From Perna viridis (lineage: Eukaryota), in NCBI GenBank assembly GCA_037379345.1, contig CM074523.1, positions 25,512,995 to 25,576,994 on the forward strand: a stretch of DNA of 64,000 nucleotides. Reading direction: 5' to 3'. Made by a program: the position numbers and the translations under genes. The notes beneath the pieces are model-generated. The model did no database searches. It worked only from the letters and a program-made list of their open reading frames with translations, and was not told where the DNA came from. Shown piece by piece: positions 1-64,000 of this stretch (position 1 is the first letter of the stretch; each line of letters begins with the position of its first letter).

Positions 1-162
1 TTGTCCTTTGTTGATAAACATTATGTATGACTTCGTAACAGTTTAAGATTGAATAAAAATCAAAAATCAATTAGACATACATAAAGGGGGAGAATCTAGA
101 ATGCACATCATCGTACGTCTCGTACTTTTGAATTGTTCTTTTACTAATTTATGTATATTTAG

Positions 163-240
163 GGAATCGTCGTATCGGTTGTGAAGACTCCTGCAACAAA
201 AATTACCATTACAAGAGATCTCCTGGTCGAATTAAAGAAC
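163..240 (+). CDS. Guanylyl cyclase exon (kinase-homology domain start, GIVVSVVKTPATKITITRDLLVELKN)
   Basis: tttAG acceptor, GTAAGT donor, phase 0-0; resembles the GxxVAIK..ITR..L.ELK segment of receptor GCs. Confidence 0.88.
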
Positions 241-759
241 GTAAGTATATTTTAAAATCTATGGGCCAATTCATATTAAATGATTGTTATCACTTTCTAA
301 CAGTGATGTTGTAGGTATCAGTCCACATAAAATTCATTAACTGCCAATGGTAAAGTGACTCATGGTGTAGAAAAACACACCAAACAAACAATGTTTCTTC
401 AGTCTACATATGCTATATTTTCGCATACCGATAATTATTTCTGTATTCGGATCTATACTTTTGAGAAAATCATACCTCCCACTAAAACAAACCAAATCAA
501 ACAAAATCAAGAACGATAACTCTTGCAAAGTGTCAATTTCATGAACAATCTATATAATCTTTATCTCAAGAGCGCAACAACCAAATGAAAAATTAAGACT
601 TCTTTCTAAACAAGAAATAAAGTTGAATTCGCTTGGTTTTCAACATGCATGAATCACCTCCTGCCTGATTTTTTTTTTATAAAGACAGGTACTTTAAAAT
701 ATGTCAACAGTAATGAATTATAAAGTCCTTGTCAATATAATTTTGAGTTTGTTGTTTTC

Positions 760-862
760 TTGACTTCCCTCAAAGCTTAACATTGACTTCCCTCATGGCA
801 CAAAATTGACTTCCCTCAAAGCTCAAAGTTTACTTCTCTCAAAGCTTAAAAATTGCCTTCAC
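760..862. repeat. Degenerate ~23-bp tandem repeat, 4-5 copies
   Basis: ttgacttccctcaaagcttaa. Confidence 0.75.
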
Positions 863-2225
863 TATGCTTTCCTCTTTATCATGTAACAAGAAGGAAAGTA
901 TATTCAAGCAATTTGTTAACCAAGCAATTAATAAATTGAGACAACTTTATTTTGGCCTATGTTTCTACATATTTTATGAGAGAAATTGATTCCGGCTCAG
1001 CAAAGAATTATATTTTTAGTTACTTTTAATTTGTATATGGTGATTGACAATGGAGAACTGGGTATTGCATATAGGGGTCGATAGGACAATTTATCTTTAA
1101 AGAAGAACTTAACGGCATTAATTTTTATGTGGCAATATATTTTGAAATGAGGAAAGATTTAAAAGACATTTAAAGCCTTCGTTTAGCCAATTGGAAAACT
1201 GTTGTCTTAACGTGACATGAAAAAATTATTTACGAGAAAAGTTATTTACGATTGAAATAACTTACTCGATCTAAAAACGAAAAACACTACCTTAAAAATG
1301 AACAGATCTTAGCTACTTGTACAACCCTCCAGCAATGCCAGAAATCTTCCAACAAAATTTGAGAAATAAATCACAGAAATTCTATTTTATCAATGAGCGA
1401 TAGCGAGGGGAAAAATATCTGCATAAATGGTCAGCCCGTGGTAAAACAATGATAAAATAGAGTTTTCGTGGTTTATGTCGATTCTAATAGGACAATAACT
1501 TTTTTTTACATTTAAGTAACCAATTACGGTAATCTTAGACCCGCCATATTTGTCCACATTTGGTTGTACATTTTCCTTAGCTATGTCAGTTGAAATGGTC
1601 GTTCGCCAGTGAAACTTTGGGTTGTATATTTTATAATGAAGCAAAAGGCGAATTAAGTAGAACGATGTTAGATATAACGGTAGTCGTTTGCATTATAAGG
1701 TCACAGTGTTCAGACATTGACAGGTACAATGTTACATTCATTGACGACTGTTGTTGTTTGGTTTCATACATGATGGCGCACGTGCCACGTGCTACCGAGT
1801 AAGGATGTAAGGAATTTTTACGGAATATGAACGTTTAAAATTTTTATTAAAATTGAATTTGTTCATTCACTCTATTGAAATAAATGAAAACAGCTGATAC
1901 AGACATCGGAATATTACGCGTATTTATTTACATGGTTAAGGTGGGCAGTAATTTATACACATTTATTTAATGACTAAACAATGCACGAAACAATGCATGA
2001 ATTAATGTAATGACAAGATTATGTATTCAAAAACTAAAACGGTATATAACAAAGCAAAAAAAAAACAAAAACAAAAATAAAAACAATGAACAAATGAACA
2101 AACAAACAAAATAAAAAAACTCAACTACAAACAAAATCGTGAAATTAAAAAAAATAACAGAAGGAAAGCTGGAGTTCGATATAAAAATAAGGATATAACC
2201 TATGACCTTTCGGACGTATTTGTAG

Positions 2226-2330
2226 ATGAGAGAATTGAATTGTAACAACGTGGCAAAGGTAGTCGGACTGTACAGGTCGTATAATGGTGCTTTCATCGTA
2301 ATAGAAAATTGTACTAGAGGAAGTCTTCAG
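2226..2330 (+). CDS. Guanylyl cyclase exon (MRELNCNNVAKVVG...ENCTRGSLQ)
   Basis: tgtAG/GTaccg, 105 nt, phase 0-0; CxRGSLQ motif. Confidence 0.9.
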
Positions 2331-3760
2331 GTACCGCATTTACGTAATAAAAGGTTGACAATTTATTAACCTTAAAAATTAGAAGCCGAAATAGGTCTGA
2401 CAAAACGTTCAAATTGAGTTCATTCATTAAGATAAAATACGTGTCAAAATGGTATCAAACCGTGAAGTCGATTCCATAATTCTCAATTACCTAACCTCAC
2501 TCATAATTGACGTATTCTAAGAATAATTAAGATATCATTGTTATGAGAACAGTAAGCAAATTTGATCATTAATATCAAACTTGTTATTTCTAGCTGTAGC
2601 ATTCAAGACTACAATCCTTATTTATACACAATCGCCTATTAATGAAGCGTAATCATTTCAGGTGTTACATAGATTTTTAGGTTCATGTACAGTTATATGA
2701 CGTGCATATGTAACTTGAAATTCTATTCACAAGTTTGATATGGTCTTTAAATACGCATTGTGTTATTATCAAACTTATATATCTTTTAACCTACTAATAA
2801 TGTAAAAATCAGTAAAATTATGGAATTTAGGGATAATAACAAAAAACATCAATATTTGTGTACATAAGTAAATATTAGAAATTTCACGAACCATATTGAT
2901 CAATTAGAGAAAAAGTGAATATACCATATTGCTTCAATTGAGATAAGTCGGAACACCCATCTGATCAGTTGGGTAAAGTCACACAAAATCGTTCCATATG
3001 AGATAAAAAAAAAAGGGCCATACTCATTTTTATCGATTTGAGATATATTGGAATAATACATAGATTCATTCATTTGTAATAAAAGGGTATCATTTCAATA
3101 GAGTTTAATAGATAAGATAGTAATAAAATAATTAATTGAAAAGACTGAATGACTAAAATATTATCAAGAGTGCAGAAGAACGTCCAGATCTAAGGAGTCA
3201 GCGAAACTTGTTTCGCACACGAGTTACATCTTCAAGCGTTCTTGGCACGAGTGATCAATTTATTGTTATTCGTGATAACCAATAGTTTATTCTATTTATT
3301 ATATAGATTTTCTTCATAATTTATCGATACATTCAACATGAATTTTAAATACCGTGATTGCCGGATTGATATCAAAGTTTTGGCGGGAGAAAGTCCGGGA
3401 GTGAAATTACCAAATTTATTTCACAGTGTGAATAATTGCAATATATTACAAAGGGGGCATTGGATAAAACACTGCTTTCTATATAGTAAGATACGATAAT
3501 GTCTTTATTGTGTGAAGCTGAAATAATTTATTGCAAATATAATTGTAAGTATATAAATAGCAACAACAATTGCGAATATAATATATATATTTGTTTTCAT
3601 AGCAGAGAAAAATATAACACAATGCTAACAACTTATTACCCACTTGTAATACAAGATTTAAACTCCAAAACATCACATCGATCAAATTTCTAATGGTATA
3701 TCCAATATACCTTTTTATGTATCAGAATATTCTAATTTGTTAGATCAATTATCATTGTAG

Positions 3761-3832
3761 GATATTATGCAAAATGACTCTTTGGATCTGGACTGGGATT
3801 TTAAAGCTGCCCTGCTTACTGATGTAGTAAAT
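3761..3832 (+). CDS. Guanylyl cyclase exon (DIMQNDSLDLDWDFKAALLTDVVN)
   Basis: tgtAG/GTATGT, 72 nt, phase 0-0; LDWxF motif. Confidence 0.92.
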
Positions 3833-4907
3833 GTATGTTAACAATTATAATAAGTGTCTTAGAAAATACGTAAATATGTTTATAATCATAATGTTCGTCC
3901 GTTTACCACTTTTCTCTTCACAGACAATTGATATTTTGACAGAAGCATATGTATGCCATATCATAGGATTCTGTTTTAGTTTGAATCAATATAACTTCTT
4001 GTTCGACCACGTGGTTACTAGGGTTTGGAGCGGGACTATATTTTAGTGCCATTCGCGTGCAGTTTATTTTAGTCTTTACTCATTTACAAACTGCAATGAA
4101 TCGAAATATACGTAAATAATTCCAAGTTGATTTACTGTTTCTCATTTTTGTTTGCTTTATCCACTTTAGTTTTCGTATAACACATATAAATTGTTTTTTG
4201 TCATATTTTCAATTTACTTTTTTAATATGAATCGCTAATTATTTTCCAGACCGCAAAAATAGTATCCGCTAATATGTTTCAATGCAAGAATGCACCAAAA
4301 TAAACAACCGCGAAAACATTTATTGTAATAGAACAACTAAAGCAAGGGTTGTCAAATAAAATAACATTTCATTACTTTTTAATGATCTAGTGATATTTAC
4401 TTTACATGACACATTATTCAAAACATGCATTCACTGCAACACGATGCGTTTACTACTCGCTAATTCTAAAGGCTTATTTAGACAAGCTACATATGCATAA
4501 TTATTTTTTTTATATTGCTTGGCTCAACTCCACGATTAAACAACCGTTATTCATGAAATAAGATATTAGCATTGAAGGTTATAATCCCAGACTTTTCCTA
4601 CCCTGAATTATATTATATTTTATCTATCATATTTATGAAACCTGACGGTATTCCAAATTAATAAATACGTAAAACACTGAGGCTTCATTCCTTGCATTGC
4701 ATATGGTGGTGCATTTGGCCTCTTTCGATAGTTATGGTTTTTAGTACTTCTTGTATACAACAAATATTTTGATTATGATCTTCCTATATCTTTGATTTAA
4801 ATGCTGCTGGTGCGAGGTTACTCCTTGAAACACGTGCACGTCACATCGAAATTTACAATATATAAAACTGGTAGTTTTTGTATTTACACCAATTATATTC
4901 TTTGTAG

Positions 4908-5064
4908 GGCATGAACTACCTTCATGACTCGCCTATTCTAATTCATGGCAGACTAAACAGTGAACGTTGCATTATTGACAGTAGATTTGTACTAAAGATT
5001 TCTGAATTCGGTCTACCTTCTGTGCTTGGACGTGATCCCTTGAAATATATAGAAAATGAAAAAG
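4908..5064 (+). CDS. Guanylyl cyclase exon (GMNYLHDS..HGRLNSERCIIDSRFVLKISEFG..)
   Basis: tgtAG/GTAGTT, phase 0-1; pseudokinase catalytic-loop region. Confidence 0.93.
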
Positions 5065-5839
5065 GTAGTTCTTACGTATTGCAAAATGTGTGTGTGTGTG
5101 TGTGTGTTTCTTTTTAGTAAGACACTAACCCTGTAGTCCATTGATTACCATTTGAAGCGTCGATTGAGACCACGAAAAAAACGTACTAACTTTTTTTATT
5201 TTTACCATAATCCTTTTCTCATATTTACGGAATGCAAGCAATTTAACAATTATTTTTTAAACGTGACGTAACCTAACTACACACGCTAAACTGGTATACG
5301 TTTATAACAATGGTAATACTCGATAAATCATACTTACAATGTATATATATATACAATTACATCTCAAAAACATAGAGGTTTCATTCCTTGTTTTAAACTT
5401 GACATACTCCTATCGGTACTGGATTTGATTGGTATTTTTGTATTTACTTATACTGAAAGACCCTTAATACTTTCTTTTGTAAAATATATACACTACAGAT
5501 AACGTTCAGATGTGTGTTATCTATTTCATCAAAAAAAAAAAACAGACACTTTTAAAATGCAATACTCTTAGGCTATAATTACTATTTTAATAGGATGTCA
5601 AAACATTGAATTGTTTATTGTATTTTTAGATATCTTTTGGGGTGTAGGAATTTGTATCTTTTTTCAAAGTCCTAGTTTTTTTTTAGAAAATCTTGGAAAA
5701 ATCCTTTCAAGCTAAGTTTTGAATTTACTTATCTCAAGAAAATACTTTTGAATATCCTTTCGTAAGCTCGCTAATTGAACATACTAGTATTTATATAAGT
5801 ATCGACGCCTTTCTATTTACACTCTATGTGTATTTCCAG

Positions 5840-5983
5840 AATACCTGTGGTTTGCACCAGAGTGTCTCCGAGGGACGAAAGTTTCCCAAGCCGGAGACGT
5901 CTACAGTTTCGGGATAATTTTGTACGAGATTTTGACTCGAATGTCACCATATGAGGAAGAACTGGAATCACTCACTCTAACTG
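5840..5983 (+). CDS. Guanylyl cyclase exon ([23 protein letters not shown]..)
   Basis: ccAG/GTACAT, phase 1-1; kinase subdomains VIII-IX. Confidence 0.93.
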
Positions 5984-6715
5984 GTACATCTTCTTGTTGA
6001 TTTGTCCATTGTACCTTACAGTCATCATTTAAAAATCTTTTTTTTTCTTTCAGGAAATGATCATTTTCCAGAAGTTTTGGGATTATGATATCAGATAGTA
6101 GGTCTTGCTCAACCAAACCTATCATTATACAGGAAAGATAATGAAAAAGGTCAAACACATATCTGAATCTAGTCGAGTATTGCTACAAAGGTCAAAACAA
6201 CTCAAAATTCAAATGGATCGAGATTCATGTGAAATTCACAAGTGTTCAACATTAAAAAAATACGTCCACTCATTTTTTTTATGTCAAAACTTGCCATAGT
6301 ATTAGACATTTTGTTTAATTCTTTAAGTAGAGATTATTTGATACCTTTTTCGTTTAAATAAATTTAAAGCCAACTTTTAATGATATATGCACCAAAGTTC
6401 TGAACAGCTTTTGACAATCTAAAGTCGCTTTATATGGTGCAGACAGCCTTATCAAAAGATACAGGAATCATGAAAATTGAATGGTTTTATGCGACGTTAT
6501 CCGATTGTCAAAAGACATTTGATTTGATTGATTTCCAAGAATCCGAAAAAGCTTGTCTGCAGTGGTCAGTACAGGGGGATCAAGCATCTGTAATTTAGTT
6601 CAGATGGAATATCCTCTCTTAATATCCTTGTTTTCACAAATGATTCATGAGTTAAGCGAACCCAAATGGGTAGCTATTTATGCTTCTTTTCATTATCGCC
6701 ACATTACATTTTCAG

Positions 6716-6890
6716 AAATGTTACAGCAAATTAAAACAAAAGGGATCAAGCCATTCAGACCATCTCTGAACCATATCAGAGACATTGACAAACCCGAAAT
6801 TATTGAGCTCATGGTAACTTGTTGGGACGATATATTCTTCAAACGTCCGACCTTCCGTCACATTAAAAAACAATTACGGGGAATTACTGG
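6716..6890 (+). CDS. Guanylyl cyclase exon (..PFRP..LMVTCWDDIFFKRPTF..)
   Basis: tcAG/GTACGT, phase 1-2; kinase subdomains X-XI. Confidence 0.92.
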
Positions 6891-6932
6891 GTACGTGTAA
6901 GATAAGTTATGCAATTAAATTAAATTCCGACA

Positions 6933-7151
6933 TAAGGAATACACCTAGGGTAAGGGATAACTCCTGAAATCAGTAATATGTTTGTTTCATATTCAATTTT
7001 ACCAAATCCTTTCAAGCTTTCCTTTGGAACAGAATGAAATCAATCCAAGTTACTATGATGCTTACATCAGATGGATATAAACAGCCTGAATACAAAGATT
7101 TCAATGAGAGTTGTAAGAGTTGTGTCCTTTACCTTAGGTCTACTTCATTAA
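6933..7151. mobile_element. MITE family A (~220 bp, TIR GGAGGTAGACCTAGGGTAAGGGACATAACTC, TTAA flanks; Kolobok-like). Other copies at 9353-9535, 19451-19658, 20220-20415, 24297-24509, 47891-47970
   Basis: Shared TIRs and interiors in both orientations. Confidence 0.75.
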
Positions 7152-7591
7152 GAAGAGCAAACATAATATCTTTAGGAAGCCCAGCAAAAATGAACAGTGG
7201 TTAATATTTACAGATATTAACTGTGTATATATTAGTGTGCAAATTTCAATTTACTTTAAACAAAATGAACTTCATCTCCGATGTTATTGCAATCACACTT
7301 CCCGTCCCCTGTATATAAATATTTTAAGCAATACCACTGACAAATTTCTTACAGTTAGTACAACTGCTATTGCATCCTTTTCACATATTTTTAAAAAGAG
7401 TATTTGCAATATGTATAATTTACCCTGGTCCGTTTGTGTGGAAACAAAACTTACATTATAACCTCACAATGTCCTTAATTTGAAAACGATGCTGCCCATA
7501 TAATTTTTTACCGGTCCATATGGCATTATATTGACCGGCATTTATATCTCATAAATAAACATATGAAAATCTAAAAAGTATAATATTTCAG

Positions 7592-7741
7592 AATATCAGC
7601 TAGTCACAACATTTTGGACTCCCTGCTGCGAAGAATGGAGCAATATGCAAATAATTTAGAGGAACTTGTGGGACAAAGAACAGAAGCATTCCTTGACGAA
7701 AAGAGAAAATCAGATCAATTATTAGAACAAGTCTTACCCAG
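7592..7741 (+). CDS. Guanylyl cyclase exon (coiled-coil dimerisation helix, [23 protein letters not shown])
   Basis: tcAG/GTTAGG, phase 2-2. Confidence 0.95.
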
Positions 7742-8796
7742 GTTAGGTCATATCATTTATCAAATGTTTTGTTATAATTGTTCTTATCCTTGGATACTTG
7801 TCCCTTTCGTTAGGATCTTGATTCGAATTGACGGTCCCTAATTATTTAGTTCTACTGTCCTTTTATAAAAACAATCTATGGTATGAACTCTTGATGATCA
7901 GGGCTAGTGTAGCCTCAACTTGAAAAATCCGTCTTATCGATGCGATTGATTTATTTTATTAATTTCCATCCTTTTTTATATAGTTTTGGCGTCTGATGTT
8001 TTAAAATTATATCTTTTTTTTTTCTTTTTATTTATGTTAAGTGAAGTAGTAATTCGATTAAAACATATACTGTAACTGGTATTTTAATTTCAAAATTTAA
8101 TTACAGTTTTATTTTATTTCACACTTAAATAAGCAACTGAGGTCAAACTCGATTTACTACATTCTTTTTTTTTTATTTGAACTTTGATGACGTTTAAACT
8201 ACACAATTTGTTTTCATTTTACACATACAACATGGAGGGAATTGAAATTACTTCAGATTTATAACTGTGACGTAAAGTATTACAAACAACATGACCGGAA
8301 ATGAAATTACTTCAGATTAATAACTGTGGTGTAAGGTATTATTTAAAAATATCTTATCATTCATACTTGATCTTTTTTTTCATTTTTAGTGATCTGTTTG
8401 AATAAGGTGCTAAGGAATTGAAAAATGACTTCGAAATGTTGTAAAACTTCCATGAACTCGACAACTTTTTCGAATATGTCTCGGCGTAACTTACATACTT
8501 CCTGTCTAATAAATCTCTTAGGGCAATGTCTAACTAAACAAAATTGGGTTTTGTGTTATTTCAATGCGAAACTACTTCAAATTTTGTAAACAATATCAAA
8601 TTATTAACTTTTCGACTTTTGTATTGTCCTTATTACAATAATGGATTAAAACAAAACTTACAATATGCAAATTTGCAAAAGAACACAATTCGTAAAAACT
8701 TTTTAAGAGATAGAACTCATTTGGTTCAATATTTATGAATTTATTTCAAAAACATGGCAAAAAAAAAAGTTCTTAATTGTCCCTTCTTTGTTTTAG

Positions 8797-8920
8797 CACT
8801 GTGGCAGATAGATTGAAAAACAACAAATCAGTATTTCCAGAAGCATTCGAGTGTGTCACTATATATTTCAGTGATATTGTTGGGTTTACCGTTTTATCGG
8901 CTATGAGTTCTGCCATGGAG
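8797..8920 (+). CDS. Guanylyl cyclase exon ([18 protein letters not shown]..)
   Basis: ttAG/GTTTGC, phase 2-0; first metal-binding Asp. Confidence 0.95.
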
Positions 8921-9544
8921 GTTTGCACTTTTAAGAGGGTGTCCGAGCAAAACCAGGCAGTGGGTGGCACATGAAAAAAATTTTGTTTTAAAAAATTCAC
9001 TACCTATTTCATATCACAAATACATCCTTTATTGAAGTTAAATGTTGTTTTTTTATTATTAACTGTAACGATCAATGAGAAATTATTGAAATTCATTGAA
9101 AAAGGGAGCAAAATTTTGTTGTTTTTTTTGGGAACTTAAAAACCATTTTCCGAGCCATCCATTCTGCCACCCAAATCATAGGATCTGTCTGATTTTCATA
9201 TGGACAGCCTCTTAAAATTTATTTCATATCTAAATATAGATAAATATGTATTGTAATGTTGAAATAATTGTGATATCACGCGACCCAAAAGTCCCAGAAA
9301 TTTGAAAGTCTGATTGAAAGTGTCTTTACACAGATATGTATCAAACCTTATTTTAGGAGGTAGACCTAGTGTAAGGGACATAACTCTTACAAATCATTGG
9401 AATGTGTTTGCAATGCATTTACGCATCAAGGTAACGTGGATTTATTTCATTCTATTTCAAATAAAATCTTGATAGGCTTTGGAAAATTGAAAATGGTGCG
9501 AACGTATTACTGATTTCAAGAGTTGCGCCCCTAAGCCCAGGTCT

Positions 9545-10370
9545 TCCTTTTATGAGAATGACTTTAAAGCTGATTTGATCAGAAAGAAAGAATATCGTTT
9601 GGCTTGATCCTTCAATCTCAGTTTCCGATATATAGATGACGTATTATCTTTAAACAATCCTAATTTCGGGGATATGATACATCGCATCTACCCAAAAGAA
9701 CTGGATATAAAGGATACTACAGACACTGTGATGTCAGCCTCATATCTTGACCTACACTTAGAGATCGATGGTAAAGGAAAACTATTGACCAAACTTTACG
9801 ACAAACGTGATGACTTTTCATTCAGAATTGTCAACTTTCCTTTCATCTGTGGCAACATCCCTTCGGCTCCTGCGTATGGAGTGTTCATATCACAACTCAT
9901 ACGTTATGCCAGAGCTTGCCGAAACTACGCAGACTTTTTGTATCGCGCTAGAAGTCTAACGAATAGGCTTTTGGAACAGGGTTATGTTGCTACAAGATTG
10001 AAGTCATCACTACAGAAGTTTTATGGTCGTCATCATGAACTCGTGGATCGTTATGGTGTATCCATCAGCACCATGAAAACTGATTTATTCAACGGGTCAT
10101 AGTTTGCCTTTCCTCGTTTGTGACATTTTATGAGCAACTCGGCGGTTGTTTCTAGAAAAGCAGAGGACGCTTACCCTACCGGTGGACCTGGTCCATGCTC
10201 CCAGTTTTTAGTGGAGTCCGAGTTGCTCATTTACTTTTGTTACTTTGTATGTATGATTTTAGTTACTTTATGTTCTTTGTTGTGTGTGTCTGTTTTCCAT
10301 GTCTGGTCTTTTTCCCTGGATTACATTCTTTTGATTACCGCTATAACCTTGGTTCCCTTGATTACTCTTA
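9545..10370 (+). mobile_element. 5'-truncated Penelope-like retroelement (RT C-terminus plus 3' terminal region)
   Basis: Frame gives FRYIDD..YLDL..KLYDKRDDF.F.IVNFP..SAPAYGVFISQLIRYARAC, an RT/thumb with no C-terminal endonuclease. Contains an in-frame TGA at 9605. The 3' part recurs elsewhere in the window. Confidence 0.85.
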
Positions 10371-11161
10371 AAACAAATATACTTGTACAACCAAAGCTGT
10401 ACTACTAATTACTGTATTCAGCAATATTCTGTTTTAAGAGATTGAAATTAATACCAATGTAGTGCATTTTATGTAAATATCGATAAATTTCTCCTTGCAA
10501 TCGACAAAAGTAAATAATTACTGGAAGCTGTAACTTTACCCTTTTCAAGCATAAAAGTGTCAAATATTCCATTGCAAACGATTATATAATAAACATTTAT
10601 GATCCAAAACTTGCGTAAAAGTGTAAAAGTGAAACAAAAATATCACAATTACCAGTTCAAAGAAGGGTTTGTATTGTTAGGGTTCTTAGTTTAGATATTG
10701 TTCTTACAATGTAATATAACTTTTTTCACAAACAATTATTGGTCAGTATGTTGATTAGCGTCGTTCACATTATATATGTATAAAATGCAAGTAAGACAGA
10801 CGTTAAGTACTCCTCTGTCTAAAAATCAGGCAAAATGTGTATAAGGTGATTGATTGATTAATTGATTTTTACGTCATAACCGCAAGAAATAGGAATGAAT
10901 GTGTTTGTAAAGTTTGCCTTCTTAAGATATAGATTCGTCAAGTTCAGTTGAAACGCACTATGAAAAAATTACGTGTAATTTTGCTCACACTTTTTTCCTA
11001 TAGAAGAAGTAAAAATATCTATCTAGGTACCATTCATTGATAAATATTTCAATTTGTTAGACATTTGAACTTTTACAATACCTTTAATACAAAATATTAT
11101 GGCGAATTAATAATTAAACTGTATTCATTTATAACATCGGGATTATAATATTATTTTCTAG

Positions 11162-11230
11162 GTAGTAGACTTTCTCAACGATCTATACTGTGCTTTCGAT
11201 GCGATCATAGAACTGTATGACGTCTATAAG
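11162..11230 (+). CDS. Guanylyl cyclase exon (VVDFLNDLYCAFDAIIELYDVYK)
   Basis: ctAG/GTAAAT, phase 0-0. Confidence 0.95.
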
Positions 11231-11627
11231 GTAAATTTGATAATCACTCCAAGTGGAAGAAAGTCTAAAAATTAATAATAAACAAATAATTCATTTAAGT
11301 GGCAGTCTTTATAAAAATCAGACACGAAGTGATTCATGCATGTCAAGAACCCTCGAAGTCAACTTTAATTTCTAATTCAGAAACAGTCACAGAACAGAAA
11401 ACCAGTTTGTCATTCGGCGGTTGCACCTTTGAGATAAACATTACGAAGATTGTTCTTGATTGCGTTTTATTCGGTTAGTTTTAGTGGGAGATGAATGGTG
11501 TGTTTTTTTTTCTTAAAAATACAGATCTGAATACAGAAAGGACTATTCTAATTTATAGCATATGAAGACTGAACACCATTTTTACACCGTTTTACACCAT
11601 GAATCACCCCGACCATTGTCAGTGTCT

Positions 11628-11786
11628 GGGTCCGGTTTCATAAAACATTCTTACATTTAGATTTTCTTCAAATCCTTGAGTTTTCCTCAAATCTTCAACT
11701 TTGAAAGATCTGATTTGTTGAAAATTGAGTTGAGGCAGAATTTGAGGAAAATCTTAATTTGAGATATTTTATGAAACTGGCTCCTG
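11628..11786. mobile_element. Foldback MITE (GGTCCGGTTTCATAAAA..TTTTATGAAACTGGCTCC), Harbinger-like; end fragment near 63010-63047
   Basis: Long imperfect TIRs. Confidence 0.55.
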
Positions 11787-12104
11787 AACTTCACATCGAC
11801 TGGTACTTAAAGCAATTAAATGTAACCCACCGCATGGATGTATTTGTCTCAAGATGTATTTCATAAATACTGTGAAACCTGTTTTAACCGAACCCAGAAA
11901 AAAAACTGATGACCTCTCATAAAATCCATCCTCTTATACGGGCTGTAAAAAATAGGAGATGACAAAGATATGGAATTCAAGCAAGTAAAGTCAAATCAGA
12001 TTTCTTCTAAACTTCATTCATATTAACGACCTCTACCTTCTCAATCCGAACATTCAGTCCAAAAGAGCTTCGGTTTAGACAAGTTTCAAAGTGTGCTAGA
12101 GGAC

Positions 12105-12190
12105 AAAAAAGCACTAGCAGTATGAACACCTATAAAATAGATGTTCCGGGAGGGTAAACATGTTCTGCTCCGCCAGTGGTACTTGTCATA
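12105..12190 (-). mobile_element. Diverged Penelope-like 3' terminal motif
   Basis: ggagcagaacatgtttaccctcccggaacatc parallels gcagaggacgcttaccctaccggtggacc at about 10160. Confidence 0.5.
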
Positions 12191-13093
12191 CTGCAGAAGA
12201 GTACAATTCGGTGACAGTCCACCTACAATAATGCAACTTGCCTTCATGAATAAATGATTCATGCATATCTTTTTGTCCAAAAAAAAACCAATTATACGGT
12301 AACCATACATTTCTGTTATAAATGAAAGTTCCTCTGAAAGGTAATTTGTTTAGTAGATAAACATAGCAAAATTTTAGCGGGGTTCTATTAAAAAGGACCA
12401 ATTAGTTTCCCGCCATTTTGCTCTGAAACCAATCGAAAATTAGCTCAAAATATAACAGCAGACTTCTTCTTGTTGGTATTTAATATCCAGAGGCTCTTTT
12501 AAGTAAATCTAAGGTAATTAAGATTCAATAATAAATAGGTGGCGTAATACCCCTTGCATGATTCATTTTTTGGCTATACACTGGACTATGTCAGTATTTA
12601 TATACATCGATCGTTTGAATTTTTATGTGAAAGACATGTCATTATCGTGATTAAATGACCATTGTGTGACCTACTTTTGTTCATGAATGAAGTATTATAA
12701 CACAAAAACCGAACTGATAAACTACAACAAATGACAGTATCACGGTTTGAACCAGACATTTGGAAACCATTTGTCCTGACTTGGAACGGTCATTTCGTTT
12801 GAAAGTTTTTGGATGAACTAGGTTTGGCAGCGCGCCTAACCTCTCGCTTCCATTACAGTTCATTTTCCCGGTATATAAAATATAAACAGGCAGCATTAAA
12901 TTGCCCCGGCTATAGTTGGTAAATTAATAACCAAAACAGTACAGAAGATAAGATAAACTAGCCACATTCATAAGGTGAAAAGGACCAAGTACAATGAAAA
13001 TACAAGGACATGCAATATAAAGAATGCACCTTCTGTCGAACCAGCGAAAGATGCCTTCAAAATAGATCTTGAACAAATGTTTATAAATTATAG

Positions 13094-13268
13094 GTAGAGA
13101 CCATCGGAGACGCCTATATGGTAGTATCTGGACTGCCAACCCGGAACGGAAACGATCATGTTCGACAGATTGCAATGATGTCTCTTGATATACTCCGAAA
13201 TGTAAAACTCTTCAAAATTCGACATTTGCCTGACAGATGCTTGATGGCAAGGATTGGAATACATTCAG
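13094..13268 (+). CDS. Guanylyl cyclase exon ([21 protein letters not shown])
   Basis: atAG/GTATTT, phase 0-1; second metal-binding Asp. Confidence 0.96.
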
Positions 13269-13904
13269 GTATTTTACAATATAAGTTTTATAGATTCGTT
13301 TTTTTTACAACATAGGTACATTCGGAATTTGATCATTAGATAAATACAATATAATCGAGATTATAAAACATTTAGTGAATTTTTTACAATATGAGTTCAT
13401 CTCATACGGGTATTCTATAATATATTGTATTAACAAGATCAGACATAAAGCTAAATATTTTGGTCTGATTTGTAATAAATGTTCTCTTGTCACGTCCGTC
13501 CGATGTCATACCATAAGACTAAGAAAACAATACAGATAACCCCGAAATCACGGTAATTTGACTGTATTTTTTTTATTCCCCTCCTGAGTTTGGAGTTTAG
13601 TGGTTGTCCTGACAACCATATATTTATCTTGGTACTCTTCAATTGTTTGTCTGTCAACAGAATACCCCATGTCAAAATTTTGATGAACATAACGGTTTTG
13701 GAGATATATGCAACATTTCTGTTTGACCCCTACGTTCTATTTGTTAGTTACGGTGGCCATATTTTTTATAGATAAAAATACCCAATAAGTTTGGTTCTCA
13801 AGTAGTTTCAGATCAAATGATTTTTGAAAAAAGGGCTGTCAACCCCCTGCACCCCCTTCTGGATCAGCTGCTGGCAATATTGTGTTTTATCCATTTATAT
13901 GTAG

Positions 13905-14045
<141 letters not shown>

Positions 14046-15495
14046 TGAAAATTAGACCATTTATAAAAGAATCTCATGGAGAAGATTTGAAGCTCTAGGA
14101 TGGAATATAATAGTAAAAGGTAAGAGTTTCAAGAAAGGAATTCCACGGAAAATAGAAGCTGTATTTTGCAACCCAGTGGGAATGATGATCATGAGAGGTT
14201 TCAAAATTGAATCGTAGGACACGATAATAGTTTCGAGAATATAATTCGGTGGAAGAGTTAAGAATGCAGCCTCACGCGAACATAAGATTTTCCCGAATGA
14301 AATTCAAAGGAAGAGGTTAAAATATTCATAATGGGAACCAATGAATTAAGAGGCTCCAGAATGGAATCGCAATGGTAGCGATACTATTTCCATAATCTCA
14401 AAATAAAGGTAAAAGTTTTAAGAAAAAGATTCCCTTTACAATTTCAGAATTTTGATGTAAATTGTGTACAAGTCTTGCAATACAAGTAGTTTTAAAAAGC
14501 GACGTCCCAAGACGTCAATGCATCAATCAATATTAGTTAGGAACAATCTCATTGGTTGGTTCTCTTTAATTAAACTAGGTTTTTTATATAACCTGGCTTG
14601 TTACCATGACGCCATTAACGTCGATTGGCCCACATATGACGTTTTAATTACTTATCAATTATAAAAATTTGGACTGTGAATACCATAATATCTTTTACGT
14701 AGAAAAGTGTTAGACACCTATTCCAATTATTTTCATTTCGATTTGTTTAGTAGCACTAATGGTTGAAACTTAAGATCTCCTAATGAGATCAAACATAGAC
14801 TATTCTGCATTACAGTTCAAAGGGAAATACGATTTATTGTAACGTTGTTATTGGGGATTAGTTAATAAGTCTCTAACAACTCATGCAGAAATCGTGACAT
14901 CCATAATGCTTAGTTAATACATATATAACGTACGGGAAATTCAAGAATCATCGGGTAAGAGCACTAAGGCTAATAGCCGTACCATAGGATGATTGTAGTC
15001 TGGAGATTAGTTCAAGGATTTCAAGGTAGATCTCCACAAAAACAACAAAACTACTTAATTTCAGAAAAATAAAACAAAATCAAAATAACACGAATAAACA
15101 AAAATATAAAAAAAAACAACCGGAAGCAACACGTAATCTGTTTTACTTCCGCTAAATATGCCACGTGAGCTCAATGGTTGATTTACTGCCGTTTCACTGG
15201 AAGCTCAATGAAAAAAATTAAGTAATGAACACATATCTATGATAGGGACTAATAAGGTCAATGAAGAACAGTAATCCGGGTCGAAATCCATCGGACAGTT
15301 GCTCGATTCAAATGTTTCATTTTTCTTCATATGCAGTTTTTACAGAGAAAACTGTGAATTAGGAAGAGGGTCCTACCCCAGAAACAACGTCTAGATTCAG
15401 CTAAAGTTTCATAGCCAAAATTACAGTGTAAAGGGCTTTTTGATAAGGTGATCATCTTTTTGACAATCTTATTCATACTGTAGCCTTCTTTTCAG

Positions 15496-15587
15496 CTATG
15501 CGAATTCACGTAAGTCCGAGCTCTAGGGAGTTATTACAGAATTGTGATGAGTTCCATCTACAGAGCCGAGGAGAGATAGAAATTAAA
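15496..15587 (+). CDS. Guanylyl cyclase exon (MRIHVS..RGEIEIK)
   Basis: tcAG/GTGAGT, phase 1-0. Confidence 0.94.
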
Positions 15588-17540
15588 GTGAGTTGATATT
15601 GTTGAAATTGTTTGTCATATCGTATTTCATACAGCGATGTCATTGTGAAAAAAAAAACGAAATTTACATCGAGAAAGAATTGAAAAGTTTTTAGTCGTCA
15701 AAATTCGTATATGGTCGTGAGCAAGGAGTTAAATATATTAGATGCTTTATATAAATCCTTGTCGTGAGTTATGACATCCCAATTCATTTCATTTCAAGAG
15801 TCAATGTGAAGTTATTATAAATTTTTAAACAGTACAAGATAAATAATTACATTATAAATATTGACTGATCTTTAATTACATCGCCGATGAAGTATTATGG
15901 GAGATGTTTTCCCCTTAAAAAATCAATTTTGTCATCATTATAAAGATACACTTCTTTTTAGGATAAACAAATATCAGCTTAAAATGTTTCATATATTATC
16001 ATTTATCTATATGTGTGCCCATTCATTCGTCAGACGTACGTTTCATCTGTATCATAGACCTGTAATTAAAGAGATTTGCAACTATCTGAAATCTCAAAAT
16101 AACACGCGGCGGGGAACGAGATCTCATACGTAATCGACAATGACAACTTGACTTTAAATGATCATTACTTAAAAAAAGTATTGCGAATATTGAAATAAAA
16201 CTTTCAGTTTCCCATTCCATGATATCTAAGCTTCATGTTCACTCATACCACATTTTCATCTACCAAAACAAACAAAAACGAAGTATTGAAAACAAGTGAC
16301 CTACCCCCAATTTTTACGAACATGACAATAATTAAGAATTAATTCTTTTTTTTCCATAATTGCCTATCACATTTTTGTTTGTTTTAAAGATAAATGAATA
16401 AAACCTTCAGTTCTCCAATATTCTTCGTCTTCGTGATTTTATTACAGATCATTTCATCGAAAGGGGAAACGGCAGTTTAATGAATAAGTGGTAAGGTCAG
16501 GGAATCTCGTTCTCTGTCGCTAGTTAATTTTATTGACAAACTAGCTAATTAAGAAGTTTCTTATCTGTTTAGTTATAAGTCTTTGTCTGTATCTATTTAT
16601 CAATACTTCTAAATAAAAATGTCCACTTTATCGCAACTTCTATTGAAGTGTCTCCGTTTATCGAACTAGAACATGCTGAGAGAGCATGGTACGTCATGAT
16701 GATGATTATAACGGCCTTGAACACCAATAAAGGCCTCACTCTTCCACAGACGTACTTCCAAGACAGTTAGAGTGGAGAAACGCTTCCAGACCAACGTAAG
16801 GTCTTGGGGTAGACCAGAGCGTGTTTACAGCAGCCCAACCGCTAGTAGGACATACAGTGACCGAATTCTTCGGTCAGGTATCCCGAAGGCTGGGCTCCGC
16901 CACCAACACTAGTGGGTTCTACTAACCCACTAACATCGACCGTGAGAGGCCTGTATTAGTATTCAAGGTCGTTATCCCCATCCTTATTAATACAGGCCTC
17001 ACACGGTTAATCTGGTTCCTGCATTGGTTCCTTGGTCAATATCATAAGCGATCCTAAGTTTGCTACAACGTATATTTTAAAAATATATCATCCAAATGTC
17101 TATGCGTGATTTTCGCTTGTATTCGGATGTTGAAAGTAAGCCAAAATTAGTGACAGTGAATAATTGACGTTTAGTAACTTTGAAGACTTCAGTCTTTGAT
17201 TTTACACTAGGAATCACCCCTACCGTTGGCAGTGTTCGACTTTTATATGGACTGATATTAACAAGCTCCACGCAGCGGCAGACATCCGTTTCCTCTCTTA
17301 CTAACCACTGCAGACAGGCCTTCCGAAATATCGGGCGTAATTAAGAACCATTCTGTGTAAGAATCAGGCAATGGGTAGCACATCATTTTCCCCAATTTAG
17401 TCATTTTTGCCTAAAATATATTCAGTACATCTAGAAACAACCAAAAAGCTATATATTTAAGTTCATACTGAAGGATCTGTGATGTAAATATTTTTTGACT
17501 GCTTAATTTTAATTCCACTTAAACATTGCAAATACTTCAG

Positions 17541-17933
17541 GGCAAAGGCAAAATGATAACATACTGGCTGACTGGGGCTGGAACTCCAGGTTCAATTAAT
17601 CAAAGTCCCGACAGGAAATCTTGGACAGAACGAGATGAAGATGAGGACGTGACAACAGCAAATGAACCGAGCTCTTTTCGACTGAACAGCCAGTTCGCAG
17701 AGTCAGAGGAAGGAGTGGAACCATCAGCAGATTCGAGTCCATACCGGATGCGAGGGCAATCCATTCAGTCAGACGATAGACCAGTAATGGAATCGAGTCC
17801 ATACCGGATGGGTAGTAAATCCATTCAGTCAGACGATAAACCAATAATGGAATCGAGTCCATACCGGATGCGTGGTCAATCCATCGAGTCAGAAGATGCA
17901 AGGGAAACAATGACATGTCCAAATGATTTTTGA
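17541..17933 (+). CDS. Guanylyl cyclase terminal exon (GKGKMITYWL plus ~120-aa acidic/repetitive tail, TGA)
   Basis: tcAG acceptor, phase 0, open to TGA at 17931-17933. Confidence 0.92.
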   Translation, partial: GKGKMITYWLTGAGTPGSINQSPDRKSWTERDEDEDVTTANEPSSFRLNSQFAESEEGVEPSADSSPYRMRGQSIQSDDRPVMESSPYRMGSKSIQSDDKPIMESSPYRMRGQSIESEDARETMTCPNDF

Positions 17934-20441
17934 CTTTTTTTTTTAAACTTATCAAATTGAATATGGTAACAGGGACTTTATTTTACATCTTAACATACAC
18001 TCCTTGATGGTTTAAAAAGACGAAGAACAGAAAATAAAATAAAAAATAATATGCATAAAATGTTAAATCTTATGTAAGAAGGAAACAGACAGACCCAATG
18101 AAAAGGTATGAAAGAGAGCAGTTCAAATTGGAATAGGATTAAGTGTCAGTCCCTGTAAGAATCAGGCAGTAGTTGAAACATGGTATGGGAAAAAATCATT
18201 TTGATAGTGTAATTTGACTATTTGACCATCGGAATTAAGAAAAAAAATACATTATTTATTATGTTGGTGCATTTAGTTATAATTTCATTGAAATGCACTG
18301 AAAATGAACATTTCAAGGACAGATAACTGTCAAAAACCTTATTTTTCTAAGATTCTATTGAAAAATTTCTGTGCAAAGCCAGTGATGTAGAGTTTAAAAA
18401 ATGGTCTTTACAAATAAAGAAAGTATCTTTCAATGATATTACATTGTCAGATCAGCAGTTTTGACATGCATGTTTCTAATTTTTTTCCATTTTGCCTGAT
18501 TCTTACAAATACTTACATTTAAATGGTTTTCTCCTTATTCTGTAAGACCGCCATTTCTAATTTAAATATATTTTTGTTTCAGTTGTGTTTTGTATTACTT
18601 ATATTATGTGTGTTGTAATTAAAATATGAGTCTTTATTAATTATTTTTTTTTGTTATGGTCTGTTATCTCAACTGTAAACCTATTTAGAACAAACAGGCT
18701 CTGTTCAAACTATTGTCAAGTCAGAACTATCACTAACACAAAAAAATCCAGCTAGTACATAGATGGATCCAAGGGGGAGTGGCCAAAACTGGACCCCCCT
18801 GCCAGTTAGAGCCCCTCTTTTAAATTTCTGGATCTCTCACAGCAGGGGAAAGGTCCTCTATTCCTTACATATTAACAACAGTAAAAACGTGATGTTTTTT
18901 TAATGAAAATTACATACATTTAAACATAAATAACAATATTATAAAAGTGTATGTAAAAACAAAAAAACAATTATGGCATCAATTTTACTCCACAAAAAAA
19001 CATACAAATCATGACATTTCTTTACATTTAGAGTGTTATATTGTAAGCACTTATATAAAAAGCAAAATAAAACGAGGCAATGAAAACGCAATAAATTTGT
19101 AGATCAAGTATTTATGTGCTGTATATGTAAGAATCAGGCAAATAAAAAATAATGGATTATGTTCAGAAAAAAAGTCAAACACGAATTTAACGATGTGGGC
19201 ACATAGTTTATGGTCTACTGAAGTTGAATTCACAGTTCATTGGTCATAAGATGCATAGGATACAGTTTATGGTTATGTTAGACTGATGGGGAAAAGTGAG
19301 TTATCTCCCTTTGATGACGAAATAGCAATTAATACATCAAATTACAGTCACTTAAAAAAAATGAATGGCTTTTTTGGAATTTCGGATAACATTTGAAAGA
19401 AGATCTCATGGAAAGAATTTTTCCCACCATGATACTCCCTGATTATTACAGAGGATAGACCTAGGGTAAGGGACATAACTCTTGAAATCAGTGATATGTT
19501 TGTATCATACTTAATTTCACCAAAGCCTATCAAGCTTTCTTTGGAAACAGATTACAAACAATCCAAGTTACTTTGATGCTTGCATGAGATTGATGTTGAA
19601 TTCAAATGTTCCAATGGTTTGTAAGAGTTGTGTTCCTTACCATAGGTCTATCTTCTAAGTCCTGTCTAAGGCATTTAAATGGTCAAGTATTTAAGTTGAT
19701 TAAAATTGTCTTTTTTCATGAAATTCACGACTAATCCATAGTTGCATAATTTTTTTTTATTCTAACTTCTTGTCAACGATTATCATTTAGTTTTAATGCT
19801 TTAAAATGGGACATTGAATATAATATATAAAAATGAAAACTACAAAATCATGTGTTGTAAATTCATACTGAATCCCTGAAATTAAAACTCCTACTCAAAA
19901 AGCTTCTATATTCAAAATAAACTAACAAAGCTCCAAGTTTTGCTCTTCAAGGAGAAAAAAAAACTTTTTTGTAATCGAAAGACTAATAAATAATAATCTC
20001 TATCATATTCCATCAGCTAGGTATTGAAGGCTTGAAAAGAGTGTAGAAATATTTATTTATCTAATCATATTCATGCCAACAAAGTTTGGTAAAGTGTCAT
20101 ACACTTGTATTACCATGACAACAGCGGTGTTAGTAGTGGTATAAACCATTGATAAAAGAGATCAGTTTAGTATTGAAAGTGGTACCACAAATGCCATCAG
20201 ATGTTGGTTCTTGGTTGATTTAAGGAGGTTGACCTAGGGTAAGGGACATAACTCTTACAAATCATTGGAACGTTTGTGTAAATCATTTTACTTCAATCTC
20301 ATCTAAGCATCAAAGTAACTTTGATTTATTTCATTCCATTTCAAATCAAAGCTTGATAGACTTTGATGAAATTGAATATGATGCAAACATATCACTGATT
20401 TCAAGAGATGTCCTTTGGCAAATTCTCTCATTTTTTCATTA

Positions 20442-20609
20442 TTATACTCTAGCAGACATTAATTGGTTCAATGTTATAGGTGGCACTATCATACTAGATG
20501 TCCGTGATAACTGGGTTATTTCCTTTGGTAATTTTAGTCTTTCTGGTAATGCCTTTTTCACTTCTATTTGTGGCAATGGTTGATCTTTTGAATGATCATC
20601 ATTCTTTAC
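20442..20609 (-). CDS. Gene 2 terminal exon (VKNDDHSKDQPLPQIE..MSARV*)
   Basis: poly-T cAG acceptor, phase 0, TAA stop. Confidence 0.8.
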   Translation of the reverse strand, partial: VKNDDHSKDQPLPQIEVKKALPERLKLPKEITQLSRTSSMIVPPITLNQLMSARV

Positions 20610-21379
20610 CTGAAAAAAAAAAAATAATACACTCATGTGATATTTTTATTGCATAGCTATTGCATCTCAAACGAACATGTAATTATTACATGAATATTGG
20701 GGAGTGTAGTTTTAAAAAGAAATATTTATTGCAGGAGCTTGTGCAAATGCAATAGTATTGTCATGTACAACAATTAGATTTCCCCAATGTAGTTGAAACT
20801 TCATTTTTACGGTGTAGCAAAAGTTCAGTTATGTCTTTTAGCTACCAAGGACATCATGAATTTATACTGGTGCATTATGAGAATGAGTTGCCAGTGGTTT
20901 GATAATTTTTTTTTTATTGGTGGTTGGGGGGGGGGGGGGTCTTTTACATTTTGCGTCCCCCTTCCCATGTAAATTTAAATGGAACAGCCCTAAGCAGTAG
21001 ATATTTGATTAAACTTTCATTAACAATGTAAACATAAACTAAGTGTTATAAGAGCTAATTAATTTGCAACATCTTTGCTTTTTTTGATAACTCATTTATC
21101 ATTTATAATTTCACACATTTAATAACAACCAACACCTTTTAATACATTTAACATGCCTTTATATATATTTGAATGAACTATAGAGGTATGTTTCAGGATT
21201 TCAGTGAAATGTTAACAAGTGAATCATGCAACTGTAAATATTTCTAGTTTAGGAAAGTAGTGTCAACAATCTAGATGACACTAGATTCATTCATGAATAT
21301 ACATCATGCAAAAGTTGTGCAGTGTTGTAATTTATTTTCAAATCAAATGTTTATCAACATAATAACTAAAGAACCTTAG

Positions 21380-22030
21380 TGAGTGTAATTTCGGTAAAAA
21401 TCATCGTAGCAGAACCAACTACAAACTTGTCTTGTAACTTATCATAGTGAATTTATATACTAAAAATTACGTCAATATCTGTAAGCGTTTAGAAAAAAAG
21501 TCCAGAAAACTGTAATTTCTATGAATTTTGCTAAGTTCAAGGCCCGTAATTTCTGTAAAAATCATCAGAGCAAAACTAAAATTGACCCTGATATGTAACT
21601 TATCATGGTGAACTCATACATCATAAATCATGTATGTCAATATCTGCAAGCATTTAGAAAAAAAGTTCGGAAAACGTTTTTTTTCCCTCGTGAATTTTGC
21701 TAAGTTCAAGGTCCATAATTTCAGTAAAAATCATCAAAGCAGAATGAAACGTAAACTTGACCTGTAACTTATCCTGATGAACTTAAATACCTAAAACAAT
21801 GTCAATATCTGCAAGCATTTAGAAAAAAAGTCCAGAAAACTGTTATTTCTGTGAATTTTGCTAAGTTCAAGGCCGGAAAAGAATCATTGGAGCAGAGCGA
21901 AAGTTAAACTTGACCTGTAACTTATCATATATACGAAAAATTATGTCAATATCTGCAAGCGTTTTAAAAAAAGTCTGGAACACTGAAGATAGACTGACGG
22001 ACTGATGGACGGGTCAAAAACATTATGTCT
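21380..22030 (+). mobile_element. Helentron-type element with ~4 x 160-170 bp satellite core and GACG/GACT tail
   Basis: taatttc.gtaaaaatcat recurs at about 21385, 21546 and 21716, with a degenerate copy near 21880; gactgacggactgatggacgg tail. Confidence 0.7.
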
Positions 22031-22035
22031 ACACG

Positions 22036-22245
22036 TACTGTGAAAGTACTTTAGTTCGTGGATACCAATTTCCGTGGATTAGGGAAGAAAGAGAAATTTG
22101 TGGATTCTTGAATTCATGGTTTTGAGGATTTCATTACAAAGATCAACGAGAATCTCATTTTCATTGAGAACCTATTGTCGTGTTTTGGTCTATCCACAAA
22201 AACCACGAAAATTGGTACTCCATGAACAATAGTACTTTGACAGTA
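22036..22245. mobile_element. MITE family C (TA|CTGTGAAAGTAC..; Tc1/mariner-like). Copies at 28590-28750, 29461-29670, 56792-56960, 61718-61896
   Basis: About 45-bp TIRs with TA flanks. Confidence 0.7.
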
Positions 22246-22727
22246 CTTGGTAGTTTCAGGTCAAAGGAATAAAAAATGGGTTTCAATAGCACATTAAATG
22301 ATATCCAACACATACAGTTCCTGAACCAAGTATTTAACGGATCAATGACCAATGATTGATTGATTGCTGACAGATCAATACCTGAAAATAGGTGACCAAT
22401 CTGATTATATTTTTGTTATGTAAACAATTAAGGATAATTGGTTGTGTAAATATCAGAATTTTGATCAGAACAAATCAAACTAATTGCCCTATTAAATTTA
22501 GTTTTCGGCTAAAATAATAAATCAACATTTTGTATTTCATTAAAAATAGTAAATTTAAACTACAAAAATATCACTTAATGTCCCAATTTGTATTATTTAT
22601 TAATTTTGTGAAAAAATGGACAACTGAAACAAACAAATCTGTAAAATATAATAACTGATCATCAGTCATGTGATGTAAAATGGAAGCAATCACCAGTTTA
22701 ACGGATCAGATTGAGGGATTGATGACG

Positions 22728-23250
22728 GATTGAAAGTTAATATCTATGGCAAGGAAATGGTTACATCCCTTTTAAATAATTGACTGAAGTTAACATTTAA
22801 GGCAAGGAAATGTACAAATCCCTTTCATATAATTGACTGAAGTTAACATCTTTCGCAAGGAAATGTTCACATCCCTTTTAAATAATTGACTGAAGTTAAT
22901 ATCTATGGCAAGTAAATGTTCACATCCCTTTCAAATGATTGACAGAAGCTAATATTTAAAGCAAGGAAATGTTCACATCCCTTTCATATAATTGATTGAA
23001 GTTAACATCTTTGGCAAGGAAATGTTCACATCCCTTTCATATAATTGACTGAAGTTAACATCTTTGGCAAGGAAATGTTCACATCCCTTTTAAATAATTG
23101 ACTGAAGTTAATATCTATGGCAAGTAAATGTTCACATCCCTTTCAAGTAATTGACAGAAGTTAACATCTTTGGCAAGGAAATGGTCACATCCCTTTCAAA
23201 TAATTGACAGAAGCTAATATCTATGAGAAGGAAATGGTTACATCCCTTTT
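22728..23250. repeat. Minisatellite, 53-bp unit, ~9.5 copies
   Basis: ggcaaggaaatgttcacatccctttcaaataattgactgaagttaacatcttt. Confidence 0.95.
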
Positions 23251-25082
23251 ATGTGATTCATGATTAAAGGCAGTTTAACAGACATAGCCTATATTTCCCA
23301 TTCTAAATGTAAACTCTATTTATGAGTAATTCACGGTTTAAGCTTATGCTATTCTGGGCTACCTTGTATCCACAGAGATGTCAAAGTCAGAAGTAAATAT
23401 ACAGTAAAAAAGAGTCCTAACGGTAAAATCAGGATTTGAAATAGAGGAAATCCACTAAAAAACAGAAGAAATCATCCCTGTATCCAAGACATTTCTTCGC
23501 CATCCATGTAGTGTACAATCATTCATTTCTAATATATTGTGATTCATGCATATACTGTTTGTGTAAACTTCACTTAAGCTGTCATAAAAAAGGGATGCAG
23601 CTCTGAAATGCCTGAGTTACTTTACCCATTAACGATGATGTTAACGTTCCGTAAATAGTTTGATATCTACAATTACAATCGAATTTGTTGCAATGAATCA
23701 ATTTTAACGAAATGAAGAACTTCCCTACAAACCTGTATTCATTATCAGAAAATATGTACAGTAAAAATCTTGTCAACAATTCATTTTCTACACAAAAAGC
23801 ATCTTCAATACTATTTTTTTACTTTTACATCAATCCAAGGGCTCTACATTAAAATTTTGTTACATCTTAAGATGTCATACAACAAATGCCACTTTGAAAA
23901 AACTAATTTTAAGAAATAAATGAAATGAAAAATTGGAAGCCATTGGAAGAGAGCAATTGAAATATATAATGAGACTAAGAAAATGTTTCCTAAATATTCT
24001 CCCATTAAACTTTGTACACAAGATTAACGATAAACTGTAACACCAAAGCACAAGATGACTGGCAGCCTCACCTCCTGCCTTTTTGGCATTTAAGGTTAAT
24101 CAAAAACCAAAGCACATAATGATTGGCAGCCCATCCCCATGCCTTTTTGGCATTTAAGGTTGATTAACTCTGAAATCAACCAGAAAAACTGTGAGCACAA
24201 CTTACTAAAGGAGATCCCATCTCCTAATACCAGTAACAATAAATAAATATAAACAAAGACCTAAAACAGGAATTTAATGTCACTTCAGATTGAAATAAAG
24301 GAGGTAGACCTAGGGTAAGGGACAAAACTCCTAGAAATGATTGGAATGTTTGTATTCAGTATTTGACATCAATATCATGTAAGCATCAAAGTAATTTGGA
24401 CTGATTTCATTCTGTTTCAAATGAAAGCTTGATAAGCTTTGGTGAAATTAATATGATACAAACATATCAATGATTTCAAGAGTTATGTCCCTTAGGTCTA
24501 CATCCTTAACATATAAATAAAATATGCCAAAATATTAAGCGGTTGTGATAAGTAGTTGCCTTGAAAACTGTGAAGAAATAGTTGTGTATGGACAGACATA
24601 CTGTACACCATGATCACTATATACCTCCCACAAAGCACAGGTTATAAAAATAGAATAATAGTATGAAACAAAATTTGAAGTCCCTCCTGACTTTTCCAGT
24701 GTTGTTTTTTTTTAATTTATATACACAATCAAAACATTTTCATGTAAATTTCACAAGTTTTTCATCTGAACCAAGTTCAGTAAATAAATTCTCTGACCAA
24801 GTTTACATGAAGAGACACAAAAAAAATAATAAAACCTTCAAATAAAATTCTCCTGAAAATCTGGTGAAATGAATTTCGTGTGAAAAATACACCAGTTTCC
24901 TGATGAATTCATATGATTTTTATGTGCAGCTTGATACAACAAATAAATCTCATGTGAAATGTTCTTGTTTGTTTTCAGTGTGTGAGCAGAATGGTAGCCA
25001 CCAAGATATAATGAAACGTTCTCTGAAAAAAAAACAAAAAAAATTTTTTTTAAAAACCAGGCATATAATAACTTGTACTTAC

Positions 25083-25269
25083 TGAGGTATAATTTTGCAT
25101 CTTTTTCTTCACCAATGTATAGTATTTGCAATAATTATCATGTTCTTTCTTGATGTATGGAATACTGATTCTTGATTCTTTTGGTGGCGGCGGTGGGATA
25201 GGATAGTCCCATTGAAAGTCTGGTGTAGGAATTGCTCCTGGTATATCAGGAAATTGTTCCGTATCAGAC
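25083..25269 (-). CDS. Gene 2 exon (SDTEQFPDIPG..YPIPPPPPKE..YCKYYTLVKKKMQNYTS)
   Basis: tgtAG/GTAAGT, phase 2-0. Confidence 0.85.
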
Positions 25270-25339
25270 CTACAAGAAAAGAGGGAAAAGTTTTCCTAAT
25301 AAATTGTTAACTAAATGCAGCCAATTTTTATAATATTAG

Positions 25340-26213
25340 AACAAGAGGCTCCCAGGAGCCTGAATCGCTCACCTTGTTGAATTTTGCCTTTCAAAAGCAA
25401 TAAAGTAAACAAGAAGCTGTCCAACAATTTTGACTCAAGACGTCTTTGGTAGGACTATCACAAGATCTTTTCAACAACTGAAAGTTTCTTTTAATCTATC
25501 GTAGTATTCAAGATATTGTCTGAAAACTATTAAAAAAAAGTCATTTTCCCCCTTTCAAAGTACAATAACTCTTACAAGGAGTCTGAAGACTTTTGTAGTC
25601 TAATAATATGGATCATTTCAGCTATTGAAAGAATTTGGATAAACCTAACGGTTTTGGAGATACATCTGAAAAACTACTGTCTGACCCCTATGTTCTATTT
25701 TTAGTAACAGTGGCCATGTTTTTCAACAAATCAAAAATCCCTACATCAGTTCTATACAGTATACCCAAGGGAACATTCATACCATTTTGGTTTCAATTGG
25801 TCAAATAGTGTCAAAGGAGAAGATTTTTGAAAGAAATAACATTAAAAATAGCAAAAATCATTGAAAAAGGGCAATAACTCCAACCTGGCTTAACAGATTA
25901 AAATAAAATTTGACCAGAGATAGATCTCAACATTATGAACACTTTTACCCAAGTCATAATTCAGCTAAACCTAACAGTTTAGGAGATATATGTGAAAACT
26001 ACTGTCTGACCCCTATGTTCTATTTTTAGTAAGACGAATCAAAAATCCCCACATCAATTCTATGTATGATACCCCAAGGAACATTCATACCAAGTTTGGT
26101 TCTAATAGGTCAAGTAGTTTCAGAAGAGAAGAGTTTTGTATAATTGTTAATGACGACGACGGACGCTAAGTGATGGCAATAGCTTGCATGGCCTTTGGCC
26201 AGGTGAGCTAAAA
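25340..26213 (+). mobile_element. Helentron/pearl-like non-autonomous element with ~330-bp internal duplication
   Basis: Starts aacaagagg..gctcacc, ends (gac)n..ggcctttggcc-aggtgagctaaaa; subterminal inverted repeat gctcacc/ggtgagc; related fragment at 13690-13830. Confidence 0.75.
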
Positions 26214-26769
26214 AGATCATTCAAATTTTAATGGTCTACATAAGGGTGTTGTTCTAGAGGACCAAATATTAAGTGTAAGTGTTTGTAAGAATCAGGGATG
26301 CTTTCTCTATTTGAAAAGACTATTACTTGATCTGTGCATCATTGGATTTGCTCAGAAATTATTCAATAGAATCTTAGAAAAATGCGGTTTTTGATAGTTA
26401 TCTGCCCTTGAAATGTTCATTTTCATTGCATTTCAATGATATTGTAACTCAATGGTCCAACATGATTTAGAAAATCTTGTCTGTTTTCCTTGATTCTGAA
26501 GGTGCAAATAGTCAAATTACACTATCAGAATGATGGGTTTGTTCATACCTTGTTTCACCTACTGCATTATTCTTACAGGGACTAACAATTAAGGGTCATG
26601 TTGAAAATTTACATAGAAAATATTTGCATAAATGACAAAATAGATTTCCACATGCCAAAAGACTAACATACACATCCAACAATGATATAAACTCTATTCT
26701 GATCTCATATGCCAGTTGCTTTTTCATAAAACCTCATATGTTCTATATTTATACTTCCTACTTCATTAC

Positions 26770-26970
26770 CTTGTTGATCTACCATACTTTTCTACAATCC
26801 TTGGTAACCGTTTCTTTGAAGGATAATCAATCACAGTGCTGCCACCTAGTGTTGAAGTAACATCAGATAAGGGGGAGTAACGATCAGTATAAGGTGTTCG
26901 TTGAAGTGGAACAGGAATGGAGGTGGTCCATTGCATCTCAAGTATTCCAAACTTTGCCTGGCCTTTGTCT
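26770..26970 (-). CDS. Gene 2 exon (DKGQAKFGILEMQWTT..KRLPRIVEKYGRST)
   Basis: aacAG/GTAATG, phase 2-2. Confidence 0.85.
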
Positions 26971-27269
26971 CTGTTAAAAAAGAGTTGCAGCTTTATATCA
27001 TATGAATGAATCAATGACAGATCCAAAGGGGGGCTCCCCCCCTTATGACATTCATTAAATTGAATATATTTTATCATTTGAAAATATTAAATAATTGAAG
27101 TTTGTTCTTGTCTGCAATAACATATATCTCCCCCTGTCCTGCAAACTGGATCCACTTGCAGTATCCACCACATCCACTGAGCAGCTTCACAAAATTCTGT
27201 TAAGAGGCTGGAATGAAGTTGCGCTGATATGTTCAGTAGTTTCAGAGAATTCAAAGAATTTGAACTGAC

Positions 27270-28560
27270 AAGATAATTATGAGGATTTTTGACAAATTTC
27301 AAAGTTCGAAAGGCACGTAAATTTCCAAGTCCAAAAGGGCATAACCCCCACAAAAATTAGGGGATAAAAATTTCCTGGAAATATGCACATTAACATATGA
27401 TGTTCTTGCTACATACCACATTTGTGAACTTTGACGCCTATGCAACAGTAGATGACAACGTGTCAACATCAACTCAGATGACCGACAACGATATTATCGA
27501 AGACATTATTTCATCTAGAAATGCCGCAGAATCAGTCACTAGCGACGAAGAAGATGAACCAACACCAAAACGACCACCAGTTGCCGCTGTTATGTCCGCA
27601 TTAGACATTATCACCGCACAACTAGAATTTCTGAATAACTCCAGTGTTGCAACAAAGAAATTTAATGATGTGTCAAATTTCATAATGAAAGAACATTTAC
27701 TAAGTTTATGTGTAAAACAAAGTGACATTTCAGAGTTTATGTCAGAGTTTATGACACCCAGTACGTCTGCAGAATAGTGCTTTTATGTAGTGACTTTAAA
27801 TTGTGAAATTGTTTTCTCATCCACAAATGTTATTGTTATTGTTCATATAGTGCTTGATCATTTAAAATTGTAATAAATTTTGTAATCGTTTATTATCTTT
27901 ATTTTATGCAGTATCTTAGTCTTTAACACATTTGAAACAAGTTTATATTCTTCTGACAACTTAAAATTACGCTTTGAATTTGAACTTAAAAAGCGTAATT
28001 TTCAGTCGTCATTAGAAAAAAATAACTATGACAATAAAAAAACTATTTTATTCAACATTATTCAAACAACATAGAAACATAGAAAAACAAGAATTCATCA
28101 AAGTACAAACAATAACAAAAATAATTTACGACAACCCAGTATACACAGAATATGTAACCGGATCCAGTTGTACTTATTTTGTCATTCTCGTCCATGGTTA
28201 TCTCCCCTTTCTGCTGCTCGAACTTCATTGATTTCGTTAAGTCGAACTTCGGTTGAGTCGAACTTTTCTCCTGGTCCCTCCAATTTCGAGATAACGAGAG
28301 TCAACTGTACTTGGTTCAATAGTGCAAATTTCTATGTTCAAAGGGGCATAACTCCTTCAAAAATTGGGTATCAAAATTTCCTGGTATTATGCATAACTAC
28401 AAATGATGTTCTTGCTACATACAAAATTTCGTAAAATTTGGTTCAGTAGTTTCGGAGCAGTTTCTCTGACAAACTTTGTGATGGACACACACACCGACGG
28501 ACAAGCCAGAAACAACATATTTCCCCACCAAAGTGGGGGGGGGAAGAGACATAATTATTT
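27270..28560 (+). mobile_element. Helentron-type non-autonomous element interrupted by the Tigger remnant
   Basis: The unit aagggcataac..aaaatttcctgg..atgcac/ataac..gttcttgctacatac occurs on both sides of the insertion; GAC-rich tract and terminal hairpin ccccacc..gtgggg. Confidence 0.6.
27420..28309 (+). mobile_element. 5'-truncated pogo/Tigger DNA transposon (transposase C-terminus plus right TIR)
   Basis: ORF reads FDAYATVDD..MTDNDII..DEEDE..KQSDISEF, like Tigger transposase tails; ends with TIR ttcgagataacgagagtcaactg followed by TA. Confidence 0.75.
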
Positions 28561-29037
28561 AAAAAGCAAAGGAAAAAACACAAGTTCGTGAAATCTTGAA
28601 TGCGTGGTTATGTTTTCAGTCAACACATCAATGGGACCTTCCTTTTCGTTGGGAACCAACTTTCGTGGTTTAGACTACCAACGAAAACCATGAAAATTGG
28701 TTGACCACGAACAATAGTACTTTCACAGTATACCAAAATAAACATGAGGTTAGGCATATCCCACTTGTACAGAGAAGTTGATATTGAACAGCAAACAAAA
28801 TGGCATACAATGTATTCCCCAGCTACATAAAGCCACACACCAAAAGTAAAATGGGAGCCAAGATAATTATAATGATATTTGGATAGAAGGATAAAAATGA
28901 ACACCAGGCAAAGTGATTCCAATACGCCACTGACTCAATGAGTAGGGGCTTACCATATAATTCAAAATCCATAGATAGACTTTTGATAAATTTAATGTAG
29001 CCAGACGACAGTTGACAGTACAAAGTCTAATACTTAC

Positions 29038-29114
29038 TCGTCTCTGGTATGAACACTTAATTTTCCTGGTATTGATTCTATCTTGTGATGTTTTTCTTCT
29101 GGTGATAATGAGTC
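29038..29114 (-). CDS. Gene 2 exon (DSLSPEEKHHKIESIPGKLSVHTRD)
   Basis: tgtAG/GTAAGT, phase 0-2. Confidence 0.83.
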
Positions 29115-30223
29115 CTACAAAATAGATAAAAAATGATTCACTACCCAGTTCAATATAAAATTTTGTATTCAGTCAACTTCACAAACAGTAGGCTTATGGA
29201 CATATTTTTTTAAATCATAGCAGTTCATTGTTAATTTTGAGCTAAAGTAGGAAGAGCAATTTTTGTGTTAAAACAAAAAGTAAACTTTTCCTGACACTGA
29301 AAAACAATAAAGTACAAGCTCATCTAAAAATCATGCAAAAAGAAAAAGAAAATGGTAAAAAGTCGAAAACTTTTGATGACTTCGTTATTTCAGGAAGTCT
29401 CAATTTTGAAAAAAAAAAAAAAAAAGTACCAGATAATAGTTGTAAATAAGGTAAACTAAGTACTGTGAAAGTACTATTGTTCATGGGGTACAAATTTCTG
29501 TGGTTTTCATGAATAGGCCAATCCACAAAATTTGGTTTCCAATGAAAAGGATATTTCAACTGATCTGTATACTGAAAACATATTAAACCACAAATCCAAG
29601 AATCCACGAACTTGTGATTCTTCCCTTATCCACCAAAATTGGTATCCAAGAAATAAAGTACTTTCACAATAATTGAATTAGTCAAAACAATTTAGTTGAA
29701 TCTGATGAAAAATATTTACTGCCATTTTTTCATCACTAATTACTATTTATTTTTTTCACTTTCCCAATCACCCTTGTTTCAAATTTCAAATCACCAATAT
29801 TATGGGAAATTCTGAATTAAGAAAGCAGGAACTTATCAACTTCTGCATGATTCTTAGGTGAACTTGTACTTAAGTACAGCTCTGAAAATCAGGCAGAAGC
29901 TTAGTGATCCATGCTTTTCTTAATACCAAAGTGCTTTTGATTGGTAATCCTTCAGTCCATATGCTACAATAATTGTGCAAATAGAAGTTGGTCACATGAA
30001 ATATTAACACTAAAAGTTTGGTTACATTCTACTCCAGAAATATATTGAAATTTTTTACTTTATTGCCAGTCAAAAAACATTTCATGATATAAAACAGATT
30101 CAAGGAAATGAGCACAGGAAGAGTTGTTTTAAGGACATAGCAAATTTATTTGAACAGTTTCATTGATTATCTTGAGGTATATCACTCTGCCTGAGTTCTA
30201 GACAGACCTATACCATGCATTAT

Positions 30224-30720
30224 GATTGATTGATTGTTGGGGTTTAATGCCTGAGCAGCAATATTTCAGCTATATTCAGGTGATGAACATGAAACGGGTG
30301 ATAAAATGAACATTAAATGAAAGGAGGGGTGGAACATAAGGATAATAGGGTCGACAACTTTTGATTGCCACTAGGAAAAGGGAGGGAAGGGTAGGGTCGG
30401 ACAATTTAGACAACTGTGGTGCTCAGCGCAAAGGTTCCTACTCTTATTGAATACCACAGCAGGGTTCTTTAATGTGCTAGGAATGTGGCATCTTAACCAA
30501 CACGGTGCACCACTATGGTTTGCGGTCAGGTTTTCTGTATTAAAGCCTGACAACCCCAGCATGTAACATGCTAGGGGTGCCCCATTCCACCACCTGGGAC
30601 TCACAACCCAGTTGCTCTGTGGGCAGAGCGCCCCAGCCATATCTAGCCACCTTTTACGACAAGCTTGGTGCTGCTGCAGGCCTATTGTTTTGACACTCAG
30701 ACCTGCATGGGGCCTATGCA
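30224..30720 (-). mobile_element. SINE/LINE-derived 3' fragment with (CAAT)n tail
   Basis: taaaccccaacaatcaatcaatc tail on the minus strand; GC-richer body. Confidence 0.6.
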
Positions 30721-30804
30721 TTATGATAATGTCCTACATATGATGGCTCAAGTGAATAATTTTAATAAATCCAAAGTGCAATACTTCCACTTTAGAATGC
30801 TCAC

Positions 30805-31004
30805 TTTATTTTTCCCAACTTTAACTGATTTTAGTAGCCTTAGACCAGCTTCCCCAGGTAAAGAGGGCAGTTTATCACTTATGTAATTTATTGTTGCAGC
30901 AGTCCCTGGCTTCATATTTCCCTCCTGGAAATCTTTTTTAACCATCTCCATTCTTTTCCGTTCTAAAGCTGTTGGTGTCTGGAAAAACTTCATCCAGTCA
31001 GGTT
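30805..31004 (-). CDS. Gene 2 exon (PDWMKFFQTPTALERKR..VGKNK)
   Basis: poly-T cAG/GTGAGC, phase 1-0. Confidence 0.85.
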
Positions 31005-31823
31005 CTGAAAAAAAAAAGTTATAAGAAAGAATGTAAGAAAACTTCCCACATTTACAGCATATAAAATAGTGAGCTTCATGGCATAGAAATGGTTTTCAAT
31101 TGATAAAACGACCATTTCTGGATCAGAGGAAATTTTGATTTTACCAACTTTACATAGTGGCAGTTTTATGCTGCCTGTTAATATAGTAATGTAACATACA
31201 TAATTAACCCTAATGGAAGTTGAAGTTATTGCACACTATAGAATCTGGTTTTACCCACCATTTCCATCAGAAATGCCAGTACCAAGTCAGGACCAATCAG
31301 TGGCTTCCAACTTTCTGGTTTTTACTTTGATATTGCAATTTGAAATACAAACTTTCCTTTTTGACTACTACTTTTGACAATTGCCTGGAGTTATCAATTT
31401 GGTAATTTTGTACATGTAATTACCCTTTATATATCAATAAATGAAACATATACGGTAAATATGTTAATACCTTTATAATACCTTAATAACTGTAAATATC
31501 TGACAATTTCCTGCTGATGTTGTTATTTCTTACTTTTTAGATGGGAGTGTATTTATATTGTTCCTCTCACTCTGTCTGGCAAGCATCGTCTAATGCCATT
31601 ATGTTTTACTGCAGAGAGATTGTGACTTTTGTGAAAATCTAACCTCCACCACTCCCTCCCACATCCCTTTTTCTCCCTCCCCCAACCTATCTTTCTCTCT
31701 GCTGGCTGTTGTTCTGTCTGACACACCTCCTATTGTGCTACTAGACTACAGGGGAGAGATTGTGTCTTCTGTGAAAATTTGACTTCCATCATTCCTTCCC
31801 CTCCCCCTTTTCCCACAACTTAC

Positions 31824-31955
31824 CTTTCTCTCTGCTAGGTGTTGTTCTGTCTGACACACCTCCTATTGTGCTACTAGACTTTACTGGGGAGAGATTGTAT
31901 CTTCTGTGAGAATTTGACCTCTTTGAATCCTTCCTTCCTTTAATGCTACTCACAG
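31824..31955 (-). CDS. Gene 2 exon (VSSIKGRKDSKRS..TPSREK)
   Basis: tttcAG/GTAAGT, phase 1-1. Confidence 0.82.
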
Positions 31956-32997
31956 CTGAAAGAAAAGAGAGACATATGACAAGGTTGTAAGCTACATAGG
32001 TTAGGTTGCCATGGTTAAGCATCATGGATGTCACATGATGTCAAAGCAATACCGACTGTGTCAGAAAAAAATCTTCATTTGAATTAAGTCAATTTACAAT
32101 GACTGCAGGCCTTGACAGGTTATTCTAAATAAAAACACCTTAACTTTTAAAATAATAATAGGATAATTAATTGGATGGAGTAAATAACCAAAATATAATC
32201 ATGAGTGCCGAAAAATGCCTAGATTTAATGAGAAAGCAAAAACTGGTCTGCAAACAATATAAATCTCCATGTGTTCACGACAAGAGTAATTATATTTTTG
32301 GTTATAAACTATAACTACTTGATTATTCTATTTATCGTTAAGATTTCTCTTAGATTTATTATTATTTTTAAAATAAATTTTAAAATTTAGGTTTGGCAAT
32401 TTAATACTTGTGTTGTGATCTTTTGACTGGTGAAATTCCAATAGTGAAATTACCCAGTGTGAATTATCAAAATTTTGTACCCATGGAACATTCGATAAAT
32501 AACTGCAATTTATATAATAATGTATTTTTTTTGGTTGATGTGGACAAATACACATTTATAAGCCATTTATAAGCGAACATGTCACATTTTGCACTGGAAT
32601 GTTTCTTTAAACCAGATATTTTGTGCTTCTGTTGTTTGTTTCTAGAGGGGCTGTAAATTTGCTTGGTCACCCCACTGAATATGAGCCTATCAACTGTATA
32701 GCATTTCGAATTAACCTGAAACTCATAATTACATTTTTGTCATAACTGTATTTTCCAATGGTCATGACTTTTTTGTCCTTCAAAATATTATATACATATT
32801 AGTACAACCCCATATAAATACATTTTTTTGGTCATTTTTGTAAAACTTTAGCAGTCTTAAAACATGAAGCATCTAAATTCAATTGGGTATGTTATTCCCA
32901 AAATTTTTAATGACAAGTTCAACAAAACACTCATTTCCCTTGATTCCAGCACATTAAATTTAAAGCCTCATTTTGTCTTACTATGTGGTATACATAC

Positions 32998-33139
32998 GTT
33001 TCAGTTGAATTTTTTCCTTGGATATAAAAGGGCTAATTCTATGAGATCTGTAACTTTGGGTGTCAGACATATCTCTTCCAATGCCAGAGTCTTGCATACT
33101 CATAATACCAGAGTCTATGGTACTCATAACATCTCCAAC
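32998..33139 (-). CDS. Gene 2 exon (VGDVMSTIDSGIMSMQDSGIGRDMS..IQLK)
   Basis: tttcAG/GTATGT, phase 0-1, which bridges the flanking exons. Confidence 0.82.
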
Positions 33140-33341
33140 CTGAAATAAGACACAGTATTTACATAAAGATGCTCATAACATTTCAAACCTGAAATAAGAC
33201 AACATATTTATATACAGATTCTCATAGTACCTCCAACCTGATATAAGACACAGTATTCACAGAATCAATGGTGATCATAGCATCTCCAACCTGAAAAAAA
33301 GACACAGTATTTACATACAGATTCTCATAGCATCTCCAACC
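33123..33341. repeat. Tandem repeat, 49-53-bp unit, ~4.4 copies, overlapping the exon 32998-33139 acceptor
   Basis: catctccaacctgaaataagacacagtatttacatacagattctcatag. Confidence 0.9.
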
Positions 33342-34049
33342 AGGGTCAGAGGAAATTTCAGGAATGAGCGGTTTAAATTATTTCTCCACTCAAGTTGGGC
33401 AAAATCACACTTTTCAAAACGATCTAAAATTCAGTGAGTATGTTAAAATCTCAATTTAACCACAGAAAGTGGAGAAAAAATCTGAATCAAGAATTGGCTC
33501 CAGGAGAATTGGTTTCTCCAATGAAATCTGCCAAAACTTCGGAAAATGTAAAATGTCTGGTAAACTATTGCAGAAATTTAATTGCCATCTGATGGTTAAG
33601 TATCAGTCTTTGTAAAAATCATGCAAATTCTGTAATATGTGATACACCTCAAAAAAGGCTACACATTTTTATTTTTGTAATTAAATTACTTTATAGGTCT
33701 ATATGAAATGTATAATTATTCATTCTAATCTGTCTGTTCTTAGGAGATAATCCACAATGAAAATCCAAAGGTTTCTATTGTATTTTAGTGTCATTCAGTT
33801 TCCAATAATGAATCACATTTTGCAAATTCTTATCTGGAGTGCTACTTAAAAAATCACATATTTTTAATCACTGGCTTAGAATGGGAGAAAAAAGTATACA
33901 ATTATACAATTATAATCAGGATCAGACAAAGTACTTACTTTACTAGAGTCCAGTATACCCTTAACTCCAAAGTCATATTTGTCAATTAATATTTATTTGA
34001 GACATTCATTTTTACCTGACAGACTATCAATAACCCTAAATGATATTTG

Positions 34050-35062
34050 AACTTACCAAATTGTGACTAACCACCTTTGTTGACCTCTTAATGTCTTCCT
34101 GATTGTGACTCTCCATTGACCCAACCTGACTTTACCAGACTGAGACTATCCATTGAGCATATCTGACCTGTATGAGCTTACCTGACTGTAACTATCCATT
34201 GACCATTTCTGACCTATTACCTTACCTGACTGTAACTATTCAGCCTATTTGACCCATATGACCTTACCTGACTGACTATCCGATGAGCCTATCTGACCTA
34301 TGACCTTACCTGACTGACTATCCGATGAGCCTATCTGACCTATGTCCTTCCCTGACTGTGACTATCCATTGATCCTATCGGAACTATGTCCTTACCTGAC
34401 TGTGACTATCCGTTGATCTTATCGGACCTATGTCCTTACCTGACTGTGACTATCTATTGATCCTATCTGACCCATATGACCTCACCTGATTGTGACTATC
34501 CATTGATCCTATCTGACCCATATGACCTTACCTGACTGAGACTATCCACTGATCCTATTTGACCTATGTCCTTACCTGACTGAGACTATCCATTGATCCT
34601 ATCTGACCCATATGACCTTACCTGACTGTGACTATCCACTGATCCTATTTGACCTATGTCCTTACATGACTGAGACTATCCACTGATCCTATTTGACCTA
34701 TGTCCTTACCTGACTGAGACTATCCACTGATCCTATTTGACCTATGTCCTTACCTGACTGAGACTATCCATTGATCCTATTTGACCTATTTGACCTATGA
34801 CCTTACCTGACTGTGACTATCCACTGATCCTATTTGACCTATGACCTTACCTGACTGAGACTATCCATTGATCCTATTTGACCTATGTCCTTACCTGACT
34901 GAGACTATCCATTGATCCTATCTGACCCATATGACCTTACCTGACTGTGACTATCCACTGATCCTATTTGACCTATGACCTTACCTGACTGAGACTATCC
35001 ATTGATCCTATTTGACCTATGACCTTACCTGACTGAGACTATCCATTGATCCTATTTGACTG
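34050..35062. repeat. Minisatellite, 44/46-bp unit, ~20-22 copies, overlapping the exon 35029-35123 donor
   Basis: gacctatgaccttacctgactgagactatccattgatcctattt. Confidence 0.97.
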
Positions 35063-35123
35063 TCAACATCCTCCCCATCTCCCTGTAGCTGTTTACTATA
35101 CAATCTGTTCAGAGCTCTGTAAT
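35029..35123 (-). CDS. Gene 2 exon (YRALNRLYSKQLQGDGEDVDSQIGSMDSLSQ)
   Basis: tctAG/GTAAGG, phase 1-0; its 3' end is the first unit of the adjacent minisatellite. Confidence 0.82.
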
Positions 35124-37265
35124 CTAGACAGAAGAATTTACAATAATGTTTCAGAAAAAAAATCATATTAAAAACATAAAAGTACCTTGCTTATATCAAT
35201 AAGGTTAATCACAGTGGTTTTTTCTTCAATTTTGCATTACACATCCATATAAAAAGCCGTCTGCAAGAGCTGAATTTTCAAGACAAAGTCAGTTCCTTGA
35301 AGATCAACGTTCTACCGGGTACATATACATGAACTAATAACTGCCACATACTGAAAAATCTAATCACTCAAGACTTTTTAAACAGGAGTAAAAGTGCTGT
35401 TTGTCAATGGTTGCCAGTCTTATTTCAAAGTTTATATATATCTAATATAAATTTTCAATTAAGTTATTAATTCCTTTTTTTAATCCTTCAAATATAAACT
35501 TTCCAACTGTCATTGCACCCTTTTCTTTTATGTCAAGAAAACGCATATCATTTATTTGTTAAAGAAGCTAAATAAATCAATCATTTCAATATCTACAAAA
35601 ATGTTTTCTGTATTATTCAATAAAAAAGATAAAACACAGAAAAGCCCACTTAAAAGGAAAGATTTGTGGTCCACAACCTGCTTTTAATTACTTTTTATGA
35701 AAAATACTGTAATTGTGGACCAGATTAAACACAGAAATACATGAGATTAGTTATTTTCAATTCAATAGAAACTTGAGTACTTCTCTGTCTAAGAATCAGG
35801 CAAAATCAGAATAAGGTGTGGCACATGAAGGAAAAAATGCAGTAATTTTATTGCATTATTCAAGAATTTCTACCTCCAGAAATAACAAAGTGTTTGTAAA
35901 GTTGCTTTTTTCAAGATATTGATAGGTCAACTTTAGTTGAAATGCATAGATGGAAAAATGGAAGGAAAATTTTTTGGCACTTTTTCCACATATAAACAGT
36001 AAAAAAATATCTAAGCCACAGATACTTCAGGATAAATTTAAATAGCTTTTTGGTTGTTTTCTAGATGTATTTAATATATTTGAAGCGAAAAAGAACAGGT
36101 TTAGAATAATGATGTGACACCCACTGCCTGATTCTGATATAGAATGGTACTTAACAACTGTTTTTTTTTTTCAAACATACACAATTAATTGAAAGAGAAA
36201 TTTTCAAGGAGATGAGAGTTCAGAATTCATTATTTATATACAAAGTATAGGAAAAAGGAAAGGATTGAGAAGGTTATCAGACATCAGAGCTGCGTATTCC
36301 AAGTTTTAAAAATTAATAAGGTCAGGCCAGTCTGCTGGAGATGTTTGGTGAGGAGCAGACAGTTTCTATCATGAGCAGGAAAGAAAACCATGAGGTTCGT
36401 TTTGTATTGTAAAATACATTACTGCCTAAAGCCAAAAAGACTTCTCAGCAGATTTTAACTAACTTAGAATCCAGAAATGGTCATGACAATGAAGAAAATC
36501 AAGACTTTCATTATTTTTCACAAAAAATGATTTTCTTTCCTAATTCACATGGTGTCTCTTAATGGCCAAAATCAGTCGACTTACGCTAAAGTAGTAAGGG
36601 ATGGCAGCTCTTCCCCAAAATCACCATCTCTCTTTACTACCAGAAAACAAAACATGAATTTGCATACATTCCTTGATCAAATTTATGGGAAATACTTGCT
36701 AAATCCAAGTTAAAATTCAATTTTTCAGGTAGAAATTATTACCTGCTCCTAAAATTTGCTTGCTGAATTCTATATACTGGTATATTTAAAGTTCAGTTCA
36801 GAAATAACGCAAGAGACTTAGCCTTAGCGAGTCCACTAAGTCATTCGATATGGTGAAAAATGGGTAAGTCAAATACAACAGGAAGTTGATATTGGAAAGC
36901 AGCTGATATTGCTTACAACATATGTCCTATCTAAAGAAGGTCACATATCAAATTTGAAATCAGTCAATCCATTGGATGTCAAGGTAATTACGATAAAATT
37001 CTGATGGACAAATGGACGGACGGATAGACGAGGTTATTCCAAGACACCAGTGACTGAATGGTGGTTTAAATTCATGTACCAATAAAAATCTAGAGAAAGC
37101 AGTGTAACCTACATGGTCAATGCATAAAGCTTGGATAGAGTATTAACTATAGAAAGCTGATCAGGTTATAGAGATACCAAGTCATAATTGTAATTGAAAA
37201 GGGACATATCTCCTGTGATGTAGATGCAATATACACCATGTTTTAACTTGATATGTATTGTAAGG

Positions 37266-37412
37266 TACAGTCCCTGAACCGATCCTCACAACGATTTGAC
37301 GGATAAATGACTGCTGACTGATTGATCACTGAGGGATTGAAAAATGATGACCGATCTGATTGCAGTTGGACATATCGATCACAATTTTTGTTGCACAGAT
37401 TCAGGTACTGTA
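37266..37412. mobile_element. MITE TACAGTCCCTGAA..TTCAGGTACTGTA; related copies at 38820-39135 and ~22313-22730
   Basis: TIRs and shared internal gatc-rich motifs. Confidence 0.55.
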
Positions 37413-40112
37413 CCAAACATTGCAAGTTCATATGAGAAAAAAAATGCATCAATTATTTCTTTATTTATCATCCAAAAGCAAAAAGTTATAAGAACAAAAA
37501 CAAAAAACAAAAAAAAAACAGGCATGATCATCATTACATCCCATAAAAAAAAAAAAAAAATCTGATAATCTTACCAAGGTAGGAATTATATCCAACACAG
37601 AATAAAACTAGGGCCACAAATTTTATAACCAAGATTAAAAAGAAAAACAATTTATCATCACCAATAATCAATATAGTTAACACATGTATTCACAATCCAT
37701 AAATACATGCATTCACTGAAAAGATGCTTTAACTGATCAAGTCCTGATATCAGGAATCTACTTGAACTACAACATGCACTAATTCTATAAAATTCTGCAG
37801 TTGTGAAGTCAGAATCAATAGCCAGACCCAGCAAAGATATATCTTTTTATTCATTTTCAATAAATTCCAATGTAAATTTTATTGATTAATCAACAGACAA
37901 GTTTACGTTATTAATTATCGGATCTGTCAGAAACTTCAATCTTGTATCGAGTTTAAGCAGATTAGAAACTTTCTTTATATCATTTTTTGGTTATCAAAAA
38001 TTGTATCATGCTTAAAATTTGAACTTTCTCAGGGTAAAGTTTGGATGGATTAAGTTTCTTCAAATATAGTTTACGTTAGCAAATATGCACAAAAATAATA
38101 CATTTTAACAATTTTCCTTATTCAAACACAATATCTGAATGAGATTGAATTCCCTTTTAGTAAATTGTGAACCAAAATGTACAAATGTGGCATTAATATT
38201 TTCAACAAAGAGGATATATCATTTTCTATCTATACAATAGCTTATTTTTCATGTTAAATAAGATTTAAAGATGCCAATCAATTTCAATATGTCATAGTAT
38301 AAACTTAAAAAATCTTTATATGTAATCAAAATACATTATGGTATCATTTGTCAATCACATTAAAATTTGTTATTGGCATAGAGATATTGTATGAGGCAAG
38401 GTGGAGGTCAATATCACTATATCTGGACAACAAATATTACTTGAAATATAAAATTAGAATTATGGTACAGGATAATTCTTGGCTTGAAAATTACATCAGA
38501 AGTGTTAAAAGCTGGTTTGAATATATTGTTAGCCAAGAAAATTGGTGGAGTCTTGCTTTCAGAGATTATTGGATGTGTATAAATTTTACACATTAAAAGA
38601 GCTTTCATTTACTGAATAGAAAATGAAGTACTTCTGTATAAATCATATAAGCCATAATTCAAATAAAGCCTAGCTGTTATAATAGTAATCTAGAAAAACA
38701 GTGAGCATAGATCACTAAAGAATACCCGTGGCTCCCCAACGCAGTAGCCAAACTATAACCAGTAAAACAGTCATCAAACAGGAAGTTGATGTCTACTATC
38801 ACTCTCATATGTTCTGGTGTAGTCCCTGAACTCATCCACTCAACTATTTGATGGATTGATGACAGATTGATCAATTTAGGGCCTAAATATACGATACTAA
38901 ATCCACATATTGTATTTTGTAAAATAAAAGTAATTATTTGATGTTTTAATCTATTGCATTATGTAAATATGTGTAATAACTGACAAACGAAACAACGGAA
39001 TCCGTAAAATATATTGATCGCTTAGTGGTCATGTGATGCAATAATTGTTTTGTCAGATCAATGACTGAAAAGTGACTGATCAGTGATTAATGACCGATCG
39101 CAATTTTAGTTGCACGGATCGATTCAGGTACTGTATACCTATACAAAGCTGTCTAGATATCATATGGCTATGATAAGTATTATCACAGAAAAAAATGCAA
39201 TGGAAAAAGCTGTGGTCTGATAGATGGACACCATGACCTCTCTATACCCCTGGGAAAACAAAACTTATTATTCCTAACATAGATAAACAGGGTAGTTTTG
39301 ATACATAGAATCTGGGTTAGACGGAAAGTATATAGGATAATCAGATGGTTTTGGGTCAACTTTGTTACCTTCTGGAGTCAAATCATCAATCTCTGCAATA
39401 CTCCCTCCAAACTCTGAAATTATTGTCTAGTTATATGACTAACCAGAATATATTACATGGTATATTGACCCCAATTAATTTAACGTGGAGTGAGGCTGTC
39501 GGCCAATTAATCTTCCATCACATAGTGTAAATGTAAATATTTTTGTGTAAGGGCAATCTATATACAGGGTCATAAAACATCCAGGAAAATAATCCCCACA
39601 GGAAAATTTCCTTGTTAAATTTGTTTTAACCCTTGCAAAATCGGACAGCAAAATTTACAACCTACTGGAAATGACAAACAAAACAGACTACAAAAAATTT
39701 CAGGTTAACAGTACTGTGGTACAGATTGTTGGAATCAATTTGAGCATGAGGTTTAAAGTCACAAAAATTAATACATTAAACTAATGAAAAACAGTAGTAA
39801 ATGTTCACCTGAATCAGTTGAAGTAGATAATAGACCATTTCATGTTCACTGCAGGATAGTCAATGAGCATGTGTGAGATATACTTCCACAAGGTAGGAGT
39901 AAGGGTAGAACAAAAAAAATTTTCCTCTCGGAGGTGCACATTGAGCATGTCCATTGACTTTCCTGCAGTAAATGCAAAAGGGTCTATTTCACTGGCCCAC
40001 CACCATTCTAATAAGTCTAAGGCGTATGACTTCTACTTTTAAACTTTGTAAAGCATCTATGTCATTTACATCTCCTATTTTCATATCTCTGTGTGTGTGT
40101 GTGTGTACTTAC

Positions 40113-40171
40113 TCTCTCGTCTGTGTCTGTTTTTATAGTATTTGTAAAGGTTCGGGTCCCTTGGGTCAAAC
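40113..40171 (-). CDS. Gene 2 exon (FDPRDPNLYKYYKNRHRRE)
   Basis: tttcAG/GTAAGT, phase 2-1. Confidence 0.8.
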
Positions 40172-41525
40172 CTGAAATATGCAAGTTTGTAATTATTATT
40201 TTTTTCTACTAAAATCTTTGTGAACTAACTGATTAACAGGTGGGAGATCCAGGGGGAGGTATGTTTCAAAGTAACCCCCCCCCTTTTGTGTGATAAAATT
40301 TTTAATTTCATGCTAAAGTTTGGCAAAAATGAGCCAGAAACAGGACTTTAATTTTGGCTTGGAAGCCAATGTGTATAGTTCTCAACAATCACAGCAGAAA
40401 TTTTAGTTGCCCACATTTTAGGGGCCTTGGCAAGTGGTCACTTACAAATATCAAACTCTACAGAAACGTCACTTTTTTCAGGAAGTGTCCTTAACAAAAG
40501 TTCAAGAACTGTCCTTGATTATTAGTACATGTATCAATCTGTCGAATCACGAAGTTTTAAAATTTATTTTGAAAATAGCAATGTAATAACTTATGACAAG
40601 AATATTGTGTGGAGCTATTCTGCCCTGTCATGAATTATTTTGTTCCTCCACATTGTGTAGAACACTTCGAAGAAATTGGTCACCGACAGTTTTATCATAG
40701 TTACTCATGTCTCTGAAATATAATGTAACATGAGTGGAACCCATGCTCATCTTTCAAAATTAATTAACAGTGGAAAGCGTACGTACACACGTACTACTTT
40801 TCCCGAAGTTTTGACCCCTTAATGTTCTGGTTACGATATATATTTAATTCAATTTTAAACATCTCGGGTGTTAATTTATAATTTATCTAGCAAATAAATG
40901 AAAGAAATTCAAATAATTGTGACTTTACCGGATTTTATGGCATTAAAACAAATTTGTTTTTCTTAATTATTAAATTTTAGGATAATAGCATGAAAATATA
41001 TTTTTGGAGGGCAGTTATTTATAACTGGAAATTTGCAGGCAAGGGAGGTAACAATATACGAACATCACTTATTTTAAAGCCAAGTTAAAAAAAATACTAG
41101 CTGTAGTTTTTTAGGGGGCAAACAATATAAGTACAAAATACACATTTTGTAAATGAAATGAAAATAAAATAGCTCTAATAATGAGACACTCACACTATAT
41201 ATGAAAGAGGGACTGACCGCCCTGAGAACCAAAGAAGACCTAAGTACAAAAATGTACGGTCTCACGTTTATTTTGCTGTCATCAGGAAGTTATTGAAACC
41301 TTCATATGGATAATCTTTTATTTACCTGCAATCTTTAAATGCATATTTATTTTTTTTTATGAAAAAGTTCGTTTCTGATCTAACAAAAGATCACACTTAT
41401 TATAAAATTAATGGTAGCAAACAAAATCATGTTAAAACTGAAGATTTAGATGGACATACTTAGTTAAGCTGACAAGATTAGGCCCAGCTGTACCATTATA
41501 CTAGAAAAAAAAAACTTGATATGAA

Positions 41526-41680
41526 TAGACCCTTTTGTGCTAACTGAAGGATAGTCGATGAGCATGCGTAGAGCATGCTCAATATACACTTCCGCGAGGA
41601 AAATTCTTTTGTTCTACCCAAGCCCTCTCGCGCGGAAGTGCACATTGAGCATGCTCACCAACTTACCACAAAAGAGTCTA
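41526..41680. mobile_element. MITE with TAGAC..GTCTA termini; related copy at 39830-39987
   Basis: TIR agacccttttgtg/cacaaaagagtct; absent from the paralogous site near 43345. Confidence 0.75.
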
Positions 41681-41986
41681 TAATGAATATTCCCCGAGTT
41701 ATAATTGGTATTTTTAAACGTCCGTGGTATTAAGAGAAAGTTTTGTTTTCAAATGAGATCTGACGTTCGGTATGCAGGTTTATATTGATGAGTTAAACAC
41801 AGAGGTTGAAGTTTATTGGTTGTAGAGCAAAAAAGGGGGTTGTTCCATTTCCTTTTAAATTTTAGAAAAAAGGGGGTGCTAGGAATTTTTTCTGGTTTTC
41901 TCGTCAATTTTACACCTGAAAATGACAGATTTTCCAATGAAAAAGGGGGTGTCAACACCCTGTACATCTCTGTATCCGCCACTGGA

Positions 41987-42280
41987 GTTATAGCGGTAAT
42001 CAAAAGAATGTAACCCAGGGACAAAGACCAGACATAGAACACTGACATACACAACAAAGAACATAAAGTAACTAGCATCATACATTCAAAGTAACATAAG
42101 CAAATGAGCAAGTCGGACTCCACTACAAAACTGGGAGCATGGACCAGGTGCACCGGTATGGTAAGCGTACTCCGCTTTCCTAGAAACACCCGCCGAGTTG
42201 CTCATAAAAAGTCAACTCCGGGGTAGACAAACGAGGAGAGGAAAACTATGACCTGTTGAATAAATCAGTTTTTATGGTGC
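41987..42280 (-). mobile_element. Penelope-like element 3' end fragment (shorter copies at 43903-44020, 45328-45487, 47023-47050)
   Basis: Reverse-complement match to about 10065-10345. Confidence 0.85.
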
Positions 42281-45200
42281 ATGGGGCCTTGGCAAGTGGT
42301 CACTTACAAATATCAAACTCTACAGAAACCTCACTTTTCTTCTGGAAGTGTCCTTAACAAAATTTCCAGAACTGTCCCTGATCATTAGTACATGTATCAA
42401 TCTGTCGAATCACGAAGTTTTAAAATCTATATTGAAAAAAGCAATGTAATAAATTCTGCTCTGTCATAAATTATCTTTGTTCCTCAACAATGTGTAGCAC
42501 ACTGTAAAGAATTTACCCTCCAATCATTTGATTATTGTAACACGAGTGAAACCCATGCTCGTTTTCCATAATTAATTAACAGTGGAAAGCGTACGTACTC
42601 ACGTACAACTTTTCCCGAACTTTAAAATCCACACGGCATCAAGTTACAATATATATATATTATTCAATTTTTAATACCTCGGGTGTTAATCTATAATTTA
42701 TCTGGCAAATAAATTAAAGAAATTTCAATATTTGTGACATTACTGCACTTAATAGCATTTAAACAAATTTGTTTATTTTAATTTGAAAATTGTAGGCCAA
42801 TAGCATGAAACAATATTGTTGGGGGGAAGTTATTTATAACTGGAAATTTGTAGACAAGGGAGGCAACGAAATATGAATATCTGATATTTTAAAGCCTCAC
42901 GTTAAAAAGAATATTTTTTAAATAGTTTTTTGAGGGAGCTAACAATATGAGTACAAAATACTCATTTTGTGAATGAAATGAAAATAATGTAGCTATAATA
43001 ATGAGACACTCGCATAATATATGATGAGGGCCTGACTGCCCTGAGAACCAAAGAAGACCAGAGTACAAAAATGTACGGTCTCACGTTTATTTTACTGTCA
43101 TAAAAAAAACATCAAACCTTCACATGGATAATCTTTTATTTACCTGCAATCTTTAAATGTATATTTTTTTCACTAGAAAAAGTTTGTTCCTTATCTAACA
43201 AAAGACCACACTTATTATAAAAATAACGATAGCAAACAAAATTACATGTACGTTAAAACGGTGAATATTTAGTTGGACATACTTTGTTAGGCAGACAAAA
43301 TTAAACCCAACTGGGCCATATTAGAAAAAAAAAACTTGATAGGAATAATGAATATTCCCGAAGTAGTATTATCAAACGTTCGTGGCATTAAGAGAACGTT
43401 TTGTTTTTAAATGAGATCTGATGTTCGGTATGCAGGTTAATACTGATGAGTCTAACACAGAGGTTGAAGTCCGTTCTGCATTGATTGTACACCAAAAAAA
43501 GGGGGGTGTTCCATGTCGTTTTAAAATTCAAGAAAAATGGGGTGCTGGGAAATTTTTCTGGTTTTCTTGTCATGAAAATGACAAATTTTTCGATGAAAAG
43601 GGGTGGGGTGTCAACGTCCTGCACCTCTCTGGGTCCGCCACTGGAGTTTATAGGTATAGTCCCCAGTGGGTGGGGGTAAATTGGATTAAAGACGAGCTAA
43701 GCGAGGCAAGACCATTCTTGAAGTGAAAGTGGATAAGTCTTATTATGTTTCATGTAGTGGACAGTTTCACCAATAAAAGAGTGTTCATAAAAAAATTAGA
43801 CCTTATACCAAAATAAAGAAAAAAATTCCAAGATTCTTATCAAACTTTTCTAAAATGTTTGGGCAAGAGGACAAATTTCATTTTCTTTAATTTTTCCTTC
43901 TGTAAGAGTAATCAAGGGAACCAAGGTTCTAGCGGTAATCAAAAGAAAGTAATCCAGGGACAAAGACCAGACATGGAAAACAGACATACACAACACAGAA
44001 CATATAGTAACTAAAATAATAACTGCCACTCCTGTCAAAAACTAGCGTTGTTGTTATGACCATCTATGTGATCGATTTTACTAAAACAAACGTATTACAT
44101 GTAAAATAGCTCTATCAAGGTCCTACTACTTCGCCTATACCGGTCTTCATCAAATTTGGAACCATTTTTAACAGAAAGTGCAGCGTAATTTATCAATAAC
44201 TAAACAGAGATAATTATAAATTATTACTATACAATGTACGGAATGTTTCAGGAAATTTGAGTCGGAAACTATTTTTTTCAAAACGCATTTTGAAAACGAA
44301 AAAAAATCGGGTCAGACATGTCTTATAAAAATTTCTTCGGTCCTGTAAAAATATTGTTTTTCAGTTGTCCATATAGAAGAAAAGTTCAACATATGAGACT
44401 TGGTCTGGTAATCTCTCAACTAATTCCCACATAATGCTATATATAGATGACAGTGACTATTTGAATTTTCCCTGTGTAAACAGATCTGATCATTCACGCT
44501 GTGAAACTCAAATTCAGTAATTTTATTCTAAAACTATCTCCCACACAAATGTCATGAATATCAATCATAAAATTAAGAATTAATGTAGAAAATAGCAATA
44601 AACTAGAGAGACAGTGATCAAGGTCACCAACATAATACCCCCATCTTCAAATGAAGCTAAAATATATGACATGTTATTCAATAAACTGTTTTGGAGTACA
44701 TCTATATATGATAACTAACATTCTTACAAAAGTTCATTAATTTCCCTTACGGGAAGTTACGCTGACAAGAAATGTGGACAGATAGAAACACGGACAGACA
44801 GGGTAATTAACATATACCCCCAAACTCTGTCGAATATTTCAGTCGTTATTATACACACACTGCCTGCCATTTTGAGTGGTATATACCACTCACTACCGAT
44901 CGCTACATCCTCTAAGTCGGAGAGAATCGATGACGGTAAGGGCTTGAATAATTCAAGTTACATATACCCCCAAATTCTGTCGGGGGTATTTATAATTATG
45001 AAGAAAATCGAAAGTAGCCGATATACAGAGTTGATAAACAGAAGGTAGAAGTGCAACATAGCTCAAATCGTATCCCACAGTATAAGATGTGAACTAAATA
45101 TCTAGTTGCACAGAAAAAAATGTTAAACAAGTATTTTCCTGCCCGCCTGCCTGTCATTTACCATTCTGTAAGCCGTTCTGCTCAAGAAGCATAAATTAAA

Positions 45201-46189
45201 TTGTGAATTTGTTATCATGAACAAGCAAAATTAATAATTACGTGTGCAAAGAAAGCTTGAAGACTTAACTCATGTGAGAAGCGAGTTCGGCACTCTAAAA
45301 ATTTCTGAACTTTCCTCAATGCTGAAGGAGTAATCAAGGGAACCAAGGTTATAGCGGTAATCAAAAGAATGTAATACAGGGACAAAGACCAGACATGGAA
45401 AAATGACATACACAACGAAGAATATGAAGTAACCAAAATCATATATACAACGTTGCAAAAGCAAATGAGCAACTCGGACTCCACTAAGCTCTTGAAACAT
45501 ACTGCAATGTGAACTGAATTGCTATACTGTTAATTATTAATTAGACATGAGAAGAACTCATGCTGTACGACAAAAGATATAAAATATAACGAGAATGGAT
45601 ATGGTTACTGTACGAACGTACGAGTAAACCCTCAATCTGTCAAACATGAAATTACTACATGAATTTTATTTCAATAAAAATTCTTCAGGTGTTGGTCTAA
45701 GACTCATCAGGCAAATAAATTAAAGAAAATCAATATATATGAACAAAAAACATTGTGTAGCATTTAAACAAAATTTGTTTATATTATTTGTTAAAATAAT
45801 ATGAAAAAAATATTTCTAGTGGCGATTATTTGTGACTGAAATTTTTTATAAAAGGGAGGTAACAACATTTGACTCTCTGCAAAATTTATAATTAAAAAAC
45901 GAAAATATTCATTTTATGAATGAAACGAAAACAGCTTTAATAAGGCACCCACAAAATACATATGAAAGAGCTAGGGCCTGACGGCCATGAGAACCTAAGT
46001 ACAAGTACGCATTTTCAGTTGAATTATAAATTGGTCATGAAGAAGCATAAAAATATAATTTAGCTATTTGTGCCAAGAAAGTTTCAAGTCTTAACTTATG
46101 TGGAGCAAGTTCTGCAGTCTCAAAAAATCTGAACTTTCCTCACCTGTCACCACTGATGACAATGATTCCTGGAGAATTTCTCTAGTTAA

Positions 46190-46360
46190 AATAAATAAAT
46201 CAGAAAACTCCATTAAATCATTGTTTTACCACAGGCTGGCCATTTATATCGCATTATTTTACCCTGACCGATAGCGAGGGCTTAAACGACATAAATGGCC
46301 AGCCCATGGTGGAACGATGATAAAACGGAGTTTCTATGATTTATTTCGATTCTAATAGGG
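46190..46360. repeat. Foldback element with ~60-bp imperfect arms; related copy at 1360-1495; similar architecture at 56530-56695
   Basis: ggctggccatttat / ataaatggccagcc inverted arms around gatagcgaggg. Confidence 0.6.
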
Positions 46361-49168
46361 CTGATTTCTTCATAATTTTGAAAAGACACAGCCTATGAGT
46401 TGCACGAAATGTTGGTCAAGTGTTTATGACTTTGTTTTTTTACCATGGCTGTAGTCTAAAGAGCTTTGAAGTACGTCATATTAGAATTACATGCAATACA
46501 TGATGTATATTGCAGGAAAATATCCGCTTTAAGGAAACAGATCACAAGAGTTCCCCGAGCTTATCTGACTGCTTCGAACCGAATGCAAATTAATATGTTG
46601 TTATTTTCGGCAACGTTCATTTATTGTTTTCATCCTGCAACCGCATTTGCTAAATAAAACACGCGAAATTTGTCCAAAATAGCCTTTTTTTCAGCAATCT
46701 TTAGAGCGCGGCGGTCTGCGGGGGTACTTAAGTTCAATGGGTACATTTGTATGTGCAGATGTGCGGCACATATCGGTCTACTTATTAGCAAAATACCGGT
46801 GAACTTAAATAAAACTTATAAAAACGATTATGAATGCCAATTGCAAAGAATACCTAGATTTGGGGAGTGAGTGCAGAACTTGTTCTGTGCACGAGTGAAT
46901 TTCTACTAGCATTCTCGGCACTCAATATTTTAATTTGATAATTTGCAATTCGTGATAGTTTTTTCCAATTTATTTATTTTGATAAATTTTCTCAAAAATG
47001 TACTACTACTTTTGATTTCAGCTAGAAACTTGGTTCCCTTGATTACCCTTTCTCTTCACGATATTGTCTCTGCACACCTCTTAATGCTACTTGGTCACAA
47101 GCTGTTTTAATTACCAAATTTTACGAGCAAAATCTGTAAAATCCAGAACTTCGTGCGATGTTAACATAAAATCAAAGTACTCGTGTACTGAATCAATTTA
47201 TATCGATCGCTTGAATTTTTACGCCTCGACTAACCGTCAAATTGCAAAAATATGGGATGAAAGCAGGGACAAAAGGAAAGTACATGGACCGATTTAAATG
47301 GTTAATATTGAACTCTGATTTTTTAATACACCATTCTGATTATGAAGGACATTTAATAAACACAACAAAATTCGCGATGCATCGTAGCATGCAGTGCACC
47401 AGCTAGCGAAATATTCAGGTTCGATGATGGTTTATATGGAACACCAAGATGAGTTCATACAAAACATCCAACATACTGCATAATTGAACTACAAACTAAT
47501 AGTTGGCCTTTCCCAGTTCCTAAATTTTCAATTCGAAATTCAATTTAAAGATCTTCAGATCGAAACTGTCTGTCATATCATTCAAACTTATGCCTAAATC
47601 ATTGAAATAAACCATGCCCTACCTGTCCCTCTCAACTAGCTACATCTCTCAGTTGATAAGCTATATAGCTCAAATCGTACAAGTTCTTCCCCTGCCTTTC
47701 TAGAAACAGCAGCCGTAATAGTTCCCATAAGATTGGTTTTCAACACAATATAATGTTAATAATTTTTTGAAACTGAAAATTGATACCAGCAGATATGTTC
47801 CATTGACAGAATCCACGAAAATGAGCTACACCAAAACTTTACTGTATATGTTTACTGTACTTTCAGGCATGATGAATCACTCTTTGAAAGCTTAAGGAGG
47901 TAGACCTTTGGTAAGGAACATTACTCATGAAATCAGTGATATGGTTGTATTATATTCAATTTCACAAAAATGGCTGGGTTGAGTAGAAATATTTAAAAAT
48001 ACATAAAGTCTGTTAACATGAAGTAAAAGTGCAACATGTCAATACTTAAGTAGCTGTCTTTGTAAGAATCATGCAAAATCTGAAAAATGTGACACACCCC
48101 AAAATAGGCTACATATTTTTATTTTTGTATTTAAGTTGTTTTATGGGTCTATATCATGAAATGTGTAATCATGCATTCCAATCTGTCTGCTGGTAGGAGA
48201 TAATCAACATCGAAAATCAAATAGATTCTGTTGTATTTGGGGGTCGTTTACAGAGTTATCTCCCTTAATTTTTTAAATTTACAGTGCGTTCTATATAATT
48301 TTTATCTCCGAAGAACATGGATTATATGAAAAATCGAATGTTAATTTCTGTTTAGTATGGCAATTCAAACAAAATATCAAAAATAAAAATATGTAGGTTT
48401 TTCAGCCATGAATCACATTTTGCATGGGTTTTAGCTGGAGTGCTACTTAAGTTGTGTACCAAATATCTAGTGGCTGTGATTCATAGTTGCTGAGAAAAAA
48501 TCTTATCAAAATATTTTCCCAACACACTGCCAAACCCACATTCACCATTCTGTAAGGCCATTTGCACGGGTGTTATCTGATTTTCCTTTGATGCAAATTT
48601 CATGCAACCCAAGATAAAAAAAGTCTTCAATTTATGCACAATATTAGATGACTCTGCTTTTAGTAAATGCAAAGTAAGACAACTCTTTTATTCATGCAAA
48701 GTAAGTTAGATAGCTCTGTGTTACTACACTTCTGTCCAAAATATTTTAGCAGCATTACCTTTTATGTTAACCAAACTAAGGTATAAGGGTGTGACCACAC
48801 TCAGTTATATCATTCAAATAAAATTGAATATATTTTAGTTATTACATTACATTCCATACAAAGTTAGATAACTCTTAGTGAACTTTGTTACTTCACTCCT
48901 TTCCAAATATGGTAGCAACAATACCTTTTATGTAACCAAATTTACTAAATTAATTTATCATTCAAACAAGATAAGATGTGTTTTTGTTACTCTACTACAT
49001 TACATGCTAAGTTAGATTACTGAAGGTTACAGTCATATTACATCCAAGCCAAATTAGATTACACTAGATTACAAGAACACCACATTCCATGCCAAGTTAG
49101 AAAACTCTAGATTACTACACTACATTGCATGCTAAGTTAGATAACTATAGATTACAACTACACTACAT

Positions 49169-49637
49169 TGGTCTCACTTACAACTTCTGTCGTCAAATTG
49201 CCACCCCTCCTAATATACATGCAGTATCAGAAACTCACTGAACATAGATTTATACATTGTAAGAGTATTATCTGTGTGTAAGTTGATCAAATGTAGTCAA
49301 AATAAAGCCGAGAATGTGTACTTTAAAATCTAATTTGTCATTTACTACAAAAGAATATGAATATTATGTGTGAGTGATTTGCCTTCATGATGTCAGTATA
49401 AGCAGAAAAGGCAAAAATGTGGATTTTCAGTATTATTTATTAAGTCAATTTTGTAAAAAATTTCAAAAATCATCGTACCATTAGCATAATGATTTTGAAA
49501 GCTTTATTTTCAAAGCTTCACAATGGTATGCAACATTAAGATATAATTTGTCCCAGTAGGTAGAATTCACAGTGAAAATTTGGAAATTACTTTCTTACAT
49601 CATATAATAGGAACATTAGAAGTGGTAAGTGAGACCA
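49169..49637. mobile_element. MITE (TIR TGGTCTCACTTAC.ACTTCT) inserted in a degenerate ~40-bp tandem repeat (48680-49680)
   Basis: Inverted termini; the repeat catgccaagttagataactctag resumes on both sides. Confidence 0.65.
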
Positions 49638-49685
49638 CTGCATGCCAAGTTAGATAACTCTAGGTTACTACTACACTCCTCCTAC

Positions 49686-49802
49686 CTATCTCCTTCCTCA
49701 CTACTATAAGTAGTATCCTCACGTTGGCTAGGATGTAGAATTGGTTCATCTCGAGTAAGAAATCCTTGTCGTGGGAGGTTTGATGAGTCAACCTCATCAC
49801 TC
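49686..49802 (-). CDS. Gene 2 exon (SDEVDSSNLPRQGFLTRDEPILHPSQRED..)
   Basis: gaAG/GTAGGA, phase 2-2. Confidence 0.7.
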
Positions 49803-50317
49803 CTTCATTAGAAGTAAAATCAGTCATTGATTTTTTTTCAGTTCTATATACATGTCATAAAAGAATCAGGTAAATTTTGATACAGGTATGGTTTTCAAAA
49901 ATCTATCTTTGGGAGGGATATTTTGTATGATTCATACATGGAAGGTACTGTAAAAGGATACCTAAAATGGACGTTGATGAGTTGTTGGGAGTTGGGTATC
50001 TCGACCAACACACCAGGTTTTTCAACAAAAGCTTTGACCCTTGACCTAGGTTCATGTTAATGGTTTTTGATGTATTTGAATCTTCCCACGCTTTGGCATT
50101 TTTTTTTGCCAATACAGTCCACCCGCCTTATACCGCCCCTCTTTTATGGTGGTCCCTCTTTTTAAAGGTTCTTTTTTCCAAAATTACTACAGTTTCTATA
50201 TAAATATTTCCTTTATTTATTGCCACACTTACATATCACCAAAATTTGGCCTGGTCCCAAAGGTAGCGATATATTGAGGTGCACTGTACATAGTTGCACA
50301 ACTTTTCAGTTTTGCAA

Positions 50318-50775
50318 GATTGATTGATTGATTGTTTGTAGTTCTCTGTCCTAAAACAAATTTTACATGCATTTCATAAGAACAGATGCCTAGTTGAACA
50401 GATCCTGCTTTGTACTAGTCAAACATGCTGAACAGGATTTTTCATGTGATGGCTCAAGGAAACAACAGCCCACAAGTAGTCATTTAATATAACTCAGACA
50501 CATCACTATGATGCTCAGGGCAAACGATCGCCACTCTATCTTCTAAATGCAGAATGCTTGGTGGAGATTGAAACTGACTATCAATTTTAAAGCTCCGGTA
50601 CAGACATGATTTTTCGAGGTCCACAAACAAAGTAGAAATTGACAAAATCTGAAGTAAATATACAGTAAAAAAAGAATTGTAACGGTAAAATTAGGATTGG
50701 AAATAGCGGAATTCCGCTAAAAAGCGGAAAAAAATCATGTCTGTTGGTATGGCAAGACTAGGAATCAAACACATA
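50318..50775 (-). mobile_element. Degenerate SINE with (CAAT)n tail, interrupted by a MITE at 50601-50743 (CAGACATGATTTT TIR; related fragment at 23373-23480)
   Basis: gctttgtactagtcaaacatgctga core, tail microsatellite, nested TIR element. Confidence 0.55.
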
Positions 50776-50792
50776 TTACCATATTATTATCA

Positions 50793-50950
50793 AATGAATC
50801 AAGCAACATACGATTACCCTATGCTTATATGAATCAAGCAACATATGATTACCCTATGCTTATATGAATCAAGCAAATAAGATTACCATATGCTTATCAT
50901 ATGAATCAAGCAAATAAGATTACCATATGCTTATCATATGAATCATGCAA
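50793..50950. repeat. Tandem repeat, 32-35-bp unit, ~5 copies
   Basis: atatgaatcaagcaacatatgattaccctatgctt. Confidence 0.9.
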
Positions 50951-51047
50951 CATGTGATCATCATGTTTGGCACTTTTGGCTGAAATGTAACAAAAAATAT
51001 AGAACTTGTTATGTTTTCATGTGAATCTTCGACAAATTTCAACTTAC

Positions 51048-51116
51048 CTAAAGTTGAATCCACCACTCCCTCCCGACTTGCAAGATCTATCTGTTAACTG
51101 TCCATCTGTTTTTGTT
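51048..51116 (-). CDS. Gene 2 exon (TKTDGQLTDRSCKSGGSGGFNF)
   Basis: tttcAG/GTAAGT, phase 2-2. Confidence 0.8.
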
Positions 51117-51829
51117 CTGAAAGAATATCGTGATTTGAAATAAAAGAGAACACTTCCGCTATATACAAATTTGCCAACTCCAAAGAGATTGGAGACTTAA
51201 CACAATTCTACTGAAACAAAATTCTGTTGAAAAAGATAATGACCAAACATGTATCATATGCAAAAATCTGAAAAGTATTTAAACACTTACTTCATGTACC
51301 AGTTTCTTAAATTGACATTATTTGGATAAAAATTATCTTTTTTTATCAAACAACAACCCAAAAATAGCAGCTAAAACCAACCATCCCAACGACTTAAGAT
51401 ACAAAACAGTGCTAAAAGTAGGCAAATTTCAAACATAAAAAATAATACGAAATAAAACTATTCAAAACTTACTCGTTGAATCTTTGTGTACTTGTCAACA
51501 TTATTATTATTATTAACACCTGTATAACCTGATACCTTTCACAGATTGATTAAAAACAAAAGATAAAAGTTTGCACCTGGACGAGCCTTTAGAGAAGTAA
51601 TGGATACATTACAATACAAAATAGTGAAAGAAAATCTGGTTTAAAGACAAGTGTACCTGATATTTTATAGGGACTACAATAACTATTTTATTTTTTATGG
51701 GAATTGAGTGGGGGTGTTAAGAGTGTTGGAAGAATATACAGTAGGAGTAATACCATTTATAGTTAATAATCACCTGAAGTTTTAAAAGTACCACATTGAC
51801 CTTTTTTTATTTTTAAAATTCTCTTTTTT

Positions 51830-52088
51830 GCAAATTAAATGCCTAAATTAGCACTCCTAAACCCATAGTTTATATGGTATTACTAGTTCTTCCTACACTC
51901 CCCCCCCCCCCCAAACACACACACACAAAAAAGTTTGTTTGTTTGCTTGTTGGGGTTTAACGTCCCAACAAACAAACAAACAAACACACTTTTGTGTGTG
52001 TGTGTGTGTTTGGGGGGGAGTGTAGGAAGAACTAGTAATACCATATAAACTATGGGTTTAGGAGTGCTAATTTAGGCATTTAATTTGC
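51830..52088. repeat. Long near-perfect palindrome (~260 bp)
   Basis: Outer ~70-bp arms are exact reverse complements, followed by mirrored C/G, CA/TG and GTTT/AAAC runs. Confidence 0.95.
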
Positions 52089-54341
52089 CATAATTTTTTT
52101 TTGCAATAAATATGAAAATTTACAGATCTTTCAATATGGAATACTTATCAGACTGAGTGTTAGTTACAAGTAATACCTATACAAAGACATAAGCCAAATT
52201 TGAGGAGTTGAGATAATAGTGACCAAAAAAAAAAATTTGATTGAATAGATGGCAAATGGACAAGGTTATTCAAATACACCATCCACTGGTTGTGTGGGGA
52301 TATCAATGAGTTGGTTAAGGCCAAAATAAAAAAATCCTAGATTCCACTCCTGACCCAATTTTTTCACCCTCCCTGAAAAATATTGATTTTTTCCCAACTT
52401 AAGTCAATTTCTTTCAAACTGACAGCATTTCCCACTCAAATCAATAAAAATAAAAGTTAAAATTCGCCTGCCCTTAATTCTGAAAAATGATGGATGAGAA
52501 TCTAGGAATTTTTTTATGATGGCCTTACAGTAATTAAAAAAAAAGGTATTTATTTTAGTGAAAGTTCTTACCTTGTTGCGTCTTTAGAAAGATATAAGCT
52601 AGAGGATTCAAAATAATGGATGATTTTTTCAATCCTTATCTCCATAATGGTACTATTACACTTCTCCATGGCTCAAAACTATTTCAGATATTTGTTTAAT
52701 ATTGTAACCCAATAGCTAATCCAATACTCTATGTTTCAAGGAAGAGATTTTATAATTTTGGAACTCTACTCCTCAGTCCTAAAGCCAATCCAAATCCTAT
52801 GCACAGGAAAATTAAAGATGTAAATTTTTTGTTTCTGAGCACTATAGCCAATCCAATAATCCAAAAACGGGAGCCAAGATAGAGATTTCAAAATTTTGAA
52901 GTACTTGGAAACTCAGTTAATTTATGTTACTGAGAATGTTAAATGATAAGACAATTATGCTTCAATCAGTTTGAAGTAGAACATTTGCAATAGTAATAAA
53001 GCAATCACAACACACTTCAAGAACAAGAGAACAACATTCAACAACCCCATAAATCTCAGAATCTCGGCAGAAGTTGAAAATCCATCTCATCCAATCAGAA
53101 TTTTTTTTTGTTCTTGACTTTTCAATAATAAACCCTGAATTTCCCCTTATTGCACAGACATTCACAATCGTAAATCATAAATTCCAATCCTGTTTTAAGA
53201 TTTGAACTCCTAGGGCTGATTTCTTGAATCTCGAACACTTTGTATCATCCCCCCTTTTTTGGAACCAAATATTTGAAATGCTCAATTACAATGCAAATAC
53301 ACAAATCTATGTAATTACTTCACTAGACAACAAACAAGGGTGTTTTAAAGATTCTTCCCGTCTCACATTTTTCATAATAAAACCAATCTCAAAATGTCAC
53401 AATGAAATTTAAACAAAAACATGTCCATGAAAACCTATTTACTCAAACTCGACAAAATTCAAATTTTTAACACCATTTCAAATACAGATTATGCATATTT
53501 CAACATCAATTGTATTACATAGAGTGTAAACAAATGTTTAAACCCAAAAAACATTAAATAACATAAGATTTTATCAAGTCCAAACTGATTAAGAGATATG
53601 CCATCCATTATTTAATTAACACCTCATGACATCTAATACTGGGCCATCAGTTCAATGTTTAAATTACAATGTAAATTGGTCCTCAAAATTTGACACAATA
53701 TTGACAAAATTTCAACGTTCAAGTATAAAATAAACACCAGTGCTTAAGAACATGATAAACCTGACCCCCCCCTTTTTGTTTTCAAATTTCTAAGTTCCAT
53801 AACCATGGAAGAATAAATTAAAATCTAAATAAACTCTAAATAGAGCTTTCTTCTGTGAACAAACATCAAACAGACGGACAGACAATATGGTAAACCATTA
53901 GTCTTGAAAGATAGGCCTTTAAACTTCAATCAACGATTGTTATTTTTTAATTAAGGTGTCTAAAAGAATTTGAAATGTCAGTTTTGTTTAAGTGTGATTT
54001 AATCATTGGAATTCAGTGACATTCTAATACTTGTTTTGGGACTGAATTTCAACCCCTATTGCCAAAGCGCAGTATGTTTCAGAGATCCAAAACTCCAAAT
54101 AATGACTGGAAACATTGTCTCAAGATTTGTGCATGGTTTTAATAAAAAATGATTTTTTTTATAAAAATCCTTGCCCTCATATATATACATTATTTCTCAA
54201 AGTAACAACTGTCATGCTTCTTTCTTACCAATGGCAGAGGTCTAAGGTCCTTTCCAAATAAACAGTTTGACAATCATTGACATTAAGTCACTTGATATAG
54301 CTACCTGTACATTCACAGGGAACTCATTGTTTACAACATAC

Positions 54342-55013
54342 CTATTGCCCTTCCTGTTATCCTTTATAGGAGGAAACCTGCATCCCTTTGACCTATCTTT
54401 GACATCTGCCAATCTATGCTCTCCCTTTGATTTCTTGTTTTTGAATTCCCCTTTCTTTTCTTCATGACCCACAGACCTATTTTTGTTTTTTCCCTCCTCA
54501 ATATTTTCCCTGCTCCTTTTGTCATATCCTTCAGCCCTCCCCTTATCTCCATATGACCTCCTTCTTTCTGTTGCATCATGAAATCCACCACCTATCTTTT
54601 GTTGCCCTTCTGACCTTTCAAGGTCATGACCCCAGCCCTTTTTGTATCTATTGTCCTCTGACCTTGAAACTTTCTCCCACTGTTGATACCCATCACTTAT
54701 TTCCTCAAAGAGAACGCTTTCTTTGTGCCTCTTTTTGTACATATCTGTGAGCCCCTTCCCCTTTTCATCACATATCTCTGACCCCTTTTCAACCAAATCT
54801 GACCTTACTGAACCACCATCACTGCTCCTGCTGTGCCCATCCACAATTACTTTTGCTCCTTTGCCCACTCCCTTTCCATTGGACAAATTAGCCATTTCTT
54901 TGCTGCCATCAAGACTTTTTGCCTTCTCACGAAACTTATCAACCCCTGATTTATACCCTTCAGCCCTGCCTTTGTACCAATCTGTTTTAGCTTCAAAACC
55001 TGTTTTCTGAACA
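54342..55013 (-). CDS. Gene 2 large G/K/D/E/R-rich exon
   Basis: Overlaps most of ORF 54242-54895; long polypyrimidine tract then aaAG acceptor (phase 2), AG|GTATGT donor (phase 2); boundaries less certain. Confidence 0.7.
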
Positions 55014-55128
55014 CTTTAATTAATAGCACAAAAAAAAAGAAAGAAAAAAAAATTAGTGCAAAAAAACAATACTTAATGTACCATTAAACACAACACCTAC
55101 CAAAACAGAAACATTTGTCCTGTTCTAA

Positions 55129-55345
55129 GTACAGTGAAACCTGTCTAAACCAAACCCTGAATAATCCAAAAACCTGTTTCAACTGGACCCAAAATAATAA
55201 AAAAAACCTGTCTAAACCAGACATTTTTTTTTTAAGTTCTAGTACAAGCTTAAAGGTATTTTGAACCTGGATAAACCAATAACCTGCCTAACCTGAACAA
55301 ATTCTACATCCCAAAGGGGTTTGGTTCAGACAAGTTTCAATGTAA
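55129..55345. mobile_element. MITE (TA|CAGTGAAACCTGTCTAAACC; pogo-like). Related copies at 11868-12090 and 50114-50288
   Basis: TIRs with TA flanks. Confidence 0.65.
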
Positions 55346-55743
55346 CAGGAGAGTTTGGCCTGTTAATGTGAAACAGCTGCCAAAACAAGAATGTTAAACA
55401 GGAAAAAAATGTATTAGCACATTTACAGTATTACAAAAGAAACTTTGTAAACCAATTTATTTTTTTTTGTGTAGATATTTATTTTCACGTTTCAGATTTT
55501 AATTCAAATTTGCTACAATCTAGTTTCAAGACTTATAATATTGTGTAATGAAGGGGCTTATTCATGGCAATCTATTTTTCATTTTTTACATTTCATAAAA
55601 TGAGTGAAATATTAATTGCTCGGTAAAATAAGTTGGTTTACATGCAAAAACCTTACCTTCAAAAGTTCACGGTATAGGGAGACCCCCCATAGGGACTTAG
55701 CCCTTTCCAGTAATATTGTGTGGGCCATGAATAAATACCCTAC

Positions 55744-55819
55744 CTCTCCTGGGGCTCCACACCATCCCCCTCCATACCAGGAACTGCAATTGTCTCATCT
55801 AATTCTTGAATTGGTGTTC
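55744..55819 (-). CDS. Gene 2 exon (TPIQELDETIAVPGMEGDGVEPQE)
   Basis: ttttAG/GTAGGG, phase 1-2. Confidence 0.7.
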
Positions 55820-57188
55820 CTAAAATTTAATTAACAAATGCATTTAGCAATATGCCTTCTATGATTGGTTTGTAATTTGAACACAAGAAACATTCTTGTA
55901 ACTTTTTAAAAAAAACTTTCATTGGACTCAAGAGGAGTTGAACTCACAAAAAAACTGTGAATAAAGGGTAGAATCTGTACGAACACAGACCATATTAAGT
56001 TTTTCCTTTCCCAGCAGAAGATAAAATTATCACTACTTAAATGATTACAATATCATTTGCCATAAACTATAACATTTTCTAAATGTCTTTATCTTATTAT
56101 AATCTAATTATTTTATAACATAATTATTAAAACGAATCATGATTTTATTGGTAAATATTATATATTTTAAAAGAGATGCAGTCTCCATAGCTTTGCTCTA
56201 ATATGTTGTAGCCAATGGAAGTTAGGTTATGCAAATTTTTATACCCCCACTTGCAAAGTGGGGTATACAGTGATAGTTTCAATAAGCAAGCATGCAAAAA
56301 TAGACATATATATATGTATATAAATGTACATCATATTTTTAGATTAACATATAACTTTTTTGTAAATGCGTTATAAGTGATTGTTTAAATCTTATATTGT
56401 CTACCTTATACCACATACCATATATCACACCCCTAGACCAATATCACATGCCCTACATCATGTCCCCTAGGCCTATATCGCATACCCTATATCACACCCC
56501 TTTACAGACCGTAGTTGAAGTATGGTTTAAATATATGATATAATGAACATGACAAGTCAAAATTTGTACCACATGCCGTATCAACCCACGACCTATATCA
56601 ACCTGCGGGCTGGTGACCCTTGGGATGATATAGAAGTCTCGGGTTGATACAGCATGTGATACAGATTTTGATATGTAATACTCAGTATATATAGCAAAAT
56701 AAAGCACTAAAAGCATTTTATAAAGTAAAGAAAGACCACTTGCTGTAGGTCCATCATATAAGACATCTATGCATCTTTCAACCAATTCTTCTACTGTCAA
56801 AGTGCTATTGTTTGTAGGGTACCAATTTTTGTGGTTTTCATGGGTGGGCTAAACCACGAAATTTGGCCCTTAACGAGGAAATTCCCTTTGATTGTGTATA
56901 CTGAAAATATCAAAACCACGAATTCAAGAATCCACAAACTTGTGTTTCTTCCCTCATCCACATATTCATATATATAATCCTATATTCTAAAGTTTGGGAT
57001 AGTTAAAATGTTTCATTGGAAAAACTTTGTAATTTCCAAATTGATTCAGTATCTTATATTAGAAGTCTTCAATGTGAAAAACTCAAATTTTCAAATGGGT
57101 ATAGTAGGGCGTGCACAAAAAAGTACAATTTTTTTCAGTTTTGTCAGAACTAGGTAGATTTCCGCTGCATTTTGATGTTTTAAAATCT

Positions 57189-57578
57189 TTAAGTACCATT
57201 CTGTGTAAGAATCAGGCAATGGGTGGCACATCATTTTCCCCAATTTAGTCATTTTCACCTAAAATATATTCATTACATCTAGAAAACAACCAAAAAGATA
57301 TTTAAGTTCATCCTGAAGCATCTGTGACATAGATATTTTTTTACTGCTTATCAGGAAACAGTGCAGGAAAATTTCCCCGCCATTTTTTGTAGTGCATTTC
57401 AACTAAATTAAGGCTATAAATATCTTAAAAAGGCAAATTTTACAAACACTTTGATCGTTATTTCTGGTGGTTATCAGGTATAATTAATTGGTTAATGCAA
57501 TAAAATCTCAGTGTTTTTTCCCTTCTAGTGCCACACCTTCTATACATTTGCCTGATTCTTAGATGGAGAAATACTTAA
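57189..57578. mobile_element. MITE family B (TTAA|GT..AAGAATCAGGCA...TGCCTGATTCTT..AC|TTAA). Other copies at ~10803, 17341-17505, 18139-18522, 26268-26592, 29870-30210, 33596-33850, 35773-36155, 48046-48450
   Basis: TTAA-flanked imperfect TIRs with a shared 12-bp subterminal core. Confidence 0.75.
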
Positions 57579-59682
57579 TTAATTACTGGTTTTGATTAAA
57601 AAAAACCGAGTGTTTGATTCTTTTTTTCACTTTGAGTTAGTTTTTCAATGAGTTTGAGTTGAAATGACCTGCATTTAACAGCTGATCGTGATGTCTCTAT
57701 CATTTGCCAGTAAAATTTTGATCACTTGAAATTAGTATAAACAAACTGTAAGAAATAATCAATCACCGATAATCCTCCAAAAAATTATCATCCAAAAAGA
57801 ATTTTCAAACACATATTCAATATTGGTACAATATGATTGTTCATTAACACTTTATAATTCAATTGCACCATTTTTTTATGGAAAAGCGCACATATTCTGT
57901 CTAAACCCATGGGTGAGATACCACTAAAGAAATCTCACAAAGCTTAAAATATGAATTTTCTTGTCTCTTTTAAGTGAGAAATTGAGATTTTATGCAGGTT
58001 CATGCACTGACCGCATATCATCAATAAATATGTCAATACATTTTGGATGCAGTATAATGCAGAATGAGTGTGCCAGGTATGTATCCCATTCATTAACTTA
58101 TTCCTAAGCTACTTTCTGGGTATTTTCTACAGATGTTGTTACCTCCCTTATATACTGTTACCAGTTACAAATTATCCTCCCTAAAAAATACTTTTTCACA
58201 ATGTTACCCTAAAATTTTTAAAATGAAACTAAAATATTTTTTTCAAGTGCTATAAAGTACAGTTTTATTGTAGTATTGATATACTTAAATTTATTTTGCC
58301 ATATAAAAAATACTTCAATACCTTAAGCATTTCAGACATGAAATAGTTTATGAACTTATTACCAACACTATCACTTCATACTTAAGTTATATAGTTAAAA
58401 ATTTATCGAAATCACATGAGTTCTTTCTCATGTAGGATGCTGCTCTACTTTAATCTACAGCTAATAACACAATGCCCAGGGTTCAGGCAATTGAAATGAA
58501 GTGTAGTCTAGTTCAATCCTATACAGTCCTCTATTACTTGGCCTAGTCGTTGAGAATTTTGAAGGAAAGGACTGAAATTCTTAATCAAAACCTGGAACAA
58601 GCTCCAAAACAGAGAAAATAAACAAAAACAAACCAAAATTATTTCATGTTGATGCTGAAAATTTATTAAAGACAATAAAAATCATAATAAGTTCATATAT
58701 CTAAGACTTTCATGTCAGTTAGGTGAATTAAAGTAGCACTTGCATTTACGGTGGTTTCAAAAATTCTTTCATTGAAGTTAGTAAATATTGAAATATAATT
58801 AATCTTGAAAATTATACATAGAGTATGAGGATACAACATTGTATTTAAAATATGCCTGAAGAAATACAGATAAAGTCGACCTTTCTACTTCTAAATTGGG
58901 TCTAAGTTGTGAAATAATTCTTTATCAGAATTATTGCCCTGAAAAGGCCAAATTTGATGGTTTTTTTGGCTGTTATAGTTGATTTCTTGAAAACCTTTAT
59001 AGAAATAAATAAAAAACTTCCATTTGATGGAATGATTCTTCAAACTAGGCATACTAAAGTCTTACAAGGGGCAAAGGTTATGATGTACAAAAATAATTAA
59101 AAGTAATTGCCCTTGAAATGATATAAATCCTTGAGGTTCATGAAGTCTATCACCATAAATATTCAATAAACTTAGCTACATGTAAGACTTAATACAAGTA
59201 ATGGGTTGGGATGTGTTCAAGGACTTTTCTTTCCATTGGTAATGCTTGAGGAAGTTATTTACGTAATTACAGAATGCCAAGTTATTCCAGAAAATGCCAA
59301 CCTTAAAAGAAAGTGTGTGCACTTCAGGAACAATAAGATATTTGAGCATTTTGGTTCACTACTAGTCCAACACTCAAAGCTGGATCTGTAATGTCCTAGC
59401 CTGTGAATGGAACAGACAATAACCATGAAGGCAGACCATCGGCACATATTATCAGAAAGGATAATTACCAATGCAACAAAAAATTCAGAAAATGACAAAA
59501 GTGGAAGTAAACAAACAGTAAAAGAGAAATGTTATGGTAAAATCCAGATTTGAAAAAGCACTTATCATAACCAAACCATAGAACTCTAGTTAGTATATTT
59601 AGTAAGCAACAATGGCTACCAACTACAACTAAGTAAGCTACATTTGAAAATATGCTACAGTATAAAGTAAGCTACAACTTCA

Positions 59683-59870
59683 AAAGCAACCATGCATTTA
59701 TCATTTGATTAATGCAACCACATTAAAAGCAACCATGCATTTATCACCTGATTAATGCAACCACAATAAAAGCAACCATGCATTTATCATTTGATTAATG
59801 CAACCACAATAAAAGCAACCATGCATTTATCATATGATTAATGCAACCACAATGAAAGCAAGCATGCAAA
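59683..59870. repeat. Tandem repeat, ~43-bp unit, ~4.3 copies
   Basis: aaaagcaaccatgcatttatcatttgattaatgcaaccacaat. Confidence 0.9.
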
Positions 59871-60238
59871 TCTAGAACCATTTTAATGTGTAAGTCTAAT
59901 GCATATGCTGTTGTTGCATATACCATTGACGACACAGTCTCCTGAATTATCTCCCTTGGATACAATGTCATCCGAGTCATCTTCCTTGCTGCCATTTGGG
60001 AGTTTTATCAAAACCTCTTCCATAAGTTCAGGACAGTTAAGAACCACTTTCTCCTCAATTATTTTATCAGCACAATCAACTTCGTCTTTTGCCAGTATTT
60101 TGGTCTCATTTTCTGATTTATTGTCAAAATCTTCAAGTTTGATCTCTGAACACCGTTTGTCAAGTTCATGGAAAAGAGTCTTTGTATTTAGATTACGGCC
60201 ATTGATTTTTCTCATTTTGTTGGTAAAATCCCCATCAC

Positions 60239-60307
60239 CTTGTGAAACATCAGTTGAATAACCATCATAACCACTCAGGGTAGATAACCCAGAGAGTTCT
60301 CGTGTAG
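60239..60307 (-). CDS. Gene 2 exon (TRELSGLSTLSGYDGYSTDVSQ); frame also stays open to a stop at 59883
   Basis: cttgcAG acceptor in phase 1; weak donor AAG|GTGATG gives the phase 1 needed by the next exon. Confidence 0.65.
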
Positions 60308-61928
60308 CTGCAAGAGGCCAGATTGCATGTGCTAGATACAGTGTATATAAAGTGTACTTCAAATACCGCAAAAAAATGTCAATTTGGGGGGAATGCTTCA
60401 TGCTGTGTACTACACCATTCAAGTGATAGCCAATTATTAATCAATAGAATCAACAAAACAAATGTGATTCTGATTTTTACAAAATCATACCAAGGGGAGA
60501 AACTCTCCATCAAGAATGATGTAAATACCTCTAATACATTTGAAACCCCAGCAAACTGTGTTGCTTAATTATAAGAAATCCAGTAAAATAGACATCCTAG
60601 CTCCTAACATATAAAACCACTTGTTACAGATCACATAAGATTTGATTTGGATAGAGAATTTAAAAAAAAGGGAAACACAAAATATGGCTTTCCTCAGTCA
60701 TGTTAAAAAAAGACACTGACCTTTGACCTTAAAAAAGGAAGACCTAATATGAGCAAATAGTAATACTATATGGTGGGATATTTTGGCAGGTGTACCAATT
60801 GGCAATTTTGAGGCAAAAAGTAATATAAAAAATTTTGGTGTTTCTAATTTAGGCTGATGCTAATTGGTGCACTGATTACTGATGCCCAAAATATTTTGCA
60901 GAATTTAATTTAGCATTTTTAGAAAAACTGCTAATATAAACCAAAATTACCATCCTGCAAAACTTACAAATGTACCCGCTATATGGTTACCAGATGTACT
61001 AAAGCACATGATATGCCTGTCTCACTATGAATACGGAAAGGACAAAACTAAACTTGGAATCCTCTGATTGTGTTAAAACTAGAAAAAAAACTCCCTGAGA
61101 TTACCCCCCCCCTTTTTCCTGCTTCAAATGGAGTTAAATGCACAGCCCTAATGCTCAGTTATTCCCCTTTTGAGTCCAACAACAGTGACTATATTTCTTC
61201 TTATACATCTATTTATGATGCCAAACCTTCCAATACAATTTCATCAAACACTTCGAGCGGTTAAGGAGAAGTTATGTTTACAAGGTTTTAACATGTAAAA
61301 TCTTTAAAAAGGTGGGATGATTCCTATATACCCAAACAATCTTTGTTTGCAAGGGGTATAATTAGACTGACATTTACCTTTGCCCTTTAAAATTAACTGG
61401 ATGCTAAATATCTAGGATTAAATATTTGCTAAGTTAAGTTCAAGCATTTAAAGAATGCTGTTTCTAGCGTGTCCAGGAGATTTTAATTGACAGAAATTTT
61501 AAGGGGACAAATGGTAGCATTCTTTAATCCCCTTGCTACTTCTTTGGTTGAGGCATAATAACAGCTGTGCCAAAGCACATGATATACCCGCCATTCCTTT
61601 TCAGTGCTAAAAATATGATGATTCTGAATAAAAAATATAAAAATTATAGAAAGCAAAATCCTTCATGTAGATAATAACATTAAGACAGAGAAACATGATT
61701 TATCGTAATTTCTCCATAACTGTGAAACTACTTTAATCTTGGGTACCAATTTTAGTGGTTTTTGGATAAATTATCAGTTAGTAGAATTTAGAATTTGTTG
61801 ATTTGACAAACACATGGAAAATTTCCTTTTCATTGGGTACCAAACCTACAAAAACCACGAAAATATATACCCCACGAACAATAATGATTTCACAGTATAG
61901 GTATACAAACTTCCTGAGAAGTACTTAC

Positions 61929-62058
61929 GTGAGCCTTTACTGAGGAAGGTAAGTTCCCTAAGGCGAGTAGATGCTCTGCTGGCAGCTTCTGTCATGTAGA
62001 GTGATTCCTGTTTATATTTATGCTGTCTACCATCCCAAGCCTTGCCAATATCGTTCAA
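61929..62058 (-). CDS. Gene 2 exon (LNDIGKAWDGRQ..LSKGS)
   Basis: ttttAG/GTAAGT, phase 0-1. Confidence 0.85.
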
Positions 62059-62590
62059 CTAAAAGTTGAAAGTAAATTACCATCAAATTAGAGTGGAGGA
62101 ACTATTATTTCTGTGGTACTTGTGTTTAAAGTTTTTTGTGGTTCGGTCGAAACATGATAGAATATTTGTGTTGATATTTTTACATTACATGTCTTATTAA
62201 ACAAATACAAAAATAAGACTGCCACTAAGGCCAAGGAAAAAGTTCTTGGTTCTCAGTCTTAACCTCCTCTTTTTTGGAGTTGCTAAATTATCAAATTACA
62301 TTACCATATTTACATATCAGCGAAATACAAAATTGACTCCTGATTAGTAAGTTTGGGGCTTTGAACAATGTAAAATATTTTTTTTATCACTTAAATCACT
62401 TTTGGGAAACTAAAAAGAGCTCCCATACTCACTGGTTCACATATCTTTGGAACAAAGAAATTATCCATGAATGTTTCCTTAACTTGTTTTTTGCTTTACT
62501 TTTGGTGGATGACTGTCTCATTGGCAATAATACCACATCTCCTATTTTTTTTATCAGTGTAAAAAGTACAATGTAAGGGAGATAACTTAC

Positions 62591-62716
62591 TCCAATTTCA
62601 GAATCACTGTCATATATTGAGGAAGTATCATCCACCCAATTATTGATCCAATCAGTGAAGCTCTCTGACCTATAGGGGACATCTAATCTCATGGCTAGTG
62701 CTTTCAATGCTTCCTC
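62591..62716 (-). CDS. Gene 2 exon (EEALKALAMRLDVPY..DSEIG)
   Basis: acAG/GTAAGT, phase 0-0. Confidence 0.85.
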
Positions 62717-63479
62717 CTGTAATAAAACGATCATCATACGAGAAAAGTCTAGACTTCTGAAAAAGGCAGTTAAGTATAAATATGTAGCTTGAGGCCATAT
62801 TTTCTATAAACAAACATGGCAGCAATGTTAGATTGTTTTATGCACCATAATAAACACAACATCTGAAGAACATTACCTTTATAATGCTAATAACAAATTT
62901 GTTTTACAAATATAGCTAATATAAACTCCCCCCCTTTTTACTTTATCACAGTAGTTTTATGTTTACAAAATATTTTAGTGCTTTCTCAGACTACCTTTTG
63001 AATTTTAAAATCTCAATTTGAGATTTTTCTTATGGAACCGGGTCTAGGACCTACATGTAGATGAAAAGATTTTGAAGGTCCTAAATCAGCAATTTGAGGG
63101 CCCTTAACCATGAACCTACATTTATTTGAACCCCACAGAGTGATTCCATATTTAATGTACTGACCTAGCCAAAAGTCTACAATTGATAAATGATACAGGC
63201 CTATTTTGGCCAAAAAGTGTTCTTGACTTACCTGGTACCTTATCCTCTTGGTACAGTCAGCACATTATATATGGCTATGTTAGGTTATTTTAATTTGAAT
63301 GTCTCCATATTAGAGTACAGACTTCATCAAAATGTTATGATATAGGTCACTTTTGTCCACAAAGTGTTACCACATCCTCTGGGCTAAAATGGACCTGTTA
63401 GTTTATTTTTATCTGAATGGCTCTGAATATTACACACACTGACTTATATGCTTCGGTCCAAAAAGTGTTCCGGACTTAC

Positions 63480-63608
63480 CTCATCCTCTTTGCTATCAAA
63501 GTGAGGTTGGATCATACCAAGGGACTCCATCAGTTCATGTAACTCATCCTTGTTTTCAATACCAGCAAGGTATGCCAGAGTTTCCTTTGCTTCATCTCTC
63601 AAATCCTC
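63480..63608 (-). CDS. Gene 2 exon (EDLRDEAKETLAYLAGIENKDELHELMESLG..)
   Basis: tgtAG/GTAAGT, 129 nt, phase 0-0. Confidence 0.85.
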
Positions 63609-64000
63609 CTACAATGGATGTTAAAGGTCAAAGGTGAGAGTTCACATCACATCAATGACACTCATGACAGAAAGCAGTTAAATAGGAAATCAATCGACTG
63701 ACATGACAAAAATAAAACACATTTTCAACTTAAAGTACAAGATGAAAAATCTTTTCTAAAATCAAGAATAAACAGGCAGACAGATAATTTGATTGCAGTA
63801 TAGCCCATATTCCACATTATTTAATAACATGAACAATAATAAAATACAGAAAAACATCAAGCTTTGGAGTCCAGACAAAAAATATCACAGCCAGCCCAAC
63901 ATAACGAGATGTAATCTTCTGTCAAGAATTCAAAAACTTACAGTATTATGTTTATTGGTGATGTCAATGTCGAGGTTACATAACGCTGTCATTGAAAATT

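What the first reader, a model, noticed from the sequence alone, without database searches (positions are those of the whole stretch)
33123..35123. An intron bracketed by arrays of its own splice sites: donor array at the 5' end, acceptor array at the 3' end
Seen: the phase-0 intron 35028-33140 of the minus-strand gene opens with about 1 kb of copies of exon end plus donor and closes with about 200 bp of copies of acceptor plus exon start. Only the outermost donor and acceptor keep the frame. The spliced junction reads CAG|GTT, an AGGT proto-splice context, and both repeat units are centred on AG|GT. Known: tandem duplication of AGGT-containing sequence is a proposed route to intron gain and expansion, and decoy splice sites can tune productive splicing through NMD. 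Inference: this may be a copy-number-variable splice-site decoy system, or a snapshot of intron growth from its own edges.
Basis: partly seen in the sequence, partly recalled or inferred. Interest (0 to 1): 0.8.

Follow-up and report, generated by a model that had tools for sequence, protein, structure and literature searches.

The report
Splice-site "mirage" repeats flanking one intron
One intron of a mussel-type gene is mostly made of head-to-tail copies of its own two edges, a repeat type already known from lancelets ("mirages") and human F7; it is probably tolerated rather than useful, although a distant mussel has a matching repeat in the same intron.

Summary
The minus-strand phase-0 intron 35028-33140 starts with about 23 copies of a 44-bp unit (last 32 nt of exon A plus the first 12 nt of the intron). 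Sixteen of these decoys keep CAG|GTAAGG. The intron ends with four 49-53-bp copies of its tail plus the start of exon B, giving three intact decoy acceptors. Every decoy would bring in a stop codon. 65% of the intron is copied from its own edges and 14% is a dispersed repeat.

This is a known kind of repeat: amphioxus "mirage" minisatellites and the human F7 intron-7 VNTR. This scan has already found many of them elsewhere in this same genome.

The intron is old, not newly gained. A deeply diverged relative, probably a cold-seep mussel, has exon B with the same boundaries. That relative also has a 34-bp x 15.6 array of matching donor units in the same intron, but no acceptor array.

Decoy use is therefore untested.

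Best reading: slippage-born arrays tolerated because splice-site choice depends on position. The NMD-tuning idea is unsupported. Interest is modest.

The parts
35029..35123 (-). Exon A, 95 nt. It starts in phase 1, ends in phase 0 and encodes (D)YRALNRLYSKQLQGDGEDVDSQIGSMDSLSQ.
   Evidence: Acceptor ctgtctag|AT and donor CAG|GTAAGG were read and the exon translated. Its phase fits the upstream candidate exon 60307-59924. There is no direct RNA or ortholog support. Indirect support: the L008 array units preserve a matching exon end.
33140..35028 (-). Phase-0 intron, 1889 nt. It is 54% donor-array copies, 11% acceptor-array copies, 14% dispersed repeat and 21% unique sequence.
   Evidence: The intron position is shared with L008.
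34012..35060 (-). Donor 'mirage' array. The 44-bp unit is the last 32 nt of exon A plus the first 12 nt of the intron. There are 24 recognisable units including the authentic one. It shows a 134-bp higher-order period and decays away from the exon.
   Evidence: It is unique in the genome. The RNA is not structured (z = +1.67).
33595..33852 (.). Dispersed repeat (SINE/MITE-like) inserted in the middle of the intron.
   Evidence: more than 6000 first-look candidates in G000, and the 40 scored are about 89-91% identical.
33123..33341 (-). Acceptor 'mirage' array. The 49-53-bp unit is the last ~32 nt of the intron plus the first 17 nt of exon B (33 nt in one copy). It has 3 intact decoy acceptors, 1 dead copy and the authentic site at 33140|33139.
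32998..33139 (-). Exon B, 142 nt. It starts in phase 0, ends in phase 1 and encodes VGDVMSTIDSGIMSMQDSGIGRDMSDTQSYRSHRISPFISKEKIQLK.
   Evidence: The L008 ortholog has the same boundaries. Identity by codon position is 0.67/0.81/0.375, against 0.35-0.37 in the flanks, which indicates purifying selection. The exon is single-copy in the genome.
31824..31955 (-). Candidate next exon C (phase 1 to phase 1, ...VSSIKGRK...SREK). It is in frame with exon B.
31607..31946 (-). Third junction-spanning duplication. The 3' part of exon C plus its donor is copied about 133-140 nt x 3, and the donor of copy 2 is dead.
   Evidence: (copies 88% and 65-77% identical).

Best explanation
These are two 'mirage'-type minisatellites, that is, tandem duplications spanning an exon-intron boundary, added to an old phase-0 intron of a single-copy, unidentified Ser/Asp-rich gene.

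Origin (inferred). Replication slippage or unequal exchange started at junction sequence that is itself a cryptic short repeat (AGGTCA / AGGATCA / AGTCAG motifs every ~10 nt). It then expanded in one- and three-unit steps. Homogenisation is still active next to the exon, and decay increases deeper in the intron.

Tolerance (inferred by analogy). The arrays are tolerated because splice-site choice is positional. The donor chosen is the first one after the exon's own 3' splice site, by 5'-to-3' scanning or exon definition as shown for F7 intron 7. The acceptor chosen is the one nearest to exon B's donor. Decoys therefore stay silent. Any rare decoy use gives a premature stop and would be cleared by NMD.

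Net effect (shown). The intron has been lengthened about three-fold from its own edges.
For: The donor unit is unique to this locus.

The authentic and second donors are identical from -32 to +26, and the RNA is unstructured. Local sequence therefore cannot tell them apart; only position can.

All decoys are out of frame.

Exon B is under purifying selection and the intron position is conserved in L008.

A third junction duplication lies at the next exon. Eleven arrays occur in 64 kb, so the genome is repeat-prone.

Literature: in F7 IVS7 the first of 5-9 identical donors is the only one used (PMC1557585). Amphioxus mirages occur at both 5' and 3' boundaries, splicing is unaffected and their length is unstable (PMC3087553; PMC3902484).
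Against: There is no RNA evidence for this locus, so silence of the decoys is an analogy, not a result.

The donor unit matches an array in the same intron of a relative whose synonymous sites are saturated. The match is 26/34 ungapped, and no shuffle out of 2000 reached the observed score. A purely neutral, short-lived minisatellite does not predict this.

Exon A has no independent support.

The mechanism that seeds arrays at junctions is unknown, also in the literature (PMC3087553).
Confidence: 0.68

Rival explanations
1. One reading: a copy-number-variable decoy system. A share of transcripts splices at decoy donors or acceptors, acquires a stop codon and is degraded by NMD. Array length would then set the output of productive mRNA.
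For: Sixteen decoy donors are identical to the real one and three decoy acceptors are equally strong. All give premature stops. The decoy acceptors lie only 49-151 nt upstream, which is within exon-definition range.
Against: It is untested here. In F7 intron 7, identical pseudo-sites are functional but never compete with the first site (PMC1557585). Amphioxus mirages do not disturb splicing. The acceptor array is absent in L008, so it is not conserved. Earlier follow-ups on other loci of this genome reported use of only the first copy (AI notes that I did not check).
Confidence: 0.12
2. The donor array is a conserved functional element. It could be a landing pad for U1 snRNP that reinforces use of the upstream donor or protects the long AT-rich pre-mRNA from premature polyadenylation. 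It could instead be a DNA-level enhancer, since the units contain AGGTCA-n-AGGTCA, a DR1-type nuclear-receptor motif.
For: An array of matching units sits in the same intron of a species with saturated synonymous divergence. GTAAGG and the following TCAnAGGTCA are kept in most units of both arrays. Decayed distal units keep the GATAGTC..CAGGTAAG core best.
Against: The core-conservation measure is biased by local alignment. Similarity could arise from independent amplification of an orthologous, constrained junction: the unit lengths differ (44 vs 34) and the exon-side breakpoints differ (-32 vs -22). A strict DR1 is present in only 5 window units and 4 L008 units. Only one comparison species is available. 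Bivalve tandem repeats are known, from my own recollection and not checked here, to persist for very long times without a shown function.
Confidence: 0.1
3. A snapshot of intron gain: the intron was created recently by tandem duplication of an AGGT-containing exon segment.
For: The spliced junction reads CAG|GTT, and both units contain AG|GT.
Against: Exon B starts at the same codon behind an acceptor in L008, so the intron is ancestral. The intron's 5' end copies the upstream exon and its 3' end copies the downstream exon, which is the opposite of the duplication model. The two arrays share no similarity.
Confidence: 0.03
4. Assembly artefact: the arrays are collapsed or expanded wrongly, or are not real.
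For: Long tandem arrays are error-prone in assemblies, and I could not lay reads.
Against: The array has structured variants, a higher-order period and a decay gradient. Three unclassified runs of one sample, probably DNA, hold 56-81% of the sampled words. An independent metagenome contig of another species shows the same kind of array.
Confidence: 0.03

Closest known systems
Amphioxus 'mirage' minisatellites in Adh3, troponin C, globins BflGb6/9 and PGBD5 (Canestro et al. 2002, as cited in PMC3087553 and PMC3902484)
   Same: These are minisatellite-like tandem duplications whose units span an intron/exon boundary. Both 5' and 3' boundaries can be hit. The units carry AG/GT signals. Concerted evolution occurs inside the array, with decayed units at its edge.
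   Different: The animal here is a mollusc (mussel-type) genome, not a cephalochordate. Both boundaries of the same intron are hit, and the next exon's donor is hit as well. An array of matching units lies in the same intron of a deeply diverged relative. Normal splicing and length polymorphism, which were shown for mirages, were not tested here.
Human F7 intron 7 37-bp VNTR (PMC1557585)
   Same: The first repeat element spans the exon-intron boundary, so the authentic donor is followed by identical pseudo-donors. The local context of the first and second sites is identical.
   Different: F7 has 5-9 copies and only a donor array; here there are about 23 donor copies plus an acceptor array. For F7, exclusive use of the first site is shown experimentally; here it is only inferred.
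Intron gain by tandem duplication across an AGGT proto-splice site (the Rogers model, as discussed in PMC3087553)
   Same: AG|GT lies at the spliced junction, and tandem duplication is the mutational process.
   Different: The intron is ancestral and the copies are of existing boundaries. The arrays lengthen an intron; they do not create one.

Membership tests
Mirage minisatellite (boundary-spanning tandem duplication) | Tandem array with a minisatellite-size unit (10-160 bp in the literature) | tested here: met
   44 bp x ~21-24 copies and 49 bp x 4.4 copies.
Mirage minisatellite (boundary-spanning tandem duplication) | One terminal unit is the authentic exon-intron boundary, so the units carry the splice signal | tested here: met
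   The donor unit is exon -32..-1 plus intron +1..+12. The acceptor unit is intron -32..-1 plus exon +1..+17.
Mirage minisatellite (boundary-spanning tandem duplication) | Regular splicing is not disturbed (only the authentic site is used) | not testable with these tools
Mirage minisatellite (boundary-spanning tandem duplication) | Length instability or polymorphism between haplotypes | not tested
   No second haplotype or laid reads were available. Only indirect signs of recent turnover exist: units 1 and 2 are identical.
F7-IVS7-type donor VNTR | Pseudo-donors identical to the authentic donor lie directly downstream of it | tested here: met
   Sixteen decoys keep CAG|GTAAGG.
F7-IVS7-type donor VNTR | Exclusive use of the most upstream donor | not testable with these tools
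   No reads were laid.
Intron gain by AGGT tandem duplication | The intron is absent at this position in relatives | tested here: not met
   In L008, exon B starts at the same codon behind ttattacag.
Intron gain by AGGT tandem duplication | The intron's ends are the two halves of one duplicated exon segment | tested here: not met
   The arrays copy the adjacent exon on each side and share no similarity with each other.
Unproductive-splicing (AS-NMD) regulatory decoys | Use of a decoy creates a premature stop codon | tested here: met
Unproductive-splicing (AS-NMD) regulatory decoys | Decoy junctions are seen in RNA, and the decoys are conserved | tested here: inconclusive
   RNA was not testable. 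Donor-type units are present in L008, but the acceptor array is absent there.

The most novel reading that the evidence does not exclude
The donor array is not a passing by-product. It would be a long-lived, selected element, kept in the same intron in two mussel lineages separated beyond synonymous saturation. Its repeated GTAAGG / AGGTCA core would act, for example, as a U1 snRNP-binding platform or a nuclear-receptor-type enhancer. Mirage arrays in bivalves would then be a class of functional intronic elements.
Probability: 0.1. Interest if true: 0.65.

Novelty: new member of a known kind. Interest (0 to 1): 0.3.

Why it matters
This locus is a clean natural experiment on how the spliceosome picks one site among many identical ones. 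There are 16 perfect decoy donors and 3 strong decoy acceptors around a single intron, and the first two donors have no local sequence difference.

It also shows in concrete terms that introns can grow about three-fold by copying their own edges.

The match with an array in a very distant mussel raises a testable question: are some junctions hot spots for repeated amplification, or can such arrays persist for over a hundred million years?

The phenomenon is already described (mirages, F7), and this scan has seen it repeatedly in this genome. This single locus therefore adds an example and a cross-species data point, not a new principle.

Tried and rejected
- **Reads.** No RNA or DNA reads were laid.
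- **Run shares.** Shares of sampled words in possible RNA runs were 0.10-0.40. They are uninterpretable without laying.
- **Spliced model.** Exons were searched one by one, by reference. The joined A+B(+C) protein was not built or searched.
- **Exon B searches.** The exon B representative search gave only P0001. A word search with P0001 found only P0001 itself.
- **Exon A search.** The word search found no candidate.
- **Metagenome scans.** Scans with the exon B alignment and with a two-unit array pattern found nothing.
- **Gene identity.** Pfam was run on 16 candidate exon translations; the only matches were two sub-threshold chance hits, one on exon B and one on the plus-strand cyclase repeat. 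The protein atlas gave no usable hit. The gene remains unidentified.
- **Rfam.** Nothing was found on 32900-35400.
- **RNA structure hiding the decoys.** Rejected, z = +1.67.
- **Donor/acceptor array similarity or complementarity.** None found.
- **L008:993 as the true end of exon A.** Rejected: there is a stop 10 codons upstream and no acceptor.
- **Gradient test.** I asked whether older distal window units are closer to the L008 unit. There is no clear trend.
- **Per-position conservation of the donor core.** It is suggestive but confounded by local-alignment bias.
- **Array at 59682-59868.** It lies next to another donor but does not include the junction.

Full report
**What is there**

On the minus strand, a 95-nt exon A (35123-35029...DSQIGSMDSLSQ) ends in CAG|GTAAGG. 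A 142-nt exon B (33139-32998, VGDVMSTIDSGIMSMQDSGIGRD...) follows tcttatttcag| and ends C|GTATGT. The intron between them (35028-33140, 1889 nt) is phase 0, and the spliced junction would read CAG|GTT.

Tandem Repeats Finder gives two arrays:
- a 44-bp x 20.9 array at 34127-35060 (87% matches, score 1189, with 90- and 134-bp higher-order periods);
- a 49-bp x 4.4 array at 33123-33341.

**The donor array**

I cut the donor array at its donors and scanned it with a profile whose phase is not anchored on the donor. This shows 24 recognisable units reaching 34012. Each unit is the last 32 nt of exon A plus the first 12 nt of the intron.

- Sixteen decoys keep the exact 9-mer CAG|GTAAGG.
- Five keep a variant GT site.
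- Two are dead.

The units next to the exon are identical to it, and the units deepest in the intron are the most decayed. The authentic donor and the second donor have identical sequence from -32 to +26. Any decoy donor would retain GTA AGG TCA TAG, which is a stop four codons in.

**The acceptor array**

This array has three intact decoys (33290, 33237, 33188), each with its own polypyrimidine tract and CAG, plus a dead CTG copy at 33340. One copy carries 33 nt of exon B instead of 17. All of them bring in stops.

**Is it local, real and a gene?**

- Three units used as a query hit only this locus in the 723-Mb genome, so this is not a dispersed satellite or transposon.
- Exon B is single-copy.
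- The middle of the intron contains a ~258-nt dispersed repeat at 33595-33852, with thousands of copies in the genome.
- The intron's make-up is therefore 54% donor copies, 11% acceptor copies, 14% dispersed repeat and 21% unique sequence.
- No Pfam family, Rfam family or atlas cluster identifies the gene. It encodes a Ser/Asp-rich, probably disordered protein.
- Phases fit across strong sites from a candidate upstream exon (60307-59924, ending in phase 1) to exon A, from A to B, and from B to exon C (31955-31824).
- I searched the exons one at a time, by reference. The joined spliced protein was not built or searched.

**Comparative evidence**

The library-wide representative search with exon B gave one hit, P0001. 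It is an ORF on two overlapping, identical contigs (L008, L009) from sea-water metagenomes taken just above the animal community of the Site F cold seep. That community is dominated by deep-sea mussels (PMC9357000). The source is therefore probably a bathymodioline mussel, by inference.

Exon B there has the same length and the same AG| and |GT boundaries, and it is 54% identical in protein. Identity by codon position is 0.67/0.81/0.375, against 0.35-0.37 in the flanking intron. Two things follow:
- Synonymous sites are saturated.
- Exon B is under purifying selection, so it is a real exon, and the intron is older than the split of the two species. This rules out recent intron gain.

Strikingly, the L008 intron upstream of exon B holds a 34-bp x 15.6 array. 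Its units read ...GATAGTTATAGTCTG|GTAAGGTCAAAG.
- The consensus matches the window's authentic junction at 26 of 34 positions without gaps.
- The two unit consensuses align far better than shuffles (score 26, against a mean of 6.3 and a maximum of 16; 0 of 2000 shuffles reached it).
- Apart from exon B, nothing else in the two loci aligns.
- L008 has no acceptor array.
- The 5' edge of the L008 array is not a plausible exon end, so exon A of that species is not on the contig.

Two readings remain open, and I cannot separate them with one species:
- An inherited array kept by turnover. The intron-side breakpoint is the same (+12), and the unit join is the same (AG|GTCA).
- Independent amplification of an orthologous junction that is prone to slippage. 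The unit lengths differ (44 vs 34), the exon-side breakpoints differ (-32 vs -22), and the junction is a cryptic repeat of AGGTCA-like motifs.

A test for older window units being closer to L008 gave no trend.

**How it most likely works**

Shown:
- The arrays exist.
- They lengthen the intron.
- The decoys are intact and out of frame.
- No RNA structure masks them (z = +1.67).
- The two arrays are unrelated to each other.

Inferred:
- The arrays arise by slippage or unequal exchange. The 134-bp three-unit period and the identical proximal units indicate recent multi-unit events that involve the real exon end.
- They are tolerated because site choice is positional. For the human F7 intron-7 VNTR, fifty constructs showed that identical pseudo-donors are functional but never compete with the most upstream one (PMC1557585).
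- Exon definition gives the same prediction for the acceptor side: the acceptor nearest to exon B's donor wins.
- If a decoy were used, the stop codon would make the transcript an NMD target.

I worked beside those places and sent none of their letters to any search tool.

**Comparison with what is known**

Tandem repeats spanning exon-intron boundaries are described in amphioxus as "mirages", in Adh3, troponin C, globins and PGBD5. They occur at both 5' and 3' boundaries. They carry AG/GT signals, do not disturb splicing, are length-unstable, and their cause is unknown (PMC3087553; PMC3902484). The original paper, PMC117041, is not held. This locus meets the structural criteria. The behavioural criteria (normal splicing, instability) are untested.

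This scan has already reported many such arrays elsewhere in this same genome: ATM, a Slo2/KCNT channel, ZnT6, FRAS1, Robo and dystrophin. It includes notes that RNA shows only the first copy in use, and that one junction was amplified in other species too. Those are unchecked AI notes. The F7 lead came from one of them, and I verified it in the paper.

**Chance**

The window carries 11 arrays of score 100 or more in 64 kb. The chance that a random ~50-bp seed covers a given junction is then about 1%, and about 1e-4 for both junctions of one intron. With roughly 2e5 introns (my assumption), one expects on the order of ten to twenty double-ended introns per genome. A third junction duplication lies at the very next exon (31607-31946). 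Bracketing of one intron is therefore not in itself evidence for a coupled system.

**Verdict**

The kind is known, which makes this a new member in a mollusc.
- Intron growth from its edges is supported.
- Intron gain is rejected.
- NMD tuning is unsupported but untested.
- The one point that goes beyond the known picture is the matching donor array in a very distant mussel, which deserves a proper multi-species check.

Noticed in passing
window 31607-31946 (-): Third boundary-spanning duplication in the same gene. The 3' part of candidate exon C (31955-31824) plus its GTAAGT donor is repeated about 133-140 nt x 3. Copy 2 is 88% identical, with the donor mutated to ATAGGT.
   Followed up: partly
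window 33595-33852: A dispersed ~200-260-nt repeat (SINE/MITE-like) lies inside the intron. It has more than 6000 first-look candidates in the genome, and the scored copies are about 89-91% identical.
   Followed up: partly
window 32998-33139 (-) and L008 1661-1802: Exon B carries two motifs, DSGIMS and DSGIGRDxS, that are invariant between the two species. They resemble the DSGxxS phosphodegron recognised by beta-TrCP. That resemblance is my recollection and was not tested.
   Followed up: no
   Followed up: partly
window 17733-17897 (+): A 60-bp x 2.8 in-frame coding repeat (SSPYRMRGQSIQSDD...) lies in an open frame on the plus strand, probably the C-terminal tail of the cyclase gene.
   Followed up: no
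window 59682-59868 (-): A 43-bp x 4.3 array (94% matches) starts about 56 nt downstream of a probable donor (59924|59923). It does not include the junction, so it is an ordinary intronic minisatellite.
   Followed up: partly
L008 6-182: The metagenome contig shares an old dispersed repeat family (70-78% identity, at least 20 places) with the window's genome. This fits a related bivalve source.
   Followed up: no
window 34012-35060 (-): Unit variants in the array would change the protein if gene conversion moved them into the exon: caatgg/cagtgg is Met/Val and tctcag/tcacag is Leu/His. The array could therefore feed coding variation into exon A.
   Followed up: no
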